Source of the DNA: an uncultured Gammaproteobacteria bacterium
GTDB taxonomy: Bacteria > Patescibacteriota > Patescibacteriia > 2-01-FULL-39-33
Reading direction: 5' to 3'
Length of the DNA stretch: 64,000 nucleotides
Assembly (NCBI GenBank): GCA_964512625.1
Contig: CAZEKG010000001.1
Coordinates: 127,652-191,651, forward strand
Shown here: positions 1 to 64,000 of the stretch, piece after piece
Layout: the number at the start of each line of letters is the position of its first letter
Position numbering within the stretch: position 1 is the first letter of the stretch
The notes under the pieces: generated by a model
The model's input: only the letters and a program-made list of their open reading frames with translations
Told to the model about the DNA's origin: nothing
Databases searched by the model: none
Position numbers and translations under genes: made by a program

Positions 1-94
1 TTTTTTCCTATTTAGGGTGTTAAAAATCTTGAGCATAATTTTCGCCTATTTTTCTTAAGTTTATCCGAAAACCGCCTTTTTGGCAAATAAGCCT

Positions 95-124
95 TAATTT
101 AAAAAGAGGCTTTTTCAAGCCTCT
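95..124 (-). terminator. rho-independent terminator downstream of the Cys-rich ORF
   Basis: Hairpin AGAGGC-N8-GCCTCT at 105-124, followed by a T-run on the minus strand (A-run 101-104 on plus). Confidence 0.5.
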
Positions 125-461
125 ATTCGATAGTCGAGCCAGGTACCGCCTTACTAGATACCGGATTAGCGAGATAACAGACAACGCACTTGCAGCCATC
201 AATCGAACCGGTTTTCTCCGCTCCACAATCAGTCAGCCGATAAAGCGGCTGATGACAATCACGGCACAATCGGAGAACGATATCCAATCTTTCCGTCGGC
301 GTTCCACAAACCAAACACTTTTCCCGACGCCGGCAAACAGGACTCTTGTCGTCAAAAAACGGAACGCAAACTCTAAATCCGCAATTACGACACACGAAAT
401 CATGATCGCATGACCGACAAGTCTCCTGAATAACCGGTTTCACCTCTTGAATCGTATTCAT
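123..461 (-). CDS. cysteine-rich small protein (16 Cys, several CxxC pairs; zinc-ribbon-like), orphan ORF
   Basis: 112-aa ORF with AGGAGG 8 nt upstream of ATG. GC is visibly higher (~47%) than flanks. Confidence 0.5.
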   Translation of the reverse strand: MNTIQEVKPVIQETCRSCDHDFVCRNCGFRVCVPFFDDKSPVCRRREKCLVCGTPTERLDIVLRLCRDCHQPLYRLTDCGAEKTGSIDGCKCVVCYLANPVSSKAVPGSTIE

Positions 462-499
462 AACTCACGCCTCCTTTTTTAACTCCTCACCACAAAAAG

Positions 500-527
500 A
501 ACAAAAAACTCCGCCTCTTCGGCGGAG
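500..527 (-). terminator. rho-independent terminator of the coiled-coil protein gene
   Basis: Hairpin CTCCGCC-TCTTC-GGCGGAG at 509-527 followed by T6 on the minus strand. Confidence 0.55.
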
Positions 528-648
528 CTCTCTTAGAAATAGAGTATGAGAAAACTAACCGCCGCTTAGCCGGAGCAACAAGCCTAACAACAAGTTTGTT
601 CGCGAAATAGTTTTCATGCTTTAATCTTAAATATTAGAGCTAAAAATG

Positions 649-999
649 TCAAATCTTCTTGAAATTAACCCTGAAGATCGGCTCATATTCATTCTCATAA
701 GCGTCATTAACCTTGACTGTCTCACCTTTCATTAATTGATTGATCGCTAAATCGCTTAACATCTCATTATCCGTATCCAAGTCTATTTTTAAATCATCTA
801 ATTGAGTATATTCACTGGAAAGCTGATGGCGAATCTCCCCTTCGATCTCTTTTTTCTTATCGCGCAACTCCTTTAATTCTTCCTGGATTTTTTTATATTG
901 AACCGAGGAATCGAAAGCATCCCTAATGATTGATTTTATTTCTTTTTGTTTTTTCTTGGTTTCCTGAATGCGAATAAAAACCTCCTGGAGATTAGACAT
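649..999 (-). CDS. hypothetical coiled-coil protein, K/E-rich
   Basis: 116-aa ORF with charged heptad-like composition. Confidence 0.45.
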   Translation of the reverse strand: MSNLQEVFIRIQETKKKQKEIKSIIRDAFDSSVQYKKIQEELKELRDKKKEIEGEIRHQLSSEYTQLDDLKIDLDTDNEMLSDLAINQLMKGETVKVNDAYENEYEPIFRVNFKKI

Positions 1000-1035
1000 T
1001 TATTTTATATGTTATTTATGATTTTTTTAAAAAAA

Positions 1036-2001
1036 TTACCGACTTTCTTCGATTTGTTTGATCCAATTAGCAAAAACTTCCCCTGTTCTCGAATCTGGTC
1101 TCATTCGATGAAGACCGTTAAGATTACCAGCCGATTGCCAAGCGCCAGGCAAAGTCGTAACCGCACCAAGATAGCCAGCGTCAGCCACAATCTTTTTATA
1201 TTCTTCCTTATATCGACCATAAGGATAGGCAAAAGTTTCAACCGGCAATCCAGTTATTTGCTCTAAATCAGTTTTACTATTAGCAATTTCCGTCACCGCA
1301 TCATTATAGCCAATAATACTAAGATCAGGATGATTAAAAGTATGGGAACCAATTTCTACATAACCACTATTAGCCATTTCCTTGACCTGAGCATGAGTTA
1401 GATAACCAGACTGGCCAAGAGCATTAACAATAATATAAAAAGTCGCCTTCATATCATATTTCTTTAAGAGAGGATAAACATTGGTATAAAAATCAAGATA
1501 GCCATCATCAAAACTAAGAGCGACAGTTCTTGGCGGTAAAGCTTGATTCGCTCGGAGGCTTCTTGCGATATCTCTAACAAAAACCGTATTGTATGATAGC
1601 GATTTAAGTTCTTTAAGTTGATTCTCAAAATCAGCCGGCGCAATATATAATCCAGGTAATTTAGCATTCGGCGGAATCGGCTCGACATAATGATAAATGA
1701 AGATCGGCGCCTTAATTGAAAATTTAGACTGATTGCTGTCTTTAATTTTTTCTTCTTTTTTTGTTCCAACTATAACTGGCTGAGTAGTCGTAACTTCTTT
1801 ACTTATTACCGGCGTAGAAGAAACAGCAATAGTGTCGGTTATTCTTTGTTCATTCCAAAGATATTGCTGTTCGATATTTTTTTGACTGCCATTACTGCTG
1901 AAGGATAAACCATACCAATTCTCCAACCAAAAAAAACCGGCCACGGAGACGATAACTAATAAATTAACTGTCAAGATTATATTATTCCTATTTTTTATCA
2001 T
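1036..2001 (-). CDS. polysaccharide deacetylase (NodB-homology domain) with N-terminal TM anchor
   Basis: FDDGY and HTFNHPDL motifs typical of CE4 deacetylases; N-terminal hydrophobic helix. Confidence 0.75.
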   Translation of the reverse strand: MIKNRNNIILTVNLLVIVSVAGFFWLENWYGLSFSSNGSQKNIEQQYLWNEQRITDTIAVSSTPVISKEVTTTQPVIVGTKKEEKIKDSNQSKFSIKAPIFIYHYVEPIPPNAKLPGLYIAPADFENQLKELKSLSYNTVFVRDIARSLRANQALPPRTVALSFDDGYLDFYTNVYPLLKKYDMKATFYIIVNALGQSGYLTHAQVKEMANSGYVEIGSHTFNHPDLSIIGYNDAVTEIANSKTDLEQITGLPVETFAYPYGRYKEEYKKIVADAGYLGAVTTLPGAWQSAGNLNGLHRMRPDSRTGEVFANWIKQIEESR

Positions 2002-3362
2002 ACTTCGTAAAATTTTCCTTCTTCAATAATAACGGGATTGAGTTTTAATTTTTGTTTTATGCCATCAGCCAACATTAAACTTGATTTTTCCTCGCCATGA
2101 CCTATAAAAACAACCTTAGGCTTCGGACTATTTATCTTTTTTAACCAATGAAGCAATTTCGGCTGATCGGCATGGGAAGAATAAGCGCCAATCGCGGAAA
2201 CTTTCGCTTTTACTCTTATCTTTTTTCCTTCGATATTAATTTCCTTATCGCCCCTTAAAAGCCGTCGGCCGAGAGAGCCTTCTGATTGATAACTGATGAT
2301 TAAAAGATGATTTTTCGAACTATCAAGATACTCTTTAAGATGAAAAACCATGCGACCGCCGTTTAACATTCCGCCGCCGGCCAAAATGATCTTCGGCGGA
2401 GGCGTTCGATTGATTTTCTTGCTCTGGGCAACGGTTCTAGTATACTCTAATCCGGGGAATTTGAAAAGGTCATCGCCATCGCGGATTCTTGACCTTGACT
2501 CCTTATCAAAAAAATCATGGTATTTCTCATAAATCCCTATCGCCTCAATTGAAAGCGGGCCATCTAAAAATACCGGCACGGCCGGGATTTGGCGACTCTC
2601 CGAAAGATAATTAAGCTCATATAAAACTTCCTGAGTTCTTTCCAGAGCAAAAACCGGGATCATTAAAACTCCTCCTCGATCAACGGTTTCAAGGATCGCC
2701 TGACGCAACATCTTAACCCGGAGATCGGCCGGCTCATGGATTTTACCGCCATAAGTCGATTCAATAAAAACCACTTCCGCTCCTTTAATGAATTCCGTAT
2801 CCTGAACTACCGGCACAGGAGAATTACCTAAATCACCTGAAAAAACCAACTTTTTTTCCCTTAGGCCTTCCCTAACATAAACCTCAACTATCGCCGAACC
2901 AAGAATATGTCCGGCATCACGAAAAACAATTGAAACATCGGAAGATAATTTTTGTTTTTTACGATATGGCAATCCCCAAAAAAGAGGAAAAACTTTCCTA
3001 ACCTCCCTCTCTCCGTAAAGAGGCGGTAAGCGATATTTCTTAAATTCCTCAGCCATGACCTTAGCGCTATCGAGCATGATAATTTCCACCAACTCTCTAG
3101 TCGGATCAGTAGAATAGATCTTGCCATTAAAGCCCTCGGCGACTAACTTTGGCAACCGAGCGCAATGATCGGCGTGAGCATGAGTAAGAATAACGAAATT
3201 AATCTCTTTAGGATCAAAAGAAAAGGGCTTAAAATTATCCTCACTGGCAAAACGACCGCCCTGAAATATGCCGCAGTCAATTAAAAATTTCGTTTTTTTA
3301 GTTTCCAATAAAATGCAAGAACCGGTAACTTGCTTGGCGGCGCCGTTAAAAGATATTTTCAT
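1998..3362 (-). CDS. MBL-fold beta-CASP family ribonuclease (RNA-metabolising metallo-beta-lactamase)
   Basis: HAHADH motif, C-terminal beta-CASP/RMMBL-like region, 454 aa. Four-nt overlap with the downstream gene. Confidence 0.7.
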   Translation of the reverse strand: MKISFNGAAKQVTGSCILLETKKTKFLIDCGIFQGGRFASEDNFKPFSFDPKEINFVILTHAHADHCARLPKLVAEGFNGKIYSTDPTRELVEIIMLDSAKVMAEEFKKYRLPPLYGEREVRKVFPLFWGLPYRKKQKLSSDVSIVFRDAGHILGSAIVEVYVREGLREKKLVFSGDLGNSPVPVVQDTEFIKGAEVVFIESTYGGKIHEPADLRVKMLRQAILETVDRGGVLMIPVFALERTQEVLYELNYLSESRQIPAVPVFLDGPLSIEAIGIYEKYHDFFDKESRSRIRDGDDLFKFPGLEYTRTVAQSKKINRTPPPKIILAGGGMLNGGRMVFHLKEYLDSSKNHLLIISYQSEGSLGRRLLRGDKEINIEGKKIRVKAKVSAIGAYSSHADQPKLLHWLKKINSPKPKVVFIGHGEEKSSLMLADGIKQKLKLNPVIIEEGKFYEV

Positions 3363-3418
3363 GTCTTAATTATAACAAAACTTTTAACCATAACCAAACA
3401 AGATTAGAAAAATAAAAA

Positions 3419-3982
3419 TCAAAACTTAATCGCTTTCAATCTTCGATTAAGAACGCGATAATTGGGGATTGTCTTAGCGACTAAACTCCAAAACCTTAAG
3501 CTATGATTCATTTCTTTCAAATGGCACAACTCATGAACAATTACTAAATCGGAAATTTCTGGCTCTAAAAAAATTAAGCGATAATTAAAATTCAAGTTAC
3601 CTTTACTTGAACAACTACCCCAAAGACTTGAGTGATTTTTGATAGAAATTCTTTCGTATTTAAAGCCGTAATATTGATTATAATATTCTAATCTCTCTTT
3701 GATATGTTTTTTAGCTCTCGCCCGATAGCCTCGATAACCGATTAACGGACTATAACCCGGAAGATTATTAGGCTTATTGCCAATTTTTTCCATCGCCGAT
3801 ATAACCCAATCAATCTTACTACTAACTAATTCCTTTAAATAACTAACCGTAATCAGCTTCGGCGCAGAAACTACAAGGACCGGACCGGCCTTAACGCTAA
3901 GTCTAATCGATTTTAAGCCTCTCCGGCGGTTAACGACGAATTCTAAATCCCTTTCGCCGATTTGTATTTTCTGTTTCTCCAT
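3419..3982 (-). CDS. YgjP-like (DUF45) metal-dependent hydrolase
   Basis: WGSCSSKG...VIVHELCHLKEMNHSLRFW signature (HExxH) of DUF45/M48-like hydrolases. Lies 9 nt downstream of lexA. Confidence 0.7.
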   Translation of the reverse strand: MEKQKIQIGERDLEFVVNRRRGLKSIRLSVKAGPVLVVSAPKLITVSYLKELVSSKIDWVISAMEKIGNKPNNLPGYSPLIGYRGYRARAKKHIKERLEYYNQYYGFKYERISIKNHSSLWGSCSSKGNLNFNYRLIFLEPEISDLVIVHELCHLKEMNHSLRFWSLVAKTIPNYRVLNRRLKAIKF

Positions 3983-3991
3983 GCCTTAAAC

Positions 3992-4660
3992 TTAAAATTG
4001 AAAGGAAGGGGACAATTGGTATTTAAGAACATCAACTACTTTGCCATTAATAACGAAATCATCGCTTGGGGTTAGGAAAATCGGCTGATGTTTTTTATTT
4101 GTTGATTGAGGTAAAAGCACGATAGTTTTCTTATCTATTTTCTTAAAAGTTTTAACCGTCGCTAAGCCGTCGATTACGACTAAAACCTTATCGCCGTCTT
4201 TAAATACCTTAACTTCCGGATCGACAATAATAAAATCGCCGTCTTCGATCCGCTTATTATTTATTACGGAAAGATTCATTGAATCGCCACTAACCTTAAC
4301 AGCGAACAAGTTAGACTTCTTAAAAAGATTCTTGGAAATCTTAAGATAGCCTAAAATATTCTGTTCCGCCCAAAAGAACGGACTACCGGCGCTAGCCGTT
4401 CCGAAAATCGGTAAATCGATAAACGATTTTTTATCAAAAGACTTGAGCTGAGTACCTTTTTTGGTCGGGATACGAGAAACTAAACCTTTCTCTTCAAGCG
4501 ACTTAAGATAAAGAAAAACGCTACGAGTACTTTTTAGCTTAAGCCCGAGCTCAGAACATTTATCCTGAAGCTCGCGAACCTTAGGCATCCGCCCAATATC
4601 GGCGGAAAACTCCTTGATGGCTTGCAGAACTGTTTTCTGCTTTGGGGTTAAGACTTTCAT
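3992..4660 (-). CDS. lexA: LexA repressor (wHTH + S24 peptidase)
   Basis: N-terminal LexA wHTH, Ala-Gly cleavage site (TASAGSPF), and C-terminal Ser/Lys S24 domain (VSGDSM...K). Confidence 0.85.
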   Translation of the reverse strand: MKVLTPKQKTVLQAIKEFSADIGRMPKVRELQDKCSELGLKLKSTRSVFLYLKSLEEKGLVSRIPTKKGTQLKSFDKKSFIDLPIFGTASAGSPFFWAEQNILGYLKISKNLFKKSNLFAVKVSGDSMNLSVINNKRIEDGDFIIVDPEVKVFKDGDKVLVVIDGLATVKTFKKIDKKTIVLLPQSTNKKHQPIFLTPSDDFVINGKVVDVLKYQLSPSFQF

Positions 4661-4809
4661 ATTGTTTACTTATGTTTCATATCTTGTTTAATTATATCAT
4701 CGGGGGATTACCCTGGCAAGACTAAGTTATCAACAGGCCAATTAAATGAATTAAAACAAAAAACCTCGCTCTATTTAAGCAAGATTTTTTTCTCTCCTAA
4801 AATATTACT

Positions 4810-5328
4810 TTAAGCGATCGCGGCTACTGTCGAAATAATTTGATCCGGTTCCTCAAGATCGTAATCGGAAATAAAGTTATCCACTCCCGCCTCTTCAAAA
4901 TCTCCCCCATTCTTACCAATACCGACAACCTTGCCTGAAAAATTAAACTTATTCAATTCCCTAACAATTTCAGAACCCTCAACCCCTTCTGAAAGCGTAT
5001 CGCTAAGAATCACCATATCGGAATTAGAACTTAAGATATATTCTACTAAATCGCTCATATCTTCGCCGTCATACTTAAAGAATTCCGCCTTACCCTCGGT
5101 AGCAGCCAATAATTCAGGAATTAAGGATTTTAAAACCTCGATTAAATCCGTAACCAACAAGACTTTCTTATCCCTTAAAGAATCCCATTCCGGCAAGGTT
5201 TTCGGAACTTCTCGGTATTTAACCGCTTCGTCGCCTAAAAGGGTTTTCATTTTTTCATTAATCTTAGCTAAAATTTCTGATTGGGTCGCTCTACCTTCAG
5301 CTCCAAGCTCGGCTTTAAAATGACGCAT
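4810..5328 (-). CDS. hypothetical protein with a degenerate CheY-like or Rossmann-like C-terminal half
   Basis: 172-aa ORF. A weak alternating beta/alpha pattern (KVLLVTD, MVILSD, KVVGIG) suggests a receiver-like fold. Confidence 0.35.
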   Translation of the reverse strand: MRHFKAELGAEGRATQSEILAKINEKMKTLLGDEAVKYREVPKTLPEWDSLRDKKVLLVTDLIEVLKSLIPELLAATEGKAEFFKYDGEDMSDLVEYILSSNSDMVILSDTLSEGVEGSEIVRELNKFNFSGKVVGIGKNGGDFEEAGVDNFISDYDLEEPDQIISTVAAIA

Positions 5329-5390
5329 ATTTGATAAAATTATTTTCTTTTACGCGTTCATTATACTCCTTATCTTCGAGTTTGACAATA

Positions 5391-5421
5391 AACTAAAAAC
5401 CTCGCTTTTTAAAGCGAGGTT
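5391..5421 (-). terminator. rho-independent terminator of the DEAD-box helicase gene
   Basis: Hairpin AACCTCGC-N8-GCGAGGTT followed by a T-run on the minus strand. Confidence 0.55.
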
Positions 5422-5451
5422 TTAGCTATTTTAAGACTTGAAAATCTTTAA

Positions 5452-6753
5452 TTAACGGCGCTTTCTGCGAGGAAAATCGCCTGGTCGTCTTGACCGGCCT
5501 GACGATCGATTATAACCGCCCGCTCTTGGGCTACTCGAACGGCCATAACCTTCGCGAGAACCGCCTGAACGGCCATACCCGCCCCTAGGACTAACGGAAA
5601 CCGCCTCGACTACCGGAGGTCGGCGTTTAGGCAAAGTTGGTAAATCGTGGATTGGAATCTTAACCTTAATCAGCCTTTCAATATGCCTGACATCATATAA
5701 TTCCGTCGGAGCAATAAAAGAAATAGCTTTGCCTGATTTTCCAGCGCGGCCGGTTCGGCCAATGCGATGGACATAATCCTCGGGATTATCCGGCAAGTCA
5801 AAATTAATAACTAAAGAAATATTATTAACATCAATACCCCGAGCGGCGATATCGGTTGCAATTAAAATACGATAAGCTCCTGATTTAAAACCGCTAAGCG
5901 CTTCTTTACGTTGGCCGAGAGAAAGATTAGAATGCATTTCCGCGGCAGTATAACCCATAGCGCGAACTTCGTGCATGATTTTCTTGGCGCCGTATTTAGT
6001 TCTTGAAAAAACTAAAACTGAGCCTGGATGATCTTCTAAAAGCTTTTCCAGTAACTGCATCTTATTATCTTTGCTAGCTACGAAAGCTTTTTGGTCAATA
6101 TTGGCCGCCGGCAATCCCGGAGGCGCTACCTCGACTCGAAGCGGAGTTTTCATGAAAGTTGTTGCGATCTGAGCGATAGCGTGAGGCATAGTCGCGGAGA
6201 AAAGCAAAGTTTGCCTTTCCTGGGGAGCTTGGCTCAAGATTTTCTTGATTTGAGGCATGAAACCGATATCAAGCATCCGATCAGCCTCATCAAGAACGAC
6301 AATACTAACTTTATTAAGACTAATATTTTTTTGATTCATGTGGTCATCAAGCCGGCCCGGAGTCGCAACAATTATATGTGGATTACGCTTAATCATCTCT
6401 AATTGGCGATACATAGAAGCGCCGCCGATTAAAATTGCCGTCTTAAGACCGAATTCGCGACCGATTTTTTGTAAAACCTCATCAACCTGAAGAGCTAACT
6501 CCCTAGTCGGTAAAAGGATTAGGCCTTGACCTTGACTCTCAGAAAGTCGTTGAAGCATAGGAATGCCAAAAGCTAAGGTTTTACCCGTACCTGTTTGAGC
6601 GATACCAACGACATCCTTGCCCTCAATAGCCAAAGGAATAACCCTGGCCTGAATAGGAGTCGGCTCACTGAATTGTTTTTCGAGAACCTTTAAAAGATTC
6701 GGAACAATGCCAAGCTCGTTAAAAGCTGGCACTTTTTGTTTGTTTTGTGTCAT
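5452..6753 (-). CDS. DEAD-box ATP-dependent RNA helicase with C-terminal RGG/Gly-Arg-rich tail
   Basis: Q-motif, GTGKT, DEAD, SAT, and HRIGRTGRAG motifs. The C-terminal R/G-rich tail gives local GC elevation. Confidence 0.9.
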   Translation of the reverse strand: MTQNKQKVPAFNELGIVPNLLKVLEKQFSEPTPIQARVIPLAIEGKDVVGIAQTGTGKTLAFGIPMLQRLSESQGQGLILLPTRELALQVDEVLQKIGREFGLKTAILIGGASMYRQLEMIKRNPHIIVATPGRLDDHMNQKNISLNKVSIVVLDEADRMLDIGFMPQIKKILSQAPQERQTLLFSATMPHAIAQIATTFMKTPLRVEVAPPGLPAANIDQKAFVASKDNKMQLLEKLLEDHPGSVLVFSRTKYGAKKIMHEVRAMGYTAAEMHSNLSLGQRKEALSGFKSGAYRILIATDIAARGIDVNNISLVINFDLPDNPEDYVHRIGRTGRAGKSGKAISFIAPTELYDVRHIERLIKVKIPIHDLPTLPKRRPPVVEAVSVSPRGGYGRSGGSREGYGRSSSPRAGGYNRSSGRSRRPGDFPRRKRR

Positions 6754-6912
6754 ATTTTTTTATTTGTGACCCATATTCCAGTTGAGCCACATCAGTAATG
6801 ACACAAAAAAGGTTAGAGTCGCTAAACGCCTTAAATAGCGCTAGGATTATTAAATCTCTTATATACTATCATAAATGATATTTTTTGTCAACATCTGACC
6901 AAAATATCCCCA

Positions 6913-8367
6913 TTAAACCTTACTTAAATCTAAATACTCGTCAATTCTGATTTCTTTGACAAAATCGGGCATATGACTGACTAAAAGCATCGCTCCTTCG
7001 TAATTATTGATCGCCTCGGCAATAACCGGAATATGGCGGAAGTTGATATGATTGGTCGGCTCATCAAGGATAAGAAGTCCCGGCTTCATTAAGACTAAGC
7101 GAGCGAAAGATAATAAGCCTTTTTGACCCTCGGATAAATCCCCTACCCTATTACCCATTAAATCGCCGGTAATTAAAAAGCTGGCTGCGACGGCGCGCAT
7201 GTTTTGAATATCGATAATATCATCGTTAATAGAAGCCTTAAGCGAATCGAAAACCGTATCCTCAAAATTAAGATTAGAGAAATCCTGACTGTAATAGCCG
7301 ACAATAACGCCTTCGGTAATCTTTGCTCCTTCCGACTCCCCGGAAACCAGCGTTCTTAAGAAAGTGCTTTTCCCAATACCGTTAGGACCTTCGACTAAGA
7401 CATGCTTATTCTTCCTAATTGTTAAATCAACCTCTTTAACTAAAGGCAGATGATCATAAAAAGATAAAATGGAACTTATTTTTACGACATCCGTAATGAC
7501 ATTTTGAGCCGGAATACGGAATTTCCTAATCGTCTTATCCTCTCTTCGGACATCGACCATATTCTCCTCAAGTTCTTCAGTTTCTTCCTTAAGTTTCTTA
7601 GCCAGCTTTCTCATCTTACCTCCCTTGTTAGCGAAAAAATTGACTTTCTCCTTACGGTCGCGGATCACTTTTTCAGCTCGGGCGTTTTCCATCAACTCCC
7701 TTTCAATTCGCTTGCTGATTTCCTCGACAACCGAATAATAATCGCCAACATAGCTTTCAATCTTATGCTTAAAAACATCAAGATAAATAACGCCGTCAGT
7801 AAAGCAGTTTAAGAAGTCGGCGTCATGGGAAATAACAATAACTGTCTTATCATACATGACTAAGAATTGAATTAAATGGTCGATTCCGGCTTGATCAAGA
7901 TTGTTAGTCGGTTCATCAAGCAGTAAGATATCGGGATCCTGGACTAAAGCGAAGGCAAGGAGTAGTCGCGCTTGTTGACCGCCGGAAAGAGCCGCTACTT
8001 TGCGATCATAAGCGACATTAAGATTGACCGCCTCAAGAACTTTATTGATCCTACTTTTTATATTGGTCGGCACAACCTCAAAGGCTTTAGAAAAGTATTC
8101 CTCCACATTAAGCTCAAGATCTTCGCGAGCAATTACCTGGCGAGCCGTTCCGATCGTCGCATTATTAGTTATATGGATACTACCCTCTTTAGGTTTTAAC
8201 TTGCCAAGGATAAGATTAAAGATCGTTGTCTTGCCGGCGCCGTTTTGACCCATTAAAGTAACCTTAGAACCCTTGCGAATGCTAAAACTTGCCTCGTCAA
8301 GGAGAGGTTTTTTATGAGCATATTCAAAAGTAACTTCATCAAACCTTAAGACAACTTCTTCCGCCAT
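6913..8367 (-). CDS. ABC-F family ATPase (two tandem ABC domains, no TMD)
   Basis: Two Walker A sites (GQNGAGKT, GPNGIGKS), two signature motifs (LSGGQ, LSEGQ), and an inter-domain linker. Confidence 0.85.
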   Translation of the reverse strand: MAEEVVLRFDEVTFEYAHKKPLLDEASFSIRKGSKVTLMGQNGAGKTTIFNLILGKLKPKEGSIHITNNATIGTARQVIAREDLELNVEEYFSKAFEVVPTNIKSRINKVLEAVNLNVAYDRKVAALSGGQQARLLLAFALVQDPDILLLDEPTNNLDQAGIDHLIQFLVMYDKTVIVISHDADFLNCFTDGVIYLDVFKHKIESYVGDYYSVVEEISKRIERELMENARAEKVIRDRKEKVNFFANKGGKMRKLAKKLKEETEELEENMVDVRREDKTIRKFRIPAQNVITDVVKISSILSFYDHLPLVKEVDLTIRKNKHVLVEGPNGIGKSTFLRTLVSGESEGAKITEGVIVGYYSQDFSNLNFEDTVFDSLKASINDDIIDIQNMRAVAASFLITGDLMGNRVGDLSEGQKGLLSFARLVLMKPGLLILDEPTNHINFRHIPVIAEAINNYEGAMLLVSHMPDFVKEIRIDEYLDLSKV

Positions 8368-8477
8368 TTTTTTTATGATTAAATATGATATTAAAAACGC
8401 ATATTATTGCGTCTGGAAAAGATTACTGATTAACTTTTGCATGATAACAGATTTCCGCTCTTTTGTCCATTCCCGAG

Positions 8478-9293
8478 CTAAAGCCAAGCCCTAATAAGGC
8501 CGGCGGTCGTTTTTGGCTTCTCAAGAACAACCACATGACCGGCATTGCTAACTAATTTAAAATCAGCTCCGGGCATCCGATCAGCCAATTCCTTAACCGA
8601 CTTCCAGGGAGCGATTTCATCGCGATCGCCGGCAATGACTAAAGCCGGATTCTTAATTTTATCCGCCAGCGCGTATAAGTCTGATTGATAAAAATCATTG
8701 AACATATCAATACTGATTTGGGGGTTTAAGCGATCAAGTTCTCGATTACTGTCGGCAATCAGCTTTTTCCGTCTTTCTGGCCCGGAGGATTTATAAATAA
8801 TAAGATTGCCGGCTTGGCGATACAGCTTATTATAAAGCCAGGGTTTTTTTAAGCCATTAGGCAATTTATCCGCTATTAAATATTCCAAAGCGGCTAACTG
8901 AGCAATAAAACCTTCGACTCTTAAAACTGGCGTTATTAAGACGGCTTTAGAAATCCGCTCGGGATACTGGCTACTAAAACTCAAGGCTAAACGAGCGCCG
9001 AATGAATGGCCAATTATTTTTACCTTATTAAGGCCTATCTCCTTAAAAAAAAGATCTAACCAACTAACATATTTATCAAGCGAATGCTGACCATTTAACG
9101 GAGCTGATTCTCCACATGAAGGCATATCAGGAATAATAAGCCGATAATCATCCAATCCCCTGGCTAAGTCTAAAAGTCCGCCATGATTGCCGGGAAAGCC
9201 ATGGAGTAAAAGAATGGTTTCCGGTTTATTAGGATTTTTCTCCCAATAATGAAACTCCCCTTCGTTTATTTTTATAGTATTTTTTTTAAACAT
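8478..9293 (-). CDS. alpha/beta-fold hydrolase
   Basis: HGFPGN oxyanion region and GHSFGA nucleophile elbow. Confidence 0.75.
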   Translation of the reverse strand: MFKKNTIKINEGEFHYWEKNPNKPETILLLHGFPGNHGGLLDLARGLDDYRLIIPDMPSCGESAPLNGQHSLDKYVSWLDLFFKEIGLNKVKIIGHSFGARLALSFSSQYPERISKAVLITPVLRVEGFIAQLAALEYLIADKLPNGLKKPWLYNKLYRQAGNLIIYKSSGPERRKKLIADSNRELDRLNPQISIDMFNDFYQSDLYALADKIKNPALVIAGDRDEIAPWKSVKELADRMPGADFKLVSNAGHVVVLEKPKTTAGLIRAWL

Positions 9294-9420
9294 GATTACT
9301 TCCGATTATTTCTTCTTCATTTTAGCTTAAATAATGATAAATTTCAATTCAAGGGAATTAAAAGAGGGGCGTCCATATCAATGGATCACCCCTTGTATTT
9401 CTCTGTCTGGAAGGAGCTCC

Positions 9421-9825
9421 TTAGGCGAGGATTGCTCCAATCAAATTTCCGTCGAAAAGACCTCCGGAATTGCAGAGCTCCGGTTTGGGCTCCCAATAGA
9501 ACTGGTAGTCCTTGGCGACGCCGAAACTTCCGGCATTGTTCGGAAGAAGGTCTTGGAAGTGACGTCGGCATTCCATCCAGAACAAACCGTTGACAAAATC
9601 GCTTTGCTCCCTCAAATCCTCAAGAACTTGTCGCGCCCTCTCTCCAAGAGCCTTGACCTCTTTGATGCTGTCGATCGCATCGAGCTCTTCCTGAAAGCGC
9701 TGCTTCGTCGCCCGCAACTCTTCACCCAAATACCTCCGAAGCGCGAACAGACGCTTCAGGCGGTCAGGAAGAACGCCGATGACAGTCTGGTTTTCTTCGA
9801 GTTCTGACAGCGGTCCCTCGACCAT
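9421..9825 (-). CDS. hypothetical protein, GC-rich orphan ORF (cassette a)
   Basis: 134-aa ORF in a ~600-bp block of ~50% GC. The overlapping plus-strand ORFs have poorer protein-like composition. Confidence 0.45.
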   Translation of the reverse strand: MVEGPLSELEENQTVIGVLPDRLKRLFALRRYLGEELRATKQRFQEELDAIDSIKEVKALGERARQVLEDLREQSDFVNGLFWMECRRHFQDLLPNNAGSFGVAKDYQFYWEPKPELCNSGGLFDGNLIGAILA

Positions 9826-9946
9826 CTCCAGGTCGATAGCTTCCGCACGCTCGAGTAACGTCTCAACAAAAAAAGAAGCTTCATCACAATTCCTCCGACT
9901 TTGAGTTAAGGGACAACCGCTGGCCTACTTACCAGCAGCACCCAAT

Positions 9947-9975
9947 ATTGTAATATATAATAAAAAAAATGTCAA
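9947..9975 (-). promoter_or_regulatory. sigma70-like promoter TTGACA-17-TACAAT driving cassette a
   Basis: Read on the minus strand: TTGACA (9970-9975), 17-nt spacer, TACAAT (9947-9952). Confidence 0.5.
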
Positions 9976-10043
9976 GGTTAATGACAAAAATATTTAAAAT
10001 AAGATAAAAAATACCAGAAAATTACCAATTTATTAATGCAGGC

Positions 10044-10760
10044 TCATCTTATCCTTAACATATCAAAGAATATCTTACTAAAATCCCTTAATCTTAGCTT
10101 GCTATTATTTTCATTATGCCAATTAACCCCTATTTGTTTAATATCAATGCCGGCTTGGCCGTATAAGTAAAGCATTTCCACATCAAAAACCCAACCAGTT
10201 ACTTTTATTTTCGGAAAGATTTTCTTTGCCATCTCCGCTCGGAAAACCTTAAAGCCGCAACCGAAATCGCTGATATTCTTAAGCCCGGTAACAAGCCGGG
10301 AAAATAAAACATACGCCGAACCGACTTGGCGCCTTAGCCATCCTTGGGGCTTTATTAAGTTTGAAGTCTTTAATTTTCTTGAGCCGATGATAAGCTCATC
10401 GCCGGCGAGAATATTAGGAATAAACTTTTCAATCTCTCTAAGGGGCGTCGACATATCCGCATCCGCCATCAAGATATAATCCATACCGGCGAGAGAAACG
10501 CCGTACTTGATCGCCGAGCCCTTGCCTTGATTGATTTCATAGCCGGCTAAGCGACAATCGATCTCCGGATGAGCTTTTATAAAATCATTTATTTTTAAAA
10601 CCGTCTTGTCCGTACTACCGTCACTAACGAAGATGACTTCGAATTTATTGAATAATTGGGAGTTATAAAAGCTCAATATCTCATCAAAGGAAATATTTAT
10701 TCTCTTTTCTTCATTATAAACCGGAATTATTATGCTTAAGCCGAGAGATTCCATCTTCAT
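10044..10760 (-). CDS. family 2 glycosyltransferase (DPM1-like)
   Basis: IIIPVYNEE and DAD motifs of GT2. Confidence 0.8.
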   Translation of the reverse strand: MKMESLGLSIIIPVYNEEKRINISFDEILSFYNSQLFNKFEVIFVSDGSTDKTVLKINDFIKAHPEIDCRLAGYEINQGKGSAIKYGVSLAGMDYILMADADMSTPLREIEKFIPNILAGDELIIGSRKLKTSNLIKPQGWLRRQVGSAYVLFSRLVTGLKNISDFGCGFKVFRAEMAKKIFPKIKVTGWVFDVEMLYLYGQAGIDIKQIGVNWHNENNSKLRLRDFSKIFFDMLRIR

Positions 10761-10906
10761 ATCCTGCCCATAAATTCCATATCAAACCTTAAAGTAGTAT
10801 TTGAGCTAATCTTATCATTTAGATTAAACAAAAACAACCCAGGATGGGCTGTTTTTTGAAGTTATTAGCTCTTTAATAGAGTTTTCTATCTTTATTACCC
10901 TTACGC

Positions 10907-10935
10907 TTTACAATCACAACCTATTGTAATAATAT
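10907..10935 (+). promoter_or_regulatory. sigma70-like promoter TTTACA-17-TAATAT upstream of dut-dcd fusion
   Basis: Hexamers at 10907-10912 and 10930-10935. RBS AGAGAGG lies 7 nt before ATG. Confidence 0.5.
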
Positions 10936-10993
10936 GTAACCGTAGCGATTCCAAGCGTGTCCTTTATGTAAATACGAAAAGAGAGGTATTCTC

Positions 10994-12031
10994 ATGAAAA
11001 CGATTCAAGTAATTAGACTCTTCGAAGACGCCCAAACTCCGGTAAGAGCCAGTAACGGCGCGGTCGGTTTCGATGCTTTCGCCTACGGCGTGCTTGATGT
11101 GGAAACCAAGGAATACAAGGAAGGCGAGAGCTTGCCATTTACCCTCAATCCCGGCGAGAAGGTCCTCATCGGCATTGGCGTCGCTTTTGCCTGCCCCTGG
11201 CCGATCGAGTGCCAAGTAAGGCCAAGAAGCGGCTTAGCAAACAAGTACGGCATCGAACTAGGGAATTCTCCCGGCACCATCGATCCGGATTTCCGTGGCA
11301 ATGCGGGAGTATTACTTCGCAACCGCAGCGAGGATCCTTTCGTCATTACGAAGGGTATGCGAATCGCCCAGCTGGTCTTCGCGGAAGTTGAAATTCCAGT
11401 TTTCGAAGAAGTCGCAGTACTCCCAAAAACCCGCCGCGGCGCCGGAGGCTTCGGATCTACCGGCCTCCTACAGGTAATCGAGGGAACGGAAGAGTACCAA
11501 AGGCACCTTAATGAACAGGATACCTTCTATATGAGAATGGCCATCGCTGCCTCCGATCGCTCCAATTGCGTTCGCGGATGCCAAAAAGACAGCGACGGAC
11601 ATTACCGGCTTGACGAGAAAGGAAAGCTCATCGGACAAACGAGAAAGTTCGGTTGCGTGATCGTAAAAGGAGATAACGTCGTCTCCTTCGGCTATAACGC
11701 CCAAGCGCCCGGCCAGCCTTTGTGCTCGGAGGTAGGCTGCATGCGGGAAGATGAGGGCATTCCTTCCGGTTCAAGAATCGAACGATGCCGCGCCGTCCAT
11801 GCCGAAGAAATGGCTTTTTTGAAAATGCTGGCGAGCGGAGTGGCCGCCTCAACGATAGGCGCGACCATGTATGTTACCGCTGAGCCGTGCGAAGTCTGCG
11901 CTAAGTCCATTGCCGGCTCAGGCATAGACACGCTCGTCGTCCTCGAGGGAGTCTACCCTCAGAACGGCCTTCAAATCGTCAAAGACGCGGGCGTCAATGT
12001 GCGATTTGTAAGTAAAGAGGCTGTAGCCTAA
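10994..12031 (+). CDS. bifunctional fusion: N-terminal trimeric dUTPase + C-terminal zinc-dependent dCMP deaminase (ComEB/DCTD family)
   Basis: dUTPase motifs RSGLANKYGIELGNSPGTIDPDFRGN, GMRIAQLVF, RGAGGFGSTG. Deaminase motifs CSEVGC, HAEEMA, PCEVCAKSI. GC ~55% against a ~38% background. This is the only plus-strand gene among minus-strand neighbours. Confidence 0.85.
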   Translation: MKTIQVIRLFEDAQTPVRASNGAVGFDAFAYGVLDVETKEYKEGESLPFTLNPGEKVLIGIGVAFACPWPIECQVRPRSGLANKYGIELGNSPGTIDPDFRGNAGVLLRNRSEDPFVITKGMRIAQLVFAEVEIPVFEEVAVLPKTRRGAGGFGSTGLLQVIEGTEEYQRHLNEQDTFYMRMAIAASDRSNCVRGCQKDSDGHYRLDEKGKLIGQTRKFGCVIVKGDNVVSFGYNAQAPGQPLCSEVGCMREDEGIPSGSRIERCRAVHAEEMAFLKMLASGVAASTIGATMYVTAEPCEVCAKSIAGSGIDTLVVLEGVYPQNGLQIVKDAGVNVRFVSKEAVA

Positions 12032-12042
12032 ACAAAAACACA

Positions 12043-12072
12043 GGCGGAATCAAAAAATGATCCGCCTTTTTA
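12043..12072 (+). terminator. rho-independent terminator after dut-dcd fusion
   Basis: GGCGGA-N12-TCCGCC followed by TTTTT. Confidence 0.6.
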
Positions 12073-12121
12073 AATTGGTTTAAAAATGTAAACAACCCTA
12101 TCCTATTTCTATTTAATAAAT

Positions 12122-12739
12122 TTAACTATTTTTCAAATTATCAACCAATTCAAGAAATTCTTCTTGCGTAAAATGACCGCGATCCTCAAAAGACACTAGG
12201 ATTGAAGACGGGATGTCTCTTTTATACTTTTCAACATCAGCAAATGGCACTGAAGGATCATCTTTACTTTGGTAAAGAAAAATTTTATCAGTCTTTTTTA
12301 CTAAATCGCTAACCTTATCGGTGAGAGCAAAATCCCCCAAAGATTCCTTACACACCTCAGTATTATAGGGGGCGGCAACTAAATGAATAGATTTAATTTT
12401 TTTCGGAAAAATGCTCTCCGTTAAATACTTTGCGAGAAATATTCCTCCAAGGGAGTGGCCAACCAGTGTTACTTCATTAGTGAGTAGCGGAAATAATTTC
12501 TCAAACCAAATTTTCCATTCTAAATATTTAGCATTTTTAGGGTTAGGCATTCTGGGATAAATAACCTCGAATTCCGACAACTTCAACTTTAAATTATCTT
12601 TCCAATCTTTATAGTTTATCTTTTCCATGGTAAGCTCAGATGACTTTAGATATTCCATATAATCTTCATAAGTATCGAAAGTTGATCCGCCATGAATTAC
12701 AACAATCTGTTTTTTCATATAATAAATTCTTAAATTCAA
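12122..12739 (-). CDS. small alpha/beta hydrolase (YdeN/RBBP9-like serine hydrolase)
   Basis: GHSLGG nucleophile motif; about 200 aa. Confidence 0.6.
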   Translation of the reverse strand: MNLRIYYMKKQIVVIHGGSTFDTYEDYMEYLKSSELTMEKINYKDWKDNLKLKLSEFEVIYPRMPNPKNAKYLEWKIWFEKLFPLLTNEVTLVGHSLGGIFLAKYLTESIFPKKIKSIHLVAAPYNTEVCKESLGDFALTDKVSDLVKKTDKIFLYQSKDDPSVPFADVEKYKRDIPSSILVSFEDRGHFTQEEFLELVDNLKNS

Positions 12740-12740
12740 T

Positions 12741-13241
12741 CTAACTAATGCTTTCTTTTATACTTTCCGCCAAGGCTTGCAATTTCTCCGACGCAACCAT
12801 CGGTCCGCTAGCCGAAGAGATATAGCCCTCGTATTTATCAAACCAAAATTCTTTACCACTAACCGCCTGCTGCCAGACGCCTTCTTTTAAATATCCCGTT
12901 CCATGCATCGGCACTAATTTTATATGCGCATGATCAATACCCATTCCTTCCATAATCAAACCGACTCGCCCGACATCGGAAAAATAATTCTCCAAGATGC
13001 TAGCCACCTTCTTCGACGCTAAAATGAACCTTTGAAGAACATCATCGGGCATCTTAAGCACATCGCTGCCGAAATGTTGCTTAGGAATTACACAACTGAA
13101 ACCTTCGGTATTAGGGTCGATCGCCAGCCAGGCCATGAATTCATCATCCTGCCAAAAATAGCCCGGCGTCTTGATATTTCCGGCGACGATTTCGCAAAAA
13201 ATGCACTTATCGTCTTTTGTTCTCGCGTCGTATCCCGACAT
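12741..13241 (-). CDS. HIT (histidine triad) family hydrolase
   Basis: CIFCEI N-terminal motif and HAHIKLVPMHG histidine triad. One-nt gap to the downstream hydrolase. Confidence 0.75.
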   Translation of the reverse strand: MSGYDARTKDDKCIFCEIVAGNIKTPGYFWQDDEFMAWLAIDPNTEGFSCVIPKQHFGSDVLKMPDDVLQRFILASKKVASILENYFSDVGRVGLIMEGMGIDHAHIKLVPMHGTGYLKEGVWQQAVSGKEFWFDKYEGYISSASGPMVASEKLQALAESIKESIS

Positions 13242-13272
13242 ATAATTGAATGATTATTTATGAAATAAAAAA

Positions 13273-13923
13273 TCAGCTGTTTTTCTTTTTAAGCTCTTTG
13301 ATTTCCGCCTTAAGCTCCGCCATCTTAAGCTCTCGGCCAGTCATATATTGATTCATTTTCTCTAATTCTTTAATTTTTTCAACCAACTGCAACTGAGTTT
13401 CGCGCTGGGTAATTATATTCTCTAATGAGTTAGCGAAAATTTGGATTCTGCGGACATCTTCCTGGGTATAATCTGATTCCTTATTACCAACACCGAAGAT
13501 AACTTTAACTTTGCCATTTTGAATCACCGGTATGCTCATAAACCTAGTTAAAGGCACATGACCCGATGGCAATCCTTTTTGATTAGGTGATTTAGGAAAA
13601 TCATTATAGATAACTGGTTTCTTTTGCCTGACGCAATCAACCCAATTGCCGGCCTTTTCTAAAGGATAGTGTCCTTCCGTCGGCCGTTTGCAATTCTTTA
13701 AAGCTTCTTTATTCCAAGTAGTCAAATGAATCATTTTTTCATCATCGGAAATTAAATGAAAAAAACCAATCTTACTAGAAGTTAATAAGACTATCTTATC
13801 CAATACAAAATCATACAGCTCCTTGTCGGCCATACCTAAAAACTTTTCAAATAATTCAACTAGCGCCATTTCCAAACTAGTCGATTGCTGGGATGACACA
13901 CTATTTTCCTTAGTATTAGTCAT
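13273..13923 (-). CDS. GAF domain protein with C-terminal coiled coil
   Basis: GAF-like core followed by a K/E-rich heptad C-terminus. Confidence 0.55.
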   Translation of the reverse strand: MTNTKENSVSSQQSTSLEMALVELFEKFLGMADKELYDFVLDKIVLLTSSKIGFFHLISDDEKMIHLTTWNKEALKNCKRPTEGHYPLEKAGNWVDCVRQKKPVIYNDFPKSPNQKGLPSGHVPLTRFMSIPVIQNGKVKVIFGVGNKESDYTQEDVRRIQIFANSLENIITQRETQLQLVEKIKELEKMNQYMTGRELKMAELKAEIKELKKKNS

Positions 13924-14009
13924 AATATTATTGATTAGTTTAATGAGTCAATTATACTACTGCATCGAAAATTATTCAATTTTTTTACTATAGGAAAAGC
14001 CTGTTTGCC

Positions 14010-14095
14010 GGTAGACAGGGACTTTCGACAGAAATCGCCAGCAGAAACTAGCGATTTCTTCTGACCCGTTCGAGTCCCACTTTCCCACGGAAAGT
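14010..14095. other. structured non-coding segment: tRNA 3'-half-like fragment (GTTCGAGTCCC) plus two hairpins
   Basis: Plus-strand GTTCGAGTCCC at ~14060-14070 matches the T-loop/stem of the adjacent tRNA-Gln in inverse orientation. Hairpins GAAATCGC-N12-GCGATTTC (14031-14059) and ACTTTCC-CAC-GGAAAGT (14073-14089). It does not fold as a complete tRNA. Confidence 0.3.
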
Positions 14096-14135
14096 AAAAA
14101 TAAATACAGCCCTAGCTAGGGCTGTATTTATTTTT
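14096..14135 (-). terminator. bidirectional rho-independent terminator downstream of tRNA-Gln
   Basis: Perfect hairpin AAATACAGCCC-TAGCTA-GGGCTGTATTT flanked by A- and T-runs. Confidence 0.65.
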
Positions 14136-14140
14136 ATCAT

Positions 14141-14211
14141 CTGCGGGACAGGGACTCGAACCCCGATAACACCCTCCAGAGGGGCGTGTCCTACCATTAG
14201 ACGATCCCGCA
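14141..14211 (-). tRNA. tRNA-Gln (anticodon CTG)
   Basis: Manual cloverleaf: acceptor TGCGGGA/TCCCGCA (U1-A72, G73, typical of bacterial tRNA-Gln), D-arm GTCT/GGAC, anticodon loop CTCTGGA, T-arm CGGGG-TTCGAGT-CCCTG. Confidence 0.8.
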
Positions 14212-14327
14212 ATACTTACACTTCGGCAATTAAGCCAATTAAGAAGCTAGAAAATCAAATGCTTCTCAATAATAACAGATTTAGTTGGTCTTTTCAAGTC
14301 TTTTATCTTAATTATCCCCACGCGCTA

Positions 14328-14356
14328 TTGACTTATTCCCCAAAATATGCTAAGAT
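14328..14356 (+). promoter_or_regulatory. sigma70-like promoter TTGACT-17-TAAGAT for RRM protein gene (long leader)
   Basis: Hexamers at 14328-14333 and 14351-14356. This implies a ~110-nt GC-rich 5' UTR. Confidence 0.45.
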
Positions 14357-14472
14357 TAAAACATATCTGAAGGTGCTTAATTAGGTGCGTGGCTGGAGCG
14401 TGCTCAAAAGCCGGCCGAAATAAGAACAAAAGGTCCGCCAACAGATAAGAATAAAAACACAAGAAAATTTCC

Positions 14473-14757
14473 ATGAACAACAAACTTTATGTTGGCGGAA
14501 TTTCTTACGACACCAAAGACGAAGGTTTGAAAGAATTCTTCGCTCAAGCCGGAAACGTTTTATCAGCTCAAATTATTGTTGATAGAGCTACCGGCCGATC
14601 AAAGGGTTTCGGTTTTGTCGAAATGTCATCTGACGCAGAAGCTGAAAATGCTATTGCTATGTTAGACGGTAAAGAACTTGACGGACGAAGATTGTCTGTT
14701 AAAGAAGCTAGACCAAAAGAAGACAAGCCAAAATTCAGAGGCGGTTTCCGTAATTAA
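14473..14757 (+). CDS. RRM-domain RNA-binding protein with Gly/Arg tail
   Basis: RNP2 (LYVGGI) and RNP1 (KGFGFVEM) motifs; C-terminal RGGFRN. Confidence 0.85.
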   Translation: MNNKLYVGGISYDTKDEGLKEFFAQAGNVLSAQIIVDRATGRSKGFGFVEMSSDAEAENAIAMLDGKELDGRRLSVKEARPKEDKPKFRGGFRN

Positions 14758-14820
14758 ATTCTCAAAACAAAAATCTCCCTTAACCGGGAGATTTTTGTTT
14801 TGTCTGACTATTATGATTGT

Positions 14821-16614
14821 CTAGGATTTTTTAGATGAACGAGCAAGCTTTATCCTATCATTTTCCGTTAAAAGCTGTTTTCTTAATCTTATCGATTTCG
14901 GAGTAATTTCTAAATATTCATCTTCCGCCATAATTTCCATGCCTCGTTCCAAGGTAATTTCCAAAGGCGGAGTTAAGCGGATTGTATCGTCTGATCCGGA
15001 AGCACGCATATTAGTTAAATTTTTACCTTTGATCGGATTAACCGTCATATCATTACCCTTCGCCACATTGCCGATAACCATACCCTGGTAAACCTCTTCG
15101 TTAGCCTTGATGTACAAGACGCCACGAGTTTGAAGATTATCTAAGGCGTAAGCCAAAGCCTTACCGGTTTCCATGGAAATCATCGAGCCGACATCGCGCT
15201 TCTCAATCGCGCCAACATAATCCTTAAAGCCGATAACGCGGGTATATAGAATCCCCTCGCCTCGTGTATCAACAATGAATTCACTTCGATAACCTAAAAG
15301 TCCGCGAGTTGGGATTTCGAAAATCATTCTCGTATGAATGCCTTCCGGCTTCATTTCCTGAAGAGAACCTTTGCGGCGAGATAATTTATCAATAACTGTT
15401 CCGGACATTTCCGCCGGCACATCAACAATAACTTCCTCAAAAGGCTCAAACTTCTTACCGTTTTCCTCTTTAATAATTACCTGAGGCTGAGAAACTTGAA
15501 CCTCATAACCCTCTCTTCTCATATTCTCAAGCAAAATCGCAATGTGCAATTCTCCTCGGCCATAAACTTTATAAAATTCGGATGAATCAAAATCGATCTT
15601 CAGGCCCACATTAATTTCTAATTCCTTTTGTAATCTTTCTTTTATTTGTTTACTAGTAACAAACTTGCCTTCGCGTCCAGCAAAAGGCGAACTATTAACT
15701 AAAAAATTAAGAGAAATAGTCGGCTCATCAATCGTAATAGCAGGTAAAGCTTCCTGATCGGCATTAGCGCAAATAGTCTCACCAATAAAAATATCAGGGA
15801 GTCCAGCGATTAAAACAACATCTCCAGCTAGGGCTTCAGTAACTTCATTCCTTTGAAGGCCGTGAAAAGTGAAAAGTTTTGAAATTCTGCCGTTTCTTGT
15901 TTCGCCGGTCGGCTTCTTAACAATAACTTGATCGCCTACTTTTATCTTGCCTTCGTAAATCCTACCGATGGCCATACGGCCGAGAAAATCATCATAAGCA
16001 AGATTAAAAGGCTGTAAGCGAAGAGGTAAACTACTATCATTTTTGGCTGGATGAACTTTAGCAATAATAGTTTCTAAAAGAGGCGTCATATCGCTATCCT
16101 CATCATCAAGACTAAGCTTCGTCTTACCCTCTCTAGCGATAGCATAAACAACCGGAAAATCCAATTGCTCGTCCGAAGCTCCAAGATCAAGAAATAACTC
16201 ATAAACTTCTTCAAGAGTTATATCAGGTTGAGCAGCCGGCTTATCGATTTTATTTAAGACTAAAATCGCCTTAAGGCCAAGCTCCAAGGATTTCTTTAAA
16301 ACAAACTTCGTTTGAGGCATAGGACCTTCCTGAGCATCAACCACAAGAACAACTGCATCAATGGAACGCAAAACGCGTTCTACCTCGGAACCGAAATCGG
16401 CATGGCCGGGAGTATCGACAATATTTATTTTCGTCCCTTTATAATCGATTGAACCGTTCTTAGAATAGATAGTAATGCCTCTTTCCTTTTCTAAGTCATT
16501 AGTATCCATACTAAAATCATCCTTAACCATACCCGTTTGTTTAAGGATAGCGTCCGTTAGGGCGGTCTTACCATGATCAACGTGAGCAATAATAGCGATG
16601 TTTCTGATTTCCAT
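14821..16614 (-). CDS. typA: translational GTPase TypA/BipA
   Basis: AHVDHGKT G1, DTPGH G3, NKID G4; ~600 aa with BipA C-terminal domain. Confidence 0.9.
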   Translation of the reverse strand: MEIRNIAIIAHVDHGKTALTDAILKQTGMVKDDFSMDTNDLEKERGITIYSKNGSIDYKGTKINIVDTPGHADFGSEVERVLRSIDAVVLVVDAQEGPMPQTKFVLKKSLELGLKAILVLNKIDKPAAQPDITLEEVYELFLDLGASDEQLDFPVVYAIAREGKTKLSLDDEDSDMTPLLETIIAKVHPAKNDSSLPLRLQPFNLAYDDFLGRMAIGRIYEGKIKVGDQVIVKKPTGETRNGRISKLFTFHGLQRNEVTEALAGDVVLIAGLPDIFIGETICANADQEALPAITIDEPTISLNFLVNSSPFAGREGKFVTSKQIKERLQKELEINVGLKIDFDSSEFYKVYGRGELHIAILLENMRREGYEVQVSQPQVIIKEENGKKFEPFEEVIVDVPAEMSGTVIDKLSRRKGSLQEMKPEGIHTRMIFEIPTRGLLGYRSEFIVDTRGEGILYTRVIGFKDYVGAIEKRDVGSMISMETGKALAYALDNLQTRGVLYIKANEEVYQGMVIGNVAKGNDMTVNPIKGKNLTNMRASGSDDTIRLTPPLEITLERGMEIMAEDEYLEITPKSIRLRKQLLTENDRIKLARSSKKS

Positions 16615-16784
16615 TTAATCGTTTAATTAGTCGTTAAAACTTGTTTAGTATATCATTTGATGAGAAAAATGTCAATTTAGGGAACTATTTAATCTTGAAA
16701 AGGGCTCATAATCACCTAAAACAGAGCCTCCGGATAAAGCTTTTCTTTATTAAGGCCAATTTGCTATAATATAAGCAATAATAT

Positions 16785-17453
16785 ATGAATCGAAAAATCA
16801 AGGTCAGCTTGATTATCCCGGCCCATAACGAAGCGGACAATATCGGCCGAGTCCTAGCTGTCGCTCAAAAAATCAAAGAAATTGACGAAATAATCGTTAT
16901 CGCTGACGCCTGTACCGACGACACTTTTCGAGTCGCTTACGGATTTGGGGTTGATGTCTATAATAAAGAAACGACTCTCGGCAAAGGCGACGCCATGATC
17001 TTTGGATTTAATAAATCGCGGGGCGAAATAATTATGTTCGCTGATGCCGACCTAGAGAATCTAACCAGCGACCATCTTCGAAAAGTCCTTAATCCAGTCT
17101 TAAAAGAGGGTTATGATTTATCAATTGGCTTAAGAGATCGTATCTTCGGCCTTGGCGCCATTATCCCGAAAATCTACCCAACCTACGCCATTGGAGGCGA
17201 AAGAGCTATGAAGCGTGATTTTTTCCTTAAAGTGATTAAAAACGATTATTCCCACGACTTCGGAATCGAAACCGTTATGAATTACTACGCTAAAAAAATG
17301 AATTTAAAAGTCGCAACACCAATCTTAAAGAACCTCCATCAAGTCATTAAAGAAAAGAAGTGGGGTTTTTGGCAAGGGCTCAATTCCCGTTTCGATCTTA
17401 TGCGTCAAGTCCTAAGAGCGAGAAAGGCAATGAAAAAAATAACCGAACTATGA
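16785..17453 (+). CDS. family 2 glycosyltransferase
   Basis: SLIIPAHNE...DAD motifs. Confidence 0.75.
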   Translation: MNRKIKVSLIIPAHNEADNIGRVLAVAQKIKEIDEIIVIADACTDDTFRVAYGFGVDVYNKETTLGKGDAMIFGFNKSRGEIIMFADADLENLTSDHLRKVLNPVLKEGYDLSIGLRDRIFGLGAIIPKIYPTYAIGGERAMKRDFFLKVIKNDYSHDFGIETVMNYYAKKMNLKVATPILKNLHQVIKEKKWGFWQGLNSRFDLMRQVLRARKAMKKITEL

Positions 17454-18295
17454 AAATAAAAGAAGCGCTTAAATCCGGATATGAAAAATTAAAAATAAAA
17501 AAAATAACTTCGGCGCATCTTGACGCGGAAGTTTTATTGTCTTTCGCGATCAATAAAAGCAAGGAATTCCTCTATACCTATCCAGAGAAAGAATTAAGCT
17601 TAATACAAAAGAATAAATTCCAAAACTTAATCAGGCAGCGCTCGAAAAATATCCCGATCGCCTATCTTATAAATCATAAATTTTTCTACGGCTTGGATTT
17701 TTTCATTGACAAGAATGTTTTAATTCCCCGAACGGAAACGGAAACGTTAATTGAGACTGCCCTAAAAACCATTGCCGAGATGAAACTTAAAAGTCTTTTA
17801 GACCTGGGAACCGGCAGCGGCGCTATCGCTATCGCCATAAAAAAACAATGCCCGAAGATAAAAGCCGGCGCCGGCGACCTTAGTCTTGAGGCGCTTAAGA
17901 CTGCCAAGAAAAATAGCAGGGTTCTGAAAGCGGATGTCCTAATTAAAAAAGGTGACTTTAAAGAATTGCTTCGTAAGATTCCGGCGGAATTAATTATTTC
18001 CAATCCCCCTTACATCGATATTAAAAAGAAAAAAGAAACGATAAAAAGATGCCCGGACTTAAAATACGAACCTGCTTCCGCCTTATTCGCGAAAAATCAA
18101 GGCTTAGAATTTTATGAGTTAATTATTAAGGAAATCGCCGAATTAAAGACCTTGCCTAGAGCCATTATTTTCGAAATCGGCGATACTCAGGCTAAAAAAA
18201 TATCTAAACTGACTAAGGAATATCTCCCGAGGGCCGAGATAAAAATAATTAAGGATTTAGCCGGCAAAGATAGAGTTATGGAAATAAAATTATAA
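17450..18295 (+). CDS. prmC: release factor glutamine N5-methyltransferase PrmC/HemK
   Basis: NPPY motif (ISNPPYI) and SAM-binding GTGSG. The start was reset to the ATG that overlaps the upstream TGA (ATGA); the track ORF begins at an upstream alternative start. Confidence 0.8.
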   Translation: MKIKEALKSGYEKLKIKKITSAHLDAEVLLSFAINKSKEFLYTYPEKELSLIQKNKFQNLIRQRSKNIPIAYLINHKFFYGLDFFIDKNVLIPRTETETLIETALKTIAEMKLKSLLDLGTGSGAIAIAIKKQCPKIKAGAGDLSLEALKTAKKNSRVLKADVLIKKGDFKELLRKIPAELIISNPPYIDIKKKKETIKRCPDLKYEPASALFAKNQGLEFYELIIKEIAELKTLPRAIIFEIGDTQAKKISKLTKEYLPRAEIKIIKDLAGKDRVMEIKL

Positions 18296-18304
18296 TCAAT
18301 GCGC

Positions 18305-18336
18305 AAAAAGAGCTTGGATAAACCAAGCTCTTTTTT
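18305..18336. terminator. bidirectional terminator between prmC and rplY
   Basis: AAAAAGAGCTTGG-ATAAA-CCAAGCTCTTTTTT. Confidence 0.65.
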
Positions 18337-18367
18337 ATGTATAGCGATTAAGATCACAAAAATACTA

Positions 18368-18994
18368 TTATTTCTTTTCTTCTTCTTTCTTAACTTCAGC
18401 CTCAACTGGAGCAGCTTCAACCGGAGCCTCTTCTTCGTGTTTAGGCTTAACCATCAAACAAACAACATCATCATCTTCATGACCGGTAATCTCAACGCCC
18501 TTAGGCAACTTAAGATCCTTAATAGCGATAACATCATCAAAATCGTTCAAGACGGAAATATCAACTTCGATTTCATGGATTAAGTCGCCAGGCAAGCATC
18601 TTATTTCAACTTCCGAGATGCTATGAACTAAGGATCCGCCTTCTTCTTTTATTAATCTTGAATCGCCGACAAAATTAATAGGGATATTAGCATTAATTTC
18701 CTCATCCATCTTAATCTCGTGAAAATCAACATGAATGATCCTATTTTTAACCGGATCTCTTTGGATATCAGCAACAATAGTTTTAACTGTCTTGCCGCCA
18801 TCAATCTTTAAATCGATGATCGTACTTTCTCCCGCTTCGGAAAAAATCTTTTCAAATTCGCTGTAAGAAACTGATAAGTTCTCATTCTTTACTTTATTGC
18901 CGTAAAGCACAGCCGGGATTAAATCCTGCTTTCTAAGTTGAAAAATCTTTTTTCCAACTAGCTCTCGCCCTTTAGCTTCCAATTTTAAAGTCAT
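18368..18994 (-). CDS. rplY: 50S ribosomal protein L25 (general stress protein Ctc form)
   Basis: N-terminal L25 fold (LKLEAKGRELVGKK...PAVLYG) with a C-terminal acidic/Lys extension. Confidence 0.85.
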   Translation of the reverse strand: MTLKLEAKGRELVGKKIFQLRKQDLIPAVLYGNKVKNENLSVSYSEFEKIFSEAGESTIIDLKIDGGKTVKTIVADIQRDPVKNRIIHVDFHEIKMDEEINANIPINFVGDSRLIKEEGGSLVHSISEVEIRCLPGDLIHEIEVDISVLNDFDDVIAIKDLKLPKGVEITGHEDDDVVCLMVKPKHEEEAPVEAAPVEAEVKKEEEKK

Positions 18995-19021
18995 GGTGTT
19001 TTTAATTTATTTCTTATTTTC

Positions 19022-19372
19022 TTAAGCCAGGAAAATCCTCTCCAACTCTCCTTTTAATGAAACTTTCTCGAAAGCCTCGATAACGTCATCAGCCTCTACT
19101 TTAGCCATATCTCTAAACCTGATTATTTCCAAACCGTCTAGGTCGGTTATTAAGCCGATTGAGCTGATACCAAAACTATTAGTCATAACTAAGGCTACGA
19201 CGGAAGATTGGCACCTTCGACATTTGACATGGATTAAATGGGCGTTATCGTTTTCATCAAGAACCTTGGCTTCCATGGGGTTGTATTGATAATGACAAAC
19301 CGGGCAATGGGTCATCATCTTCAATCCTTCCTCCGAAAATCGCCCGGCATTCTGAGGATTAATATCTTTCAT
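19022..19372 (-). CDS. hypothetical zinc-ribbon protein
   Basis: CPVCH...CRRCQ four-Cys arrangement. Confidence 0.45.
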   Translation of the reverse strand: MKDINPQNAGRFSEEGLKMMTHCPVCHYQYNPMEAKVLDENDNAHLIHVKCRRCQSSVVALVMTNSFGISSIGLITDLDGLEIIRFRDMAKVEADDVIEAFEKVSLKGELERIFLA

Positions 19373-19415
19373 ATATTTATTCTCCTTTCATCTTTATTGT
19401 GCAGGTTATAAGCCT

Positions 19416-20291
19416 TTAAGTCAAGCTAAAATCCTTATTTCGGCTCTTTACAAGCCCGTTTTGGCAGTAAATAAGCCCTGAATCGATTGTTTTATGATAA
19501 CATTCATTATTTAGGCTAAAATTAGACCTTTCCGCTTTCTCATGCCAAAGATGATAAGAAACGGCGCCATACCTTAAATTTTTCCTCTTAACTCCGCTAT
19601 TTATAAGCCTTTGAATTAATTCGTTATCTTCTCGTCCCCAACCGACAATATCTTCATTAAAACCGTTGACTTTAATCAAGTCTTGCTTCCAAAAACCGCA
19701 TTTTGAACCGCTTACTCCCTTTAAGGAATCTTCATAAGACTTAATAAAGCCACTAAACAAAGGAATCTTAAAGGGCCATTTCCTTATTAAATCAGTTAAA
19801 AACCAAAAAGCCCAAGGCCATCTAACCACACCGAATCGATTAGTAATCCCCTTAGAAGTAATACTTAATCTCAAATCCCTTTGTTTCAATATCTTATTTC
19901 TTAAGCTTATTTGAATATTCCGACCAAAGCTTTGGATATAATAACCAGGTGCCGCCGCTTTTAAATAATCAACGATGAAATATTTATCAAGAATCATGTC
20001 CTGATCAATGAAAATAAGATAATCAGAAGTGCTGGCATCAATAGCCAGGTTGCGAACCGCCGAAAGCCGAAAACCTAAATGTTCCTGAAAAACATACCTC
20101 AATAAACATTTGAATCGCGGCCTATATTCTTCAACTATCGATTTTATATCTTCATTAGAACCGTCATCAGCGATAATAACTTCCTCAGGCATTATTCGCT
20201 GTTTTAAAACGCTATCCAAACAAAGCCGAAAATGCTCCGGCCTATTATAGACAGTAATGATTAAGGCGATTTTAAAATTATTTTTCGGCAT
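19416..20291 (-). CDS. family 2 glycosyltransferase
   Basis: IALIITVYNRPE...DQD motifs. Confidence 0.75.
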   Translation of the reverse strand: MPKNNFKIALIITVYNRPEHFRLCLDSVLKQRIMPEEVIIADDGSNEDIKSIVEEYRPRFKCLLRYVFQEHLGFRLSAVRNLAIDASTSDYLIFIDQDMILDKYFIVDYLKAAAPGYYIQSFGRNIQISLRNKILKQRDLRLSITSKGITNRFGVVRWPWAFWFLTDLIRKWPFKIPLFSGFIKSYEDSLKGVSGSKCGFWKQDLIKVNGFNEDIVGWGREDNELIQRLINSGVKRKNLRYGAVSYHLWHEKAERSNFSLNNECYHKTIDSGLIYCQNGLVKSRNKDFSLT

Positions 20292-20294
20292 GAT

Positions 20295-21395
20295 TTATTT
20301 CCTTCCAATAACGCCGAACTTATGAATATTCTGAACAACTCCCATTAACAGCATGATACTAATTAAAAAGCTACCGCCGTAAGAAACAAAAGGTAAAGGA
20401 ATACCAGTAACCGGCAATAATCCTAGACACATGCCCACATTGATAAAAACTTGAACGAAAATAATCGTTAAGAGCAAAAGACCGACAAACATCCCGAAAT
20501 CATCAGGCGCCCGAACCGAAATCCGATATAGACGATAAAAAATAATGCCAAAGAAAATTAAAAGCATAACAACACCGAAAAAACCCAACTCTTCCGCAAT
20601 AACAGCAAAAATAAAATCTGTCTGACTTTCCGGAATAAATTTCAATTGGCTTTGTGAACCAAATCCCAAACCCCTGCCAAGCACCCTTCCAGCACCGACG
20701 GCAATAATAGATTGGCGGACATTATAACCACTGCCGAGCGGATCAAGAGAAGGATCAATAAAAGTCATAACGCGAGCTTTTTGATAATCCTGGAAAAGAA
20801 AAAACCATGCTCCCACAAAAATAAGGATCAAAGCAATATGCCAATTCTTTTTACTGATAAAAAAGAAGGAGGCAAACCAAATACTAAAAAGCATCATAGC
20901 GGAACCGAAATCAGGCTGTAAAACAACCAAGCCGAGCGGCAAAAAAACTACCAAACCTAAAAGCAAAGTTTGCCAAAGACGATGGACCCTTCTTACGTAC
21001 CGACTGCAAACATCAGCCAATACTAAAATAATCGAGACTTTCATTATTTCAACTGGTTGAAAATTCATAAAACCCAAAGAGAACCAACCTCTCGTTCCTT
21101 TAACTACCGAACCAAGTGGAGTAAGGACTAGTATTAAAAGAATGAGGCTTAATAAATAAATTACCCAACTCCAACGACGCCAATAATGATAATCAATATT
21201 GGAAATTAAAAACATAGCCGTTAAGCCGATCATCGTCCAAATGATTTGTTTTTGAAAATTGATGAATTGACCGGAGCCTTGGCCTAAAGCGACACTATAA
21301 ATAGCGGCTAAACCGAAAAAAACTAAAAACATGCTGGCAATAAATAAAGTCCAGTCAGTTTTTTTAAAGGGATTAAGAAGGGAGTTTAATTGCAT
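20295..21395 (-). CDS. SEDS family peptidoglycan glycosyltransferase (RodA/FtsW-like)
   Basis: Multi-TM protein with the conserved C-terminal LPxxGxxLPFxSYGGS motif. Three-nt gap after the ABC permease gene. Confidence 0.8.
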   Translation of the reverse strand: MQLNSLLNPFKKTDWTLFIASMFLVFFGLAAIYSVALGQGSGQFINFQKQIIWTMIGLTAMFLISNIDYHYWRRWSWVIYLLSLILLILVLTPLGSVVKGTRGWFSLGFMNFQPVEIMKVSIILVLADVCSRYVRRVHRLWQTLLLGLVVFLPLGLVVLQPDFGSAMMLFSIWFASFFFISKKNWHIALILIFVGAWFFLFQDYQKARVMTFIDPSLDPLGSGYNVRQSIIAVGAGRVLGRGLGFGSQSQLKFIPESQTDFIFAVIAEELGFFGVVMLLIFFGIIFYRLYRISVRAPDDFGMFVGLLLLTIIFVQVFINVGMCLGLLPVTGIPLPFVSYGGSFLISIMLLMGVVQNIHKFGVIGRK

Positions 21396-21397
21396 AA

Positions 21398-22645
21398 TTA
21401 TTCGTGTCTTATAGCACTAATCGGATCAAGGCCGGCCGCTTTTTGGGCCGGATAATAACCGAAAATCAGTCCGACGGCGCCACAAAAGCCGAAGGCGATC
21501 AGGATAGAAAGGAATGATAAATTAAAATTCCAAGAAAAGCCGAAATTACCAGCCACTAAACTAATGAGAAAAGAAATAAGAATACCAGCAATAATCCCGA
21601 AGAAACCGCCTAAAAGCGTTACCGCTATCGCTTCAGCCAAGAACTGCCAAAGAATTTGTTTTTTCTTAGCGCCTAAAGCTTTTCTTAAACCGATTTCAAA
21701 AGTTCTCTCCGTAACAGAAACATACATAATATTCATAATACCAACCCCGCCGACTGCTAAAGAAATTCCGGCTAAAGCGACTAACAATAGAGTAATACCG
21801 CCGAAGATGGTATCGATCATTTTCCTTGCCTCCTCCATAGTTGTGACTGCGAAATCGTCATCTTCCGGATTAGTTATACTGTGCCTTTCTCTTAAAAGCT
21901 GGGCTATATCATCAGCTGTTTGATCCTGAATCGCTGGGTTCTTAACTTGGGAAGTAACCATTAAAACATAATCTATGCCCATAATTATTTTTTGAGCTGT
22001 TTGGATAGGCATAAAAAACATATTATCATAGTCAAGGCCAAAACTAGCTCCTCTTTCCTTAAAAACTCCAATGACACGGAATTTATTTTTACCGATTTTA
22101 ATACTTTGACTTATGGGATCCTGATTACCAAAAAGCTTGTCAGCCAACTTACTACCTAAAATGACTACTCGTGCTAATTCATTATCTTCCTCGGGCGTAA
22201 AAAAGCGGCCTTTAACGATTTCTGATTTATCAATATTAATAAAGCCGGGGGAAACGCCAAAAAAATTAGTAGATTTATTTTGATCTTCGTGGGAGACTAC
22301 TTGTTGTCCGATAACGGCCGCATAATAAGCTTTAATATTGGGCAGTCTGCCGATCGCTTCCGCATCGCTTAATTTCAAAGTTGTTATTTGGACTCCCTGA
22401 GCCATACTGCCGGCATTAGCGGTTGAATTCTTACCAGTAGAGGGAACCTTAACTTCGGTTTGAATTAAATTAGAACCAAAGGATTCAACTTGACCGAGCA
22501 CTAAACCCTTTAAGCTTTCTCCGGCTGACATAACGATAATAACCGCCGCAATACCGATCATAATACCTAAAACCGTTAAAAAGGTTCTACTTTTATGCAG
22601 GATCAAGGAATTCCAAGCGATTTTAATGGGAAGAAATATATTCAT
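21398..22645 (-). CDS. ABC transporter permease, FtsX/MacB-like
   Basis: N-terminal TM, MacB periplasmic core domain, C-terminal FtsX 3-TM bundle. Confidence 0.8.
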   Translation of the reverse strand: MNIFLPIKIAWNSLILHKSRTFLTVLGIMIGIAAVIIVMSAGESLKGLVLGQVESFGSNLIQTEVKVPSTGKNSTANAGSMAQGVQITTLKLSDAEAIGRLPNIKAYYAAVIGQQVVSHEDQNKSTNFFGVSPGFINIDKSEIVKGRFFTPEEDNELARVVILGSKLADKLFGNQDPISQSIKIGKNKFRVIGVFKERGASFGLDYDNMFFMPIQTAQKIIMGIDYVLMVTSQVKNPAIQDQTADDIAQLLRERHSITNPEDDDFAVTTMEEARKMIDTIFGGITLLLVALAGISLAVGGVGIMNIMYVSVTERTFEIGLRKALGAKKKQILWQFLAEAIAVTLLGGFFGIIAGILISFLISLVAGNFGFSWNFNLSFLSILIAFGFCGAVGLIFGYYPAQKAAGLDPISAIRHE

Positions 22646-22648
22646 AAA

Positions 22649-23884
22649 TTATTCATATCTTAAAGCCTCGATAGGATCAAGCTTAGAAGCTTTAATAGCC
22701 GGATAAAGACCGAAAATCAAACCAACTAAGAAAGCGACGGCAAAGCCGACTAAAATGGAAATGGGACTAATAACTAAATCCCAATTATAACCGAGATACT
22801 TGGCAACAACCGCCACTAAAACGGAAAAGAGTGAGCCTATGATAATACCAATAATACCACCGACTAAGGTTATAACGATTGACTCAACTACAAACTGCCT
22901 AACAATGTCCGAGGGTTTAGCGCCGACCGCCTTTCTTAAGCCAATTTCCCTAATTCTTTCATTGACTGAAGCCAGCATGATATTCATAACACCAACACCG
23001 CCGACAATAAGAGATATCGCCGCAATCGCCGCTAAAAAGAATTTTAAAGCGTCAGTTATACTAGTTAAAGTATCAATAGCTTCCTTAGTATTTCTGACAC
23101 TAAAATCTTCGGCATCTGCTTCTTTGAGGTTATGGCGATCTCGTAGAAGTAGTCTAATATCATTAGTCGCTTGATCCATCTTGTCGGGAGAAGAAACCTT
23201 GACTCGGATATAATTAATATAATTAACGCCCAACATGATATTTTGGACCGTTGAAACTGGTAATAAGATTATCGTATCCTGATTCTGGAAGCCGGCCACG
23301 CCTCTTTTATTCATAACTCCGATAACTTCAAAAAATTCTTTCTTGATTTTTATTTTCTTACCAATCGGATCCTGGCCGTTAAAAAGGTTCTGCCAAGTCT
23401 CATAGCCTAAAACTGCGACGCGAGCATTATTGCGCTCTTCCTCGGCCGTAAAAAAACGACCAGACATGACCTTCGACTCCTCAACATCAACATAGCCACT
23501 CATCACGCCGTAATAATTGCCATCACTGGAATTATTTTGATAAGTCGATTTAGCGATGCCAGTATTGTAAGAAGAAACAGCGGCAATATTTTGGATTTGC
23601 TCGCCAATAGCTCGAGCATCCTCATACTTCAGGGTTGTTATAACGATGCCAAGGGCCGAAGCCGGCGGACCATTACTGTCTGAGGCGCCAGGCAAAATAC
23701 CGATTAAGTTAGTCCCGACTGAATTAAGCTGATTGATTATAAGACTTTGCGCTCCAGCACCGACTGAGATAATAATAATAACCGCGGCAATACCGATAAC
23801 GATTCCCAAGCTAGTTAAAAAACTGCGAACTTTATTAGCTCGCAAAATAGAAAAAGATAGTTTTATGGTCTCAGATAGTCTCAT
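22649..23884 (-). CDS. ABC transporter permease, FtsX/MacB-like (paralog)
   Basis: Same architecture as the neighbouring permease. Confidence 0.8.
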   Translation of the reverse strand: MRLSETIKLSFSILRANKVRSFLTSLGIVIGIAAVIIIISVGAGAQSLIINQLNSVGTNLIGILPGASDSNGPPASALGIVITTLKYEDARAIGEQIQNIAAVSSYNTGIAKSTYQNNSSDGNYYGVMSGYVDVEESKVMSGRFFTAEEERNNARVAVLGYETWQNLFNGQDPIGKKIKIKKEFFEVIGVMNKRGVAGFQNQDTIILLPVSTVQNIMLGVNYINYIRVKVSSPDKMDQATNDIRLLLRDRHNLKEADAEDFSVRNTKEAIDTLTSITDALKFFLAAIAAISLIVGGVGVMNIMLASVNERIREIGLRKAVGAKPSDIVRQFVVESIVITLVGGIIGIIIGSLFSVLVAVVAKYLGYNWDLVISPISILVGFAVAFLVGLIFGLYPAIKASKLDPIEALRYE

Positions 23885-23940
23885 CCCGGTTTATAAAGAT
23901 TCTTAAATAGCGGCCATTTTAATACTTAAAAAAATGGAAA

Positions 23941-24660
23941 TTATTTCATCAATTCCTCCCCGTCTTTAGCTGAGCGACGATTACTTACTCGATCATCATT
24001 ACAAATAAGGCCATCGCACATCTTGATTATTCTCTTAGCATGGCGCGCTGTATCACTTTCATGAGTAACAAGAATAATGGTCTTACCCTTATCATTCAAT
24101 TCCTCAAGGATTTCCATAATGGCATTGCCGGACTTACTATCCAAGTTACCGGTCGGCTCATCAGCGAAAATAAGTGACGGGTTGTTTACTAAAGCGCGGG
24201 CAATCGCGACTCGCTGCTTTTCACCGCCGGAAAGCTGATTGGAAAAATTATTAATACGATGATTAAGGCCGACCGCTTCAATAGCGCTAAGAACGGCCTG
24301 ATGCTGATCCTTCCGTTTACTGTACAATAAAGGCAGTCTAACATTCTCGTAAACCGTAGTTTTCGGTAAAAGATTAAAAGCTTGAAAAACAAAGCCGACT
24401 TCCTCGTTTCTTATTTGAGCTAACTGATTATCATCAAGATTACTAACATCCTTATCTTTAAAAAGATAAGTTCCGCTAGTTAGAACATCAAGAAAACCAA
24501 GAATATGCATCAAGGTTGACTTACCTGATCCCGAAGGACCCATAATAGCTAAAAATTCTCCCGCCTCAACCTTGAAATTAAGGCCGAAAAGAACGTTGGT
24601 CACTAATTCTTCGTTGACATAATCCTTCTTTAAGTCGCGGACTTCTATAAGAGTAGACAT
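23941..24660 (-). CDS. ABC transporter ATP-binding protein (MacB/LolD-type)
   Basis: Walker [10 protein letters not shown], signature LSGGEKQR, Walker B IFADEPT. Confidence 0.9.
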
Positions 24661-24683
24661 GATAATTTTCTTAAGCTAGTAAT

Positions 24684-26444
24684 TTAGGGAGTGGCAGCGC
24701 CCTTTGTAAAAGTAACCACCTTTTCTCCTTCGCTCAAGCCGGAAGTAATTTCAACTAAGCCATTATCCGCTCTTAAGCCGGTCGTAACGATTTTTTCTAC
24801 CGCCTGGCCGTTCTCTAAGACCTGGACATATTTAACCGGATTCTCGCCTAAAGCCGTATCCTTAAGTCTAACTGCTCTTTGAGCGATATATAAAACATCT
24901 TGCTTTTCGTTAGTAACTAAAGTCACATCAGCCGTCATGCCTGGCTTTACTTGTTCGATAAAAGAATCCTCGTTAAAAATAACCGTCGTTTTATAATAAG
25001 TGACATCCTGAATAACCGTTTGAGCCGGATCGATAAAAGTGACGCTGCCGGAAAAAAGATGATCATTGCCGAAAGCATCAAGATTAATAACCGCTTTATC
25101 GCCGATTTTTATCTTAGTGACATCGGACTCCGGGATATCGACTTTAATCTGATATTTTAAATCGCTTTGCATTTGAATGACCGACTGAGACATACTAGTT
25201 TGTTCGCCAAGATTGAAATTTACTTTATTGACTCGGCCGTCGATCGGGGCTTTAATCGAGTAATCGTTAAGATTGGCAAAAAGCGCGTCTAGTTGAGCTT
25301 GGGCCTGCGCCACATTAGCTTCAGCCGAAGCTAAATCGAAACTTCTCGGACCGGCCTTTTTCAAAGCCAATTGAGCTTGGGCGATAGAAAGAGCATCGGA
25401 AGCCGCCTTGATTTGAGAATCGTAAGTGTTTGTCGTATTGATAACACTGCCGGGATAAGTGGCGATCGCGGAATTAAGATTGGCTCGCGCCGTTTGCAGC
25501 GAAGAAATGGAAGTATTGACTGCCGTTTGCTGGCCGCTGATATCCGATTTAATCGAGCTGATAGTAGCTTGAGGATAATTGGAATTTTCAATGATACTAT
25601 TGGCTAAATCATAAGAATCATTAAGTAAGGTCAATAAAGTATTCAAGAAATTTTTAGCATTGTCCGCTACTTTCATTAAATCACCATTAGTAGTTCCTGA
25701 ATTTATGGAGCCGACCTGTTTCTTAATCTCTAAAAAACTGTCTATGGTTATATTGTAATTATTATCAACCCGATTCTTTAAGCCGATATTGGAAACTTGC
25801 ATGTTTTGATTCTTTGAAGTATCGACTAGCTTATCATTGATCTTATTAAGAGCGACTTGAGCGACGGAAATACTACTATTTAAATAATTGATATTGCTGT
25901 CCCTTAGATTACTGACCTGTTCATTATAATCGCTCTGCATAGTCGCTAACTTATCCTGTTTTTGAGTGATTAGATTGTTCAAATCATTCTGAGCTTTATT
26001 TACCTGCTCCTCATAAACTTGTATATCTTCGGAACCGGCGCCAGCCTTAACCTTTTGATAATTAGCAACCGCCGAACTGACATTCGCTTGAGCCTGTTTT
26101 ACCTGAGCGCTTAAACTAGCAGAATCAATCCGAGCTAAAACTTGTCCAGCCTTAACGATTTGACCCTCTTTAGCATCAAGAAAAACCAGCTTGCCCGGAG
26201 ACTTAAAATTCAAAGAGATATCTTCCGACGGCTCGACTGAACCGGTAGCTGAAACAGTTTGAGTCAAACTGCCTTTTTTAACATCTTCCGTCGTATACTG
26301 GACCGTCGGCTTCTTATTCAACAAACTAAAAACAACCGCTCCAATTATAATAATTAGAAGAGCTATCAGGCCCCAAAACCATTTTTTCTTAAAAATCTTT
26401 TTCATAAAATATGATAAATTATGGATTATAAAAACCATTTTCAC
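24684..26444 (-). CDS. periplasmic adaptor (membrane fusion protein, HlyD/MacA family) with an extended coiled-coil
   Basis: N-terminal TM, barrel-sandwich/lipoyl motifs, and a very long Q/N/A-rich coiled-coil hairpin; 586 aa. Confidence 0.75.
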   Translation of the reverse strand: MKMVFIIHNLSYFMKKIFKKKWFWGLIALLIIIIGAVVFSLLNKKPTVQYTTEDVKKGSLTQTVSATGSVEPSEDISLNFKSPGKLVFLDAKEGQIVKAGQVLARIDSASLSAQVKQAQANVSSAVANYQKVKAGAGSEDIQVYEEQVNKAQNDLNNLITQKQDKLATMQSDYNEQVSNLRDSNINYLNSSISVAQVALNKINDKLVDTSKNQNMQVSNIGLKNRVDNNYNITIDSFLEIKKQVGSINSGTTNGDLMKVADNAKNFLNTLLTLLNDSYDLANSIIENSNYPQATISSIKSDISGQQTAVNTSISSLQTARANLNSAIATYPGSVINTTNTYDSQIKAASDALSIAQAQLALKKAGPRSFDLASAEANVAQAQAQLDALFANLNDYSIKAPIDGRVNKVNFNLGEQTSMSQSVIQMQSDLKYQIKVDIPESDVTKIKIGDKAVINLDAFGNDHLFSGSVTFIDPAQTVIQDVTYYKTTVIFNEDSFIEQVKPGMTADVTLVTNEKQDVLYIAQRAVRLKDTALGENPVKYVQVLENGQAVEKIVTTGLRADNGLVEITSGLSEGEKVVTFTKGAATP

Positions 26445-26536
26445 TCACTATAATATAACATAAATAGAAATCAAAGTCCATAAAAAAACAAGCCGTCATT
26501 CGGCCTGTAATCTCGTTCATTATTCTTAAAAAAATG

Positions 26537-27445
26537 CTAAGAAAAAATCAGCATATACCAAAGCATTAGAGAGATAATAAAAGCTGCCAGCTTATACTGC
26601 CAATTACGGGTTAAAATAGCATGCCAAGAAGCGTTAGCTCGGCTTAAATCGACATTTTCCTTAATAAATTTATTAATCACTTCTTCGAGGATCTTCATAT
26701 CGTTTATCTTCTTAAGCTTACCCTCGGAAGCTAAAGAAATAGTTCCGCGCTCCTCGGAGACGATAATCGCTAAAGCGTCAGTCGCTTCCGTTATTCCCGC
26801 GCCGGCCCGATGCCTTGTTCCGACGCTCTCATATTTATCAAACTTAAGCGCCAAAGGAAGATGAACGCCGAATTTTTTAATTCGATTGTTTTCAATAATA
26901 ATCGCCCCGTCATGGCCCGGAGACGAAGGATCAAAGATGCTTAAAAAAAGCGGAACCGAAATCTTGCCCTCAAGATTAATTCCACCTTCAATAAACCCTT
27001 CCAGGGGCTGTTCCCCCGGCAAGACGATAAGGGCTCCGAACTTCCTTTTACTTAATTCAATGATAGCCTCATACATTTTTTGAGCCGCTTCCGAAGAAAC
27101 TATCTTTTTCCTATTGGCGGCTAAGCGATGGCCGGCGGCAGAAAACCATTCAAAAAACTTCCTAATATCCCTTTGGAAAACTACGACTAAAACGACCATG
27201 AAGAAAGTTAAAAACGGCCTGAAAAGAGTTTGTGTCAATTTAAAATCTATCGCCTCAGCAAAATAATTAAGTCCGATAAAGCCGAAAAAGATATAAAGGA
27301 CGAAATAAAACCTGGTTCGTTTGATAAAAACCATAACCACATAAATAACTGCCGCTACGACAAAAACATCGACAAAATCCTTCAGCTTCATGATACTGAA
27401 AATATTAAGCAGGAATAAGGGTAAGTTTTCCAATAAAGCCAGCAT
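26537..27445 (-). CDS. cdaA: diadenylate cyclase CdaA (c-di-AMP synthase)
   Basis: Three N-terminal TM helices and a DAC domain with the DGA(III) and GTRHRA motifs. Confidence 0.85.
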   Translation of the reverse strand: MLALLENLPLFLLNIFSIMKLKDFVDVFVVAAVIYVVMVFIKRTRFYFVLYIFFGFIGLNYFAEAIDFKLTQTLFRPFLTFFMVVLVVVFQRDIRKFFEWFSAAGHRLAANRKKIVSSEAAQKMYEAIIELSKRKFGALIVLPGEQPLEGFIEGGINLEGKISVPLFLSIFDPSSPGHDGAIIIENNRIKKFGVHLPLALKFDKYESVGTRHRAGAGITEATDALAIIVSEERGTISLASEGKLKKINDMKILEEVINKFIKENVDLSRANASWHAILTRNWQYKLAAFIISLMLWYMLIFS

Positions 27446-27457
27446 GAAAATTAAAAA

Positions 27458-27958
27458 TTAATTAAGGATTACTGGCATTAAACCGCCAACAATTATAAAA
27501 ATTACAAAAAAAACATACTTAAAAATTCTTTCAGCTGCCGTAGACGGCTCATGAATGACATTAATGATCGAATAACAAAGCATTAATAAGATAGTTGCTA
27601 TAAAATAAGCCAAAGCAACCTCATGATACATGGAATTAGTCATTAGTCCGACAGCATTAAAAACAAAAATATTACCTAAAGTATTAGTAATCCAACCTAA
27701 ATAATCCCAAGTCTTCGTTTCTCTCCAATAACCTATCTTAGAATAAGCTAAAGTAGAAACATAAAGTAACGGTATGGCTAAGACTAGCTGGAAGATCATT
27801 ACTTGACTAACTCTTTCAGGACTTAAAGTTAAAGCGAGAGTTAAAATAAAAAATAAACTCCCCATCATAAAGGAATTGATAGCGACTTTAGAAGCCGCTT
27901 TTTCCGGATTAGTCCTAAAGACTTCTTTTTTCGGTTTTCTTTTCTTAAATATCCTCAT
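27458..27958 (-). CDS. hypothetical integral membrane protein
   Basis: 166-aa ORF with about four hydrophobic helices. Confidence 0.5.
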   Translation of the reverse strand: MRIFKKRKPKKEVFRTNPEKAASKVAINSFMMGSLFFILTLALTLSPERVSQVMIFQLVLAIPLLYVSTLAYSKIGYWRETKTWDYLGWITNTLGNIFVFNAVGLMTNSMYHEVALAYFIATILLMLCYSIINVIHEPSTAAERIFKYVFFVIFIIVGGLMPVILN

Positions 27959-28081
27959 AAATATATTTTAACCTAAAATAAAATGTTTTAAAAGCATTAG
28001 GTTGACAAATTAAAATTAAAAGGTAATATTTAGATTGCCTTAACTCTTATATAATGTCACCACAAGGAAGGAGAGCTGGTC

Positions 28082-28582
28082 ATGATCCCTAGGTACTTTT
28101 TCGAGAAGGTCCTGAAGAACGGAATCGAGATCGATTTCGTCGAAGTAGTCCTTGATCCCGAAATCGCAGCAGAAATGCTCATCTTTGGAGCCAATTTCCA
28201 AATCGTTGAAAGAGGACACTTCGATTCAAGAGAACGTCTCTTGTCATTTGAGCACTTTCCGAAAGATGCTCAAAACCCAAGACGTATCGCCCTCGTCCGG
28301 TTCAAGACCGAAGTCAAGCCCGGAGAAGATGTCCTTCCTATCTTTAAGGAGTTTAACATCACTCCCGCAACCCTGATCGATATCCTAACTATCAATCTCC
28401 AACACCCCGGAGTAGTTGATGAATCCCCAATCGTCGCGCTCGGCGATATGAAGCAAGTCGGCGGCGAAAAGCACGCCCCAGCAATCAGCGGTAAAAGCGA
28501 CTGCCGATATCTCAATATGATGTTCTGCCTGGATGATGTTCCACGCAACGTCCGCTACGCCGGAGTCATTACCTGCTACTAA
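28082..28582 (+). CDS. hypothetical protein, GC-rich orphan ORF (cassette c, gene 1)
   Basis: 166-aa ORF with ~48% GC. Preceded by TTGACA at ~28004 and TATAAT at ~28054; RBS AGGAGA. Confidence 0.5.
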   Translation: MIPRYFFEKVLKNGIEIDFVEVVLDPEIAAEMLIFGANFQIVERGHFDSRERLLSFEHFPKDAQNPRRIALVRFKTEVKPGEDVLPIFKEFNITPATLIDILTINLQHPGVVDESPIVALGDMKQVGGEKHAPAISGKSDCRYLNMMFCLDDVPRNVRYAGVITCY

Positions 28583-28585
28583 GCC

Positions 28586-28611
28586 AACCCCGCAAAGCCG
28601 GGGTTTTTATT
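28586..28611 (+). terminator. rho-independent terminator
   Basis: CCCCG-CAAAGC-CGGGG followed by TTTTT. Confidence 0.65.
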
Positions 28612-28653
28612 TTAAGAAAAATAAAAAGCGCCAAACGTATTACGCGCTTGACG

Positions 28654-30309
28654 CTAGACAGTCGCAACGACAGCGGCAACTCTTTCGAGGTAGCCGTCCT
28701 CGTCAACACGCAGTTGCTTAGAATCGATAAGACGGTTAATGGCCGACTGAATAGCCTTGACCATCAAACCATCCTTCATATTCAAAGGCAACGCGTAGCC
28801 TTCGAGGTTTCTTGCCTGCCTTAAACGGTTTACCACCTCGCCTCTCTTGAGATATACCTTGTCAGCCGAGGCTCGATCGATAATCTGTAAGACAGCCGCT
28901 TGCCAATCCTCCGGCGAATCAATGAGCTTCCGGCCGTCTTGGTAGAATTTACCTTTAGCCGAACCTTTATCGTAGAAGGACCTATTAATGGCGTCCTTCC
29001 CCGACTGAGGGCCTCGAGCTATCCTTTCGTCATCCAAGACGACAAGGTAGTTTTCCTTTTCCAAGGCGACTAACTCATTACGAAGATGATTCTCGACATT
29101 AGTATCAGAGAAAGTCGAGATATCATAGCTGAAGTAAGGAGCTGAAGATTTCGCTTTCTCCGTCACTCCCTCAAAAGTCAGGGTGTAGCCGGACTTCTCA
29201 AGAATACCCAACAAGATCTTTTGCCAATCTTCACTGGCAACAGGATACTTCAAAGGACCTTGAGGTGGCGCCGGACCGTGATTCTTTTCACGCCCCTGGG
29301 GATTTCTTCGCCCCGAGGCATCATCATCAGAGCCATCCTCGGCAGTTACGTATTCGCCGACAATACTCCTTAGCTTCTCGCGTCCCTTGGTGGTCAAATC
29401 GTAACAACCAGTAACAGGATCGCGTCTCAGCAGTTCCGCCTTACTCGAACCGTAGTTGAGCTGTTGAGTTATCGTCTTATTATCGAAACGTGGGTTGGCT
29501 TTCAGTGCTCGAGTGATATCATCGCGACTCATCGGACCCCGAGTAAAAACAGTAAGCAACTGATCGATAAGCTTCCCGGATTTCCCGGTCTTGGCTCGCC
29601 GATGAGATGCTTGCAATTGCGCCAAACGATCTTCGCGGTTAACTGACCGGCCATTGCCGGATTCAGCCTTTTCTTCCCGCAATTGAGCCTGGAGCTGTTG
29701 TTTGCACGTAACCTTCTGAGCGCTATCGACGGCTCCCGATTCAGCTCCTGTCTCTTCCGCCCGATGCCACTTGCGGTCAGTCCTACCGATACGACCGCTT
29801 TTTTTCAGTTTCAAAAGAGCCTGATAAACAGCGCCTTCGCTGTTCCCAACCTCTGAAGCAACTTCTTTAGTCGTAAACCCGCGTTTCGGTCCGCGACGGC
29901 TGACAATCTCGACGAGCTTATCTGATTTATCGTTCCGCTGTCCGCCCTTCGGCTTTTGGTTTGTAGCCGTTTCCTTGGAAACAGCCCGCCCATTGCCTTT
30001 CGAATCCGAGGTAGCTTTTTCCGGCAATTCAAGAATCTCTAAATCTCCTCTCGACTGAGAAGGAAGCAAGGCAAGATTTTCCTGCGCCTTCCTGGTAATA
30101 GCTTCGGCCTGCGCCGAAAGCTTCCCGGCATTTTCGATCTGCTTCCGATTTAGATCGTGAACCAAATCAAAAAACCTGCCGGTAAAATCCTTCCGATCCT
30201 CCTCGCTCAGACCCGTCTCCGGATCAATGCTGTGAACATCGGAAACCAAGACTGCCCCATCCTTTGGAAGAACAACCGCCAAGAAATTGCTTATTACCTG
30301 ACTTTCCAT
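28654..30309 (-). CDS. hypothetical protein with several winged-helix-like repeats, GC-rich orphan ORF (cassette c, gene 2)
   Basis: 551 aa with ~52% GC. Three or four segments have wHTH-like periodicity, separated by charged low-complexity linkers. Confidence 0.5.
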   Translation of the reverse strand: MESQVISNFLAVVLPKDGAVLVSDVHSIDPETGLSEEDRKDFTGRFFDLVHDLNRKQIENAGKLSAQAEAITRKAQENLALLPSQSRGDLEILELPEKATSDSKGNGRAVSKETATNQKPKGGQRNDKSDKLVEIVSRRGPKRGFTTKEVASEVGNSEGAVYQALLKLKKSGRIGRTDRKWHRAEETGAESGAVDSAQKVTCKQQLQAQLREEKAESGNGRSVNREDRLAQLQASHRRAKTGKSGKLIDQLLTVFTRGPMSRDDITRALKANPRFDNKTITQQLNYGSSKAELLRRDPVTGCYDLTTKGREKLRSIVGEYVTAEDGSDDDASGRRNPQGREKNHGPAPPQGPLKYPVASEDWQKILLGILEKSGYTLTFEGVTEKAKSSAPYFSYDISTFSDTNVENHLRNELVALEKENYLVVLDDERIARGPQSGKDAINRSFYDKGSAKGKFYQDGRKLIDSPEDWQAAVLQIIDRASADKVYLKRGEVVNRLRQARNLEGYALPLNMKDGLMVKAIQSAINRLIDSKQLRVDEDGYLERVAAVVATV

Positions 30310-30447
30310 GACCTACCCCTTTTAACCGTTCCCACCCTAAAAACACAAGAAAACTGATTTATTTCAAGCGCCTAATTCGACGCTACTTTTTAAGTACGAC
30401 TCACTAATTCAGTTTAATAACAATCGCCTATTTAAGTCAAATTAAAA

Positions 30448-30470
30448 ACACCCATAAAGGTGTTTTTAAT
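30448..30470 (-). terminator. terminator downstream of tRNA-Glu
   Basis: ACACC-N5-GGTGT with a T-run on the minus strand. Confidence 0.5.
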
Positions 30471-30477
30471 TTCTTTG

Positions 30478-30549
30478 TAGCCCCACGGAGAATCGAACTC
30501 CGGTTCTCGCCTTGAGAAGGCGGTGTCCTAGCCACTAGACGATGAGGCC
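30478..30549 (-). tRNA. tRNA-Glu (anticodon CTC)
   Basis: Manual cloverleaf: acceptor GGCCTCA/TGGGGCT (two G-U pairs), D-arm GTCT/GGAC, anticodon loop TTCTCAA, T-arm CGGAG-TTCGATT-CTCCG, discriminator A; no encoded CCA. Confidence 0.75.
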
Positions 30550-30627
30550 GAATAAAATAACATTGTCAACATTATACATATATATTATAATAAAATCAAG
30601 TCTAACTAAATAATGGGAGGTAATAAT

Positions 30628-31203
30628 ATGGAAAAAATAGATTTGGGCGCTTTCGCCAAGGGCATAACCATTGCCGTCATCATGCTCATAGTCGGCCTAT
30701 GCCTTTTTGGCTGGGGCTTAAGTATCGGCTTATCAAGTCCGAAAGCCGCTAACAATAGCTGCCTTAAAGAAGCGGCAAAAAAAGTCGAAGATTCCAATCT
30801 TTTTATCATGGACAAGCAACCGCTTAATGCCATAACAGGTAAAATAACAAAAATAGAAAACGGCAAGCTTTACTTAGAAGCAGCTAATCTCATGCAAAAT
30901 CCCCTAGCCGAATCAACTCCGAAAGAGAGGGCGATTAATTACGACGATACGATAAAAATCTCCTTGCAGCAAAATAAATCACCCGAGACGATGAATGCTG
31001 ACATGGCTAAGTTCAATAAAGAGATGGCGGCCTTTTCCAAAGATCCGAAAATCGCTCCTCCTATGCCTCCCATGCCTTTTGAAATAAAAACCATCAGTCC
31101 TTCCGAATTAAAAACCGGAGTTAGCGTAATGATTATGTCTTCTGAAGACATAAGATACGCCAAAGAAGTAAAAGCCAGCGAAATAAGAATCATCAATCCT
31201 TAA
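30628..31203 (+). CDS. hypothetical membrane-anchored protein with proline-rich segment
   Basis: The start was set at the ATG after GGGAGG (30615-30620). N-terminal TM; PPMPPMP motif. Confidence 0.5.
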   Translation: MEKIDLGAFAKGITIAVIMLIVGLCLFGWGLSIGLSSPKAANNSCLKEAAKKVEDSNLFIMDKQPLNAITGKITKIENGKLYLEAANLMQNPLAESTPKERAINYDDTIKISLQQNKSPETMNADMAKFNKEMAAFSKDPKIAPPMPPMPFEIKTISPSELKTGVSVMIMSSEDIRYAKEVKASEIRIINP

Positions 31204-31213
31204 GCTTATAAAT

Positions 31214-31250
31214 AAAAAACTCCGAAACACTTCGGGGTTTTTTTATTCGC
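31214..31250 (+). terminator. rho-independent terminator
   Basis: CTCCGAA-ACAC-TTCGGGG followed by T7. Confidence 0.6.
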
Positions 31251-31257
31251 ATTTATT

Positions 31258-31310
31258 TTTGTATCTGTATTTGTATTTGTATTTGCGTTAGTATTTGCGA
31301 GCGTTAAAAA
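31258..31310. repeat. GTATTT hexamer tandem repeat ending in the 20-mer GTATTTGCGAGCGTTAAAAA (copy A)
   Basis: tgtatt x4-5, then the 20-mer at 31291-31310, which is identical to 41885-41904. Confidence 0.6.
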
Positions 31311-31856
31311 TCAAAACTTATAAACGAAAATCCGATTAAGCTCCGTATTATCCTGATTAGTAATAACCACCTTATCCGCCTGCCTCCTCTTAAGAGCAAA
31401 CCCGTAAGTAACAACCCTGCTGCCAGGCTTCATTTCCTTAACAAACTTATCGTGAAGCTTATCCATGGTTTCGGGAAATAGATAGCAAAAAACGATATCC
31501 GCTTTCGAAAGATCCGCTTTATACATATTAGAAAAATGAACTTCTGTTTTTTTATAACGCCCATACCAAAGATTAAAAATCGCCATTAAGTAAGGCCAAA
31601 CAGAAATTTCATACCCGATACCCCTGGTATTATAATTCTTTTCCGCATAAGTCAGTAAATGGGCTTTACCGCAACCAAGATCATAAATCAACTCATTGGG
31701 CTTAGCCTCAACCGCCTCCATAATCGCCTTAAAATCCTTATTGGATGTTGAAATAAAAGGAATGCCTTCTGCCGCAATCATACCGATAACAATGAGCGAA
31801 GCGATAATCGCCGCCAATACCGACAAGATGAGCATTAAGAAAAGAATGTAGATCAT
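31311..31856 (-). CDS. class I SAM-dependent methyltransferase with N-terminal TM helix
   Basis: LIYDLGCGKA motif I. Confidence 0.65.
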   Translation of the reverse strand: MIYILFLMLILSVLAAIIASLIVIGMIAAEGIPFISTSNKDFKAIMEAVEAKPNELIYDLGCGKAHLLTYAEKNYNTRGIGYEISVWPYLMAIFNLWYGRYKKTEVHFSNMYKADLSKADIVFCYLFPETMDKLHDKFVKEMKPGSRVVTYGFALKRRQADKVVITNQDNTELNRIFVYKF

Positions 31857-31920
31857 AATAAGTCTTAAGTTATAATAACTGACTGAATTATAACAATTTT
31901 TAGGCTATTTTACATCCCCC

Positions 31921-31949
31921 TTGACAATTATCAAAAAAATCGATAAAAT
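31921..31949 (+). promoter_or_regulatory. sigma70-like promoter TTGACA-17-TAAAAT for rpmE-prfA
   Basis: Hexamers at 31921-31926 and 31944-31949. Confidence 0.45.
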
Positions 31950-32000
31950 ACGCATATTGGTTACAGTAATTGGCCAAATACTTAAATAAGACAATAAATT

Positions 32001-32294
32001 ATGAAAAAAGATATCCATCCGGAATATTACTCAGACTCTAAGGTTACCTGCGCTTGTGGCAATACCTTTACTGTTGGTTCAACCTTAAAAGCCATAAATA
32101 CTGAAATGTGCTCTGCTTGCCATCCTTTCTATTCAGGCAAACAAAAATTAGTAGATACCGCTAGACGCGTCGATAAATTCCAAAAGAGAGTCGCCGCTCA
32201 AGAAGGTTCTGCCGCCACTCGAAAAGGCAAGAAAGTTAAGAAGGAAAAGTTAAAAATCATCAAAGAGACTAAAAAAGCTAAGACCGAAAAATAG
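32001..32294 (+). CDS. rpmE: 50S ribosomal protein L31 (zinc-ribbon type) with Lys-rich C-terminal extension
   Basis: MKKDIHPEY start and CxC...CxxC zinc site. 97 aa against the usual ~70. Confidence 0.85.
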
Positions 32295-32300
32295 CTTAAA

Positions 32301-32347
32301 TAAAATAAAAAGAACCCTTAAGGCATAAGATGCGTGGGTTCTTTTTA
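32301..32347 (+). terminator. rho-independent terminator after rpmE
   Basis: AGAACCC...GGGTTCT followed by TTTTTATTT. Confidence 0.5.
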
Positions 32348-32385
32348 TTTAAAGCCGTTTAAAAACTATTCCTTTTAACTTAAGG

Positions 32386-33471
32386 ATGGCCTATAATGTA
32401 ATTATGAGAGAAAAACTAGCCAAACTGCAATTAAGATTCGAAGAATTGGAACGCCTGCTTCAGGACGAGTCCATTGTTTCTAATCCGGAAAAAAGCAAGA
32501 AAATCGCCCAGGAATATGATGACCTTAAGGAAGTTATTGAGGCGAATAAGAAACTTAATAAAGTTGAGAGCGATCTGATTGAAATAGATAAGATGCTTGA
32601 AGATAATAAAGATGATGAGGAATTGAAAGCCATAACCGAGGAAGAGAAAAAAGCCCTTATCGAACAACAAAACGAATTAGAAAAAGAAATTCGGACTTTA
32701 CTGATCCCGAAGGATCCGGCCGATAAAAAAAATGTCATTATGGAAATAAGAGCCGGCGCCGGAGGCGACGAATCGGCTTTATTTTCAGCTGAGCTTTTCC
32801 GCATGTATTCCCGCTTTGCCGAAAAAAAGAATTGGAAAGTATCCCTAATCTCTTCTAATAAGATCGGCATCGGCGGTTTTAAAGAAGTTATTTTTGAAGT
32901 AAAGGGCAAAGATATTTACGGCTTGATGAAATATGAAAGTGGCGTCCACCGAGTCCAGCGAGTGCCGGAAACGGAGAAAAAAGGCCGCGTCCATACCTCA
33001 ACAGTGACTGTCGCCGTTATTCCGGAAATAGAAGATGTCGATATTAAAATCGACCCGAAAGACTTAAGAATCGATACCTTCTGTGCTGGAGGCCATGGTG
33101 GACAATCAGTCAATACGACTTATTCGGCGGTTCGCATAACCCATATCCCGACCAACTTAGTCGTTAACTGCCAAGACGAAAGATCTCAGCTCCAAAATAG
33201 AGAAAAAGCTATGATGGTTCTTCGCTCCCGGCTTTGGGCCCTAAGAAGAGAAGAAGAGGAAAAGAAGCTGAGCGCCGAGAGAAAATCCCAAATCGGAACG
33301 GGCGACCGCAGCGAAAAAATCAGAACTTATAACTTCCCTCAAGATCGCATTACTGATCATCGAGTCAATCTTAACTTCAATAACATTCCGGTCATCCTTG
33401 ACGGCGAAATAGAAGAGATAATCAAAGCCGTTAAAGAACATTACGATAACCTGCAAATCGTCGCTGATTAA
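32386..33471 (+). CDS. prfA: peptide chain release factor 1
   Basis: GGQ motif ([11 protein letters not shown]). The RF1-type codon-recognition loop [13 protein letters not shown] carries PET where PAT/PVT is expected. Exact start codon uncertain. Confidence 0.85.
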
Positions 33472-33508
33472 AAAATACTCCCTAACCGGAGTATTTTTTA
33501 TTTTAAGT

Positions 33509-34342
33509 CTATTTAACTATTTTCTTATTCTTTTTACCTGGCAAAAAATTCTCTTTAGAGACAACCGGCCTTCCAAGTTTGCGTTCAATTTGCTTCCTAG
33601 CCGATCCGGCGATTTGGCCGCCCGACCTGGCGTCGTCCTTTAGCCTTGGCAAGCCTTCTGATTCATTTTTACGATGTATTTCCGTCGTCGTCTGCTCTCC
33701 CAGCATAGTCAGAATTAATTCCAGATCATTCATATGATCTCTAAGATTTTCTCTCTTCAATCCTTTAATTTTTTTATACTCAGACGGTATAACGCCAAAA
33801 GTCGCCTTAGATATCTCAGCGGTCAAGATTTCATAATCCTTTTGCCTTTCCGCTCCTCGTTTATCCCATTCGTCCGTCAGCTCATTGCGAACAGCAATTC
33901 CTCGCATTCTTTTTTCTATCCAATTATCCGGGTAACCCTTTAACTTATAAAGTGTCTTAGCGCGTTTTGAGGCCAATTCCGGGTCTTCGATTTCCTTAAT
34001 TCTTTCATAGCCGACTTTAGCCAGCCAGCGTTTAAGTGGCTCAGCTTTAGGCGATGGAATTGACTGGATAATACGAAATAAGCCTTCTGTATTGGCGCAA
34101 TCGGTTTCTCGCATTTTGCCATCTTCGGCTGTCATTTTCAACTGTTCCCAAAATGGGAACGGTTGAGACATATCTTTATCTCTTTCTTTCATTTTAGCCC
34201 AATATGTCTTCGGCTGTGGACTATCAGTCAAAATGGCGATAATATCTAAAATAGAAAACCACCATTCTTTATGAAAAATGGTCTTTCTAATTGCATTGCC
34301 TTTAAAAATTGCAACTTGGTTAATTATCTCCTTATTATCCAT
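33509..34342 (-). CDS. DinD-like protein (Bro-N domain, DNA-damage-inducible protein D family)
   Basis: N-terminal Bro-N-like region. The C-terminal region KGLKRENLRDHMNDLELILTMLGEQTTTEIHRK parallels E. coli DinD KGLKKNQKILDHMGSTELAANLFRATQTEEKLKR. Own TTGCCG-17-TATAAT promoter. Confidence 0.55.
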   Translation of the reverse strand: MDNKEIINQVAIFKGNAIRKTIFHKEWWFSILDIIAILTDSPQPKTYWAKMKERDKDMSQPFPFWEQLKMTAEDGKMRETDCANTEGLFRIIQSIPSPKAEPLKRWLAKVGYERIKEIEDPELASKRAKTLYKLKGYPDNWIEKRMRGIAVRNELTDEWDKRGAERQKDYEILTAEISKATFGVIPSEYKKIKGLKRENLRDHMNDLELILTMLGEQTTTEIHRKNESEGLPRLKDDARSGGQIAGSARKQIERKLGRPVVSKENFLPGKKNKKIVK

Positions 34343-34440
34343 ACTAATGAATTATTACTCTTTGAGGTTAATTATACTCCTAAAGAATAACCTCGGCAAA
34401 GCCTATCAAATGGACCTGAATTTTTAATTTGACGCATATA

Positions 34441-34472
34441 AAAAACTCAGTTGTCGACAACTGAGTTTTTTA
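34441..34472. terminator. bidirectional terminator
   Basis: Perfect hairpin CTCAGTTG-TCGA-CAACTGAG flanked by A6 and T6. Confidence 0.65.
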
Positions 34473-34547
34473 TTTACCCAAAAGGAATAATTTCTTATTT
34501 TTTTAAACTACCAAATATATTAGTCTGTAAAATATCCTATACTTATA

Positions 34548-34928
34548 CTACTCTGCTTTTTTTCTAGCAGTGATATATATAGTATAGACACCAGTGTCCG
34601 TTCGGTCAATTTTATGATACATAATTATTCCCATTTCTTCCAGTTGTTTATATAGGGAACTCATTTTATCGAATTTTTCTTCAATAACCTTACGATTTTC
34701 ATCGAAATATATAATAGCTCGATCTCCATCATATAAACTACTATAAACTGCCCACAATAAATTTTCCTCTTCTCTACTGAGTCCATCCCATTGTTTTATA
34801 AGATCACGAGCAGTAGGAAGCTTTAGCATTTCATTGATTAATTCCTGTCTTCTTTCAAGTACTTCTTGATTTTTTTTACCTTCCCCTTCAGTTTGGCTAT
34901 TTATTCTTTGTTCCGGTGATTTTGGCAT
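34548..34928 (-). CDS. hypothetical protein (orphan ORF in AT-rich low-coding region)
   Basis: 126-aa ORF; local GC ~32%, lower than the background. Confidence 0.4.
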   Translation of the reverse strand: MPKSPEQRINSQTEGEGKKNQEVLERRQELINEMLKLPTARDLIKQWDGLSREEENLLWAVYSSLYDGDRAIIYFDENRKVIEEKFDKMSSLYKQLEEMGIIMYHKIDRTDTGVYTIYITARKKAE

Positions 34929-35143
34929 AAAATTACAATAATATTTAAAATAATGATGCCTTTATTGTACCTCCCCCCGACAGGTTTTGGCAAATTTTTT
35001 TATCCACAGGCATTGATTTATTGACCTTCTGAGGCTGTATTCGTATCGGATTTGCGCCATTGATAAATATTGTGCCAACTTATTTATAAGGAGCCTGCCT
35101 ACCGGCAGGCAGGCATGATTTCGATCGGCGCGACTTTTTTTGT

Positions 35144-35170
35144 AATACTTTTTTTCTAGAAAAAAGTATT
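35144..35170. repeat. near-perfect 27-bp palindrome AATACTTTTTTT-CTAG-AAAAAAGTATT
   Basis: Read directly from the sequence; centred on CTAG with one-nt asymmetry in the homopolymer run. Confidence 0.6.
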
Positions 35171-35253
35171 AGGTATAAAAAAATAATGCAAGGGATTCCT
35201 CCACTCAGATGATTATATCCTCAGTCGGAATAACAATGCGGGATGACGAACAC

Positions 35254-35298
35254 AAAAAAAATACGCTCCTGCAATTACAAGAGCGTGTTTTTTTATTT
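35254..35298 (-). terminator. terminator downstream of murF
   Basis: ACGCTC-N12-GAGCGT flanked by A8 and T7. Confidence 0.55.
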
Positions 35299-35324
35299 TG
35301 CTTTTTAAATTTTAAACTTATCCC

Positions 35325-36608
35325 TTACTTCCCCTGCCAGAACTTATCAAACCTAACTAACAATTCTTCCGCTCTTAAAGGCTCAGCCATAATTTCCTTA
35401 ACGATTTTTTCCATTCTCGCCCCTTGAGAACCCTTAACAAGGATATAATCACCCTTATTTATCCTGCCTTGAACGAAAATCCCAGCCTCTTCGCGATCGG
35501 AAAAAGTAAATACCCTATCCCTATTCATGCCAAGACTTAAAGCTTTATCAGCAATAATCGCGGCTCTATCTCCAACCGTAATCAAATAATCAATTTTATT
35601 TTCTACGATTTTCTTACCGACTAATTCATGGCCCTCCCTAGTAAAATCACCAAGCTCCAACATATCGCCTAGGACTGCGTATTTATAAGTCTCCGTTTCA
35701 ATCCTACCTAAAACATCAACAGCCGCCGCCATCGAATCGGGCGAAGCATTATAGGTATCATCAATAATATATGTACCTTTAATGCCACTAATTAAATTCA
35801 TACGTCCGCTGGGCGCCTTGAATTGCTTTAAGGCCGTAGCTATTTCAACCATATTCATTTCAAAAATAATCCCAATCGCCGAAGCCGCCAAAGCAGCATA
35901 AACTAAATGCTCCCCTAAAATATTAGGCAAAAGAACCGGAACAGCGCTGCCATTATAAATCATTTTAAAACTTAGGCCTGATAAACCACCTAATTCGCCA
36001 TGAGAAAGACTGACTTCAACCGCTTTAATATCGGCTTCGTTTTTTATGCCGTAAGTTAAGCATCTACCTTTAGCCAAGCTAACCATGCTCTCCGTATATT
36101 GATTATCGTTATTTAAAACTGCCCAACCGTTCCGATCGATATGGGAAATAACAATAGCCTTTTCTTTAGCTATTCTCTCTAAGGTTCCAAAATGTTCAAG
36201 GTGAACAGGACCAATATTAGTTACCACTCCAACATAACAATTAACCAAATCAGTTAGATACTTCATATCGCCTTTCCGATCAACTCCCATTTCCAAAACT
36301 AAGATATCAGGATAATTTTTATCCTTAAAAATCATTAAGCTGACGGCTTTAATAAAGACTTTAGCCCAGCTGATAAGCGAACGGCCGCCAGAACCGGCAC
36401 CGATAATAGTCAAAGGCAAACCTATTTCATTATTATAGTTCTTGATATTGCGTCTGACTTTCAGCTTTGAGGCTAAAACGGCATAAATCGCCTCTTTAGT
36501 TGAGGTTTTACCCACACTACCGGTAATACCAACAACCTTCGGCTCATACCTTTTAAGGATAGCCGAGGCTAATAAAAACAAGATTTTTTTAAGGATTTTC
36601 CTGCCCAT
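35325..36608 (-). CDS. murF: UDP-N-acetylmuramoyl-tripeptide--D-alanyl-D-alanine ligase MurF
   Basis: Mur ligase P-loop GITGSVGKTSTKE and the three-domain architecture. Confidence 0.85.
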   Translation of the reverse strand: MGRKILKKILFLLASAILKRYEPKVVGITGSVGKTSTKEAIYAVLASKLKVRRNIKNYNNEIGLPLTIIGAGSGGRSLISWAKVFIKAVSLMIFKDKNYPDILVLEMGVDRKGDMKYLTDLVNCYVGVVTNIGPVHLEHFGTLERIAKEKAIVISHIDRNGWAVLNNDNQYTESMVSLAKGRCLTYGIKNEADIKAVEVSLSHGELGGLSGLSFKMIYNGSAVPVLLPNILGEHLVYAALAASAIGIIFEMNMVEIATALKQFKAPSGRMNLISGIKGTYIIDDTYNASPDSMAAAVDVLGRIETETYKYAVLGDMLELGDFTREGHELVGKKIVENKIDYLITVGDRAAIIADKALSLGMNRDRVFTFSDREEAGIFVQGRINKGDYILVKGSQGARMEKIVKEIMAEPLRAEELLVRFDKFWQGK

Positions 36609-38526
36609 AGCTTACTTTTTTTACGGTTTGAGTTAGTCTCGGATCACTAGGATTGTCATACGGGACATTATAATACTGAAGGATAAATTTGGCAATATCC
36701 CCAAAAACCGGAGCGGCAACCAATTCGCCTAAGCTAGCGGTTCTTGGCCGATCAATTCTAACTAGCATTACGAATTTCGGGTCATTAAAAGGAGCATAAC
36801 CGATAAAAGATCCGATCGTGGCATTAGCGTCATATTTACCGTCCGTATTAGCTACTTGAGCCGTTCCCGTCTTACCAGCCACGCGATAACCCGGAACTCC
36901 TGCTTTTTTTCCATGGCCGTTCTCAACGACGCTGACCATCATGGCTCCCGCCATAGACGCCGCTTTAGAAGAAATTACTTGGCGGATAATTTTCGGCTCA
37001 ATATTAGTAACCTTCTTTTCCGGCGAAATAATTTGAGAAACTATATAAGGCTTCATCAATTTACCGCCATTAGCGATCATAGCGATCGCATTAACCATTT
37101 GAAGTGGGGTAGCCGTTAAGCCTTGCCCGAAAGAACCGGTAGCTGCATAAATCTCAGCACCTGATTTAAGATTATTAATATTACCGGGCATCTCCTTATC
37201 AAGCTCAATACCTGTAACATCCCCAAAGCCTGAATCTTTGATATATTTATAAAAAACTTTCGGCGTTATTTGACGCATAGCATAGATAACGCCGGTATTT
37301 ATGGAATTCTCTAAGACCTGGGTCATACTCTGACGGCCGTAAACCTTATTTTCAAAATTTCTAATCGTATTGGGACCGATCTTAACCGAACCAGTATCCT
37401 CATATGTTGTTTCCGGGGTAATCTTGCCCGCGTCTAAAGCGTATGCTAAGGTCAAAGGCTTAAAAATCGAGCCCGGCTCATAGGCACTATAAATCGCCGG
37501 ATTATTATAAACATTAGGATCTTCAACCTCATTATATTTATCCGGATTATAATCAGGATTACTACACATAGCAATAATAGCGCCCGTCTTCGGTTCCATA
37601 ACTACAATTACTCCGCCATCAGCTTTAGAGTTTTTAACAGCAAAGAAAAGAGTTTGGCAAACTTTATATTGGATAGCCCTATCGATTGTTAAAACTAAAT
37701 CAGAACCATCAACCTTCTCTTGAAACTTATTATTGCCGATAGCGATAATATTGCCCCTATTATCTTTTTCTGATTGGATTAGGCCTGATTTACCTGCTAA
37801 TAAGGCGTCAAAACTGCCTTCAAGACCGTAAATGCCTTTACGTTCATCATTTTTAATACCCCAAAAACCGAGGATTTGTCCGCCCATGTTTTGTTCGGAA
37901 TAATAACGCCAAGCCTCTTTCTTAAAATAAAATCCCCTTATCCCTGAAGCTTTGACTTTTTCCGATTGAGCATCGCTGATTTTATGTTTAATAGCGAGAT
38001 ATTGGCTTTCCTTATTAGAAAACTTGGTTGTCCATTTCTCTATTTCTTTATTTTTTTGATCCTCATACCAAGCATCCAACCTCGTTTTTAAAATCTCTGC
38101 CCTAAGCTTCGGATCAAGTTCGGCCGACAAATCCTTGGATAATTCTTTTTCTGCAGCTATACGATCAATGCTCTCCGGCAAACCGAAAATAGCAAAAATC
38201 AGTTCAGCCGCCGCTTTTGGATCTTCTATTTCCCTTGGTACGGCATAAAGCATGTCGAGTTCCTGATTACTAACTAAAGGAAATAAACTTGATTTATTGC
38301 CGTCCTTATCTAAAACATAAATCGAGCCTCGCTCGGGAAAAAGCTTTTTATAAAGCTCATGCTGGCCGGCAGCCAAAGCGGCATAAGCCGAACCCTGAAG
38401 AACTTGAAGATTAAAAAGCTGAATAATAACTGCCAAAACTAATAAGATAAAAAGATAGCCTAAGATTTTAATTCTTAGACCTTCGGCGCTTTCCCTCTTG
38501 TTTAGGAATGAGGATCCGATGCGCAT
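36589..38526 (-). CDS. ftsI: penicillin-binding protein (class B transpeptidase, FtsI/PBP2-type)
   Basis: N-terminal TM and dimerisation domain; transpeptidase motifs SxxK (SIFK), SxN (SIN), KTGT (KTGTA). Confidence 0.85.
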   Translation of the reverse strand: MRIGSSFLNKRESAEGLRIKILGYLFILLVLAVIIQLFNLQVLQGSAYAALAAGQHELYKKLFPERGSIYVLDKDGNKSSLFPLVSNQELDMLYAVPREIEDPKAAAELIFAIFGLPESIDRIAAEKELSKDLSAELDPKLRAEILKTRLDAWYEDQKNKEIEKWTTKFSNKESQYLAIKHKISDAQSEKVKASGIRGFYFKKEAWRYYSEQNMGGQILGFWGIKNDERKGIYGLEGSFDALLAGKSGLIQSEKDNRGNIIAIGNNKFQEKVDGSDLVLTIDRAIQYKVCQTLFFAVKNSKADGGVIVVMEPKTGAIIAMCSNPDYNPDKYNEVEDPNVYNNPAIYSAYEPGSIFKPLTLAYALDAGKITPETTYEDTGSVKIGPNTIRNFENKVYGRQSMTQVLENSINTGVIYAMRQITPKVFYKYIKDSGFGDVTGIELDKEMPGNINNLKSGAEIYAATGSFGQGLTATPLQMVNAIAMIANGGKLMKPYIVSQIISPEKKVTNIEPKIIRQVISSKAASMAGAMMVSVVENGHGKKAGVPGYRVAGKTGTAQVANTDGKYDANATIGSFIGYAPFNDPKFVMLVRIDRPRTASLGELVAAPVFGDIAKFILQYYNVPYDNPSDPRLTQTVKKVSYGQENP

Positions 38527-38529
38527 ATT

Positions 38530-38904
38530 TTACTTTCTTAACGCTACGACCTGATCGCTATAGTTTATGATTTCAACCCCGTTAGAAGCTACTAAATTAA
38601 GCTTAGGCACTTTTGAGACGACATTAGACATTGATTGCAAGCTGACATAAGTTAATTTTGCTTTCTTATTCTCATTTTGGAGTTCAGCCACCTGCCTTTC
38701 AAGGTCTTTAATGACATAGCCTTTGGTCGCCGTATAATTAGTTTGGAGTAAATAAGCTAAGCCGAAAATAAAAGACAAAGCAATCATAAAATAAGAAAGC
38801 CTTTGCCAGTTTGAAAACCAACTGAATAAACTGAACAATCCTCGACGGCGATTAAGCTCGGGGAAATGATGATTGCATTTTTCTTTTCGCCAGAATTTAC
38901 ACAT
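38530..38904 (-). CDS. ftsL: cell division protein FtsL-like
   Basis: Small bitopic protein (TM followed by coiled-coil) in the conserved position between rsmH and ftsI. Confidence 0.6.
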   Translation of the reverse strand: MCKFWRKEKCNHHFPELNRRRGLFSLFSWFSNWQRLSYFMIALSFIFGLAYLLQTNYTATKGYVIKDLERQVAELQNENKKAKLTYVSLQSMSNVVSKVPKLNLVASNGVEIINYSDQVVALRK

Positions 38905-38933
38905 GGAAAGAAGATACTTCGCGATTTAATATT

Positions 38934-39842
38934 TTAAATTTTCTCAATCACTCTTAACTTGGCGCTGCGGCTTCTCGGATTAGACTCGATTTCCTCGCTA
39001 GAAGGATAGATCGGCTTCTTAGTAATTAATTTAACCCGCGAATCCTCCGCCTTAGCCATTTCCCGAAACATATGCTTAACGATCCGATCCTCTCCCGAAT
39101 GGAAAGTGATAATAGCTAAGCGGCCGCCCGAAGACAAGACTTCGACAGCTTCCGGAATGGCTTTTCTGATGTTGCCAAATTCGTCGTTGACGGCGATCCT
39201 TAAAGCTTGAAAAACCTTGGTAGCCGGGTTTTTCCGAGAGGGCTTTTTATAGCGTCTTTTATAGACGCGGGAGACTAGCTGGACAAGCATTTCAGCCGTC
39301 TCTATTTTTTCGCCTTGTTCTCGCAATTTTATGATTTCTTTGGCTAGAGGCCAAGCCAAAGGATCGTCGCCAAACTCCTTAAATATTTCAAATAACTCTT
39401 TCTGATTATAACTAGTCAATATCTCCGCCGCCGTTAAGTCGCCTGATTGCGGATTAAACCTTAAATCTAAATATCCCTGGTCATTAAAACTGAATCCTCT
39501 GCCAGAATCTGCTAATTGATCTGAGGATAAGCCTAAATCAAGAAGAACACCATCAATCTTATCCATTATCCCGTCTTTTTTTAACCTTAAATATATTTCC
39601 TTAAGATTTTTATAGTTGTCATTGACGAGAATCAAGTTATCGCTAATACTGTCTTTCGCCACTTTCGGATCAAGATCAACGCCGATAACTTTTCCTTCCG
39701 GCTTTATTCTATCCATCAGCTCAAGAGAATGGCCGCCGCCGCCAAAAGTTCCGTCAAGATAATTTTTACCTGGCTCCGGCTTTAAGGCTTCTAAAACTTC
39801 CTTAAGCATGACCGGTTCATGAATGGTCGCCATATTAATCAT
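38934..39842 (-). CDS. rsmH: 16S rRNA (cytosine1402-N4)-methyltransferase RsmH (MraW)
   Basis: Conserved N-terminus HEPVMLKEVLE, the GGGGHS SAM site, and genomic context. Confidence 0.9.
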   Translation of the reverse strand: MINMATIHEPVMLKEVLEALKPEPGKNYLDGTFGGGGHSLELMDRIKPEGKVIGVDLDPKVAKDSISDNLILVNDNYKNLKEIYLRLKKDGIMDKIDGVLLDLGLSSDQLADSGRGFSFNDQGYLDLRFNPQSGDLTAAEILTSYNQKELFEIFKEFGDDPLAWPLAKEIIKLREQGEKIETAEMLVQLVSRVYKRRYKKPSRKNPATKVFQALRIAVNDEFGNIRKAIPEAVEVLSSGGRLAIITFHSGEDRIVKHMFREMAKAEDSRVKLITKKPIYPSSEEIESNPRSRSAKLRVIEKI

Positions 39843-40263
39843 TTAAGCCTTCTAATGCTTCCGCTATTTCGCCAGAATTCTTTGCCGCCTCGGCGCTATA
39901 AGCCTTCCACTTATCTTCATCCCAAATTTCCAAATGAGTATAAAGGCCGGCCACGATCGCATTCTTATTTATACCGGCAAATTCTCTAAGATACTCAGGC
40001 AAGATGATCCTGCCCTGCTTATCGAATTCAACTTCCATGGCGCTCGCCAACATAAAGCGGGTAAAAGCGCGGTTATTAGACTTCGTAATCGGAAGGCTAG
40101 AAAATTTTTCCGCCATCTTATCCCATTCTTTTTTCGGATAAAGGACTAAACAATTATCCAAACCCTTAGTTACGACCGCCTTTTTTAATTCAGTCCGAAA
40201 CTTAGCCGGAATAGCCAGTCTACCTTTAACATCTACACTATGGGAATATTGGCCTAGAAACAT
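39835..40263 (-). CDS. mraZ: transcriptional regulator MraZ
   Basis: Start reset to the internal ATG that gives MFLGQYSHSVDVKGRLAIPAKFR, the typical MraZ N-terminus. The track ORF begins at an upstream GTG. Two SpoVT/AbrB-like repeats. Confidence 0.85.
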   Translation of the reverse strand: MFLGQYSHSVDVKGRLAIPAKFRTELKKAVVTKGLDNCLVLYPKKEWDKMAEKFSSLPITKSNNRAFTRFMLASAMEVEFDKQGRIILPEYLREFAGINKNAIVAGLYTHLEIWDEDKWKAYSAEAAKNSGEIAEALEGLND

Positions 40264-40277
40264 AATTTTAGCTTCAG

Positions 40278-40307
40278 TATTTTCACCACTTTTCACCACA
40301 ATTCACC
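40278..40307 (-). promoter_or_regulatory. putative MraZ operator: three tandem 10-bp direct repeats GGTGAAWWNN
   Basis: Minus-strand reading GGTGAATTGT GGTGAAAAGT GGTGAAAATA lies between the -10 and the mraZ start codon. A 10-bp period is typical of MraZ boxes. Confidence 0.55.
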
Positions 40308-40318
40308 TTACATGTTTA

Positions 40319-40347
40319 ATTATAACCCACTGCTTGGGATCTGACAA
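40319..40347 (-). promoter_or_regulatory. Pmra-like promoter TTGTCA-16/17-TTATAAT
   Basis: Minus-strand hexamers at 40342-40347 and 40319-40325. Confidence 0.5.
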
Positions 40348-40450
40348 CACTTCCTAACAATTTTTTAGAATTAAAAAAGCGCCCTTTTTCGGCGTTTTTT
40401 TAATTACGAGTCTTTAATTGGTGGATAACAAGTGGATAAGTAATCCCCTT

Positions 40451-40849
40451 TTAACCGATATTGGGTTCGCGATCATAAACCGGAACAACCGGTTTGAATT
40501 TTTTCTGAGTTTTTAATTTTTTTACAACTTTACCGACTAACTCATTATTATCGCTGAATTCTTTAAGACTTAAGCCGACAACCGGTATTTTAAGCGCGTA
40601 AGCAAGGGTGTTGGCAGAAGCAACACCAATCCGAACTGAGGTAAAACCGCCGGGACCGGTTACGACTCCGAGACCTTTGATCTTTTTTAGTTCTATTTTA
40701 TTTTTTTTCATGGCAGTTTCAACCAATCTTAAGAGATGCTCTGACTGCTTCCTTTCGCCTGTTTTTTTATAAACCTTAAAATCTTTCGCCGTCTTGGCGA
40801 GTATAATAGAGATTTCATTGTCTTTAGCTGTGTTGATGATTAGATGCAT
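40451..40849 (-). CDS. tsaB: TsaB/YeaZ-like protein (N-terminal domain only, truncated form)
   Basis: GVVTGPGGFTSVRIGV motif of the Kae1/TsaB fold. Only 132 aa. Confidence 0.6.
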   Translation of the reverse strand: MHLIINTAKDNEISIILAKTAKDFKVYKKTGERKQSEHLLRLVETAMKKNKIELKKIKGLGVVTGPGGFTSVRIGVASANTLAYALKIPVVGLSLKEFSDNNELVGKVVKKLKTQKKFKPVVPVYDREPNIG

Positions 40850-41038
40850 AGAGTGTGGGGCTAAGGACTAGGAAACAGTACCTTAAAAATAATAAATTTA
40901 ATTACAATTACTTTGGTTACTAGTTACAAGTTGCTAATTTAATTATCTTATCATTTTAATCTTTTTTCGGCAAAATAAAAAATCCCTCGTCTTCCGGGCA
41001 CTCAAGCGTCAAGGAATCCAAGGGATTAAGTCAAGCCG

Positions 41039-41692
41039 TCACGTCAATTTTGGAACGACGACGCGATTACTAAGCTCAGCATCCCGGGCATAGCCACGCT
41101 CAAAGCGACTGACACTAGCACGGAGCTTGCCACTGACAGATAAGTACGCAAAAGCAACGAATAAATGACCATGCGACCAATATAGGAAAAAAGTCGCGCG
41201 ACCATCAAGTCGGAACCAGTCTCGATACTTCCTAGCGAAACCTCTGATCTGGGCCGGCGTAAGACAGAGCCTATCTAAGTCATGAGATAATGAGCCGAAC
41301 ATCTGAGGAAAAGTTCCGTCCCTCTCCAACTCGAGCACCTCGACTTTCGTAGCGAGTGTAGGCTTACCGGGTTCGTCCGCGCCCCAATTACGAAAATCAG
41401 GGTCGATATTTCCGTCGAAGACATCATGAGCACCAATAAATCCTTCCGTCCCGTCGGTCGCGTCGATAATGAGCTCATGATCACCTGAGACTGAGCGGAA
41501 GTAAGGTTTACAATTGACAATAACCTCCGCAATCCGCTTCAGCGTTTGCGCTCCTGCCGGCGTAATTAGACGATAAATATCCTCCATCGTCCCGCCGAGC
41601 TCTTTCACCTTATCTACAAGCAAAGTAATCAGGGATTGAAAAACCCCGGCGCCGGAAATAATCGCTTCCACCTCTTTCTTACTCTTAGCCAT
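41039..41692 (-). CDS. hypothetical protein, GC-rich orphan ORF (cassette d)
   Basis: 217 aa with ~52% GC; RBS AGAGAGGAAG. Confidence 0.5.
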   Translation of the reverse strand: MAKSKKEVEAIISGAGVFQSLITLLVDKVKELGGTMEDIYRLITPAGAQTLKRIAEVIVNCKPYFRSVSGDHELIIDATDGTEGFIGAHDVFDGNIDPDFRNWGADEPGKPTLATKVEVLELERDGTFPQMFGSLSHDLDRLCLTPAQIRGFARKYRDWFRLDGRATFFLYWSHGHLFVAFAYLSVSGKLRASVSRFERGYARDAELSNRVVVPKLT

Positions 41693-41774
41693 GACTTCCT
41701 CTCTTTCGATCAGCCCCTCATTCCAGCACTATGTCGGAACCCCAGGCCAATCTTTGTTGTACAGTACTATCCAA

Positions 41775-41803
41775 TATATATCATTTATTGATCTTTTTGT
41801 CAA
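41775..41803 (-). promoter_or_regulatory. consensus sigma70 promoter TTGACA-17-TATATA driving cassette d
   Basis: Minus-strand hexamers at 41798-41803 and 41775-41780. Confidence 0.55.
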
Positions 41804-41867
41804 TGTTTAGAAAAAATTTAAACTAAAAATTAGCCTAGTCAGGCTAAATAATTTTCGCATTTGTATT

Positions 41868-41905
41868 TGTATTCGTATTTGCGAGCGTTAAAAAATATTG
41901 TGCTG
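41868..41905. repeat. GTATTT-type repeat ending in the 20-mer GTATTTGCGAGCGTTAAAAA (copy B)
   Basis: 20-mer at 41885-41904 identical to 31291-31310; it is preceded by tgtatt units in both copies. Confidence 0.6.
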
Positions 41906-42080
41906 ATTTTTCATGATAGCGAGGCTTAAAAGCCAATTACTTCTGTTGCTATTCTGATAATTGGCTTGCCGAGCGAAATGAAATAATCAGCCATGATTTT
42001 TTACAGCGAGCGATTTTTCTTTTTGTTAGCTTTTTCTTTTCTAAAAAAGAAAAAGTAAAAACAAAGAATTAATAATCAAA

Positions 42081-42369
42081 CTCTCTTTATATACTTGTCA
42101 TCCCGAGGGAGCGCAGCGACCGTGGGGATCCCGTGGAAATATAGTAAGTCTTTAATTGCCTCGGCAAACCCCTCCTAACCTCCCCTTGGTAAGGGGAGGG
42201 GAAATACAACCTGGATTCCCATTTTCACGGGAATAACAACTAAAAAAGACTTGGATAATAATTAAACCAAGTCCATTAAAATTCATTAGACAAAATGTCA
42301 GATTGATATTTCCACGGGATCCTCACGGTCGATTGATTACAATCTCCCTCAGGATGACATTAAAGAGAG
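42081..42369. mobile_element. MITE-like non-autonomous element (~289 bp) with ~60-bp composite terminal inverted repeats
   Basis: Left arm 42081-42142 and right arm 42306-42369 are reverse complements. Outer arm is ctctcttta..gtcatccYgagggag; inner arm is cgaccgtgRggatcccgtggaaatat (25/26 identical). The internal part carries three further hairpins. No ORF. Confidence 0.5.
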
Positions 42370-42469
42370 TCCTTAATTACAAATTACTTATTACTTGCAC
42401 CTTCTGGCATTACTTATTACCTGTTACTTGTTACTTTCGACTTTATGACTTTCGACTCTCCCCCCCCTC

Positions 42470-43849
42470 TTACTTCACATAAACCCTCGTCCCAATATCG
42501 ACCCAATCATAAATAATCTTCGCTTCCGGAGTTTTCATATTGACACAGCCATGACTCATTTGATGTCCGAAATTATTATGCCAATAAGTGCCATGAATCG
42601 TATACGGCCCCTTAAAGGAAGAAACCCAAGGGACTCCCGGAAGATCATAATTGTCCGGATGGTTATACCCGTAATACCCGCTCATCCTAACACTAGCTCG
42701 CTTTAAGAAGATAGAAAATTCGCCCTTAGGCGTCGGATGAGTCCTTAAACCGGAAGAAATCAGGAATTTACCTAATTGATAGCCGTTCTGCCAATATATT
42801 AAAGTTTGCGATTTAAGATCAACTGAAATATATTTATAATCTTTCTCATTCAAAGACTCAAAGATTCGCTCCGGCAAAGTTATAATCTTAACCGAGCCGT
42901 CAGCGTCTTTAATTGACGCGATCTTACCGCCACCCTTATATTCAAACTCATAAGCCAAGAATTGCTTCAATCTCTCCCCTTGGCCGCTAAAAATCCCGAT
43001 TCGCGCCTCGGCCCCGAAGCTCGGCGCCGTTATTATCTCCGCCTTACTGTCGTTATTGATATCGCCGACAGCCGTATTCACTCCGCCGATATAGCCCTCA
43101 TCATAAGCGAAGAATGATTTTAAAATATTAAAATTGCTATCCATAACAAGCACTTCCGGCTTATTGCCGTAACCGTAAGAAACGATTATTTCCGCTCTGC
43201 CGTCGTTATTAATATCTCCAGAAGAAATATTAACGCCGCCGATCGGCTTAATCGGCAAGCCTTTCTTAAAAAATTTACCCTCTTTAAGATAACCGACTTC
43301 CGGATTGCTATTTAAACCGCTGGAAAAGATTATTTCCGCCTGGCCATCTTTATCAATATCACCGGAAGCGATTCGCGCGCCAGAACGCTCTTTTTGAGCA
43401 AAGACGAATTCCTGATAAAGTAGTTGACCATCTTTAAAAACCCGGACATGCGGCCCGCCGCCGAAACCGGGCGCGGTTATTATCTCCGCCTGGCCGTCGC
43501 CGTCATAATCGCCGACCGCCACATTAACGCCGCCCTTGAAACTTTCCGCGTAAGCTAAAAATTCGCTGACAACTTGCCCTTCAAGGTTATAAATCTTGAC
43601 TATCGGGGAATAACCGGCCCCAAAACCGATAACGATTTCATCTCGCCCATCATGATTTACATCACCCGAGGCTAAGCTAACCGTTGAATTAAAATCTTTC
43701 GCTAATGGCAAGAAGCTAGCGGTCTCTTTTCCTGATGCATCAAAAAACTTCAACCAGGGATCAATCCCGGGGATAGCTGCGTAAACCGCTTGGCCTCCCG
43801 CTAAAAATAGCAAAGAAGCCGCGCCGAACATCATTATTTTACGACGCAT
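42470..43849 (-). CDS. secreted FG-GAP/VCBS repeat protein with C-terminal L,D-transpeptidase (YkuD) domain
   Basis: Signal peptide; repeated GDxNxDGxxEI units; C-terminal HGT...SHGCVNM catalytic motif. Confidence 0.75.
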   Translation of the reverse strand: MRRKIMMFGAASLLFLAGGQAVYAAIPGIDPWLKFFDASGKETASFLPLAKDFNSTVSLASGDVNHDGRDEIVIGFGAGYSPIVKIYNLEGQVVSEFLAYAESFKGGVNVAVGDYDGDGQAEIITAPGFGGGPHVRVFKDGQLLYQEFVFAQKERSGARIASGDIDKDGQAEIIFSSGLNSNPEVGYLKEGKFFKKGLPIKPIGGVNISSGDINNDGRAEIIVSYGYGNKPEVLVMDSNFNILKSFFAYDEGYIGGVNTAVGDINNDSKAEIITAPSFGAEARIGIFSGQGERLKQFLAYEFEYKGGGKIASIKDADGSVKIITLPERIFESLNEKDYKYISVDLKSQTLIYWQNGYQLGKFLISSGLRTHPTPKGEFSIFLKRASVRMSGYYGYNHPDNYDLPGVPWVSSFKGPYTIHGTYWHNNFGHQMSHGCVNMKTPEAKIIYDWVDIGTRVYVK

Positions 43850-43852
43850 ATC

Positions 43853-44446
43853 TTAAAGATTATCAATGACGATTATATTCTTACCTTCAAGAAGGTCGTA
43901 AAGGAATTTATCGGTTACATTCTTGCGAAAAAGAAAATCGGCCTTAGGCATGATGGAATAATTGAGCGTTTGCCCCATTTCCTTCTCAAATGTCTTAATT
44001 AAACGAGAAAACTTCGTCTTATCAACACTGCCGACGATGAGCATATCAACCGGGGCGTCTCGGCGTCCGACAAATATACCGGAAAGAAGAAAAAAAGCGA
44101 TGTTGCCGATTTTCTCTATTTTTTGAACTAAGGATTTTTCAACGATGACTTGAGCTTTAATCATTAAAGCGCGTAACTCCTCCACAAAAGGAAAATGAGG
44201 ATTGAGAATATAATAACGTTTATTATCTTTCGGTTCTTTAATACTTTCTTCGGTTTCGACGCCTTCTTTAGTGGCAGAAGTGATGATGCCGATCTCCTCA
44301 AGATTGGCTAGTTCCCGCCTAACCGAATTAAGATGGAGTTCCATGTTGCGCGACATCTCGCGAACGAAAAAAGATTTGTCAGGATTATTAATAAACATCC
44401 TAAGAAGAACGACCCTAGTCTTTGAACCGAATAATTGTTCAAGCAT
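43853..44446 (-). CDS. winged-helix transcriptional regulator with uncharacterised C-terminal domain
   Basis: N-terminal wHTH (RVVLLRMFINNPDKSFFVREMSRNMELHLNSVRRELANLEEIGII). Four-nt spacing to the downstream L,D-transpeptidase gene. Confidence 0.5.
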   Translation of the reverse strand: MLEQLFGSKTRVVLLRMFINNPDKSFFVREMSRNMELHLNSVRRELANLEEIGIITSATKEGVETEESIKEPKDNKRYYILNPHFPFVEELRALMIKAQVIVEKSLVQKIEKIGNIAFFLLSGIFVGRRDAPVDMLIVGSVDKTKFSRLIKTFEKEMGQTLNYSIMPKADFLFRKNVTDKFLYDLLEGKNIIVIDNL

Positions 44447-44575
44447 ATTTTATGATCAAAATTTTAGTAATGGCAGCTAAGCGACTAGAAAGGCGAAAAA
44501 TCCATTTTATCCTCCAAAGCCATTTAACAACTTCTATAAAATATTGTATAATAAATAGAGTTAAGTGTAAAGATA

Positions 44576-47188
44576 ATGAGCCAATTTTCAACCCAAATCC
44601 ATAAACTCTCCCTCGATTCCAAAGATGGCGTAATCGTGGGCGATGTTTTTTCAACTAAAACCGAGAAAGGCCTAACTGACCGGCTCGGCTATATTTTTGG
44701 CCTGATCGAATTAATAGATATGCCTGATCAATTCATTGACAGGTTTTTTGAAATCGTCGAGGACTTAAGAACAGAATACTATCTCCCGCCTTTTAACCTT
44801 GAAAACGGCTTAGAAAAAAGATTCGAAGAATGCCTTCTTCGGGCTAATCGGAGAATATATAAAGCCATCAACGAATCAATCGAAAAAATCGACCTGGAAA
44901 ATATCAACTGTATCCTCGGCCTAAACCATCGCAGTCAGCTTTTCCTAAGTCAGGCAGGAATCGGGCTCGGACTTCTTTTCCATTTAAAAAGCAAATACGA
45001 TTATTCCATTGTAGAAATTTTTGATAATCATAGCGACAAGAAGCATAAGCTTAATCAGGAAAGGCTTTTTTCCAATATCATCAGCGGCGGCATAAGCGAA
45101 AAAGATACTCTTTTCTTTTCCAATAACTCCATTACCAACTACCTTTCCAAAAAAGACCTATCGGAAATAATCCTGAAAGAACATCCCCAAGAAGCGCTCT
45201 TAATGATTGAGAAAAAGTTAAGGTTGGCCAATTCGGAAGAAGGCTTTTATGCTATTACTATCGACTCGAATCGAGAACAAAAAAACAGCCAACTGGAAAA
45301 AGAAAAAGCGGAAACCATTTATAACTCAAAAACAGAGCATTCTTTAAATAACCTAATCAAAACTCAAGAAAAAACAGAGCAATTCCTTAAGCCTTCTTTA
45401 ATGCCTAATTGGCAAAAAGCCATTGTCATCGCTCTCAGTTATCTTAAAAAGGGAGTTATCTTTATCAGCATTAAAGGCTATCAAGGACTTAAGATTGCCG
45501 GCGTAAAATCATGGGGCTTAATTAAGAATGTCCTGCCCGGCCATAAAGCTAAAACTATTCCCGAAGAAGTAAAAAAAGAAGACGATATAGATGAAATCGG
45601 TATCGAGGAATTCTTAGAAGAAATGCCCAATCGCCAGGCCAGCGAAATAACCGAAGCTAATTTAAATAATGTAGCTCCGGAATACCCAATTAGCGAATCA
45701 ATCGTCGAAGCGCCGGAAAATATTGTCGATCTAAAAGAAAATAACGCAGACATAATCGCCGAAGACGATGATGATATCTTTATCGCCAGTAAATACGAGG
45801 ATACTTCTTCCGAAATAATGAATAAGGAAGAGCCAGTAGCGGAAGAAGTAATGCTCAGCGAAGAAGAAAAAGAATTTCCGGTTGAAGAGCCAATAGCGGA
45901 AATAGAAATGATAAGAACCGAGGGGCCGAAATCCTTAAAGCAATCGCTATCTAATACCGATCAGAAAATCGTAATCAAGCTAAACCCTTTTAAATCAATA
46001 ATTTATTGGTTGGCTGGTGCGATAAATATTTTTAAAAACGGCGGACCGGCGAAAAACCTAAGCCTCCGACTCAATCAAGCAATTCAATCTTTTATTAATC
46101 TAAGGCGATCGCAGCAAGCAGTTCTGATTGTAATTTTTGTCCTGCTTTTCCTCTTCAGCCAAAGCGCCGTCTTAATTGGAAGAAGCCAAAGGTCCTCCAG
46201 CAATATAAATATCCCGGAAATCTCGAGCCAAATCCAAGAACTGCTTGATTCGGCGGAAGCAAAGAATGTTTATGCTGACGAAGCCGGCTCAAAGATAAAC
46301 CTCGACGAAGCTCAAGCCTTATTAGATACTATACCTGATAGCAAAAAATTCGCCTCAACTAAAGAAGAATTACAAAACAGGATCAATAGCATCAGCGAAT
46401 CAATCCAAAAAATAGTCAACATTGAGAATCCGCCGTTAGTGTATGACCTAGGGAAAAATAATCCCGATGTCCAACCAGCCGGCTTAGCCAGCATTAACAG
46501 TAATTTATTTACCGCCGATAAAATTACCGGCAACCTTTATCAACTTGATACCGTAAAAAAACAATTTAAAAAAATCGTCGGAAACGCCAAAGCGAAAAAA
46601 ATAGAGAATTGGAATGATAAGCAACTAATCATCTACGACGGACTGAAAAGCGTTTCCTTCTTCCTAATCGGTTCAAGCTCAACTCAACCGGCTCTAGCTT
46701 TAAGCGAGCCACTAAGCGACTTTGCCGTTTACAGCTCGCGCCTATACGCCCTCCTGCCGGGCAAGAAGCAAATCATGAAATACTCGCCAACAGGTAATAA
46801 ACTTAATTCCGGCGCCGTTTTTTATAAAGACCAAGCTATCCTAAAAGACGCCGTCTCTTTAGCTGTCGATATCGATTCCTACCTACTCCTTACTAATGGC
46901 GAGGTGGTTAAAATAGTTAAAAATGAAGTAGAAAGGCGATTCAATATTTCGGCCGGAAAGAAGCTAGGTATCAACTCCCAAATCCAAACCGAATCCGGCT
47001 CCAACTACCTATTTATTTTTGATCCGACCAATAAGAGAATCATCGTTACCGACCGCAAGGGATCAATCAAGCTCCAATTCGTCTCTCCCGCCCTCTCTAA
47101 TGCGACTGATTTTACCATCCAGGAAAAGCTTAAGAAAATCTTCTTCCTTTCGGATAATAAAGTCTATTCTCTCGATATAAAATTTTAA
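44576..47188 (+). CDS. large hypothetical bitopic membrane protein (870 aa)
   Basis: N-terminal globular ~250 aa, acidic low-complexity linker, single TM (AVLIVIFVLLFLFSQSAVLI), and a C-terminal ~330-aa probable extracytoplasmic domain. Confidence 0.55.
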   Translation: MSQFSTQIHKLSLDSKDGVIVGDVFSTKTEKGLTDRLGYIFGLIELIDMPDQFIDRFFEIVEDLRTEYYLPPFNLENGLEKRFEECLLRANRRIYKAINESIEKIDLENINCILGLNHRSQLFLSQAGIGLGLLFHLKSKYDYSIVEIFDNHSDKKHKLNQERLFSNIISGGISEKDTLFFSNNSITNYLSKKDLSEIILKEHPQEALLMIEKKLRLANSEEGFYAITIDSNREQKNSQLEKEKAETIYNSKTEHSLNNLIKTQEKTEQFLKPSLMPNWQKAIVIALSYLKKGVIFISIKGYQGLKIAGVKSWGLIKNVLPGHKAKTIPEEVKKEDDIDEIGIEEFLEEMPNRQASEITEANLNNVAPEYPISESIVEAPENIVDLKENNADIIAEDDDDIFIASKYEDTSSEIMNKEEPVAEEVMLSEEEKEFPVEEPIAEIEMIRTEGPKSLKQSLSNTDQKIVIKLNPFKSIIYWLAGAINIFKNGGPAKNLSLRLNQAIQSFINLRRSQQAVLIVIFVLLFLFSQSAVLIGRSQRSSSNINIPEISSQIQELLDSAEAKNVYADEAGSKINLDEAQALLDTIPDSKKFASTKEELQNRINSISESIQKIVNIENPPLVYDLGKNNPDVQPAGLASINSNLFTADKITGNLYQLDTVKKQFKKIVGNAKAKKIENWNDKQLIIYDGLKSVSFFLIGSSSTQPALALSEPLSDFAVYSSRLYALLPGKKQIMKYSPTGNKLNSGAVFYKDQAILKDAVSLAVDIDSYLLLTNGEVVKIVKNEVERRFNISAGKKLGINSQIQTESGSNYLFIFDPTNKRIIVTDRKGSIKLQFVSPALSNATDFTIQEKLKKIFFLSDNKVYSLDIKF

Positions 47189-47195
47189 TTCAAAC

Positions 47196-47228
47196 TAAAA
47201 ACTCCCGAGTTAAACGGGAGTTTTTAGT
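47196..47228. terminator. bidirectional terminator between the 870-aa gene and rplL
   Basis: AAAAACTCCCG-AGTTAAA-CGGGAGTTTTT. Confidence 0.7.
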
Positions 47229-47236
47229 TTGAAGAT

Positions 47237-47638
47237 TTATTTCAAAGTAACAGTAGCGCCAGCGGCTTCTAATTGCTTCTTAAGCTTTTCAGCTTCTTCT
47301 TTCTTTACAGCTTCTTTAACGATTTTTGGAACAGCATCAACTAAATCTTTAGCTTCTTTAAGGCCTAATTCAGTAATAGCTCTAACTTCTTTAATGACAG
47401 CGATCTTACTAGCGCCGGCAGAAGTGATTTCAATGTCAAAGCTGTCTTTTTCTTCAACAGCTTCAGCTGGAGCAGCAGCGGCAGAAACAGCAGCTACCGG
47501 AGCAGCAGCGCTAACACCGAACTTCTCTTCAAGAACTTTTACTAACTCTGATAAATCAAGAACGCTCAAGTTTTCGATTTGCTCCACAAGAGATTTAAAC
47601 TTCTCAGGAACAACTACATCTTTTTTTTCTTCTGACAT
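47237..47638 (-). CDS. rplL: 50S ribosomal protein L7/L12
   Basis: Ala-rich hinge and a conserved C-terminal domain ending GATVTLK. Confidence 0.95.
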
Positions 47639-47659
47639 AATTTTAAATTAATATTTTTA

Positions 47660-48184
47660 TTAAGACTTCTTTTCCTTAACGGAGTTAAGGACATAAACCA
47701 AACTTCTCAAGTTGCCTTGCATTACGCCGACCAATCCGGAGAGAGGCGCCGCCATGCTACCAACCATCTTAGCCAACAACTCTTGCTTGCTAGGAAGCTT
47801 AGAAAGAGAAAGGATCATTTTTTCATCAATCACTTTACCCTCTAAAATACCGCCGACAATCTTAAGTTTTTGCTGACCCTTAGCGAAACTGCTAGCCAAC
47901 TTAGCTGGAGTTATCTCATCGGTATAACCTAATATTACGCCGACTTCTCCGGTTATGCTTTCGTCGTCGCCTGCCTGGATGCCTTTTTCCAACAATACTT
48001 TCCTAAGTAAAGTCTTCTTAGCTACCATGTAAAGCGCGCCTTCGTCCTTGCAATTGTTTCTCAATTGGTCAATTTCCTTAACCGGAATACCGGAGAAATT
48101 AACAAAGACGCCTGACTTAACCGAACCGATTCTTTCCTGCAAAGTTCTTAGAATTTCGCCTTTTTGCACTTTGTTTTTAGGCAT
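47660..48184 (-). CDS. rplJ: 50S ribosomal protein L10
   Basis: L10 N-terminal domain; position upstream of rplL. Confidence 0.9.
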   Translation of the reverse strand: MPKNKVQKGEILRTLQERIGSVKSGVFVNFSGIPVKEIDQLRNNCKDEGALYMVAKKTLLRKVLLEKGIQAGDDESITGEVGVILGYTDEITPAKLASSFAKGQQKLKIVGGILEGKVIDEKMILSLSKLPSKQELLAKMVGSMAAPLSGLVGVMQGNLRSLVYVLNSVKEKKS

Positions 48185-48438
48185 ATTTCTATAGAATTAT
48201 TTAATCTAATTAACTTTTTAAAAAACAAAATCCGTGGTTATCCACAGACTTTAAAAGCCAAAAAACGAGTTTCTAGCTATTATTTTCCTCGATAGGCCGT
48301 TTTATGGGTTTAAGCTCTAATACCTTAATTTATGGTATTTTTAGGCCTTAAGGCCTATTTTTAGAGCACCTATTGTCTGTGGAATTAGGTTTTACTTCCT
48401 TATTATAGCAAAATTAGGCCTTTTGTCAATAATCGGCT
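48185..48438 (-). promoter_or_regulatory. probable L10 (rplJ) autoregulatory leader
   Basis: ~250-nt untranslated leader upstream of rplJ with complementary segments (CCACAGAC/GTCTGTGG, GGCCTTAAGGCC palindrome); position-based inference. Confidence 0.35.
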
Positions 48439-49437
48439 CTAATCGAGATACTTTGCGGTATTGGCCTGATGCTCTTGAAAAGTCTTGGCAAAATGAGTCA
48501 CGCCGTTTTTATCCATTAAAAAATAATAATAATCGTTCGCTTTCGGATAGATAACTGCCCTAATCGAGTCTAGGCCAGGATTACTAATAGGTGTCGGGGG
48601 CAAACCTGGATATTTATAAGTATTATATTTCGAGTCAACAGCTAAGTCGTTATAGCTTGGCCTTAACTCGCTCTTGCCGGTTACATAATTAACCGTAGCA
48701 TCGGATTGTAGCGCCATGTTTATTTTAAGTCGTTTTAAAAAGACATCGGCTACCATCGCTCTATTGTCGGCCGTCGCTTCCCTCTCAACTATCGAAGCTA
48801 GCGTCAAAGTTTTATAAAAACCGATGCCGGAATTATCCGCCTCCTCGCGAAGATCGAGAGTGAATTTATGATCGAAGTTATCAAGCATCTTAGTAATAAG
48901 GTCTTCGGGCTTAGCATCCTTGAATAAGCGGTAAGTATCCGGGAAAAGAAAACCTTCAAGATTGTCGCCTTTGACTTCGGAAAGAAAGTCGTATTTTCCG
49001 CGCCACTTCGAAACGACCGCGGCGGCCAAGAATTCTTTCGCCGTCATCACTCCTTGAGCCTCAAGATAACTAGCAATCTGACGATCTGTCCAGCCTTCGC
49101 GAATAATAACTGTTTTTTCCAAATCAGCATTCTTATTATCGGCTAAATAATCAATCAACGATATCAAGTCGAGATTTTTCTTAAGGGAAAATTGGCCGTA
49201 TGCTAATTTATCCGACTTATTATTTATTTTAGCAACTATCTTGAATAATAATTCGCTCCTAATCAGCCCGTCCGACTTAAGTTTATTAGCGATAGCGCTA
49301 GCTCCCTCCCCTTTTTCAATATTAATCATAACACCATCATTACTCTTGGAAACCGGGGAAATAAAATAAAAAAAACCGGCTGATAACAGCCCGATAAGCA
49401 AAATTGCTAAAAATAATATCAAAAATATTCTCTTCAT
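48439..49437 (-). CDS. mltG: endolytic murein transglycosylase MltG (YceG-like)
   Basis: N-terminal TM and YceG domain; 332 aa. Confidence 0.75.
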   Translation of the reverse strand: MKRIFLILFLAILLIGLLSAGFFYFISPVSKSNDGVMINIEKGEGASAIANKLKSDGLIRSELLFKIVAKINNKSDKLAYGQFSLKKNLDLISLIDYLADNKNADLEKTVIIREGWTDRQIASYLEAQGVMTAKEFLAAAVVSKWRGKYDFLSEVKGDNLEGFLFPDTYRLFKDAKPEDLITKMLDNFDHKFTLDLREEADNSGIGFYKTLTLASIVEREATADNRAMVADVFLKRLKINMALQSDATVNYVTGKSELRPSYNDLAVDSKYNTYKYPGLPPTPISNPGLDSIRAVIYPKANDYYYFLMDKNGVTHFAKTFQEHQANTAKYLD

Positions 49438-49518
49438 GAATTGATTATATCAAGCTTAGGAATTAAAGACAATAAGTGTTTTTTTATGATATAATTCAAA
49501 CAATCAATCTTAGATAAT

Positions 49519-50265
49519 ATGCTTAAATTCATAAAAAGAGTCATTCTTTTCCTAGTCCTGGCCGGCTTATTTTTTAAATTATCCGTTATTGCGGCAATCG
49601 CTTTCTTCCCTAGGGTCTCGCCCGCTAATTTAGATATAAATTCAAAAAAAATAGTGGAACTGGTAAATAATTATCGCCTAAACGCCGGCTTAAGCGCCTT
49701 AAAGACCAATCCCCGACTAACTCAAGCAGCGGCCAACAAAGGCAAAGATATCTTAAATCGCCAATATTTCAATCATACCTCCCCGGAGGGCAAGAAATTT
49801 TCCGACTGGATAAAAGAAGTGGACTACGAATACCTTTATGTCGGAGAAAACTTAGCGATTGATTTCCAAACCAACGAAGAAGCTTTTACTGCCTGGCTCA
49901 ACAGCCCGAAGCATCTCGAAAATATCATCAAGTCGCAATACCAGGAAACGGGAGTAGCGGTTGTCGAGGGGAAATTTAAAAACCGTCCAACGACGGTTAT
50001 TGTCCAACTCTTCGGAACTAGGGTTTTGGGCGTCAGTGATTTAGCCGACCAGATCGAATCATATGAATCAATTCCCGGGCTGGCCGAAAATTATTTTTCC
50101 AAGGAAACTTTAATGCAAAAAATACTGAACCCGCCGACTTTAAGCGCTCTTGATTCCTTTTCAACTCAATTCCTAATTATCGCCCTAACCTTATTCGTTT
50201 TTATTTACCGTCCCGATAAGAAAATAAACCAGATCAGCGCCAAACAGCCAATAATAAGCCGATAA
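49519..50265 (+). CDS. CAP (SCP/PR-1-like) domain secreted protein with C-terminal TM
   Basis: Signal/TM N-terminus; CAP motifs (HYTQVVW-like region, GENLA). Confidence 0.65.
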   Translation: MLKFIKRVILFLVLAGLFFKLSVIAAIAFFPRVSPANLDINSKKIVELVNNYRLNAGLSALKTNPRLTQAAANKGKDILNRQYFNHTSPEGKKFSDWIKEVDYEYLYVGENLAIDFQTNEEAFTAWLNSPKHLENIIKSQYQETGVAVVEGKFKNRPTTVIVQLFGTRVLGVSDLADQIESYESIPGLAENYFSKETLMQKILNPPTLSALDSFSTQFLIIALTLFVFIYRPDKKINQISAKQPIISR

Positions 50266-51023
50266 TAAGCAAAGACATTCAAAGAATGATTACTTACATA
50301 CTTTAAGAAATACTTGATGACGAAATAGCCGGAGATGAAAGAAGCGAAGAAGCCGAAAAAAAGAATCCAAGCGCTTTCTCCGGAAAAAGATATACCGTCT
50401 AAAATAGTCTTAACTGAAGCTCCGAAGATAACCGGCGCCGAAAGAAGAAAAGAAAACCTGGCCGCATCCTCCCTTTTTAATTTTCTCGCCATACCTGCTA
50501 TAATAGTAATGCCGGAGCGCGAGGTTCCCGGGAAAAAAGCTAGGATCTGAGAAAGGCCGATAATAAAAGCATCCATCTTCGACATTTGCTGGAGATCCTT
50601 AGACCTTGATGATCTCTTTTCAACGACTAAAAGAACAATCGCTACCAGGATCATCATCACCCCGACGACTAAGACCGATCTCAGCCTTGACTCGATGAAA
50701 TCCTGAAAAAAATAACCGGAAATGAAAGCCGGAATAGCCGAAATAATAATCAGCCAAGAAAGGCGCTGATTGAAATTATTAGTTAGATTCCAATTAGTTA
50801 AGCTGGAAAGAAAGCCGCGGATAACCTTCATAATATCGCGATAGAAAAAAATCAAGAGCGAGAAAAAAGTCCCTAAATGAAGCATAACATCGAAAGTAGC
50901 ACTGCTCTCAATATCGAAATTAAAAATCTGATGGAAAAGAATCAAGTGGCCGGAACTAGATACAGGTAAAAACTCGGTAACCCCCTGAATTACTCCCGCA
51001 ATAATCGAATAAATATATTCCAT
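50205..51023 (-). CDS. uppP: undecaprenyl-diphosphate phosphatase UppP/BacA
   Basis: LPVSSSGHLIL and GTSRSGITI conserved motifs; eight TM helices. Confidence 0.9.
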   Translation of the reverse strand: MEYIYSIIAGVIQGVTEFLPVSSSGHLILFHQIFNFDIESSATFDVMLHLGTFFSLLIFFYRDIMKVIRGFLSSLTNWNLTNNFNQRLSWLIIISAIPAFISGYFFQDFIESRLRSVLVVGVMMILVAIVLLVVEKRSSRSKDLQQMSKMDAFIIGLSQILAFFPGTSRSGITIIAGMARKLKREDAARFSFLLSAPVIFGASVKTILDGISFSGESAWILFFGFFASFISGYFVIKYFLKYVSNHSLNVFAYYRLIIGCLALIWFIFLSGR

Positions 51024-51028
51024 AAAAT

Positions 51029-51451
51029 ATGTATGAATTAATTATCATTCCTATCCTCGTCGCCTTTATGACTCAAATCATAAAGCTCACTATTGATGGT
51101 ATACCAAATAACCTTAATTGGCAACATCTCCTAAGTGATTACGGCGGCATGCCTTCGTCACATACGGCCTTTGTCAGTTCGCTCGTTACGGTTATTGCCC
51201 TAAGAGAAGGCTTCAATTCGGCGGCCTTTGCCATCGCTTTCATGCTGATGATTGTGGTAGTGCGAGACGCGGTCGGTTTCCGAAGAGAAATCGGAAAGAA
51301 CGCGGCTCTAACTAATCTTGTCGCTAAAGCAGTATTAAAGAAGGACTGCCCGCAATTAACCGAGCGAGTCGGCCATAAGCCGACGGAAGTCATCGCCGGC
51401 TTTTTAACCGGTTGTGTCCTATCTATTATTCTTTATTACATTTTTTACTAA
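51029..51451 (+). CDS. divergent PAP2 family membrane protein (YuiD/DUF212-like)
   Basis: PSSHTAF motif in a small 4-TM protein. Confidence 0.6.
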   Translation: MYELIIIPILVAFMTQIIKLTIDGIPNNLNWQHLLSDYGGMPSSHTAFVSSLVTVIALREGFNSAAFAIAFMLMIVVVRDAVGFRREIGKNAALTNLVAKAVLKKDCPQLTERVGHKPTEVIAGFLTGCVLSIILYYIFY

Positions 51452-51511
51452 AAACTAGGCAATCAAGCTAGAGAAAACGAAGTGATCAATCTTCGTTTTT
51501 TTTACCAAAGA

Positions 51512-52372
51512 TTATTTTTGGCAACTATCGCAAAAATGGGTTCCGCGACCATTAACTTTTATCCTTTTAATAACTCCGGCGCACCTCAGGCATTTTTTAT
51601 CTTTCCTTTGATAAACTTTTAAATACTTAACCATACTTCCCCTACTGCCATCAGTTAGGATATAAGTATTAGCCGAAGTTCCTTTTTTCAATACGGCAAA
51701 CTTAAGAATCCTAACAATACAGCGATGAAGCTTTTTCATTTCTTCTTTTTTTAAACTGCCGGAGATTCTCATTGGCAAAATGCCAGCACAAAAACAAGCC
51801 TCATCGCAATAAATATTACCAATGCCTGAAATAAGAGACTGATCGAGTAGGAGCTGTTTTATTTTTCTCTTCGGATATTTTTTTAAGATATCTATGAAAG
51901 CCTGATTGGTAAATTCTTTTGACAGCGGCTCTAAGCCGTATTTACTTGCAGCTTTTTCCATCTCCGTCTTACTCACTAATCTAATCCAGCCAAAACGCCT
52001 GATATCGTTAAAAAAAAGCTTGCTGCCATCTTTAAAATCGAAGATAACATGAGAAAACTTATTAGGCAATTGGCCGATGTTTCCGATCGGATGCCCGCCG
52101 GAGACCGCCTTACCTTTTTTACCGATAAAAACGAATTGACCCGTCATTTTAAGATGAGAAAGTAAATAATCGCCACCGGAAAGATGGAAAATTATCATCT
52201 TAGCTCGACGCCGGACGGAAATTATTTTCTTGCCCTGAAGCTTTTTAGAAAACTCTTCCGGACCGGGGTCAGTAATCTTCGCCGCCCGGACTTCGACAGC
52301 CTTAATCGCCTTATTCTTCGTTTTAAGATTCAATTCTGAAACTATTGTTTCGACTTCTGGAAGTTCCGGCAT
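51512..52372 (-). CDS. mutM: formamidopyrimidine-DNA glycosylase (Fpg/MutM)
   Basis: N-terminal PELPEVE catalytic start; C-terminal zinc finger CxxC...CxxC. Confidence 0.9.
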   Translation of the reverse strand: MPELPEVETIVSELNLKTKNKAIKAVEVRAAKITDPGPEEFSKKLQGKKIISVRRRAKMIIFHLSGGDYLLSHLKMTGQFVFIGKKGKAVSGGHPIGNIGQLPNKFSHVIFDFKDGSKLFFNDIRRFGWIRLVSKTEMEKAASKYGLEPLSKEFTNQAFIDILKKYPKRKIKQLLLDQSLISGIGNIYCDEACFCAGILPMRISGSLKKEEMKKLHRCIVRILKFAVLKKGTSANTYILTDGSRGSMVKYLKVYQRKDKKCLRCAGVIKRIKVNGRGTHFCDSCQK

Positions 52373-52373
52373 A

Positions 52374-53849
52374 TTATTTTTTTATTTTCGTATAAACATA
52401 ATAGGATTCCATCGAATGACTAACTCCGAAATAATCATGCTCGCAAGCATGGATCAACTCGTAATTATTTAAATATTGAGCCTCTAAAGGCTGATTCAAG
52501 ACTAAAAGATAATCCTCCTTAAAGCCGGATTTTTCCGTTTCAGTCATTAATCGGTTTTGGGGAGATTTATAAAGAGTCTTGCCTTGCCTATCCCAAGTCA
52601 CGTAAGTTCCAAAATCTTTGTATTCTACGCGCCAATTCCTAGCATCGGGTAAATAGGCTAAAACGGGAGTTATTTCATAAAAAGGATAGGCGATAATATT
52701 GCTGTTGCTATGATTAGCCCTTAGGTAATCACTAACTTCAAGAGAACAGGAAAATTTATACTTATAATCGCTATATAGAATATTAACTCCTGAAAAAACC
52801 GGATAAATCAGAAAAATCACCATCACAATATTAATAGCAGTACGCCATCTTACTAACTTTTTATCGCTCTCGCCATCCGGATAAGCCAGCCAATAGCAAA
52901 AAAGAGTTAACATCAAGATTAAAGCGTGATGCCTTATTGAGCCACTATGCCTAAAAACAAAAATATACATCAGCCAGCAAAAAGACAAAAACGAGAAAAC
53001 AAAAATCTTCTTAGACCTGATAAAAAAGAACCAAGCCATGAAATAAAAGAAAGCGATCGGAATCAAGGCGAGATAAACCCAATAAGATTTCGCGTCTAAT
53101 TTCAAAAAAAATAAATTATAAAAAGGAAAAATCTCAATATTCTTAAAATACTCTTGAGCGCCGGCATAAAAATTATCTCCAGCCGGAAATAGCTGATATA
53201 AAGAAATAAGATAGCCGGCGCCCAAAAGAAGAGAAATGGCTACAATCTTTTTCATTTCAATTTTCCTAAGCCGTAAATCATAAATGAACCAAGCGCCAAG
53301 GACAATAGCCGGCAAATAAAAATGAACAATGGTATTGCTTAAAAGGAATATGAAAATAGCATACAAGAAAGGCCGGTCAAATCTTTTTTTATACATGGCG
53401 GCCAAAGAGAATAAGATCAAAACCGCCAGCATATAGCTTCGCGCGATAACCGGATATTCATAAATGAAATAATAAGAAAAAATTACCGCCAACTTAAGAG
53501 GCCTCGGCCAAGGAGAAAAAAATAAGATTAGTCCCGCCGCCACTAAGGAAAATAGGCCGTTTAAAAGCTGCATTGAGAAAATCGGCAACCCGAAATGAGC
53601 CAAAGGATAATTAAATAAATGCCAAAGAGCCGGCGAGCCCTCATAATGCATTTGATTCAATATCTGGAGTGGATTAAGGTCCCTGGCAATCAGCCAAGCC
53701 TGCGCTTCGTCCCGCCAAACTTCGTGATGGAAAATCCCGATAAATATCAAAACTGCGTAAAGAACCAAAGCCAAAAATTCCAGCCAATACTTTTTTAATA
53801 TTATTACGCCAGCTTTACTAACCGTTATATTCTTCATCAGCATTAACAT
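52374..53849 (-). CDS. polytopic membrane protein, putative GT-C fold glycosyltransferase (ArnT/PMT-like)
   Basis: About 11 TM helices. Conserved acidic pair (WRDE) in the first extracytoplasmic loop, as in GT-C enzymes. Confidence 0.4.
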   Translation of the reverse strand: MLMLMKNITVSKAGVIILKKYWLEFLALVLYAVLIFIGIFHHEVWRDEAQAWLIARDLNPLQILNQMHYEGSPALWHLFNYPLAHFGLPIFSMQLLNGLFSLVAAGLILFFSPWPRPLKLAVIFSYYFIYEYPVIARSYMLAVLILFSLAAMYKKRFDRPFLYAIFIFLLSNTIVHFYLPAIVLGAWFIYDLRLRKIEMKKIVAISLLLGAGYLISLYQLFPAGDNFYAGAQEYFKNIEIFPFYNLFFLKLDAKSYWVYLALIPIAFFYFMAWFFFIRSKKIFVFSFLSFCWLMYIFVFRHSGSIRHHALILMLTLFCYWLAYPDGESDKKLVRWRTAINIVMVIFLIYPVFSGVNILYSDYKYKFSCSLEVSDYLRANHSNSNIIAYPFYEITPVLAYLPDARNWRVEYKDFGTYVTWDRQGKTLYKSPQNRLMTETEKSGFKEDYLLVLNQPLEAQYLNNYELIHACEHDYFGVSHSMESYYVYTKIKK

Positions 53850-55236
53850 TTAAGACATTATAATCGCCACCCATGATATTCCTGGCAGCATAAAGGCCGG
53901 TTAAAATAGAATGATCCATATTATTATAGCGATATAAGCCGCTCCGGCCGATCAGCTGAAAATTCTTAAACTGCGATAAATAAAGAAAGATATCCTCGAG
54001 GTCTTTTTTATAATCAAGATGATAAACCGGATAAGCGTATTTATTCCTTATCACTAGCCCGCCTTCGATAAGTCGGCTATCAACTAAGCCGATTCGCGAC
54101 AACTCTTCTTTCGCCAAATCGATCAGCTCGGAATCAGATTGCGACCACAGCTCATCGCCCTCCCAGCAGGCATACTCGACGCCAATATTGGTTTTATCCT
54201 CATCAGGCGACATGAACGGGCTCCAATTAGTAAAGTTTTGAACTCTAATAGCCTTAACTCCGGGATCCTGGACATAAATCCAATTATCGGGAAAAACTTC
54301 CTTCTTATTAACGATTAAACAAACATCAAAAAAAGCTCGGAAGCGCAAATTCTTAGCAACTTTTACAACCTCTTCCGGAGGTCTCGGCGATAATGATTCC
54401 AACAGCTTATTAAGAGGAATGGATGAGATGTAATAATCAGCTGAGACCTCGGTTTCCTTACCGCTAGTATTAGCGACAATGACTTTATCGATTGAACTAT
54501 TATTGTGTACGATGCTTTTTATTTTCTGATTGAGATTTATCTTGCCTCCCTGATTCTCGATCAGTCGTCCCATTTTTTCATACAGCATGCCCGGACCATA
54601 CTTAGGATAATTAAACTTATCAATCCAGCTTTTTACTTGGCCGGATCGCTTGTTTATCGCCAAGCTTTTTAAGACATTCAATAAGGATATGCCTTTCATT
54701 CTTTGAGCCGCCCAATCAGCTCCCAGCTCTTTTACTGAAACGCCCCAAAGCTTCTCTGTATAGCTCTTAAAAAAATGGTTGAACAACCTCGAGCCGAATC
54801 TCTTAATAACCCAATCCTCAAAGCTCTTCTCCTCTTTTTTATAAAATAAACCGATTAGCCGAACTCTTAAAAGGCTTAAAAAAATCAAAAGTCCTTCTAC
54901 TACTCCTAATTGCCTTAAAACATCAAGCAGTTTTATCGGGTAATGGAAAAATTTCTTGCGATAATAAATCCTCGACAGCCTATTTCTAACTAAAAAATCC
55001 TCCCCCATTATCTCATTCCAAATCCTATTAACTTCCTCAACTTTAGTAAAAAAACGATGGCCTCCTAAATCATACTTAAAGCCGTCGCAAGAATGAGTCG
55101 CGCACAACCCGCCAATTTTTTCTTCGGCCTCGAAAAATTCAACCGCATAGTCTGATTTAATAAGCTCCCAACCAGCCGCTAAACCCGAAGGTCCGGCGCC
55201 CATTATAATAACCGCTTTTTTTATTCTTCCTTCCAC
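53818..55236 (-). CDS. FAD-dependent UDP-galactopyranose mutase-like protein
   Basis: GAGPSGLAAG dinucleotide site, EKLWG motif, and C-terminal GRSGLYRYNNMD resembling the UGM signature GRLGTYRYLDMD. Confidence 0.55.
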   Translation of the reverse strand: MEGRIKKAVIIMGAGPSGLAAGWELIKSDYAVEFFEAEEKIGGLCATHSCDGFKYDLGGHRFFTKVEEVNRIWNEIMGEDFLVRNRLSRIYYRKKFFHYPIKLLDVLRQLGVVEGLLIFLSLLRVRLIGLFYKKEEKSFEDWVIKRFGSRLFNHFFKSYTEKLWGVSVKELGADWAAQRMKGISLLNVLKSLAINKRSGQVKSWIDKFNYPKYGPGMLYEKMGRLIENQGGKINLNQKIKSIVHNNSSIDKVIVANTSGKETEVSADYYISSIPLNKLLESLSPRPPEEVVKVAKNLRFRAFFDVCLIVNKKEVFPDNWIYVQDPGVKAIRVQNFTNWSPFMSPDEDKTNIGVEYACWEGDELWSQSDSELIDLAKEELSRIGLVDSRLIEGGLVIRNKYAYPVYHLDYKKDLEDIFLYLSQFKNFQLIGRSGLYRYNNMDHSILTGLYAARNIMGGDYNVLNVNADEEYNG

Positions 55237-55256
55237 TAGATTTTTGCTTTATTTAT

Positions 55257-55964
55257 TTAATAAGGCCAATTACTTTTCACTTCCTCATACCTTTCCCAAG
55301 TTCCCGTATCGAACCATAAGCCCTCATCCTTGAATCCAGATAACTTTTTTTCCTTAGCCAGTTTAGGGAAAATATCTTTTTCAAACATTAAAAAATCAGC
55401 TTGCTCATCGACATAATCAAAAACTTCGGGACTTAAGAGATAATAACCGCTATTAATGAAGCGGCTAGGCGCCCCTTCTTTTTTCGGCTTCTCAACGAAT
55501 TCCTTAATTAAATGACTATCGAGATCAGCGACCCCGAATTGGCTAGGGTCTTCAACTTCAGTCAAAGCGATCGTAGCGGCGCTTTTATTTTCCTTATGGA
55601 AATCAAACCAAGAAGCTGCATCAAGATCAAAAAGGTTATCGGCATTGACCGTCAAGAAATCTTCTTTGAATATCTCTCCTTGGCGTTTCAATAAAATAAG
55701 GGCTCCCGCCGTTCCCATCGGGCTTTCTTCGATTAAATAATTTATTTTTAAGCCGAAGTCCGAGCCGTCGCCGAAATAATCCATAATCTTATCCGCCAAA
55801 TAACTTACGGAAATATAAAACTCCTTTATTCCTAATCGGCTGGCGATATTAAAAACCTGCTCAATTAGAGTTTTATTTCCGACGGATATTAACGGCTTAG
55901 GCGTTGTTAGAGTCAATGGCTGTAGCCGAGTTCCTTTACCGCCCGCTAAAATTATAGCTTTCAT
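55257..55964 (-). CDS. NDP-sugar pyrophosphorylase (sugar-1-phosphate nucleotidyltransferase)
   Basis: N-terminal ILAGGKGTRLQPLTLTTPKPL signature. Confidence 0.8.
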   Translation of the reverse strand: MKAIILAGGKGTRLQPLTLTTPKPLISVGNKTLIEQVFNIASRLGIKEFYISVSYLADKIMDYFGDGSDFGLKINYLIEESPMGTAGALILLKRQGEIFKEDFLTVNADNLFDLDAASWFDFHKENKSAATIALTEVEDPSQFGVADLDSHLIKEFVEKPKKEGAPSRFINSGYYLLSPEVFDYVDEQADFLMFEKDIFPKLAKEKKLSGFKDEGLWFDTGTWERYEEVKSNWPY

Positions 55965-55973
55965 GCGCTTAAG

Positions 55974-56219
55974 TTAATCTGATATTTTTTCAAACCTAGG
56001 CCTCTTTACGCCGTCAACCTCGACTTCTTCTAAAAACATCTTAAGAGGACGGATCCATAAATCATAATTACCATAACGAGCTTTATAGACCACTAATTCT
56101 TCAAGCGTTTCACTATGCTTAGCAATGCCAATGACTTCATATTCGTTTCCTTTGTAATGGCGATATTTTCCTAGTCCTAATATATTATTTCCCATGGCAA
56201 TTCTTAAATTTCTTGCCAC
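55974..56219 (-). CDS. DUF1653 family protein
   Basis: YRHYKGNEYEV...WIRP...MF pattern. The likely start is a downstream ATG, since this ORF overlaps the secA 3' end. Confidence 0.55.
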   Translation of the reverse strand: MARNLRIAMGNNILGLGKYRHYKGNEYEVIGIAKHSETLEELVVYKARYGNYDLWIRPLKMFLEEVEVDGVKRPRFEKISD

Positions 56220-58908
56220 TACCGCAAGGGCAAGGCTCGTTACGGCCGACTTTCTCGCCGTCGTAATGAGAACTATCCTTAATAATCTTATCAGCCTTGC
56301 GCTCCTGAATTCCTTCGTCGGCCTCCATCGGCGACTTATATGAAGACTCCTTGCTCGGGGCGGAAAATTGCAAATTCTTCGGCGAAGCGTCGGTTTGCGC
56401 CATCTGCTGAGGCGTTACGAAGCCGATCTTAAAAATACTGAAAGCGATTTGTGAATTGATATTATTGAGCAGCTCCCGAAACATACTAATCGATTCTTTT
56501 TTATACTCGACCAGCGGATCTCTTTGGCCATAGCCGCGAAGCCCGATGCCAGTTCTCATATACTGCATAGTTTCCAAATGCTCAATCCAAAGAGTATCTA
56601 TAATTCGAAGTAAAACGGCTCGCTCGACTTGGCGCATCGGCTCAGTCGTCCCGTCTCCGCCAGGCAATGAATTGACCGCTGCTTCCATTTTATTATATTC
56701 CAAAACAGCCAACTTCTTTAAATAATTAACGATCATTTCCCGCGCCATGTAATCATCCTGACCATCTCCCGCTTCCGCTCGAAGCTCTTCCAATTTCTTC
56801 CTTAATTCCGGAGCGACTCTAAAGATAGCGGAGGCTCCTTCGTAAATCGCCTCTAAATCCCAAGTCTTTTCATCTTCCTCAATCGTCTGTTGAGCGACAA
56901 TACTTTCAATCTCCTTATCGAGAGCTTCAATAATAACTTCCTTAGTTCCTTCATTGAATAATATTTCCCTGCGCTTCTTATAAATCGTCTCACGCTGCTT
57001 ATTCATGACATCGTCATACTCGACAAGATGTTTTCTAATATCGAAATTATTGCCCTCAACTTTCTTTTGGGCCTGCTCGATTGATTTTGAAATAATGCCG
57101 TTCTCGATCGGCATATCATCCGGCACGCCAAGAGTTGTCATCATCGATTTCATCCTATCGGAGCCGAAAATCCGCATCAAATCATCATCCATGGAAATAT
57201 AAAACTGGGACTCACCAGGATCGCCTTGTCTTCCGGCACGGCCTCTTAACTGATTATCGATACGTCGTGATTCATGGCGTTCCGTTCCTAATACGCAAAG
57301 ACCGCCAGCTTCGACGACTTTCTTATACTCAGCTTCATCGAAAGGATAGCCGCCTAAAATAATATCAACGCCTCTTCCGGCCATATTGGTTGCAACCGTA
57401 ACCGCTTTAAATTTTCCAGCTTGAGCGATGATATGGGCTTCTTTTTCATGATGTTTAGCGTTTAAGATTTGGCACTCAATACCTTCGCGCGCCAATAAAT
57501 CAGCTAACAATTCATTCTTCTCAATAGAAACCGTGCCAATTAAAACCGGCTGGCCTTTTTCATATCTTTCCTTAACCTCTTTAGCGAGAGCCTGGAATTT
57601 TCCGGTTTCATTCTTATAAATCCGATCATTTAAATCTTTCCTAACCATCGGCCGATTAGTTGGAATCACGACGACTTCCAATTTATAAATCTTAAAAAAT
57701 TCCTCCGCTTCCGTAACGGCGGTACCAGTCATACCGGACAACTTCTTATAAAGACGGAAATAATTTTGAAAAGAAATAGTCGCTAAGGTCTTACTCTCCC
57801 TTTGGACTTCAACATTTTCTTTAGCTTCAATTGCTTGATGCAAACCTTCGCTATAGCGACGGCCGAACATCATACGTCCGGTAAACTCATCGATAATTAT
57901 AATTTCGCCGTCTTTAACTACATAATCGCGATCGCGCTTAAAAAGAGCTTCTGCCTTTAAAGCCTGTTCAATATGATGGACTTCGGTAATGCCCATATCG
58001 GTATAGATATTGCCAACACCTAAGATTTTTTCCACTTTTTCGATTCCGGCCTCCGTTAAGGTTGCCGCTTTCATTTTTTCATCAATGACAAAATCCTCTT
58101 CCTTGTTCAATTTTTTCGCTATCTGGGCGAATTGGGCATACTTCTCGGTCGATTCCATATCGGGCGCCGAAATAATCAACGGCGTTCTCGCTTCATCAAT
58201 TAAAATCGAATCGACTTCATCAACAATGGCATAAAACAGCTCCCGCTGGACCATTTCTTCAGGCGACTGAACCATATTATCCCTAAGATAATCGAAACCG
58301 AATTCATTATTGGTACCGTATAAGATATCGCAAGCATAAGCCTCTTTACGGGAGCATGGTTCAAGATATTGGACATCTAAAACTTCATCGCCTTCGACGG
58401 TTTGCTTGTTCGGATTAAAGCGCAAAGAATTATTCTGTTGTTGAATACAACCGATTGTAAAGCCAAGAAAATTATAAACCCGCCCCATCAAATCGGCGTG
58501 GATTCTTGAAAGATAATCATTAACTGTTACTAGATGAGCGCCCTTGCCGGCTAAGGCATTAAGATACATTGGCGCAACCGCAGTTAAGGTTTTACCTTCT
58601 CCGGTTCTCATTTCCGAAATATGTCCCCGATGCAAAGCGATACCGCCGATCAGCTGGACATCAAATTGCCTCTGACCTAAAACTCTTTTAGAGGCCTCTC
58701 GAACTGTCGCAAAAGCTTCGGGTAAGATATCGTCAAGAGTTTCCCCTGCTGCCAATCTTGCTTTAAACTCGACAGTCTTCTCCTTTAACTGCTCATCAGA
58801 AAGTTTTTCTATCTCGGGCTCCAGAGCATTTATTTTCTCTACTTCATCTTTAATGCTTTTCAAAGCTTTTTCATTCGGATCACCGAAAATTTTATTCAAA
58901 AATGACAT
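56185..58908 (-). CDS. secA: preprotein translocase ATPase SecA
   Basis: DEAD motor motifs, preprotein cross-linking domain, and the C-terminal zinc-binding CPCGSGKKFKNCHG. Confidence 0.95.
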   Translation of the reverse strand: MSFLNKIFGDPNEKALKSIKDEVEKINALEPEIEKLSDEQLKEKTVEFKARLAAGETLDDILPEAFATVREASKRVLGQRQFDVQLIGGIALHRGHISEMRTGEGKTLTAVAPMYLNALAGKGAHLVTVNDYLSRIHADLMGRVYNFLGFTIGCIQQQNNSLRFNPNKQTVEGDEVLDVQYLEPCSRKEAYACDILYGTNNEFGFDYLRDNMVQSPEEMVQRELFYAIVDEVDSILIDEARTPLIISAPDMESTEKYAQFAQIAKKLNKEEDFVIDEKMKAATLTEAGIEKVEKILGVGNIYTDMGITEVHHIEQALKAEALFKRDRDYVVKDGEIIIIDEFTGRMMFGRRYSEGLHQAIEAKENVEVQRESKTLATISFQNYFRLYKKLSGMTGTAVTEAEEFFKIYKLEVVVIPTNRPMVRKDLNDRIYKNETGKFQALAKEVKERYEKGQPVLIGTVSIEKNELLADLLAREGIECQILNAKHHEKEAHIIAQAGKFKAVTVATNMAGRGVDIILGGYPFDEAEYKKVVEAGGLCVLGTERHESRRIDNQLRGRAGRQGDPGESQFYISMDDDLMRIFGSDRMKSMMTTLGVPDDMPIENGIISKSIEQAQKKVEGNNFDIRKHLVEYDDVMNKQRETIYKKRREILFNEGTKEVIIEALDKEIESIVAQQTIEEDEKTWDLEAIYEGASAIFRVAPELRKKLEELRAEAGDGQDDYMAREMIVNYLKKLAVLEYNKMEAAVNSLPGGDGTTEPMRQVERAVLLRIIDTLWIEHLETMQYMRTGIGLRGYGQRDPLVEYKKESISMFRELLNNINSQIAFSIFKIGFVTPQQMAQTDASPKNLQFSAPSKESSYKSPMEADEGIQERKADKIIKDSSHYDGEKVGRNEPCPCGSGKKFKNCHGK

Positions 58909-58976
58909 AATTAATAGTTATTACTAGTTAGGGTATTTTATCAAAAAGACCCTAAAAATGCAACTTTTGTCAAATA

Positions 58977-59000
58977 TAAAAGCCGATCTGTTTAGATCGG
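58977..59000 (-). terminator. terminator downstream of cassette e
   Basis: AGCCGATCT-GTTT-AGATCGGCT followed by a T-rich run on the minus strand. Confidence 0.55.
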
Positions 59001-59222
59001 CTAGTCATGCCCGTAAAGACGGTATTGACCCGTCTTCTCATCAAGACTCAAGCGGGCATCTTCCCTGAGAACCTCGAGGCGTCTTGTGACTTCCTCTAGC
59101 TCAAGAAAAATGCCTCCGGCGGCCAGTTTGCTGGCGACTTGCTCCGGAGAAAGACGAACCGTCTTCCTCGTAAACAAGTTAAACCAAATCACTCTATAAG
59201 CGGGTCTGGTAATAAGACTCAT
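59001..59222 (-). CDS. hypothetical small protein, GC-rich (cassette e, downstream gene)
   Basis: 73 aa. Start overlaps the upstream stop by ATGA. Confidence 0.45.
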   Translation of the reverse strand: MSLITRPAYRVIWFNLFTRKTVRLSPEQVASKLAAGGIFLELEEVTRRLEVLREDARLSLDEKTGQYRLYGHD

Positions 59223-59560
59223 GCCACCTTCTCTCCTTCGGCTCGCTCCCTAATGCAAAAACAGAGGAGGGCGCAGCACTTATTGCTTCGCCGACTGCCA
59301 AAGCCCTCGAGTTCCAAGGTCCCGGACTCCATATCGATCCAATTGACGATATGAAACTCTCTCGTCAGGTCGTGAAGGACTAGCGACCCTTCTTCGATCT
59401 TCTGAGACGAGATCCAATCTAGTCTTTTCCTAATCTGCTCTCCTCGCGGATCTGAGAGTCTTCTCGCTTCCTGCCGATGCTGTTCGCCGATTACTTCATC
59501 AGCCAGCCGGCCAATCTCTCTCCCCCGAAAATGCCGGAATCTTTTCCCCATAGTTGCCAT
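59219..59560 (-). CDS. hypothetical small protein, GC-rich (cassette e, upstream gene)
   Basis: 113 aa, Arg-rich N-terminus, ~50% GC; RBS GGGG. Confidence 0.45.
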   Translation of the reverse strand: MATMGKRFRHFRGREIGRLADEVIGEQHRQEARRLSDPRGEQIRKRLDWISSQKIEEGSLVLHDLTREFHIVNWIDMESGTLELEGFGSRRSNKCCALLCFCIRERAEGEKVA

Positions 59561-59613
59561 GATTGCTTTTCCCCTTTTACCCTTCGATTGAATGTACTAC
59601 TACCCTAAAAACT

Positions 59614-59659
59614 AAAAAAGTGTACTTTATATAGTAACACTTTTTTAAAATAATTGCAA
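59614..59659 (-). promoter_or_regulatory. promoter TTGCAA-17-TACTAT with overlapping 10-bp inverted repeat (operator-like)
   Basis: Minus-strand -35 at 59654-59659 and -10 at 59631-59636. AAAAAAGTGT-N13-ACACTTTTTT (59614-59646) spans the -10 and the transcription start. Confidence 0.5.
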
Positions 59660-59672
59660 TACCCCTTAGCTT

Positions 59673-59972
59673 TTAACTGCTTTTTTCCTTATATTTAACC
59701 AATTCCATCTTTAATTTATCCCTAACTTCATTAATTGATTTAGTTATATTATCGGTTTCCGCCTCGGCCCGCAAAAGCTTCTTAGGAACAACCAAGTTAA
59801 CCTCAGCTCGGAAAATATCCCCCTTATTATGATGAAAAGTAGTAATCCCAACCTCTATATCCGCTTCCAGGATGTTATTATAATACTTAGATAACGACCT
59901 GACTTTCTCCTCTATCGTTTCCTTGGCCTCCGCCGTCAATTTAACATTGGTAGCCTTGATTTTGATTTCCAT
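59673..59972 (-). CDS. hpf: ribosome hibernation promoting factor (HPF/RaiA, short form)
   Basis: Sigma54-modulation/S30EA fold: MEIKIKATNVKLT...EVNL. Confidence 0.85.
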   Translation of the reverse strand: MEIKIKATNVKLTAEAKETIEEKVRSLSKYYNNILEADIEVGITTFHHNKGDIFRAEVNLVVPKKLLRAEAETDNITKSINEVRDKLKMELVKYKEKSS

Positions 59973-60043
59973 TTTTTTAAGGTTATTAATACTCTCAAAC
60001 GGTAATAGTATTTTAACCTTTAATTTGTTTCAATTTATTTTTT

Positions 60044-61012
60044 TTAAAATCCTAAGTAGGCTATTTCCTCGACTAATTGAATATTGAATCTTGACCTAAC
60101 CTTTTGCTTAATCAAACTTATTAGAATGATTACATCTTCGGCCTTAGCCGTTCCATCATTAAAAATTAAATTGGCATTATTTTCATCAATCACGGCGCCG
60201 CCGATAGTCTTACCTTTAAGATCGCAACTCTCGATAAGCCAAGCGGCCGGAATTACTCGACTAGAATTAAAAGCTTCTGGTAATTCGATACTCTTATTCT
60301 TTAATTCATCAGCTAAGCCGCTATCAAGCTCGACATTCTTAAAAATACTGCCAGCGCAGGCCAAATCGCGGAACTTCTTATTTCTTACGGCAATAATCTC
60401 TTTTATTTTATTTTTCATTTCTGTTGGATCAGCTTTCTTTAATTTCAATAAGGCGGAAATAATGAATAGCGGTTCGGTACTTTCCTTAAAAATACTGCGC
60501 CGATAGGAAAAACCGGCGTTCTCCGCTTTCATTTCCTTTATCTTACCAGCTTTAAAATATTTTATAGAAACTAGCGAATCGGAAATACTGGAACCGTAAG
60601 CTCCCGCATTGCCGTAAATCGCGCCTCCCAAGGTCCCCGGAATTCCCGAAGCCCATTCCAACCCAGACAATCCGGCCCCGACACTCTTACCGATTACCTT
60701 CGCCAAGCTCGCTCCGGCGGATGCCTCGATAAAGTCATCGTACGCTTTAATCTTATCGCCGATATACTTAATCACTAAACCGTCATAACCTTTATCGGCA
60801 ACCAAGATATTACTCCCACCACCCAAGATAAAATAAGAGGCTTTGTATTTTTTAGCCGCTTCGAGAGCTTGGGCGACTTCTTTTTCGCTTTCCAATTGGA
60901 GATAATATTTAGCCTCTCCACCGATCTTAAAAGTAGTCATCCCTTTCAAGGGATAGCTTTTTTTCAACTTGTCGCCGAATAAATCGGCTAATTTATTTTC
61001 CAGATTTGGCAT
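60044..61012 (-). CDS. murB: UDP-N-acetylenolpyruvoylglucosamine reductase MurB
   Basis: FAD-binding N-terminus (MTTFKIGGEAKYY, ILGGGSNILV) and C-terminal MurB domain. Confidence 0.85.
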   Translation of the reverse strand: MPNLENKLADLFGDKLKKSYPLKGMTTFKIGGEAKYYLQLESEKEVAQALEAAKKYKASYFILGGGSNILVADKGYDGLVIKYIGDKIKAYDDFIEASAGASLAKVIGKSVGAGLSGLEWASGIPGTLGGAIYGNAGAYGSSISDSLVSIKYFKAGKIKEMKAENAGFSYRRSIFKESTEPLFIISALLKLKKADPTEMKNKIKEIIAVRNKKFRDLACAGSIFKNVELDSGLADELKNKSIELPEAFNSSRVIPAAWLIESCDLKGKTIGGAVIDENNANLIFNDGTAKAEDVIILISLIKQKVRSRFNIQLVEEIAYLGF

Positions 61013-61205
61013 TTTTTCTAAATCTAGTCGAATCTTTTATTCTTATCTTTCTTTTCCTTGATACTGAAGCGAAGCCTTTATTAGAAGCTAAAACCGCCTG
61101 CTGGCCTGAGAAGCCTTGGCCGATAACTTTCTTAATTTTCTTTTTCCGCTCCTTCTCTAAAGCCGCCTGGAGCCTATCAAAATCCTGATAAGGCATATTG
61201 AACAA
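60993..61205 (-). CDS. hypothetical small basic protein between murC and murB
   Basis: 70-aa ORF, Lys/Arg-rich. Overlaps the murB start by 20 nt; may not be expressed. Confidence 0.25.
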   Translation of the reverse strand: MFNMPYQDFDRLQAALEKERKKKIKKVIGQGFSGQQAVLASNKGFASVSRKRKIRIKDSTRFRKNAKSGK

Positions 61206-61233
61206 AAATATTATTCAAGCTTAATTTTTTATC

Positions 61234-62625
61234 TTAGCATTTTCCATTACAAATATTTTTTGCCAGTTCATGAACTGTCCCGGCTCCCATAAGTAAGATT
61301 ATATCAAAATCATCCATTCTCTCCATTAACTTCTCTCCGGTCGACTTCAAATCACCCGAATAGGAAATATTAGCGCCAAGGGCGCGAGCCGCCAAAACTA
61401 ACTTTTCCGAGTCGACATCGAAATCTTTAGGATTTTCCCGTCCCTCGACGAAATAAATATCAGTTAATAAAGCTTCATCGGCGCCATTAAAGGATTCGGA
61501 AAATTCCTTAAAAAAATTCTTAGTCCGATTATATTGATGAGGCTGAAAAATGCTTAAAATCCTTTTTCCAGGATAAAACTCCTTAGCGGCGCGGATTGTT
61601 TTATCAACCGCATCCGGCGTATGGGCGTAATCGGAAATGACTGTTTTACCCTTAAACTCCCCAAGGATTTCAAACCTTCTCCAAGCCCCCTTAAAACCGA
61701 CTAAAGCGGAACTAATAACTTCCCAATCAAGGCCAAGGCTTCTAGAAACGGCAATCGCGGCCAAAGCGTTATAAATATTAAATAGTCCGGGAATCATTAA
61801 ACTGAATTGATATGAACCCCCTTCGACAGTCTTTACCTTAAAAAATTGCCGGCCGGCTTCGACTCTTATTTCTTCCGCTTTAAAATCGGCTTCGCTCCTT
61901 AGACTATAAGTCGTTTTCTTCGCCTGACAAGAAGCAACGGCTTCTTTAGAATTTTCATCATCATTATTGATAGCAATCAAACCGTTTTCCGGTATCTGAT
62001 TTAAATAATCAGAAAAAGCCGATTTAATATCCGCAAGATCTTTATAATAATCAAGATGATCAGCTTCAATATAAGTTATAACTGCTGCCATCGGATTATA
62101 ATTGATGAAAGCTCGGCGATACTCATCGCTTTCGAAAATAAAGTATTTTCCCTTGCCGACTCGGGAATTGCCGCCAAGATAATCGACTTTACTACCGATG
62201 ACTATTGTCGGATCTTCCTGCGCCTCTAAAAATATCTTACCGAGCATAGCCGTAACCGTTGTCTTGCCATTAGTTCCCGAAACACCGATCGAATAATGAT
62301 CCTTCATTAATCGGCCAAGTAACTCCGGATAAGTAAGTTGTTTTATTTTTAACTCTCCGGCTCTTTGACGTTCCGGATGATCTTCTGCGATAGCGACGGT
62401 ATAACAAATCAGATCAGCATCTTCCGGCACATTTTCCGCCCGCTGAGGAGACATAACTTTTATCCCTTCGCGCTCCAATTGCTCGGTAATTTCGCTAGCA
62501 TAAGAATCACTGCCGGAAACCTCCACGCCATAAAAATGAAGAATCCTGGCCGCGGCCGAAATCCCGATCCCGCCGATCCCGATAAAATAAGCTTTCTTAA
62601 TTTTTTTCAAATCAAAATTATCCAT
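61234..62625 (-). CDS. murC: UDP-N-acetylmuramate--L-alanine ligase MurC
   Basis: N-terminal Rossmann IGIGGIGISAAA and Mur ligase P-loop GTNGKTT. Confidence 0.9.
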   Translation of the reverse strand: MDNFDLKKIKKAYFIGIGGIGISAAARILHFYGVEVSGSDSYASEITEQLEREGIKVMSPQRAENVPEDADLICYTVAIAEDHPERQRAGELKIKQLTYPELLGRLMKDHYSIGVSGTNGKTTVTAMLGKIFLEAQEDPTIVIGSKVDYLGGNSRVGKGKYFIFESDEYRRAFINYNPMAAVITYIEADHLDYYKDLADIKSAFSDYLNQIPENGLIAINNDDENSKEAVASCQAKKTTYSLRSEADFKAEEIRVEAGRQFFKVKTVEGGSYQFSLMIPGLFNIYNALAAIAVSRSLGLDWEVISSALVGFKGAWRRFEILGEFKGKTVISDYAHTPDAVDKTIRAAKEFYPGKRILSIFQPHQYNRTKNFFKEFSESFNGADEALLTDIYFVEGRENPKDFDVDSEKLVLAARALGANISYSGDLKSTGEKLMERMDDFDIILLMGAGTVHELAKNICNGKC

Positions 62626-62633
62626 GCCTAGAT

Positions 62634-63698
62634 TTATTTTTTTAAAATGTTATTAACAATCAAATCCACTACTCTTTTAGCGCCATCATTAGGCATCATC
62701 TCGGAGATCTTCTTAGCTAAGTTGTCTTTCTCCTCTTCACTGCCGACCAAGCCTTTAACGACATCAGCAAAAGCTTGTGGCGTCAAAGAGTCTTCGGAAA
62801 GAACAATAACCGCATCATGTTTTTGGAAATACCGGGCATTATCTTCCTGATGACTCCTTGGCATCGGGATTAAAATAGTCGGCTTCTTCATAATTATTAA
62901 TTCGGAAAGGGTCGAAATTCCCGCCCGACTAATAACTAAGTCAGCGGCGCAAAGAGCTTCCAACATCTCATGAGTCAAAAACTCAAACTGGAGATAATTC
63001 TCCGCCTCAACATCAAAACTCTTGCCCTTGCCGGTAATGTGAATCACTTGAGCAAACTGAGTTAATTGAGAAATCGACTTAGCGACTAACTCATTTATCT
63101 TTATCGCTCCCGTTCCGCCGCCAAGAATCAAGACAGCCGGAAGATCTTCTCTAAGCTTGAAAAAGGCGCGGCTACTTTCACAATCGCCGGAATAAAATTC
63201 CCGCCTTACTGGATTACCGGTTAAAACGGTCTTATGAGGAGAAAAATCTTTTAAGGAAATCTCGAAGGAAACGGAAATCTTAGTTGAGACATTAGCCATC
63301 AACTTATTAGCTAGTCCAGGAACAATATCCTGCTGATGAATTAAAACCGGCACCCGTAAAAGCCAAGCGGCATAAGCGACCGGTACGCCTACAAAAGCGC
63401 CAGCGATAATAACAATATCCGGCTTGAACTTCATAATAATTAGAAGACTTTGGAAAAACCCGCCTAAGATTTTAAAGGGATCTAAAAAATTATGCCAATC
63501 GAAATAACGCCTTAACTTTCCGGAAGCGATCGCCCTGAAAGGAATCTTGTAACTTTCGATTGATTGTTTTTCCGGACCGGCCTTAGTGCCTAAAAAAAGA
63601 AATTGCGATGAGCCCTCTCTTTTTTTGACTTCTTCATAAATAGCGACTAAAGGACTGACTGAGCCCATAGTTCCGCCTCCGGCAAAAAGTATTTTCAT
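62634..63698 (-). CDS. murG: UDP-N-acetylglucosamine--N-acetylmuramyl-(pentapeptide) pyrophosphoryl-undecaprenol GlcNAc transferase MurG
   Basis: N-terminal GGGTMGSVSPLVAI G-loop; GT28 two-domain architecture. Confidence 0.9.
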   Translation of the reverse strand: MKILFAGGGTMGSVSPLVAIYEEVKKREGSSQFLFLGTKAGPEKQSIESYKIPFRAIASGKLRRYFDWHNFLDPFKILGGFFQSLLIIMKFKPDIVIIAGAFVGVPVAYAAWLLRVPVLIHQQDIVPGLANKLMANVSTKISVSFEISLKDFSPHKTVLTGNPVRREFYSGDCESSRAFFKLREDLPAVLILGGGTGAIKINELVAKSISQLTQFAQVIHITGKGKSFDVEAENYLQFEFLTHEMLEALCAADLVISRAGISTLSELIIMKKPTILIPMPRSHQEDNARYFQKHDAVIVLSEDSLTPQAFADVVKGLVGSEEEKDNLAKKISEMMPNDGAKRVVDLIVNNILKK

Positions 63699-63720
63699 AT
63701 CCGTTTAAAAGCTTAATAAT

Positions 63721-64000
63721 TTAAGAATGCTGTTTCGATATATTACCTAAAATTCCGACGGCTGCCAAGTTAATCATTAAAGAAGTACCGCCGTAAGAAA
63801 TGAACGGCAACGTAATTCCTGTCATCGGCATAATGCCCAACATCGAACCAATATTGAAAAAAGCCTGAACCCCGAACCAAACCATAATACCAACGACAAT
63901 CAAGCTGGCGAACTTATCATTAGTTTTTTGAGCCAGTTTCAGTCCTCTAATTATCATGAAGAAGAAAACCATAACTAATAAGACGCAAAAAATGAAACCC
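63721..64000 (-). CDS. ftsW: SEDS protein FtsW (C-terminal part; gene continues beyond window end)
   Basis: C-terminal TGITLPFISYGGTSL motif. N-terminus lies outside the window. Confidence 0.75.
   Translation of the reverse strand, partial: GFIFCVLLVMVFFFMIIRGLKLAQKTNDKFASLIVVGIMVWFGVQAFFNIGSMLGIMPMTGITLPFISYGGTSLMINLAAVGILGNISKQHS

Follow-up and report, generated by a model that had tools for sequence, protein, structure and literature searches.

A probable two-gene accessory operon in the variable hpf-secA spacer of a Patescibacteria (CPR) genome

The genes hpf and secA of a bacterium from the Patescibacteria (CPR) are separated by a mini-operon of two small genes on the minus strand, and the question arises what this GC-rich pair is and how it is controlled. 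The small size of the genes, their ATGA coupling and a palindrome at their promoter had led the first-pass annotation to suggest a type II toxin-antitoxin or small-regulator layout within a foreign cassette. Here, the window, i.e. the complete stretch of 64,000 nucleotides, was analyzed together with related loci. On balance, the region is probably a genuine, independently transcribed bicistronic accessory operon that occupies a lineage-variable hpf-secA slot of Patescibacteria.

The pair is flanked by hpf (59673-59972), which codes for a ribosome hibernation protein of the hpf/RaiA type (Pfam Ribosomal_S30AE, E 1e-15), and by secA (56185-58908). ORF1 (59219-59560, minus strand) encodes 113 residues with an Arg-rich N-terminus (MATMGKRFRHFRGRE...), and ORF2 (59001-59222, minus strand) encodes 73 residues that are predicted to form a stand-alone winged-helix protein. 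The start of ORF2 overlaps the stop of ORF1 by the ATGA at 59222-59219; the lengths, the Arg-rich N-terminus and the overlap were thus found as they had been described. The same 4-nt overlap exists in the pair 1036-2001/1998-3362, and ATGA overlaps are not special in the window. A search for paralogues of the two proteins within the window found none.

In order to place the locus in context, hpf-secA regions of relatives were compared. A protein search with hpf identified 46 loci in genomes and 51 in metagenomes. Almost all of them are from Patescibacteria, and the gene order murB-hpf-secA is widely conserved. In most of these loci, the hpf-secA spacer has a length of 31-270 nt and contains no ORF. 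The relatives compared exclude very close ones, and the genome of the window itself is absent from the DNA collections that were searched. The close clade of the window was defined by a secA that is at least 68% identical. Within this clade, the spacer is empty in L002, L005, L006 and L007. It contains one same-strand gene of 116-136 aa in L003/L052 and L004. In L001/L047/L051, a shorter version with 90 aa precedes a large serine recombinase, and L065 has one 79-aa gene. The combination of ORF1 and ORF2 occurs in the window only. The L004 protein could be read on 19 contigs, always in the order hpf-gene-secA and without a second small gene. The hpf-secA spacer is therefore a lineage-variable accessory slot between two housekeeping genes.

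The promoter of the pair can be followed through these relatives. It consists of a -35 hexamer TTGCAA (59654..59659, minus strand) and, 17 nt further on, an extended -10 element TGTTACTAT (59631..59639, minus strand), which is composed of TG at 59639-59638 and TACTAT at 59636-59631. The -35 hexamer aligns with the CTTGCAA of L001, L003 and L004, and the -10 element with TGGTATAGT / TGGTATAAT in relatives. An arrangement TTGCAA-17-TG(G)TATAGT/TATAAT is alignable in the three relatives L001, L003 and L004, and the promoter is conserved wherever an ORF1-type gene is present; the -10 element of L065 reads TGTTACATT. The proposed promoter TTGCAA-17-TACTAT was present as described and is supported by this alignment. 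A consensus promoter scan did not call it because only 8 of 12 positions match. Judged from the position of the -10 element, a 5' leader of about 64 nt (59561..59624, minus strand) would precede ORF1. A Shine-Dalgarno-like sequence is located ahead of each gene, namely AAAAGGGG at 59578-59571 for ORF1 and GAAGGAGAGAAGGTGG at 59239-59224 for ORF2 (both minus strand). The pair ends at an intrinsic terminator (58972..59002, minus strand) with a 9-bp stem AGCCGATCT/AGATCGGCT, a 4-nt loop and a following TTTTATATTT; the stem at 58981-59002 plus the T-run yields -14.6 kcal/mol and a z-score of -5.3, which agrees with the terminator that had been noted at this place. These data support a compact, self-contained transcription unit in which both genes share one promoter and one terminator.

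ORF1 has relatives in the corresponding position of other lineages. Its comparison with the syntenic ORF of L003 gave a pairwise E of 5e-5, and the comparison of the L003 and L004 ORFs an E of 5e-12. Direct comparisons of ORF1 with the ORFs of L004 and L001 were not significant, and the membership of ORF1 in the family therefore rests on L003 and on the profile. Two motifs are common to all four proteins, namely M-[AG]-[ST]-x-x-L-[AK]-[RK] at the N-terminus and W-[IV]-x2-Q-x4-G-V-x-V in the core. The family is held together by sequence similarity, the hpf-secA position and the shared promoter. A search with ORF1 alone against 5.8 billion proteins returned only the query itself, and the four-sequence profile found in the same collection just the known syntenic lineages. 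A full HMMER scan of 1.84 billion representatives likewise recovered only these lineages, with P0001, P0003 and P0004 at 1e-24 to 1e-50. Three additional profile matches were repetitive proteins and were rejected as artefacts of repeat summing. ORF1 matched no known family and no PDB, phage, plasmid or IMG/VR sequence. As far as sequence comparison reaches, the ORF1 family is thus very small, fast-evolving, restricted to Patescibacteria and without detectable link to known families.

The structure of ORF1 is less accessible. Secondary-structure prediction gave two helices followed by three strands, and an AF2 model based on a 3-sequence alignment reached a pLDDT of 41 and is unusable. Fold matches to Tudor, Sm and L24-like barrels had E>0.6 and were discarded as uninterpretable noise. 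ORF1 may be a small basic protein that possibly binds nucleic acids and would act independently of ORF2.

For ORF2, the AF2 single-sequence model (pLDDT 64, pTM 0.52) was more informative. It shows the topology H1-S1-H2-H3-S2-S3, with helices at residues 5-16, 26-35 and 42-54, a strand at residue 24, and strands at 58-61 and 66-69. This corresponds, at moderate confidence (pLDDT 64), to the order H1-S1-H2-H3-S2-wing-S3 of winged-helix domains. The top 50 Foldseek matches in the PDB were all wHTH or winged-helix domains with TMq values of 0.55-0.75, the E-values being only 0.02-0.12; they include Fur, LexA, IclR, MarR, GabR, Z-alpha and the cullin WHB. A search of BFVD gave the same winged-helix pattern, including small phage wHTH proteins; over both databases, the best matches had E-values of just 0.01-0.1. 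The fold comparison that had been recommended for both proteins led to wHTH domains in the case of ORF2, and to the uninterpretable matches mentioned above in the case of ORF1. The ORF2 model resembles the wHTH domains of Fur, LexA, IclR, MarR and GntR in topology and superimposes with TMq 0.6-0.75, and its length of 73 aa is in the range of single-domain phage wHTH proteins (62-80 aa). It differs from wHTH regulators in that it belongs to no sequence family and has neither a sensor nor a dimerization domain, and DNA binding is a prediction only. The model thus predicts a stand-alone winged-helix protein, which probably binds DNA.

No relatives of ORF2 were found at the sequence level: the search of 5.8 billion proteins returned the query itself, and the phage, plasmid and IMG/VR collections gave no relative either. 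The curated HTH families of Pfam and NCBIfam did not match, and PADLOC contributed only a match to the JetA N-terminus with E 0.0017. As had been stated before, neither ORF1 nor ORF2 belongs to a recognized family; Pfam, NCBIfam, PHROGs and PADLOC gave nothing usable. The one candidate is the spacer ORF of L065, which is similar to ORF2 in length and helix pattern and is a lone gene there. The two were aligned by hhalign with an E of 0.014 and 34% identity over 53 columns; the shuffle p is 0.02, but the BLASTP E is 1.6. On these alignment scores, the L065 ORF may be an orthologue of ORF2. CPR bacteria have small genomes that are rich in genes of unknown function; with this locus, a clade-restricted family of fast-evolving small proteins and a near-orphan predicted winged-helix protein are documented for them.

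A PDB sequence search with ORF2 also reported TALE proteins at E 1e-7. Residues 24-52 of ORF2 (LSPEQVASKLAAGGIFLELEEVTRRLEVL) are identical to the TALE repeat consensus LTPEQVVAIASNGGGKQALETVQRLLPVL at 14 of 29 locally aligned positions. Different from TALE proteins, which carry tandem arrays of 33-35-aa repeats, ORF2 contains a single copy, and the Pfam family TAL_effector remained silent. Taken singly, the repeat matches score 0-7 bits; the E of 1e-7 results from adding up 12-15 copies of one weak match, and the assignment was rejected as an artefact of repeat summing. The likeness of the motif is real to the eye and, by our estimate, not significant given the size of the database. In the model, residues 24-52 are better explained as H2-turn-H3 of the predicted winged helix.

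How the promoter is controlled depends on the role of the inverted repeat that surrounds it. A repeat of 10 bp with a 13-nt spacer across the -10 and start region had been reported; it is in fact a perfect 11-bp inverted repeat TAAAAAAGTGT-N13-ACACTTTTTTA (59613..59647), which brackets the -10 element and the expected start site. The 7-bp core pattern of the repeat occurs nowhere else in the window, where 0.01 chance matches are expected. At the RNA level, the repeat folds into an AU-rich hairpin of 14 bp with one bulge, followed by UUUUUUAGUUUUU (-12 kcal/mol, z -2.9). The hairpin is located about 25 nt past the hpf stop and is followed by U6AGU5, it carries the -10 hexamer in its loop, and its core stem contributes only -3.4 kcal/mol with 3 G-C pairs. 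About a dozen (at least 8) other perfect repeats of the type A-tract/stem/loop/stem/T-tract are found at gene ends in the window. Among these terminator-style repeats, those at 30439-30472 and 33469-33500 have cores as weak as that of the promoter repeat. The hairpin shares with bidirectional-type A-tract/U-tract terminators over promoters the A-run in the 5' arm, the U-run in the 3' arm and the position after a stop codon, here that of hpf. It differs from them by its very weak core (3 G-C pairs, a bulge, -3.4 kcal/mol) and by the -10 element in its loop, and its termination activity is putative. A terminator scan of the window did not call the repeat at 59613-59647. With -11 to -12 kcal/mol and a core of -3.4 kcal/mol it is the weakest of its class, and therefore termination may be inefficient.

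The comparison with relatives bears on this point. An alignment of L001, L003 and L004, which have the same promoter, revealed no such repeat there. Their hpf terminator is instead a strong GC hairpin of -19 to -21 kcal/mol, located after the hpf stop and ahead of the -35 hexamer. In the window, only 13 nt separate this stop from the -35 hexamer, and the GC hairpin is missing. Because the repeat takes the position of the relatives' hairpin, which the window lacks, and has a terminator-like form, the role of an hpf terminator is at least as probable for it as that of an operator. The autoregulatory operator that had been proposed is hence not borne out by conservation in promoter-sharing relatives and has a plausible competitor. 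The operator reading assumes that ORF2, probably as a dimer, binds AAAAAAGTGT half-sites that are 23-24 bp apart and represses its own promoter, hpf termination being incidental. It draws on a perfect 11-bp repeat around the -10 element and the start site that is far from chance, on the distribution of the repeat, which is found at the only locus with this ORF2 and is missing from relatives with ORF1 alone, and on L065, whose wHTH gene has a short palindrome AAATGT-T-ACATTT over its -10 element. However, the arms consist mostly of A6/T6 tracts as is typical of the bidirectional terminators of this genome, the repeat stands in the place of the hpf terminator of the relatives, which the window does without, and the half-sites are separated by 13 nt in the window and by 1 nt in L065. 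Moreover, the co-occurrence of repeat and ORF2 is a single case; as the two are found together only here, an operator role for ORF2 retains some likelihood. We consider an hpf terminator to have about an even chance and an ORF2 operator to be clearly less likely. A combination of both functions is rather unlikely, and it is quite unlikely that the repeat has neither.

The comparative data also bear on the nature of the pair. The assumption of a toxin-first type II module with an order like that of HigBA or MqsRA would cast ORF1 as a novel toxin, ORF2 as a winged-helix antitoxin and the repeat as an operator for autorepression. HigB-HigA, MqsR-MqsA and HicA-HicB are small co-transcribed gene pairs with an HTH-type second product, a 4-nt overlap and a promoter palindrome. 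The cassette is like them in its gene pair, its 4-nt overlap, the predicted HTH-type fold of ORF2 and its promoter palindrome. Two small, adjacent, ATGA-coupled and co-transcribed genes with one promoter and one terminator of their own, the wHTH-like ORF2, the perfect repeat across the -10 element and the foreign-looking composition are all in line with such a module, and the predicted helix-helix-three-strand order of ORF1 is loosely compatible with RelE/ParE-like topologies. Yet a fold search with the (poor, pLDDT 41) ORF1 model gave no RelE/ParE match, and neither protein matched a toxin or antitoxin family in Pfam (E<=1), NCBIfam (E<=10), PADLOC, PHROGs or sequence and profile searches of the PDB. 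Furthermore, the pair is not conserved across genomes and was seen once, in the window. ORF1 homologues, which match no toxin family, are stably kept without an ORF2-like partner in L001/L047, L003/L052 and L004, and the candidate ORF2 relative of L065 has no ORF1. The two genes therefore occur independently. The first-pass annotation had itself named homologues that occur singly as evidence against its proposal, and this is seen for ORF1 in three lineages and probably for ORF2 in L065. As regards autoregulation by an antitoxin, ORF2 is a predicted wHTH protein and a repeat is present, but it is lineage-specific, terminator-like and missing from promoter-sharing relatives. With homologues that occur singly and without a match to toxin or antitoxin families, a toxin-antitoxin system is unlikely. 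Of the initial proposal, the small-regulator part is retained by virtue of the predicted wHTH fold, whereas the toxin-antitoxin part is not. A layout of small size, ATGA coupling and promoter palindrome does not identify a toxin-antitoxin system, because the comparative context shows that both genes occur independently.

A reading of the GC-rich segment as a structured non-coding RNA with spurious ORFs is very improbable. GC-rich stretches of AT-rich genomes are often structured RNAs, the folding z-scores are -3.5 for the minus strand and -2.8 for the plus strand, and both proteins are near-orphans. Against this stand the lack of an Rfam match at the gathering threshold as well as at E<=10, the clean winged helix of the in silico fold of ORF2, and the annotated frames of ORF1 and ORF2, which have the best codon-usage score of all six. 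In addition, both ORFs are preceded by purine-rich Shine-Dalgarno sequences. The comparison of lineages carries the most weight: in four of them, which share only about 25% amino-acid identity, long open frames persist together with a conserved start context and N-terminus, and the DNA beyond the promoter is poorly conserved. The evidence for coding outweighs the folding z-scores, and the non-coding reading was rejected.

If the pair is thus taken as a coding accessory operon, its composition points to its origin. The GC content of the cassette is about 51% compared to about 39% in the host, with values of 0.50-0.53 for the two ORFs, 0.37-0.43 for host genes and about 0.40 for the genes next to the pair, which agrees with the composition of about 50% that had been given. 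GC3 is 0.53-0.57 for ORF1 and ORF2 and 0.35-0.44 for the host, and the GC excess extends to all codon positions. A common GC3 of 0.50-0.62 unites ORF1 and ORF2 with five other GC-rich ORFs of the window (123-461, 10994-12031, 28082-28582, 28654-30309 and 41039-41692). All GC-rich ORFs of the window have SD-led starts, and most host genes have no SD sequence. The common GC3 and the SD-led starts lend support to the idea of foreign cassettes. The ORF at 10994-12031 is a fusion of a dUTPase and a dCMP deaminase. Within the ORF1 family, the L001 member is GC-rich and the members of L003 and L004 have a host-like GC content; a foreign origin is therefore not uniform across the family. A reasonable hypothesis is that the conserved hpf and secA flanks recombine and that the content of the spacer may in this way be exchanged for that of GC-richer relatives.

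A mobile element that targets the slot, for example one with a large serine recombinase, offers another explanation of the foreign composition. The cassette would then be its cargo or remnant, and ORF2 a leftover wHTH factor of the excisionase/RDF type. Indeed, the ORF1-family gene of L001 is followed directly on its 3' side by a large serine recombinase that is GC-rich (Resolvase + Recombinase + Zn_ribbon_recom). In the window, the cassette lies between two copies of the 10-nt direct repeat TTTTTAGGGT (59611-59602 and 58958-58949). In addition, the GC3 and SD usage look foreign, and small stand-alone wHTH proteins are common in phages. However, no recombinase adjoins the cassette in the window, no phage, plasmid or IMG/VR sequence matches it, and the L001 repeat runs to the end of its contig and may be an assembly artefact. 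Nor is TTTAGGGT enriched (5 found versus 2.9 expected), and it was discarded as a recurring site. That the ORF1 gene and its promoter keep their position in relatives speaks for inheritance or homologous exchange and against a site-specific insertion, and a mobile element is altogether improbable. A tmRNA or tRNA attachment site, which had been considered because of GGTTCGAGCC in L001, was also dismissed; ARAGORN and Rfam gave nothing there or in the corresponding region of the window. A more far-reaching version, to which we assign a similarly low probability, sees the hpf-secA spacer as an exchange hotspot for SD-led GC-rich micro-cassettes that are moved by flank recombination or serine recombinases, and ORF1 plus ORF2 as a new functional pair. 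If this were true, the pair could be a new toxin-first toxin-antitoxin or defence module, or a basic protein plus a regulator that act on ribosome hibernation or Sec translocation.

For the accessory operon, the following mode of action can be proposed. The raised GC3 and the SD-led starts suggest a donor of higher GC content, from which the pair would have been acquired, probably through recombination of the conserved flanking regions. The AU-rich hairpin at the promoter would take over from the GC hairpin, which in relatives precedes the -35 hexamer. Transcripts that arrive from hpf contain both arms of the repeat and would stop at this hairpin and its U-tract. Transcription of the operon itself would start about 7 nt past TACTAT, near 59624, and thus inside the repeat, so that operon transcripts would lack the left arm and read through. 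ORF1 would be translated from its SD-led start and ORF2 by ATGA coupling. ORF2 might act as a DNA-binding regulator. Its target may be the repeat, with repression of its own promoter, or a second inverted repeat TTAGGGTCTTTT/AAAATACCCTAA that lies outside of the operon over the -10 element of secA (58928-58955). The result is modest as it stands, and the locus would gain in interest if ORF2 controlled the expression of secA or hpf, or if ORF1 bound to ribosomes. The neighbouring secA promoter, TTGCAT-17-TGATAAAAT (58928..58963, minus strand), is likewise not part of the operon and aligns with the secA promoters of L003 and L004.

Several ORFs in the window differ from the host genes in composition and in the way their starts are led. 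The cassette between hpf and secA (59001-59560) and the ORFs at 10994-12031, 28082-28582, 28654-30309 and 41039-41692 have a GC content of 0.49-0.54 and a GC3 of 0.50-0.60. All of these, including both cassette ORFs, are preceded by a purine-rich Shine-Dalgarno (SD) sequence, whereas most genes of host composition in the window lack a recognisable one. A TCATG context is frequent at the SD-led starts of the tested GC-rich ORFs. The ORF at 123-461 has a GC content of 0.48 and a strong SD; two overlapping ORFs at 9334-9825 possess a GC3 of 0.58-0.62 and no SD-like sequence. Raised GC and GC3 values, together with SD-led starts that set these ORFs apart from most host genes, suggest that most of the islands came from outside the host lineage or form an expression class of their own. 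One of them (10994-12031, plus strand, 345 aa, GC 54%) encodes a single fused protein with a dUTPase domain (E 3e-24) and a dCMP/cytidine deaminase domain (E 1e-17); its neighbours are encoded on the opposite strand.

The cassette is flanked by a 10-nt direct repeat, as TTTTTAGGGT occurs in the leader of ORF1, the upstream cassette gene (59611-59602), and in the spacer of the secA promoter (58958-58949). The 8-mer of this motif shows no overall enrichment, with 5 occurrences against 2.9 expected. The 551-aa GC-rich ORF at 30309 has a comparable leader, GTTTTTAGGGT...TAAAAGGGG...TCATGG (30341-30334). The -10 element of the secA promoter (TTGCAT-17-TGATAAAAT) is covered by a second inverted repeat, TTAGGGTCTTTT-TGAT-AAAATACCCTAA (58928-58963 region), which has a single occurrence in the window against an expected 0.04 and may be the site of a regulator. 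It was not found in the secA promoters of L003 and L004, two related loci.

Residues 24-52 of ORF2, the predicted winged-helix protein of the cassette, read LSPEQVASKLAAGGIFLELEEVTRRLEVL (59069-59153), a segment identical to a TALE repeat consensus in 14 of 29 locally aligned positions. The E-value of 1e-7 obtained for this match with phmmer against the PDB arises only from summing 12-15 copies of a match of 0-7 bits.

In the related locus L065 (Ga0265594_1068597, 175-260), the hpf-secA spacer contains a promoter, TTGATT-17-TGTTACATT, ahead of which, as in the window, the hpf terminator hairpin is absent. The palindrome AAATGT-T-ACATTT covers its -10 element upstream of a lone 79-aa winged-helix-like ORF. 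The spacer is sometimes occupied in more distant Patescibacteria too, by a 273-aa ORF in L009 (5364-6185) and by about 930 nt with short ORFs only in L069 (927-1861).

In L001/L051 (JBAYLX010000125/Ga0172381_10072333, 1098-2900), the ORF1-family gene is followed directly on its 3' side by a large serine recombinase of high GC content, with Resolvase, Recombinase and Zn_ribbon_recom domains. A perfect inverted repeat of 93 nt (1192-1284 and 2808-2900) encloses the recombinase and extends to the contig end, and secA is not on this contig. The arrangement is explained either by an element that is invertible or mobile or by an artefact of assembly.

The ribosomal protein L10 leader (48214-48400, minus strand; Rfam RF00557, 50 bits), tRNA-Gln (14140-14212) and tRNA-Glu (30477-30549) are ordinary features of the window.
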